From a virus, in IMG/VR virus record IMGVR_UViG_3300000116_000005, positions 1-5,026 of that record: 5,026 nt of DNA; one strand, 5' to 3'. A model generated the notes under the pieces. The model searched no databases, had not been told where the DNA came from, and worked only from the letters and a program-made list of their open reading frames with translations. The position numbers were made by a program, and so were the translations under genes. Positions within the stretch are counted from its first letter, which is position 1. Each line of letters starts with the position of its first letter. Shown piece by piece: positions 1 to 5,026 of this stretch.

Positions 1-43
1 CCCATTTAAGCACCTCGCCGTTATAATGCTTATCTAGGGTTTT
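1..43. repeat. Terminal redundancy, copy A (identical to 4984-5026). This is the signature of a circular contig.
   Basis: cccatttaagcacctcgccgttataatgcttatctagggtttt occurs at 1-43 and again at 4984-5026 with 43/43 identity. The Rep reading frame continues seamlessly through the junction. Confidence 0.97.
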
Positions 44-889
44 ATGAAAGTCATTGACTTTTTTGTTTACGTGTTTTAAATATGATCTTTGACTTATTTC
101 TAATCTTTTTTCTTTTTCTGTGAATAATCTTTGTACATATGCTTTTGGTAATCTTCTAATATTTCCGTTCATATCTGCTGTACTTAAATCTTCTGTTTCT
201 ATATGATGTTTACTATAGTTGTTTAAATAAAAACTTCCAAGTATACTGTACTTTGATGATCTTCTTCCTTTTGACATCATAGAAAACGGTCTTACCCGTT
301 TGTCGTTTTTTCCCCAATCTTTGAACATATATTTTGTAACATAGTTTATTGAACTTGCTGTAACTGTTCCTACATCTACGTATCCATGTTTTAAACCTGT
401 TAATGTGTTTTTCCATTGGTCTGTTATAGGTCTAAGATTTGCGATATCATAGTTAAACAATAACATATGATAATGAGGTCTTCGGGTTTTACTACCGTAT
501 TCGCCAACTGCATAATATCTAATAGGTTTACTAACATCTTTAACTTGTTTTTTTGTTACTTTTAGTTCTTTTGTTACATACTTTACATGATCGTTTCTTA
601 AACGTTTTATATAATCTTGTAAATGTTTTTTATGAAGTGTTAAATACCCTTCTTTTGTTCTTGGTATACTCCAATCTCCATATGTTAACGTAATGAATAG
701 CGCTGAATCGCTTCCTAAATACTCGTGTTCTAGTCTTAAACTCCAATCTGATCTTCTTTTTTTTCTACATTGTAGGCATTTGCCACATGGTACTCGGAAG
801 TCTAAGTCTTTTATTTTTAAACTGTTACTGCATGATGTTGCTATAACGTCAGGATAGAATCCAAAGTCTTCTAAGTACCGTTGTTTCAT
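1..889 (-). CDS. VP4: Replication initiator protein (Rep, VP4 / phiX174 gene A family), N-terminal 296 codons. The ORF runs off the window start and continues at 4983->4919.
   Basis: I translated this by hand from the ATG at 889-887 and found no stop codon down to position 1. The product begins MKQRYLEDFGFYPD. It carries a Cys cluster, VPCGKCLQC (767-787), and motif 1, FITLTY (680-697). The HUH motif RPHYHMLLF has HYH at 467-475. The paired catalytic tyrosines YVTKY lie at 329-343, compared with YVAKY in phiX174 protein A. The ORF is absent from the ORF track only because it has no in-window stop. Confidence 0.93.
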   Translation of the reverse strand, partial: MKQRYLEDFGFYPDVIATSCSNSLKIKDLDFRVPCGKCLQCRKKRRSDWSLRLEHEYLGSDSALFITLTYGDWSIPRTKEGYLTLHKKHLQDYIKRLRNDHVKYVTKELKVTKKQVKDVSKPIRYYAVGEYGSKTRRPHYHMLLFNYDIANLRPITDQWKNTLTGLKHGYVDVGTVTASSINYVTKYMFKDWGKNDKRVRPFSMMSKGRRSSKYSILGSFYLNNYSKHHIETEDLSTADMNGNIRRLPKAYVQRLFTEKEKRLEISQRSYLKHVNKKVNDFHKTLDKHYNGEVLKW

Positions 890-978
890 GACAGTCTAAT
901 TCCTCCTCTTTTTGCTAGAATGAATTTGCTTGATCTTCTTTTTGACTTGTAACGTCTTCTTGTTCTATATCTGTTCAT
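886..978 (-). CDS. Small arginine/lysine-rich peptide (30 aa), a putative DNA-binding/packaging protein analogous to phiX174 J or gokushovirus ORF8.
   Basis: Hand translation gives MNRYRTRRRYKSKRRSSKFILAKRGGIRLS, with 13 of 30 residues basic and none acidic. It fills the gap between the VP2 stop (990) and the Rep start (889). Its TGA (886-888) overlaps the Rep ATG as ATGA. It is too short to appear in the ORF track. Confidence 0.6.
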   Translation of the reverse strand: MNRYRTRRRYKSKRRSSKFILAKRGGIRLS

Positions 979-989
979 AATTATTTATT

Positions 990-1862
990 TTAATTTTTGA
1001 TATTTTGTATACTAATTTCTTGCGCTCTATTGACAGTTGTATTATTACCTTTTTTTCCTGTGATTTTATTTATAAAACCATATAAACTGAATAATGTATC
1101 TATACCTTTTTTACCTGTATAAATAAGAGCTATTTGTGCCATAATCATTTGTTTTACAGTCATTTTTACACCTGATTCAAAACCAAACTTTTTTGCGGCT
1201 TCTTTTCCTATTTCTATTTGTTTATTCATAACTCCTGGTTGTGATAAATCTTCTTGTCCTGATAATAATGAGATTACTGTTGCCATTGAATCGTTAAATA
1301 TTCCATTTTGTTTCATACCTAACATTAATTCTTTTAATGCGGCGTCTGACATTGATGATTGATAATCTGCGGCTAAACTTTTGAAATATTGTTCTTTTTG
1401 CATTGTCATTCCTTCACCTATTAAACCTTGAATTACTGCGTTTGCTTTAGCTAATAATGTATTTGCTTTTTGATTTTCTTTATTTACGCCTAACATTGAT
1501 GCTTGTACACCTGCGGCTGTACTTTGTGCGAAATCTGCTGAACTATAATACGGGTCTAATTGTTGAAATTGTGATGTTGGCATTTGATTTGCATTTCCTG
1601 TTGTGCCTTGTCCATACATTAAAGCTGGATTTAATCCTGCTTGTTTTAATCTTTCCATTTGTGCTTTTGGTGTATTGTATGCGTTTTGATAATCCCACAT
1701 TTGTTTATCTAACTTGAACCTTTCGTTCATTAATTGCTTTGATCTGTTAAATGCTTTTTTTCTTGAGCCTATACCAAATAATGCTGATACACCACCCGTT
1801 GCTAATGCTCCTAAACCTCCTGTTGCTGCGCCTTTTAATGCGCCTGTTAACCATGAACCCAT
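990..1862 (-). CDS. VP2: Minor capsid / DNA pilot protein (VP2, functional analogue of phiX174 H).
   Basis: The 290-aa ORF has a Gly/Ala-rich N-terminus (MGSWLTGALKGAATGGLGALATGG). This is followed by ...KQMWDYQNAYNTPKAQMERLKQAGLNPALMYGQG, the AGLNP-L-Y signature typical of gokushovirus-type VP2. An in-frame TAG sits 9 nt upstream of the ATG. Confidence 0.85.
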   Translation of the reverse strand: MGSWLTGALKGAATGGLGALATGGVSALFGIGSRKKAFNRSKQLMNERFKLDKQMWDYQNAYNTPKAQMERLKQAGLNPALMYGQGTTGNANQMPTSQFQQLDPYYSSADFAQSTAAGVQASMLGVNKENQKANTLLAKANAVIQGLIGEGMTMQKEQYFKSLAADYQSSMSDAALKELMLGMKQNGIFNDSMATVISLLSGQEDLSQPGVMNKQIEIGKEAAKKFGFESGVKMTVKQMIMAQIALIYTGKKGIDTLFSLYGFINKITGKKGNNTTVNRAQEISIQNIKN

Positions 1863-1933
1863 ATTATTTACCTATTTTGCCGTCATTGTCTAGATCGGCG
1901 TTAATTACTTCTTCAATTAATTTTATTGTTACT

Positions 1934-2389
1934 TCAAGCAACTTTGGTAAGATGCTTTCTGCTATTTTTAATAGTATTTTCTTTCCCATTTTTTATGTCT
2001 TTTATTGTTATTTTATGTTCTTCGTGGCATAATATTGCCTCTAATGTTGTTACTGCGTGTCTACTAAAGAATACTTGTTGTGGTATTTCTTCCTGATAAT
2101 TTACTAGTCCTACACTGATACATCCTTCCAATTCAATTCCACGATTAGCTGAATGTATACGGATGCCATATCTGTTAGGTACGTCGATAATTTCCAGTGT
2201 TTCTCTATTAAACTTATTGCTAGGAGTATAATTAATAGTATAAGTGCCTTCTTGTATTTTCCTGTCATTGTTTTCTACTGTACTGAAGTAGAATATTCCG
2301 TTATGTTTAGAGTGTACTTCTAATATTCCGAATAAACTTCTTTGGTTTCCTAGTACTTTTCTTTTTAATATTATATCTTTAATAACCAT
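1934..2389 (-). CDS. Accessory protein resembling the DUF5675 family, with a His79...Gly-Cys90 motif and unknown function.
   Basis: The 151-aa ORF is the first ATG after an in-frame TAG. The segment FSTVENNDRKIQEGTYTINYTPSNKFNRETLEIIDVPNRYGIRIHSANRGIELEGCISVG...SRHAVTTLEAIL fits my recollection of the DUF5675 (PF18925) pattern. The His codon is at 2153-2155 and the Cys codon at 2120-2122. It is not part of the microvirus core gene set. The family assignment is from memory and was not searched. Confidence 0.6.
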   Translation of the reverse strand: MVIKDIILKRKVLGNQRSLFGILEVHSKHNGIFYFSTVENNDRKIQEGTYTINYTPSNKFNRETLEIIDVPNRYGIRIHSANRGIELEGCISVGLVNYQEEIPQQVFFSRHAVTTLEAILCHEEHKITIKDIKNGKENTIKNSRKHLTKVA

Positions 2390-2441
2390 ATTGCGAATTT
2401 GATAATTAGTGTTTTTTGCTTTTTTATCGTTTTCCTCTGAT

Positions 2442-2469
2442 TTGAACTATAATTTATAGTATGTTAATT
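2442..2469 (+). other. dif-like 28-mer, a candidate XerC/XerD-type recombination site, overlapping a perfect 7+1+7 palindrome (2446-2460).
   Basis: ttgaactataa-tttata-gtatgttaatt compared with E. coli dif GGTGCGCATAA-TGTATA-TTATGTTAAAT gives 18/28 identities overall. Over the conserved inner-XerC, central and XerD part it gives 18/21. The core TATGTTAA is identical. The palindrome actataa-t-ttatagt lies at 2446-2460. Confidence 0.3.
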
Positions 2470-2516
2470 GCTAATTCCTTAGAGGTATACGCTAATATAT
2501 GAATTTTTTCTAATAT

Positions 2517-2538
2517 AAATAATAGTCCCCTATTATTT
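2517..2538. repeat. Inverted repeat / hairpin with a 9-bp stem and 4-nt loop.
   Basis: aaataatag (2517-2525) pairs perfectly with ctattattt (2530-2538). The loop is tccc, which reads GGGA on the coding strand. The stem is AT-rich, with only one G:C pair. Confidence 0.6.
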
Positions 2539-2588
2539 TCTTACTTTTTTCCCTTTTTTTTTGTCTTATTGCCTATTTCATAGTCATT

Positions 2589-2621
2589 GAGCCATATATT
2601 ATCAAGTCGTATATATGGCTC
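2589..2621 (-). other. 11-bp stem / 11-nt loop hairpin, a candidate rolling-circle (+)-strand origin with a phiX174-like nick motif in the loop.
   Basis: gagccatatat (2589-2599) pairs perfectly with atatatggctc (2611-2621). On the coding strand the loop plus the adjoining arm reads CGACTTGATAATA (2609->2597). The phiX174 ori is CAACTTG^ATATTA, so 11/13 positions are identical, including ACTTGATA. The structure is certain; the function is inferred. Confidence 0.4.
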
Positions 2622-2631
2622 TTTAATACAC

Positions 2632-2662
2632 AAAAAAAAGGCCGATATTTCTACCGACCTTT
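2632..2662 (-). terminator. Rho-independent terminator downstream of VP3.
   Basis: The coding strand reads AAAGGUCGGUA-GAAA-UAUCGGCCUUU followed by further U residues, an 8-U run in total. The stem is 11 bp including two G-U pairs, and the loop is a GAAA tetraloop. It begins 22 nt after the VP3 stop codon (2685-2687). Confidence 0.65.
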
Positions 2663-2684
2663 AAAACAAAACTAACTACCCAAA

Positions 2685-3062
2685 TTATTCTGATTTGGTC
2701 TCTTTTTCTGTTTGTGTATCTACTACTGCTTCTTTAGATGCTTGTATTAGTGCTTCTTGCTTTGCCTTTTCGTGATCTGATATTTTTGTTTGCAATGCTT
2801 TCACTTGACTACTAACTTCTGATAGATATTGCAGTTTTTCAACTGGTTCCATTTCTTGAATTTTATTCAATGTTTGTGAGCTGAATGTTGCTTGATCCTC
2901 ATAATAAGGTGTCTTATAATTGTCGTATGTCATACCTTGTGTATTTCTAAATAGAATTTCTCTAACTGACATTGACTGATTTGGTTTGGTGATAATTTCA
3001 CCTGTGTTGTCCTGAACTGTTATTTTCTGAACTTTCCACTTATCTTTAATTTTTTTGTTCAT
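2685..3062 (-). CDS. VP3: Putative internal scaffolding protein (VP3-like).
   Basis: The 125-aa ORF has a size and position typical of microvirus VP3. The N-terminal segment KPNQSMSVREILFRNTQG resembles the P..QS....I..R...G motif I recall from gokushovirus VP3 (Chp2-type ...PSLTKQSF..DIN.IV.RF.KTG). The C-terminal half is acidic and probably helical. The start overlaps the upstream ORF by 17 nt. Confidence 0.55.
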   Translation of the reverse strand: MNKKIKDKWKVQKITVQDNTGEIITKPNQSMSVREILFRNTQGMTYDNYKTPYYEDQATFSSQTLNKIQEMEPVEKLQYLSEVSSQVKALQTKISDHEKAKQEALIQASKEAVVDTQTEKETKSE

Positions 3063-3279
3063 CTGTCTTTAAATTACTTGTTAATAATTGATTTAATCTT
3101 AATACTTCTTTGTATAATAATGCTAATGCTGAACCATTTTCGTATACCATTGATTCTAATGTGTTTTCTTTAATATACTTTTCCTTGTACTCTTGAAACT
3201 TTTGTTTGAATTCTTTAACTTCTTTTTTTGTTGTTTCATCTTCTGTTCCTGATATTACATCATCTTTAATTAATTTCAT
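3046..3279 (-). CDS. Hypothetical 77-aa protein, Lys/Glu-rich and probably helical, with no family recognised.
   Basis: It fills the space between VP1 and VP3 on the coding strand exactly: a 14-nt gap after the VP1 stop and a 17-nt overlap with the VP3 start. The sequence is MKLIKDDVISGTEDETTKKEVKEFKQKFQEYKEKYIKEN...LLYKEVLRLNQLLTSNLKTDEQKN. I recognise no motif. Confidence 0.55.
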   Translation of the reverse strand: MKLIKDDVISGTEDETTKKEVKEFKQKFQEYKEKYIKENTLESMVYENGSALALLYKEVLRLNQLLTSNLKTDEQKN

Positions 3280-3293
3280 TTTATTTTATTTAT

Positions 3294-4922
3294 TTAGGTT
3301 AAACTTGGGTTACTGAAGTATGGTATTGGTCTTACTGCGTTTACTTTATGATATAAACTTATCCAGCATTTGTCTTCATTTGCATCTTCTATTGCAAATA
3401 TTCTTGTGTCGGGTGCACATTCTATGAATGATTGATTTAAAGTTGGTGCGTTGTTTTCGAACCTTCTTGATAGTTCCCAATGTGCTAGCGTATCTCTAAA
3501 GTCTCCGGCTACTCTGTTTTCTGCGTACTTATATTCCGCATATCGTTGCTGATATCCAAATATTTGATTATCGTCTGTTGTATTTCCTTCTACATAAATT
3601 TCTTTATTGTATACTTCTTGTTCGCCTAGATTTGCGAATTGTGGGAAATAATGATCGAATTTGTCAAACTTTTGCCAAAATCTGTTTAATCCTTGTACGT
3701 ATGATGTTTTAGGTATAATTCTACATAATCCTAATATAATTCCATGTTCGTCGAATGATTGTGTAAATCCTATATTATCTCCTAATCCTAAAGCATGTCC
3801 ATACATATCTCCTGCTGGTCTTGATGTTGATACTGATTTATCTTCGTATGTACTTAATATTTCTGATACCATTATTGGTGTTTTACCACCTCCTAAGTAT
3901 TTTGGAATTTGTACTGTATAATCTGGAATTCTTTCTCCAAATATTGCGTATATCTGTTCCCTGTATCTTGAACCAGCTCTGGCCATAAGCTCTAACCACT
4001 GTTGAAGAGCTGATGCTTTTCTTAGTTCGTTAATTGTTGCGCCTGTTGCTGATGATAAATCTGCTACTAAATTTCTAGAATTGTCTATATCTATTCCTGT
4101 TGTGCCTGGTAAATTAGCAATAACTTGTCCTGAACTTGAAGTTTGTAATGCTGAAACACCATCAAAACTCATACTATTTATTGTATTACCTCCTGAATTG
4201 TTTCTTATTTGTGTTGAATAAGAAGTATCGTTATCATATAAAATTGGTGCTGTGCTACCTAATGGAAGTGTTACTTCTGCGCCTCTTTGTAAGAATGGTA
4301 ATGAACTTGTAAAATAATCTTTTTGCCAATTTGATTTTCTTAATGACATTAGAGAAACTTGATCTGTTGATGTATGTACACCTGAACCTGTAAATTGTTC
4401 GTGTTCGTCTCCTACGTTTTGGTCTCTGAAGTATTCGTGCCATATTAATTGATATGCTCTAAATGGTAAAGCTGAAATTTCTTGTCTTTCTGCTGTTGCT
4501 GTTGCTATATCGTTCCAAGCTCCTCCTTTTGTTCCAGCTGTTGCTGTTGTTGGTGGTACTCCTAAATAGTCTGCTAATGATCCTTTTGTTAAAAAAGTTT
4601 GTGATGTTGCGCTTACTCTGATTCTTGGATAAGAGGGTAGATCGTTTCCGTCTTCTCCTCCTGTAATGAAGTCTTTCCATTCGTCCCATATAATTCTGTA
4701 TGGTACAAAGAAATAATCTAGTTTAAAGTCTACATTGTGCATCATTGGTGCTAATAATGGACTAAACCTTACTAATTGTTGTGTGTTTACTTTGAAGCTA
4801 TCGCCAGGGATTACATCTTGTATGTAACATGGATATAATTCACCCATGTTTCCCGTCATCTTAACTTCATGAGATAAGTCGAAATTGTTTTTCTTCGGCT
4901 TTTTAACATAAATGTCATTCAT
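3294..4922 (-). CDS. VP1: Major capsid protein (VP1, Microviridae F-protein family).
   Basis: The 542-aa ORF carries hallmark blocks. These include NNFDLSHEVKMTGNMGELYPCYIQDVIPGDSF, LLAPMMHNVDFKLDYFFVPYRIIWDEWKDF, INELRKASALQQWLELMARAGSRYREQIYAIFG and IPKYLGGG. A Ser/Thr/Gly/Asn-rich insertion at about aa 221-295 sits where gokushovirus VP1 carries its large variable loop. Confidence 0.97.
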   Translation of the reverse strand: MNDIYVKKPKKNNFDLSHEVKMTGNMGELYPCYIQDVIPGDSFKVNTQQLVRFSPLLAPMMHNVDFKLDYFFVPYRIIWDEWKDFITGGEDGNDLPSYPRIRVSATSQTFLTKGSLADYLGVPPTTATAGTKGGAWNDIATATAERQEISALPFRAYQLIWHEYFRDQNVGDEHEQFTGSGVHTSTDQVSLMSLRKSNWQKDYFTSSLPFLQRGAEVTLPLGSTAPILYDNDTSYSTQIRNNSGGNTINSMSFDGVSALQTSSSGQVIANLPGTTGIDIDNSRNLVADLSSATGATINELRKASALQQWLELMARAGSRYREQIYAIFGERIPDYTVQIPKYLGGGKTPIMVSEILSTYEDKSVSTSRPAGDMYGHALGLGDNIGFTQSFDEHGIILGLCRIIPKTSYVQGLNRFWQKFDKFDHYFPQFANLGEQEVYNKEIYVEGNTTDDNQIFGYQQRYAEYKYAENRVAGDFRDTLAHWELSRRFENNAPTLNQSFIECAPDTRIFAIEDANEDKCWISLYHKVNAVRPIPYFSNPSLT

Positions 4923-5026
4923 AATGTTTCTGCGTTTATAATATTATTTAATAATCGGCGATTGTCTGATTCTTTTGCTTGTCCCCATTTAAGCACCTCG
5001 CCGTTATAATGCTTATCTAGGGTTTT
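4919..5026 (-). CDS. VP4: C-terminal end of the same Rep/VP4 gene across the circular junction (4984-5026 duplicates 1-43).
   Basis: The frame continues ...GEVLKW|GQAKESDNRRLLNNIINAETL and ends in TGA at 4919-4921. The joined protein is 317 aa. The Rep stop overlaps the VP1 start in an ATGA arrangement (VP1 ATG at 4922-4920). Confidence 0.9.
   Translation of the reverse strand, partial: KTLDKHYNGEVLKWGQAKESDNRRLLNNIINAETL
4984..5026. repeat. Terminal redundancy, copy B (identical to 1-43).
   Basis: Exact 43-nt match to the start of the window, at an offset of 4983 nt. Confidence 0.97.

Follow-up and report, generated by a model that had tools for sequence, protein, structure and literature searches.

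A probable phage-borne mimic of the Bacteroidota dif site in an uncultured marine microvirus

The window, by which we mean the whole 5,026-nucleotide stretch of DNA that was analyzed (positions 1 to 5,026 of IMG/VR record IMGVR_UViG_3300000116_000005), holds the complete genome of a microvirus, a circle of 4983 nt, with bases 1 to 43 repeated at 4984 to 5026 as a 43-nt terminal redundancy. Its GC content is 32%, and every gene lies on the minus strand (Table 1). Pfam and PHROGs scans of seven open reading frames (ORFs), six of at least 77 amino acids and one of 41 amino acids, yielded a capsid protein, a pilot protein, a Rep, and a DUF5675 protein. The same scans returned no integrase or other recombinase, in agreement with an earlier note on this DNA, made from the sequence alone, which had found none encoded. 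Against a GenBank-derived collection of phage records, the capsid identity of the nearest records reached at most about 44%, and one of those records is a Parabacteroides phage, with a host in the Bacteroidota. The genome has a single large non-coding stretch, an intergenic region of 295 nt, and within it lies the dif-like site that is the subject of this analysis.

Table 1. Coordinates of genes, sites, and predicted signals, numbered along the 5,026-nt window
Feature	Position	Strand	Remarks
Rep gene	from 889 over the circle junction to 4919	-	
Pilot protein gene	990-1862	-	
DUF5675 gene	1934-2389	-	
Single large non-coding stretch	2390-2684		intergenic
Inverted repeat CCTCTGA / TTAGAGG around the site	2434-2440 / 2479-2485	unstranded	read from the sequence
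Probable dif mimic, putative attP, TTGAACTATAATTTATAGTATGTTAATT	2442-2469	+	XerC arm to XerD arm; antisense to all genes
XerC-arm equivalent TTGAACTATAA	2442-2452	+	11/11 to the XerC arm of the bacterial TTGAAC variant
Central region TTTATA	2453-2458	+	6/6 to the Bacteroidota dif center; same as the Sulfurovum dif center
XerD-arm equivalent GTATGTTAATT	2459-2469	+	9/11 to bacterial TTATGTTAAAT; mismatches at positions 18 (G) and 27
Candidate origin hairpin (Rep nick site), GAGCCATATAT-ACGACTTGATA-ATATATGGCTC	2589-2621	-	DNA fold of -9.1 kcal/mol, z = -4.75
Intrinsic terminator, 3' of the 125-aa ORF	2637-2662	-	11-pair stem, then T run; 0.0 expected in shuffles
Capsid gene	3294-4922	-	Phage_F, E = 1e-110
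ORFs of 77 aa and 125 aa		-	without family match

The site has the 28-bp layout of an 11-bp XerC arm, a 6-bp center, and an 11-bp XerD arm, with an inner dyad symmetry of the ATAA/TTAT type, its own inner arms being ATAA and GTAT. The match noted previously, at 18 of the 21 inner positions of Escherichia coli dif, was reproduced; over the whole site it amounts to 18/28. The 21-position mask gave a P value of about 0.003 in dinucleotide shuffles, the mask having been picked post hoc, and the whole 28-mer compared with E. coli dif gave a P value of about 0.5 in shuffles. When the genome was scored with a weight matrix derived from 48 proteobacterial dif sites in the literature (PMC2731167), the site came first, with 11.7 bits (P = 0.11). 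The nearest published dif was that of Sulfurovum, at 22/28 (P = 0.035 for at least 22/28), in a set of published proteobacterial sites whose median mutual identity is merely 18/28. The corresponding site of one relative, TTGTCCTATAATTTATAGTATGTAAAAC, shares 24/28 positions with Syntrophus dif, among them the entire XerC arm, and both TTGTCCTATAA and TTGTTCTATAA are real XerC arms according to the published proteobacterial list. As judged from these figures, the dif match of the single genome is of modest significance only, and it is the comparative data that decide.

Several other features of the region were considered alongside. Stems like the inverted repeat that brackets the site occur in many but not all relatives, and their folding energies are weak. 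A second, weak dif-like match lies at 2503 to 2530 on the minus strand. A resemblance to XerH/XerS sites (AACTATAATTT) was dropped because the spacing of the arms is unlike. The palindrome at 2446 to 2460, which had been raised earlier as a caveat because it is offset from the dif register, is indeed perfect in this genome, but only because G18 pairs with C6, and the pairing is lost with the T18 of the bacterial sites.

Capsid searches recovered 44 relatives in IMG/VR and more in metagenomes. Those that reach 60% capsid identity or more come mostly from marine or estuarine samples, and without exception they are free contigs no longer than about 5 kb. The motif was found in every terminally redundant genome of the clade that was recovered, down to about 60% capsid identity, and the terminal redundancy indicates that these genomes are circular. 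Its presence in close relatives had been named in advance as something on which the reading would stand or fall. Across the clade, the mean pairwise identity of the 28-mer is 0.77, versus 0.48 and 0.37 in the adjoining 28-nt windows. The pattern ATAAT.T.T...ATG is nearly invariant, and the majority consensus is TTGAACTATAATTTATAGTATGTTAAAT. Of the non-coding elements of the microvirus clade, the motif is the best conserved, and its near-universality could point to a function that is needed in each infection cycle.

Conservation is not complete. The motif is missing in L045 to L048 (68% capsid identity; multimers whose unit is 5046 nt long) and in L029, L043, L037, and L044, all of which keep a hairpin with a ACTTGATA-type loop. 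In the lineage of L030, L025, and L084, it sits in another intergenic region, between the capsid gene and the 77-aa ORF, while the L030 origin hairpin remains between the 125-aa and 124-aa ORFs. The absence from some relatives and the relocation in the L030 lineage argue that the motif is a separable, dispensable module. In every lineage, including the one in which it has been relocated, the distance from the start of the conserved core to the next start codon downstream is 54 to 80 nt.

The same comparisons separate the site from the replication origin. A hairpin with the ACTTGATA-type loop is found in nearly all relatives that cover the region, its stems varying yet staying complementary, and it is also found at 42% and 34% capsid identity. 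The loop ACTTGATA resembles the phiX174 nick sequence, CAACTTG/ATATTAAT. The Rep nick site is therefore better sought in the hairpin at 2589 to 2621, which is near-universal and has a phiX174-like loop. The dif-like motif was ruled out as the rolling-circle origin, since it is absent in relatives that keep the hairpin and relocated in the L030 lineage. A conserved single-stranded DNA (ssDNA) or RNA structure around the site was likewise rejected, as the predicted folds are weak and inconsistent.

The bacterial counterpart of the site was sought by a genome scan with the pattern TTGNNCNATAATNTATANTATGTWAA, which was built from the phage family and has fixed TTG, C, and ATAA in the XerC arm. It matched at least 120 bacterial genomes, with one match per locus. 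Judged by record title, about 106 of the 120 matches listed are from Bacteroidota, mostly Flavobacteriaceae, with the genera Winogradskyella, Aquimarina, Polaribacter, Tenacibaculum, Maribacter, Aequorivita, and Flavobacterium represented, and Chitinophagales and Bacteroidales present as well; eight others are from Ignavibacteria or Chlorobi, and about six are from other groups or carry uninformative titles. Among the 120 matches listed, 116 are intergenic. The GC skew changes sign at the bacterial sites listed, from +0.067 on the XerC-arm side to -0.034 on the XerD-arm side, and was higher on the left than on the right in 53 of 67 loci (paired t test, p = 8e-11). Positions that the pattern had left free were also strongly biased among the 119 listed bacterial sites: T at position 13, the only free position in the center of the pattern (103/119), T at position 18 (116/119), A at position 27 (97/119), and T at position 28 (114/119), with positions 4 and 5 being mostly T/A and A/C. 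One match per locus, an intergenic location, a switch in the sign of GC skew, and non-random free positions together indicate that the bacterial matches are genuine dif sites located at replication termini. The Bacteroidota dif type that emerges is TTGnnCTATAAT TTATA TTATGTwAAAT.

Four of the listed matches (L201, L254, L261, and L287) carry TTGAACTATAATTTATATTATGTTAAAT, with which the window's site agrees at 26 of 28 positions (11/11, 6/6, and 9/11 for the XerC arm, center, and XerD arm). Their sources are two genome bins of Flavobacteriaceae, the single-cell genome of an uncultured Bacteroidetes, and a short contig that was binned as Rhodobiaceae. The outer XerC arm, which the earlier note had described as variable and not matching, does fail to match that of E. 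coli, but its TTGAAC matches Bacteroidota dif; moreover, each of the XerC-arm variants found in the phages (TTGAAC, TTGTAC, TTGCAC, TTGTCC, TTGACC, and TTGTTC) is present among the bacterial sites. The XerD arm, in which a marked difference from the dif of the candidate host would have told against the reading, matches at 9/11 and so does not differ markedly. The initial recognition of a XerC/XerD-type site is thus strongly supported, and is extended in that the full 28-mer, XerC arm included, resembles the Bacteroidota dif.

On this basis, we predict that the host belongs to the Bacteroidota and is most likely an uncultured marine member of the Flavobacteriaceae. The assignment follows from the match of the phage site to Bacteroidota dif. 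The earlier suggestion of low-GC Bacteroidota or Firmicutes is supported in its first half, mainly in the form of Flavobacteriaceae, and finds no support for its second. Homologs of both XerC and XerD have been reported in Bacteroidetes (PMC3091885). A SAR11 host is unlikely, because Pelagibacter has been reported to lack dif and Xer.

An IMG/VR scan with a degenerate pattern of the clade returned 66 contigs, from this clade and from others. About 20 microviruses of 4.1 to 4.7 kb, with 40 to 47% capsid identity and about 33% Rep identity, carry TTGAACTATAATTTATAGTATGTTAAAC, a 26/28 match to the window's site that holds the same 26-mer. Microviruses of 5 to 6 kb with 21 to 28% capsid identity carry TTGTCC(T/G)ATAAT.TATAGTATGT.AA. 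Two cultured phages of Cellulophaga baltica, phi12a:1 and phi12:2, whose Rep is of the Rep_trans type, carry TTGTACTATAAT(C/T)TATAGTATGTAAATT, and Cellulophaga phage Omtje_1 has an intergenic TTGTCCTATAATTTATATTATATACAAC; the sources consulted mention no dif site for Cellulophaga phages. The phiCjT23 genome contains ATGAACTATAATTTATAGTATGATTTGC, spanning the origin of the record on the strand antisense to its genes, and its site, ATGAACTATAATTTATAGTATG, is identical to positions 2 to 22 of the window's site, G18 included. The site was intergenic in all nine of the other phage genomes that were checked. That nearly the same non-coding sequence occurs in viruses with divergent proteins argues for a constraint imposed by the host. 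As read from these genomes, small ssDNA phages of at least three further lineages have the putative mimic.

One of the bacterial loci, L240, in a Flavobacterium bin, has phage-like neighbors. A gene about 1.9 kb from its dif is 30% identical to the 241-aa ORF of phi12a:1, which stands at the place of the phiCjT23 capsid gene, so that the L240 gene is capsid-like. A 364-aa ORF begins 53 nt from the same dif. With the published phiCjT23-like prophages, this locus counts among the records of integrated phages whose site is almost that of the window.

The phage sites also share deviations from the bacterial sites. Position 18, the first base of the XerD arm, adjoins the expected XerD cleavage point, and it is other than T in 31 of 45 distinct phage sites versus 3 of 119 listed bacterial sites (Fisher p = 3e-19). 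G18 is common to phiCjT23, the Cellulophaga phages, and many microviruses. In addition, of 96 small phage contigs, drawn from unrelated virus families, 87 carry the site such that reading from XerC to XerD arm is antisense to their genes. A tentative reading, which we hold to be possible but doubtful, is that the phage copies are tuned variants of dif that share a convergent Xer modification, for example, an exchange that is initiated by XerC or crippled for XerD and that would favor integration or a stable carrier state. If this is true, dif mimicry would characterize the lifestyle of small ssDNA phages of marine Flavobacteriia in general, the Cellulophaga phages included.

Integrated copies, which the initial proposal of lysogeny had led one to look for, were not found in the collections searched. 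A scan of 185,579 species-representative genomes (one genome per species) with two clade-invariant capsid peptides gave no integrated copy of the clade and, in fact, no relative at all, and no integrated copy was found among the assembled contigs of the metagenome collection. In nine of the 120 closest capsid-protein clusters, the longest contig exceeds 5.5 kb; five of these nine were inspected, and all were tandem multimers, as were all contigs of up to 16.6 kb with close capsid genes, L160 being a multimer of two variants. Assemblies tend to break at integration junctions, and few prophages are expected from reversible Xer-mediated integration. Gut contigs with 42 to 47% capsid identity are integrated; they were rejected as a precedent, since the repeat in the two for which flanking repeats were found (L086 and L109) is another palindrome, AGTTC-N5-GAACT.

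In light of these observations, we consider it probable that the 28-mer is a phage-borne mimic of the dif site of a Bacteroidota host and serves as a site of Xer-mediated integration, perhaps in addition to multimer resolution. The evidence that supports this explanation consists of the identity to host dif, the conservation in the clade, the independence from the origin, the dispensability, the recurrence in other phages, the near-identity to the phiCjT23 site, the lack of an encoded integrase, and the experimental precedent of a gokushovirus (PMC7062461). Three observations weigh against it: no integrated copy of the clade turned up in the searches above, the motif is nearly universal in the clade, unlike the sporadic gokushovirus motifs, and position 18 usually departs from the host base. 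In the proposed mechanism, XerC/XerD-type recombinases of the host would bind both arms in the double-stranded replicative form, and the phage site would recombine with the host dif at the replication terminus. The whole phage genome would thereby be inserted, reversibly and without a phage integrase, and, the site being intergenic, no gene would be disrupted. Between two phage circles, such a recombination would yield multimers or resolve them. We infer Xer binding, strand exchange, and integration by this clade from the site and its parallels. A capacity for lysogeny, as first proposed, is a reasonable inference from the mimicry of host dif and the parallel with phiCjT23, although no integrated copy of the clade itself was found in the searches described above.

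The alternative that survives best keeps the Xer/dif-type nature of the site and differs in the role for which it was selected. Like cer and psi, it would resolve multimers of the replicative form or maintain a plasmid-like carrier state (pseudolysogeny), with integration being rare or incidental. We regard this as rather unlikely, though it fits the presence of the site in all circular genomes of the clade together with the lack of a detected integrated copy, and a dif-like site on any circle is a substrate for both reactions. Moreover, circular non-integrated gokushovirus DNA persists in surviving E. coli colonies (PMC7062461). Against it stand the complete relatives that lack the site and the nearly identical phiCjT23 site, which is tied to real prophages. 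The XerCD core is present, but a cer-type accessory sequence was not recognized by sequence, and the multimer contigs are indistinguishable from artifacts of assembly or amplification.

A promoter or operator of the downstream DUF5675-pilot-Rep-capsid transcription unit is a very unlikely explanation. A sigma-70-like TTAGCA-17-TATAGT on the gene strand does overlap the site, and in every lineage the core starts at 54 to 80 nt from the next start codon, on its upstream side. However, the -35 and -10 hexamers vary in relatives (TATAAG, TATAGG, and CCCCTA), whereas the conserved pattern is one contiguous dif-shaped core, and promoter-like matches in the region are not in excess (3 versus 1.9 expected in shuffles). 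A promoter also leaves the 26/28 identity to a single-copy site of the bacterial terminus unaccounted for.

Slightly less probable again is a structural element of the ssDNA genome, for instance, a packaging signal or an origin for the complementary strand, or else a second binding site for Rep. The 28-mer does form an imperfect palindrome, a strong hairpin is predicted in L030 and L084, bracketing stems occur in many relatives, and CATACTA/TAGTATG is common to the site and the origin-hairpin stem in many of them. Yet the predicted folds, at -3 to -8 kcal/mol over 98 nt, are not conserved, bracketing stems are missing from the closest relatives (L001, L019, and L051), and the motif and the origin-hairpin stem do not covary; furthermore, there are complete relatives without the motif, and it recurs beside an unrelated Rep_trans-type Rep. 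A chance match in AT-rich DNA, a caveat of the earlier note that the weak single-genome statistics would allow (P = 0.11 by the weight matrix; about 0.5 when the 28-mer is compared with E. coli dif), is countered by the clade-wide conservation, the recurrence in unrelated phages, and the 26/28 identity to a genuine host dif, and we assign it a negligible probability.

If the 28-mer is indeed a mimic of host dif, it allows the host of an uncultured marine microvirus clade to be predicted from sequence only, the capsid of this clade being at most about 44% identical to GenBank-derived phage records. Abundant small phages of this kind may have a lifestyle that is not exclusively lytic, and this bears on models of flavobacterial mortality in algal blooms. 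The putative mimic is shared by small ssDNA phages from at least four deep lineages, so that phages of this host group seem to have turned to dif mimicry repeatedly. Two of the lineages have cultured members, namely, the Cellulophaga phages with their hosts and phiCjT23, and the prediction is thus directly testable.

Among known systems, plasmid cer and psi are also XerC/XerD core sites on a small circular replicon, and they need an accessory sequence of about 180 bp that binds PepA together with ArgR or ArcA; nothing comparable was identified in the window. The Vibrio phages CTXphi, VGJphi, and TLCphi are, like the virus studied here, ssDNA phages, and they use host XerCD and dif. They are, however, filamentous, and CTXphi integrates a single-stranded form via two inverted dif-like sequences; the second match at 2503 to 2530 is not kept in the closest relative of the window, and an inverted site pair of the CTX type was rejected on that account. 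Closer in virus family are BMV1 to BMV7, of the Alpavirinae, which are Bacteroidetes microvirus proviruses with dif-like flanking repeats (Krupovic and Forterre 2011, PMC3091885). They share with the window membership in the Microviridae, the lack of an integrase, and, as predicted for the window, a Bacteroidota host, and Xer-mediated integration has been proposed for them. They differ in being gut or oral Bacteroidales proviruses of about 6 kb, in a capsid group apart from microviruses and gokushoviruses; their integration was inferred from the flanks.

The enterobacterial gokushoviruses of the EC6098 type (Kirchberger and Ochman 2020, PMC7062461) are likewise Microviridae that have no integrase and carry a non-coding 28-bp dif-like site. 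Their integration at dif was found by experiment to need xerC, xerD, and the phage motif, and dif-like motifs were found in 48 other metagenome-assembled gokushovirus genomes (PMC7062461). In both the gokushoviruses and the window, the phage copy deviates from host dif in the XerD arm. Dif-flanked prophages have been found for the gokushoviruses, whereas none are known for the clade of the window; conversely, the motif is nearly universal in the latter, while dif motifs are reported as sporadic in gokushoviruses, and the host dif is of Bacteroidota type, unlike that of the enterobacterial viruses. The phiCjT23-like Flavobacterium prophages are flanked by 28-nt dif motifs (PMC9719478), and phiCjT23 resembles the window in host phylum, in the non-coding location of the site, and in its antisense orientation. 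As a virus, it is quite different, being lipid-containing with a double jelly-roll capsid protein and having a Rep that shares 33% identity with the one, of Rep_trans type, in Cellulophaga phage phi12a:1, and the outer half of its XerD arm is a degenerate GATTTGC versus GTTAATT in the window. Microviridae that bear dif and lack an integrase were thus known already; what is added here is the prediction of a host and the recurrence of the site across several families of small ssDNA phages of this host group.

One base at which the phage-borne sites depart from bacterial dif is position 18 of the 28-mer, where the XerD arm begins (window position 2459). Among the loci retrieved for comparison (L-numbers), 31 of the 45 distinct phage-borne sites (phage loci L001-L198) carry G, C, or A at this position, whereas T was present in 116 of the 119 bacterial dif sites among the matches listed (phage versus bacterial, Fisher p = 3e-19). 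The sites are also mostly oriented alike. In 87 of 96 contigs of small phages from unrelated families (among L001-L198), the site, read from XerC to XerD, lies antisense to the genes, and the exceptions come mainly from one group of genomes of 5.5 to 6 kb (L151, L154, L174, L179, and L195).

The dif-like site of the window is bracketed by a short inverted repeat, listed in the table together with the other features located in the window and in the comparison loci. Stems bracketing the site are found in many relatives, with differing sequences, and are absent from the closest relatives. The distance at which the conserved core of the site starts upstream of the next start codon is restricted and varies by subclade, with values of 54, 64 to 66, 71 to 76, or 80 nt. 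The sequence in between (window 2390-2441 and the equivalent region of relatives) is A-rich and includes AAAAACAC. At 33 nt from the main site there is another dif-like match, weaker and inverted. It does not recur in the closest relative and is therefore probably due to chance.

Features with coordinates in the window and in comparison loci
Feature	Location	Strand or orientation	Remarks
DUF5675 protein gene	window 1934-2389	-	Pfam E = 7e-17
Inverted repeat CCTCTGA / TTAGAGG	window 2434-2440 and 2479-2485		brackets dif-like site; G-T wobble on + strand
Second, weaker dif-like match GGGGACTATTATTTATATTAGAAAAAAT	window 2503-2530	-	18/28 to E. coli dif
Hairpin GAGCCATATAT-ACGACTTGATA-ATATATGGCTC	window 2589-2621	-	followed by AATGACTA box
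C-rich hairpin CCCCCCCTAGGGTAGGGGGG	L030:2160-2192		dif-like motif at L030:2272-2299; also named for L016 and L024
Direct repeats flanking prophage	L086:8943-8960 and 13638-13655; L109:7824 and 12636		AGTTC-N5-GAACT palindrome
Flavobacterium genome bin, dif and ORF region	L240: dif 5107-5134; ORF region 5187-7783
Two G18-type dif-like sites	L253:138-165 and 7046-7073	same orientation	Candidatus Nanosyncoccus (Saccharibacteria) genome bin; spacing 6.9 kb

The hairpin at 2589-2621 has a loop similar to the phiX174 nick site, and relatives with capsid identities as low as 34% keep it, with stems that differ in sequence and nonetheless retain complementarity. On these grounds, the hairpin probably serves as the Rep nick site in the microvirus group to which the window belongs. 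A C-rich hairpin stands approximately 80 nt upstream of the dif-like motif in L030. In the lineage of L030, L025, and L084, this hairpin and the motif occur together, and the intergenic region that holds them, with the motif between the capsid gene and the 77-amino-acid ORF, is not the one that other lineages use. The only remnant of the C-rich hairpin in the window is AGGGGAC, near 2521-2527. The DUF5675 gene is at the same position across most of the clade of microvirus relatives; a tblastn search of the lineage of L025, L030, and L084 did not find it.

Many contigs of the clade are head-to-tail multimers (L012, L045-L048, L129-L131, L134, and L160), some of which combine slightly different variants with 88 to 96% identity. 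These multimers are either artefacts of assembly or amplification or real multimers of the replicative form.

Integrated microviruses, with 42 to 47% capsid identity, were present in human-gut contigs. The palindromic repeats flanking the L086 and L109 prophages are not dif-like, which suggests an integration site or a recombinase of another kind. Elsewhere, the 6.9-kb stretch between the two same-orientation sites of the Saccharibacteria bin may be an integrated element. Several Bacteroidota (L212, L213, L226, and L293) carry a second, degenerate dif-like sequence approximately 35 nt upstream of dif, for example TGTTGTTATATCTGATATTATGCTAAAT, that could be a remnant of past integrations or an accessory site. 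In the Flavobacterium bin, a 364-amino-acid ORF with no Pfam match lies 53 nt from dif, and a 251-amino-acid ORF approximately 1.9 kb from dif shows 30% identity to the 241-amino-acid ORF of the Cellulophaga phage phi12a:1. This region is probably an integrated ssDNA prophage resembling either phiCjT23, a temperate Flavobacterium phage, or the Cellulophaga phages.

Cultured Cellulophaga ssDNA phages themselves have intergenic dif-like sites, namely phi12a:1 and phi12:2 (L138 and L191) and Omtje_1 (L320:1121-1148). The word dif does not appear in the flavophage isolation paper, nor XerC in a 2025 Cellulophaga phage paper. A G at position 18 is common to phiCjT23, the Cellulophaga phages, and many microviruses.

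Follow-up and report, generated by a model that had tools for sequence, protein, structure and literature searches.

A 41-nt element on the minus strand of a small Microviridae genome (positions 2621-2581) is probably the origin at which rolling-circle replication of the viral (+) strand begins. From comparison with other genomes, the element is best explained as a putative phiX174-type origin that is presented in a hairpin. In viromes from gut, marine and soil samples, gokushovirus-like microviruses rank among the commonest ssDNA phages, and their replication has so far been assumed from phiX174, without a mapped origin. An earlier note on the same DNA had proposed the hairpin as a candidate (+)-strand origin; sequence comparison now supports that proposal, and from it we infer the function itself. 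No description of a gokushovirus origin, or of the motif CTTGAT in such a context, was found in the searched literature, although an early remark in the original Chp2 or phiMH2K papers is possible. No mention of an origin or a hairpin was found in several comparative studies of these phages and their replication proteins (Roux 2012; Kazlauskas 2019; Kirchberger and Ochman 2020, 2022; Zucker 2022). The records of microviruses in GenBank have no feature over the element, or just a "hypothetical protein," and the Chp1 record annotates four other hairpins and leaves out the one with the CTTGAT loop.

The genome and its intergenic hairpin

The window, which is the whole stretch of DNA that was analysed (5026 nt), is a complete circular Microviridae genome with a true length of 4983 nt. 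Its ends form a 43-nt terminal direct repeat (window 1-43 equals 4984-5026), and its minus strand carries all genes (Table 1). After proper closure of the circle, the replication initiator Rep has 317 amino acids. Rep matched PF23343 (4.8e-17), its sole match in Pfam, and PHROG 942 "replication initiation protein" (4e-61), and no helicase domain was detected in it. It had previously been assigned to the phiX A type by its HUH and YxxxY motifs. The motifs HYH (codons 475-467) and YVTKY (343-329) are indeed present, and residues H139, Y140, H141, Y183 and Y187 show no variation when Rep is aligned to relatives and to ORF4 of Chp2. From these matches and invariant motifs, the genome is therefore a gokushovirus-like member of Microviridae. 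A near-identical genome was not found among GenBank phages, where a megablast search with the whole window gave zero matches.

The element lies in a spacer of 295 nt (27% G+C) between orf125 and the gene for the DUF5675 protein. When this spacer was searched with blastn, just a weak 32-nt match to Cellulophaga phages was returned, and it lies outside the hairpin. On the coding strand the spacer has the order terminator, 15 nt, hairpin and AAT-GACTAT. The terminator folds and was the sole terminator-like site detected in a terminator scan of positions 2300-2800.

The hairpin consists of two arms of 11 nt each that are 100% complementary and lie 11 nt apart, exactly the perfect 11-bp stem and 11-nt loop that the earlier note had described. 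Read on the plus strand, 2589-2599 is GAGCCATATAT and 2611-2621 is ATATATGGCTC. Half of the stem is ATATAT. Folded as ssDNA, the hairpin has a z score of -5.1 and a free energy of -9.1 kcal/mol, which was not equalled by any of 200 shuffles.

The coding strand bears CGACTTGATA as the counterpart of the phiX174 cleavage box CAACTTG^ATA. Two mismatches separate CGACTTGATAATA from the phiX174 13-mer CAACTTGATATTA, which gives the 11/13 identities counted before, and ACTTGATA is an exact match to phiX174. This 8-mer is present in a single copy in the whole window. It is expected about 0.22 times in 5026 nt on both strands, and at least one copy was found in 40 of 200 shuffles; scaled to the 295-nt spacer, the chance was computed as about 0.013, in agreement with the earlier estimate of about 1 percent. 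By analogy with phiX174, cleavage is predicted at CTTG^ATA, separating G2603 from A2602. Contig ends were also considered as traces of a natural nick and were rejected: the circular contig of locus L029 starts exactly at the predicted G^A, contig junctions are not generally enriched near this site, and the start is regarded as coincidence.

In phiX174, the 30-mer CAACTTGATATTAATAACACTATAGACCAC occupies positions 4299-4328 of NC_001422, where the replication origin is annotated at 4306, and the nick lies between G4305 and A4306 (bioRxiv 10.64898/2026.07.25.740675). PhiX174, G4 and alpha3, in which the origin has been defined by experiment, all read CAACTTGAT-N15-GACCAC, with a distance of 18 from the G to the GAC (G4305 to G4323 in phiX174). 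The likeness of the window to phiX174 is deeper than first noted, as the GAC box is at the exact phiX174 distance. The box itself (GACTAT in the window, GACCAC in phiX174) matches at 4/6 positions, and the window spacer between the two boxes, ATATATGGCTCAAT, is A+T at 9/14 positions. An 8-mer and a hairpin in an AT-rich spacer would by themselves be no more than suggestive; the comparative data place them far beyond chance.

Table 1. Positions of genes and of the parts of the putative origin in the window
Feature	Position	Strand	Remarks
Major capsid protein	4922-3294	-	Pfam Phage_F, 1e-110
Small ORFs (n = 2)	3279-3046 and 3062-2685	-	
Intrinsic terminator after orf125	2637..2662	-	AAAGGTCGGTAGAAATATCGGCCTTT followed by a T run; directly upstream of the candidate origin hairpin
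Hairpin 5' arm, GAGCCATATAT	2611..2621 (2621->2611)	-	Perfect 11-bp inverted repeat; stem covaries in relatives
Hairpin loop, ACGACTTGATA (11 nt)	2600..2610 (2610->2600)	-	Carries the putative nick motif
Hairpin 3' arm, ATATATGGCTC	2589..2599 (2599->2589)	-	Sits where the phiX174 origin has its AT-rich spacer
Downstream box, TGACTA	2581..2586	-	GAC at 2585-2583, 18 nt after the predicted nick base G2603
DUF5675 protein	2389-1934	-	
DNA pilot protein	1862-990	-	
Rep gene, main part	1..889	-	ORF start at 889; runs over the circular junction
Rep gene, last 65 nt including the stop	4919..4983	-	After closure of the circle

Conservation of the loop, stem and downstream box

Relatives of the window were collected by searching IMG/VR first with Rep and then with an alignment of Rep, which resulted in 91 loci with Rep identities to the window from 92% down to about 30%. 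The genomes of phiX174, Chp2, phiMH2K and SpV4 were added, and that of Chp1 later. The CTTGAT loop, the hairpin and its intergenic position are kept in nearly all of about 90 gokushovirus-like genomes, and the cultured phages Chp1, Chp2, SpV4 and phiMH2K likewise carry the CTTGAT-loop hairpin. The element is intergenic in 83/86 genomes. It is almost always found directly downstream of the orf125/VP3-like gene (VP3 in Chp2) and upstream of the gene for the pilot protein (VP2) or, where present, the DUF5675 protein. No such element was found in Cellulophaga phage phi12:2, whose Rep family differs (PF02486 in its annotation). In some microviruses the linear motif is not enclosed in a hairpin.

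The candidate picker demanded the core T[TC]G[ATG]T, which makes the invariance of the core partly circular. Conservation of the core was independently backed by a MAFFT alignment and by a survey of loops that started from hairpins. In this survey, every perfect hairpin with a stem of at least 8 bp and a loop of 5-22 nt was collected from 94 gokushovirus-like genomes (phiX174 excluded), 357 hairpins in total. CTTGAT was the commonest 6-mer in the loops, found in 72/94 genomes, compared to at most 9 genomes for the next unrelated 6-mer. The longest hairpin of the genome was one with CT[TC]G in its loop in 60/94 cases. The loop varies among relatives from 8 to 18 nt, and the predicted nick is 2-3 nt from its 3' end in nearly all elements. 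The z scores of the gokushovirus elements folded as ssDNA range from -2.5 to -7.2.

The stems are unrelated across clades and their pairing is maintained. The window has GAGCCATATAT, L005 has GGACATACA, L009 has CTGTGCAGTAGGC, L027 has AACTGTATAGTAT and a large clade has AGCACTAATA; among cultured phages, the stem is CTAGCGTATAACAG in Chp2, TGGGGCATAT in SpV4, AGTTCGGCTAC in phiMH2K and GGGCTATAT in Chp1. A covariance model was built from the MAFFT alignment of 82 distinct elements, and all loci were searched with it. The earlier note had looked to covariation of the stem in related genomes as a check on the motif and hairpin. Both proved to be conserved in nearly all of these genomes, and compensatory changes on both sides were seen at all 12 stem pairs (12/12) of the model-based alignment. 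Compensatory cells numbered 122 vs 36.7 +/- 4.8 in shuffles, and 0/500 shuffles reached 122; about 45 of the 86 distinct elements are of one stem type (ATTAGTGC), so that independent evolutionary events are fewer than the cells counted. The covariation score was 0.288, compared to 0.105 when shuffled and at most 0.101 when the partners were slid by 1-3 columns, and these figures can only be lowered by the few weak, spurious rows that the alignment retains.

The downstream box has a fixed place as well. When the 86 distinct elements were lined up on their core without gaps, most were found to have TGAC(A)C beginning 18 nt downstream of the G in CTTG. The pattern CTTGAT-N15-GAC was found on the gene strand in 70/94 genomes and on the opposite strand in 1, and shuffled genomes gave 0-7 per 188 genome-strands. 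Perfect stems of 7-15 bp (median 10) enclose all 74 instances of the pattern, and an 8-bp stem was reached at 0.55% of random anchors. The variant TGACTA is found in all members (8/8) of the Rep clade to which the window belongs and in no other clade, as expected if Rep and the putative origin co-evolve. There is a single GAC box, and iterons were not seen beside the stem. A second small hairpin on the GAC box was considered as a core part of the element and rejected, as a stem of at least 5 bp was found there in 15% of elements vs 7% of controls. The window's close relatives L001, L005 and L006 have such a hairpin (TGACT-aaaa-AGTCA), and in the window it has 4 bp.

A scan of all IMG/VR contigs was also started from the linear motif, using the pattern ACTTGATA-N13-TGACAC. 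At least 112 matches in at least 110 new loci were obtained. Among the matches listed, 75 were in microvirus loci, 74 of them on the gene strand and 60 with a perfect stem of at least 7 bp; the other 37, mostly in large phage contigs, had no stem longer than 5 bp. Thus, the linear motif arises by chance elsewhere, and among the matches listed it is accompanied by the hairpin in microviruses only. In the related phages, the CTTGAT hairpin is very probably the plus-strand origin, judging from its shared features.

Alternative functions and a proposed mechanism

Could the hairpin have a different function? It may instead be the origin of the complementary (minus) strand, recruiting host primase, RNA polymerase or PriA much as the primosome site of phiX174 and the origin hairpins of G4 do. 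The likeness to a nick site would then be secondary, or the element would have a dual function. A stable hairpin on the viral strand is consistent with such a role, no alternative candidate for a minus origin was identified in the window, and a tentative link to the negative strand has been made for the hairpins of other microviruses (Olo Ndela et al., PMC9865509). However, in both sequence and spacing it is the plus-strand origin of phiX174, G4 and alpha3 that the loop and the GAC box match, and they are unlike the minus origins of those phages, which are located elsewhere (at 3998 in the G4 record). Furthermore, one constant loop motif is shared by the phages of Chlamydia, Spiroplasma, Bdellovibrio and many uncultured hosts. 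Priming signals presumably differ among such very different hosts, and the constancy would favour the phage Rep over host priming as the reader of the element. A minus-strand origin in place of a plus-strand one is thus considered unlikely, although a priming role may accompany that of plus-strand origin.

The palindrome could also be a binding site for another protein: an operator for autoregulation by Rep, a packaging signal, or a dif-like site for integration by XerC/D such as temperate gokushoviruses use. Dimeric proteins often bind palindromes. Packaging in phages of the phiX174 type is coupled to origin-dependent synthesis, and a packaging role would therefore not be separate from origin function. 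Dif-like sites have been reported in non-coding regions of some gokushoviruses (PMC7062461; PMC3091885). These sites have two conserved 11-bp arms and a fixed 6-bp centre, whereas the arms of the present element vary freely, their spacing ranges over 8-18 nt and it is the loop that is conserved. The element is also nearly universal, in contrast to dif motifs, which were found in 48 genomes and are sporadic over the gokushovirus phylogeny (PMC7062461). Any of these binding-site functions is very improbable.

Is the hairpin active as RNA, as a terminator, an attenuator or a stem-loop that stabilises mRNA between gene blocks? Its intergenic place right after a gene block, on the coding strand of most genomes, would suit such an RNA, but the hairpin is followed by AATGACTATG and not by a T run. 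The terminator scan flagged only the separate T-tailed hairpin, and the presence of this terminator directly upstream argues that the origin-like hairpin is not itself a terminator. Relatives have a separate terminator too, with a GC-rich, T-tailed hairpin just upstream of the element in L001, L006, L018 and L087. Terminators need neither an invariant loop nor a downstream box at a fixed distance, and in several genomes the element is inverted with respect to transcription. Rfam held no family above threshold (chance matches below threshold placed sroB on the terminator and mir-355 on the hairpin). A role as RNA is accordingly given hardly any credence. A chance hairpin that holds a chance 8-mer, as might be imagined in a spacer of 27% G+C with half of the stem reading ATATAT and odds of about 1% for the 8-mer, has a negligible probability and is refuted by conservation, covariation, strand bias, the fixed GAC spacing and synteny over about 90 genomes.

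For the element as a viral-strand origin, we infer that Rep cleaves it and that a cruciform extrudes, as well as the exact position of the nick and what the GAC box does. The origin would be bipartite, with a hairpin that keeps CTTG^ATA single-stranded in its loop and, directly 3' to this hairpin, a TGAC box. When the replicative form is supercoiled, the inverted repeat would extrude or melt, aided by its AT-rich loop-proximal half. The hairpin would expose the cleavage box when it extrudes from the replicative form and again when the displaced strand refolds. Rep, a homologue of protein A of phiX174 with an HUH motif and two tyrosines, would dock via the GAC box and the loop and cleave between G2603 and A2602, staying bound to the 5' A via one tyrosine. 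The predicted ends of the cut are ...ACGACTTG-3'OH and the Rep-joined 5'-ATAATATATGG..., and the 3'-OH would prime rolling-circle synthesis by the host polymerase. After one round, the second tyrosine would cut the regenerated hairpin on the displaced strand, which would be sealed to a circle. In this way the second tyrosine would serve both termination and reinitiation.

About five genomes (L012, L058, L081, L186 and GenBank MH992221.1) carry the whole element in the orientation opposite to that of their genes. For these, the origin reading needs an extra assumption, namely that the antisense strand is packaged. To our knowledge, antisense packaging is not known in Microviridae. Base-composition skew was examined as a pointer to the packaged strand: the AT skew of the inverted-element genomes is ordinary and their GC skew is high in 3/4, which is not the direction in which deamination of cytosines would shift it if the antisense strand were packaged. 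As a check for assembly artefacts, close relatives of L012 and L058 were sought; none were found in IMG/VR, and none of L012 among GenBank phages. A broader view may be put forward tentatively, although we regard it as rather doubtful: the stem-loop would be the universal plus-strand origin of gokushovirus-like phages, with a layout homologous to that of phiX174, and its orientation alone would set which strand is displaced and packaged, so that the inverted-element genomes would package the antisense strand. If this is true, the stem-loop would form a bridge from the structureless phiX174 type of origin to the stem-loop origins that other HUH replicons have.

For the window and its relatives, the 41-nt element supplies a predicted cut site that makes the question of replication testable. 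It could provide a natural zero coordinate and a strand assignment for thousands of metagenomic genomes, and the hairpin together with CTTGAT-N15-GAC could serve as a search model for the annotation of origins. The element may also be a minimal cis unit for gokushovirus-based vectors or phagemids.

Comparison with known origins

Hairpins in other microviruses have been described before. Reekeekee- and roodoodooviruses have intergenic hairpins with a conserved loop and compensatory changes in the stem, and Olo Ndela et al. (2023, PMC9865509) tentatively tied these to the initiation of the negative strand, making no link to the nick site of phiX174. The likeness of the present element to these hairpins is drawn from that published description.

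A similar arrangement is found in the origins of CRESS-DNA viruses (geminiviruses, circoviruses and nanoviruses). These too are intergenic, have a covarying stem whose loop of about 10 nt bears a conserved nick motif and is cut 2-3 nt before its 3' end, and belong to small circular ssDNA genomes that encode their own HUH Rep. The Rep proteins of the gokushovirus type and of CRESS-DNA viruses form separate clusters (Kazlauskas et al., PMC6668415). The loop motif differs as well, being CTTGATA (in ACGACTTGATA) in the window and not the nonanucleotide NANTATTAC. Unlike the CRESS-DNA Rep, which has one catalytic tyrosine and an SF3 helicase, the Rep of the window has YxxxY and no SF3 helicase domain.

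The rolling-circle plasmid pC194 contains TTCTTATCTTGATAATAAGG at 993-999, in the context TTATCTTGATAATAAGG. We take this CTTGATA site to be its nick region. The nick region of pC194 is said to be treated by Gros et al. in 1987 and in Khan's reviews, and its likeness to the phiX174 site has reportedly long been noted. This likeness would make CTTG^ATA a nick motif common to the initiator superfamily. In contrast to plasmids of the pC194/pUB110 family, the window Rep matched PF23343 only, and no plasmid Rep family was detected.

In phiX174, G4 and alpha3, the plus-strand origin is the 30-nt CAACTTG^ATATTAATAACACTATAGACCAC, which is cut by gene A protein, and its CTTGATA core is identical in the window. 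The window resembles these phages further in that its own genome encodes an initiator of the same family (HUH, two tyrosines) and in that the cleavage box is followed, across about 14 nt of spacer, by a right-hand box, with GAC 18 nt from the predicted nick G. A functional dissection by Baas and Jansz reportedly divided the phiX174 origin into three parts. Aligned without gaps, the window and the phiX174 30-mer share 16/30 identities, mostly in the two boxes, and the right box reads TGACTA in the window and AGACCA in phiX174. The phiX174 origin differs from the window element in its location within gene A and in its lack of structure (fold z = 0.23); the window element is intergenic, its spacer is the 3' arm of an 11-bp hairpin and its cleavage box is looped. 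Exposure of the cleavage box in phiX174 is thought to come from melting of the AT-rich spacer. Since the phiX174 origin works without a hairpin, the hairpin is not needed by the Rep family in general, and the intergenic position and hairpin make the window element a variant and not a plain phiX174-type origin. To conclude, the comparison shows that the putative bipartite layout of the origin has persisted on both sides of the deep divide that separates phiX174-like from gokushovirus-like phages and that the presumed mode of exposing the cleavage site has changed.

Strand of the origin-like element

The origin-like element, comprising the hairpin, its CTTGAT-type loop motif and the downstream GAC box, was found in its entirety antisense to all genes in about 5 of approximately 165 microvirus genomes (see table). 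In two of these, L012 and L081, the element has kept its usual syntenic position. Of four genomes with an opposite-strand element, three had a coding-strand GC skew that reached or exceeded the 95th percentile of the other genomes. If the element indeed sets which strand is packaged, these phages would package antisense DNA. For the metagenomic contigs, an assembly artefact may lie behind the opposite-strand element.

The predicted nick, CTTG^ATA, coincides with the start of one assembly. The circular contig IMGVR_UViG_3300042295_001207, which carries a 127-nt overlap, has as its position 1 the A that follows CTTG, exactly at the predicted nick (1 such start observed versus 0.02 expected). Across contigs overall, junctions were not enriched near the predicted nick site.

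Features of the spacer and the neighboring gene

The closest relatives of the window (L001, L005, and L006) have an additional small hairpin of 6-7 bp, TGACT-aaaa-AGTCA, just 3' of the origin-like hairpin, with the GAC box as its 5' arm. All that is left of it in the window is CTAT-gaa-ATAG, a 4-bp stem in the region 2581-2560 (minus strand), and the additional hairpin was not generally present across the family. The spacer that holds the origin-like hairpin contains another perfect inverted repeat at 2517-2538, AAATAATAG / CTATTATTT, with a 4-nt loop and preceded by an A/G-rich run.

A 32-nt stretch of the window (2438-2469), which holds the palindrome CTATAAATTATAG and overlaps a promoter-like site (2474-2446), is 91% identical to the intergenic region of the Cellulophaga baltica ssDNA phages phi12:2, phi18:4, and phi48:1 (E = 0.03). 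The match may be due to chance, or the stretch may be a shared host-type promoter, which would hint at a host within the Flavobacteriia. The DUF5675 gene of the window is flanked by the origin-like element on one side and the pilot gene on the other. Among the 86 genomes of the gene-context set, about 14 have such a gene in the equivalent place, each time directly downstream of the origin-like element.

Coordinates of the opposite-strand elements, hairpin-less motifs and DUF5675 gene
Feature	Genome or contig	Position	Strand	Remarks
Opposite-strand element	L012	899-956	-	
Opposite-strand element	L058	3903-3961	-	
Opposite-strand element	L081	2235-2291	-	
Opposite-strand element	L186	near 2074		
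Opposite-strand element	L100 (GenBank MH992221.1)	2754-2794 of record		
Hairpin-less linear motif	L098 (Ruegeria phage, MF101922)	353-385		peptidase/Rep gene junction
Hairpin-less linear motif	L137, L146, L177			contigs of ~5.7-6.7 kb
DUF5675 protein	window	1934-2389	-	151 aa; PF18925, 7e-17

Variants of the motif and its hairpin

In Chp1 (NC_001741), a hairpin at 2750-2776, GGGCTATAT-cctcttggct-ATATAGCCC, has CTTGG as its version of the loop motif and is followed by GACAC, with GAC 17 nt past the G. The GenBank record of Chp1 annotates four "hairpin-like structures" (h1-h4), none of which is this hairpin. In some microviruses (L098, L137, L146, and L177), the linear motif ACTTGAT-N-TGACAC(C) occurs without any hairpin, and the larger contigs L137, L146, and L177 have AACTTGATA...GCAACTGACACA in common. 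These linear motifs seem to be the same origin in an unstructured form, in the manner of phiX174.
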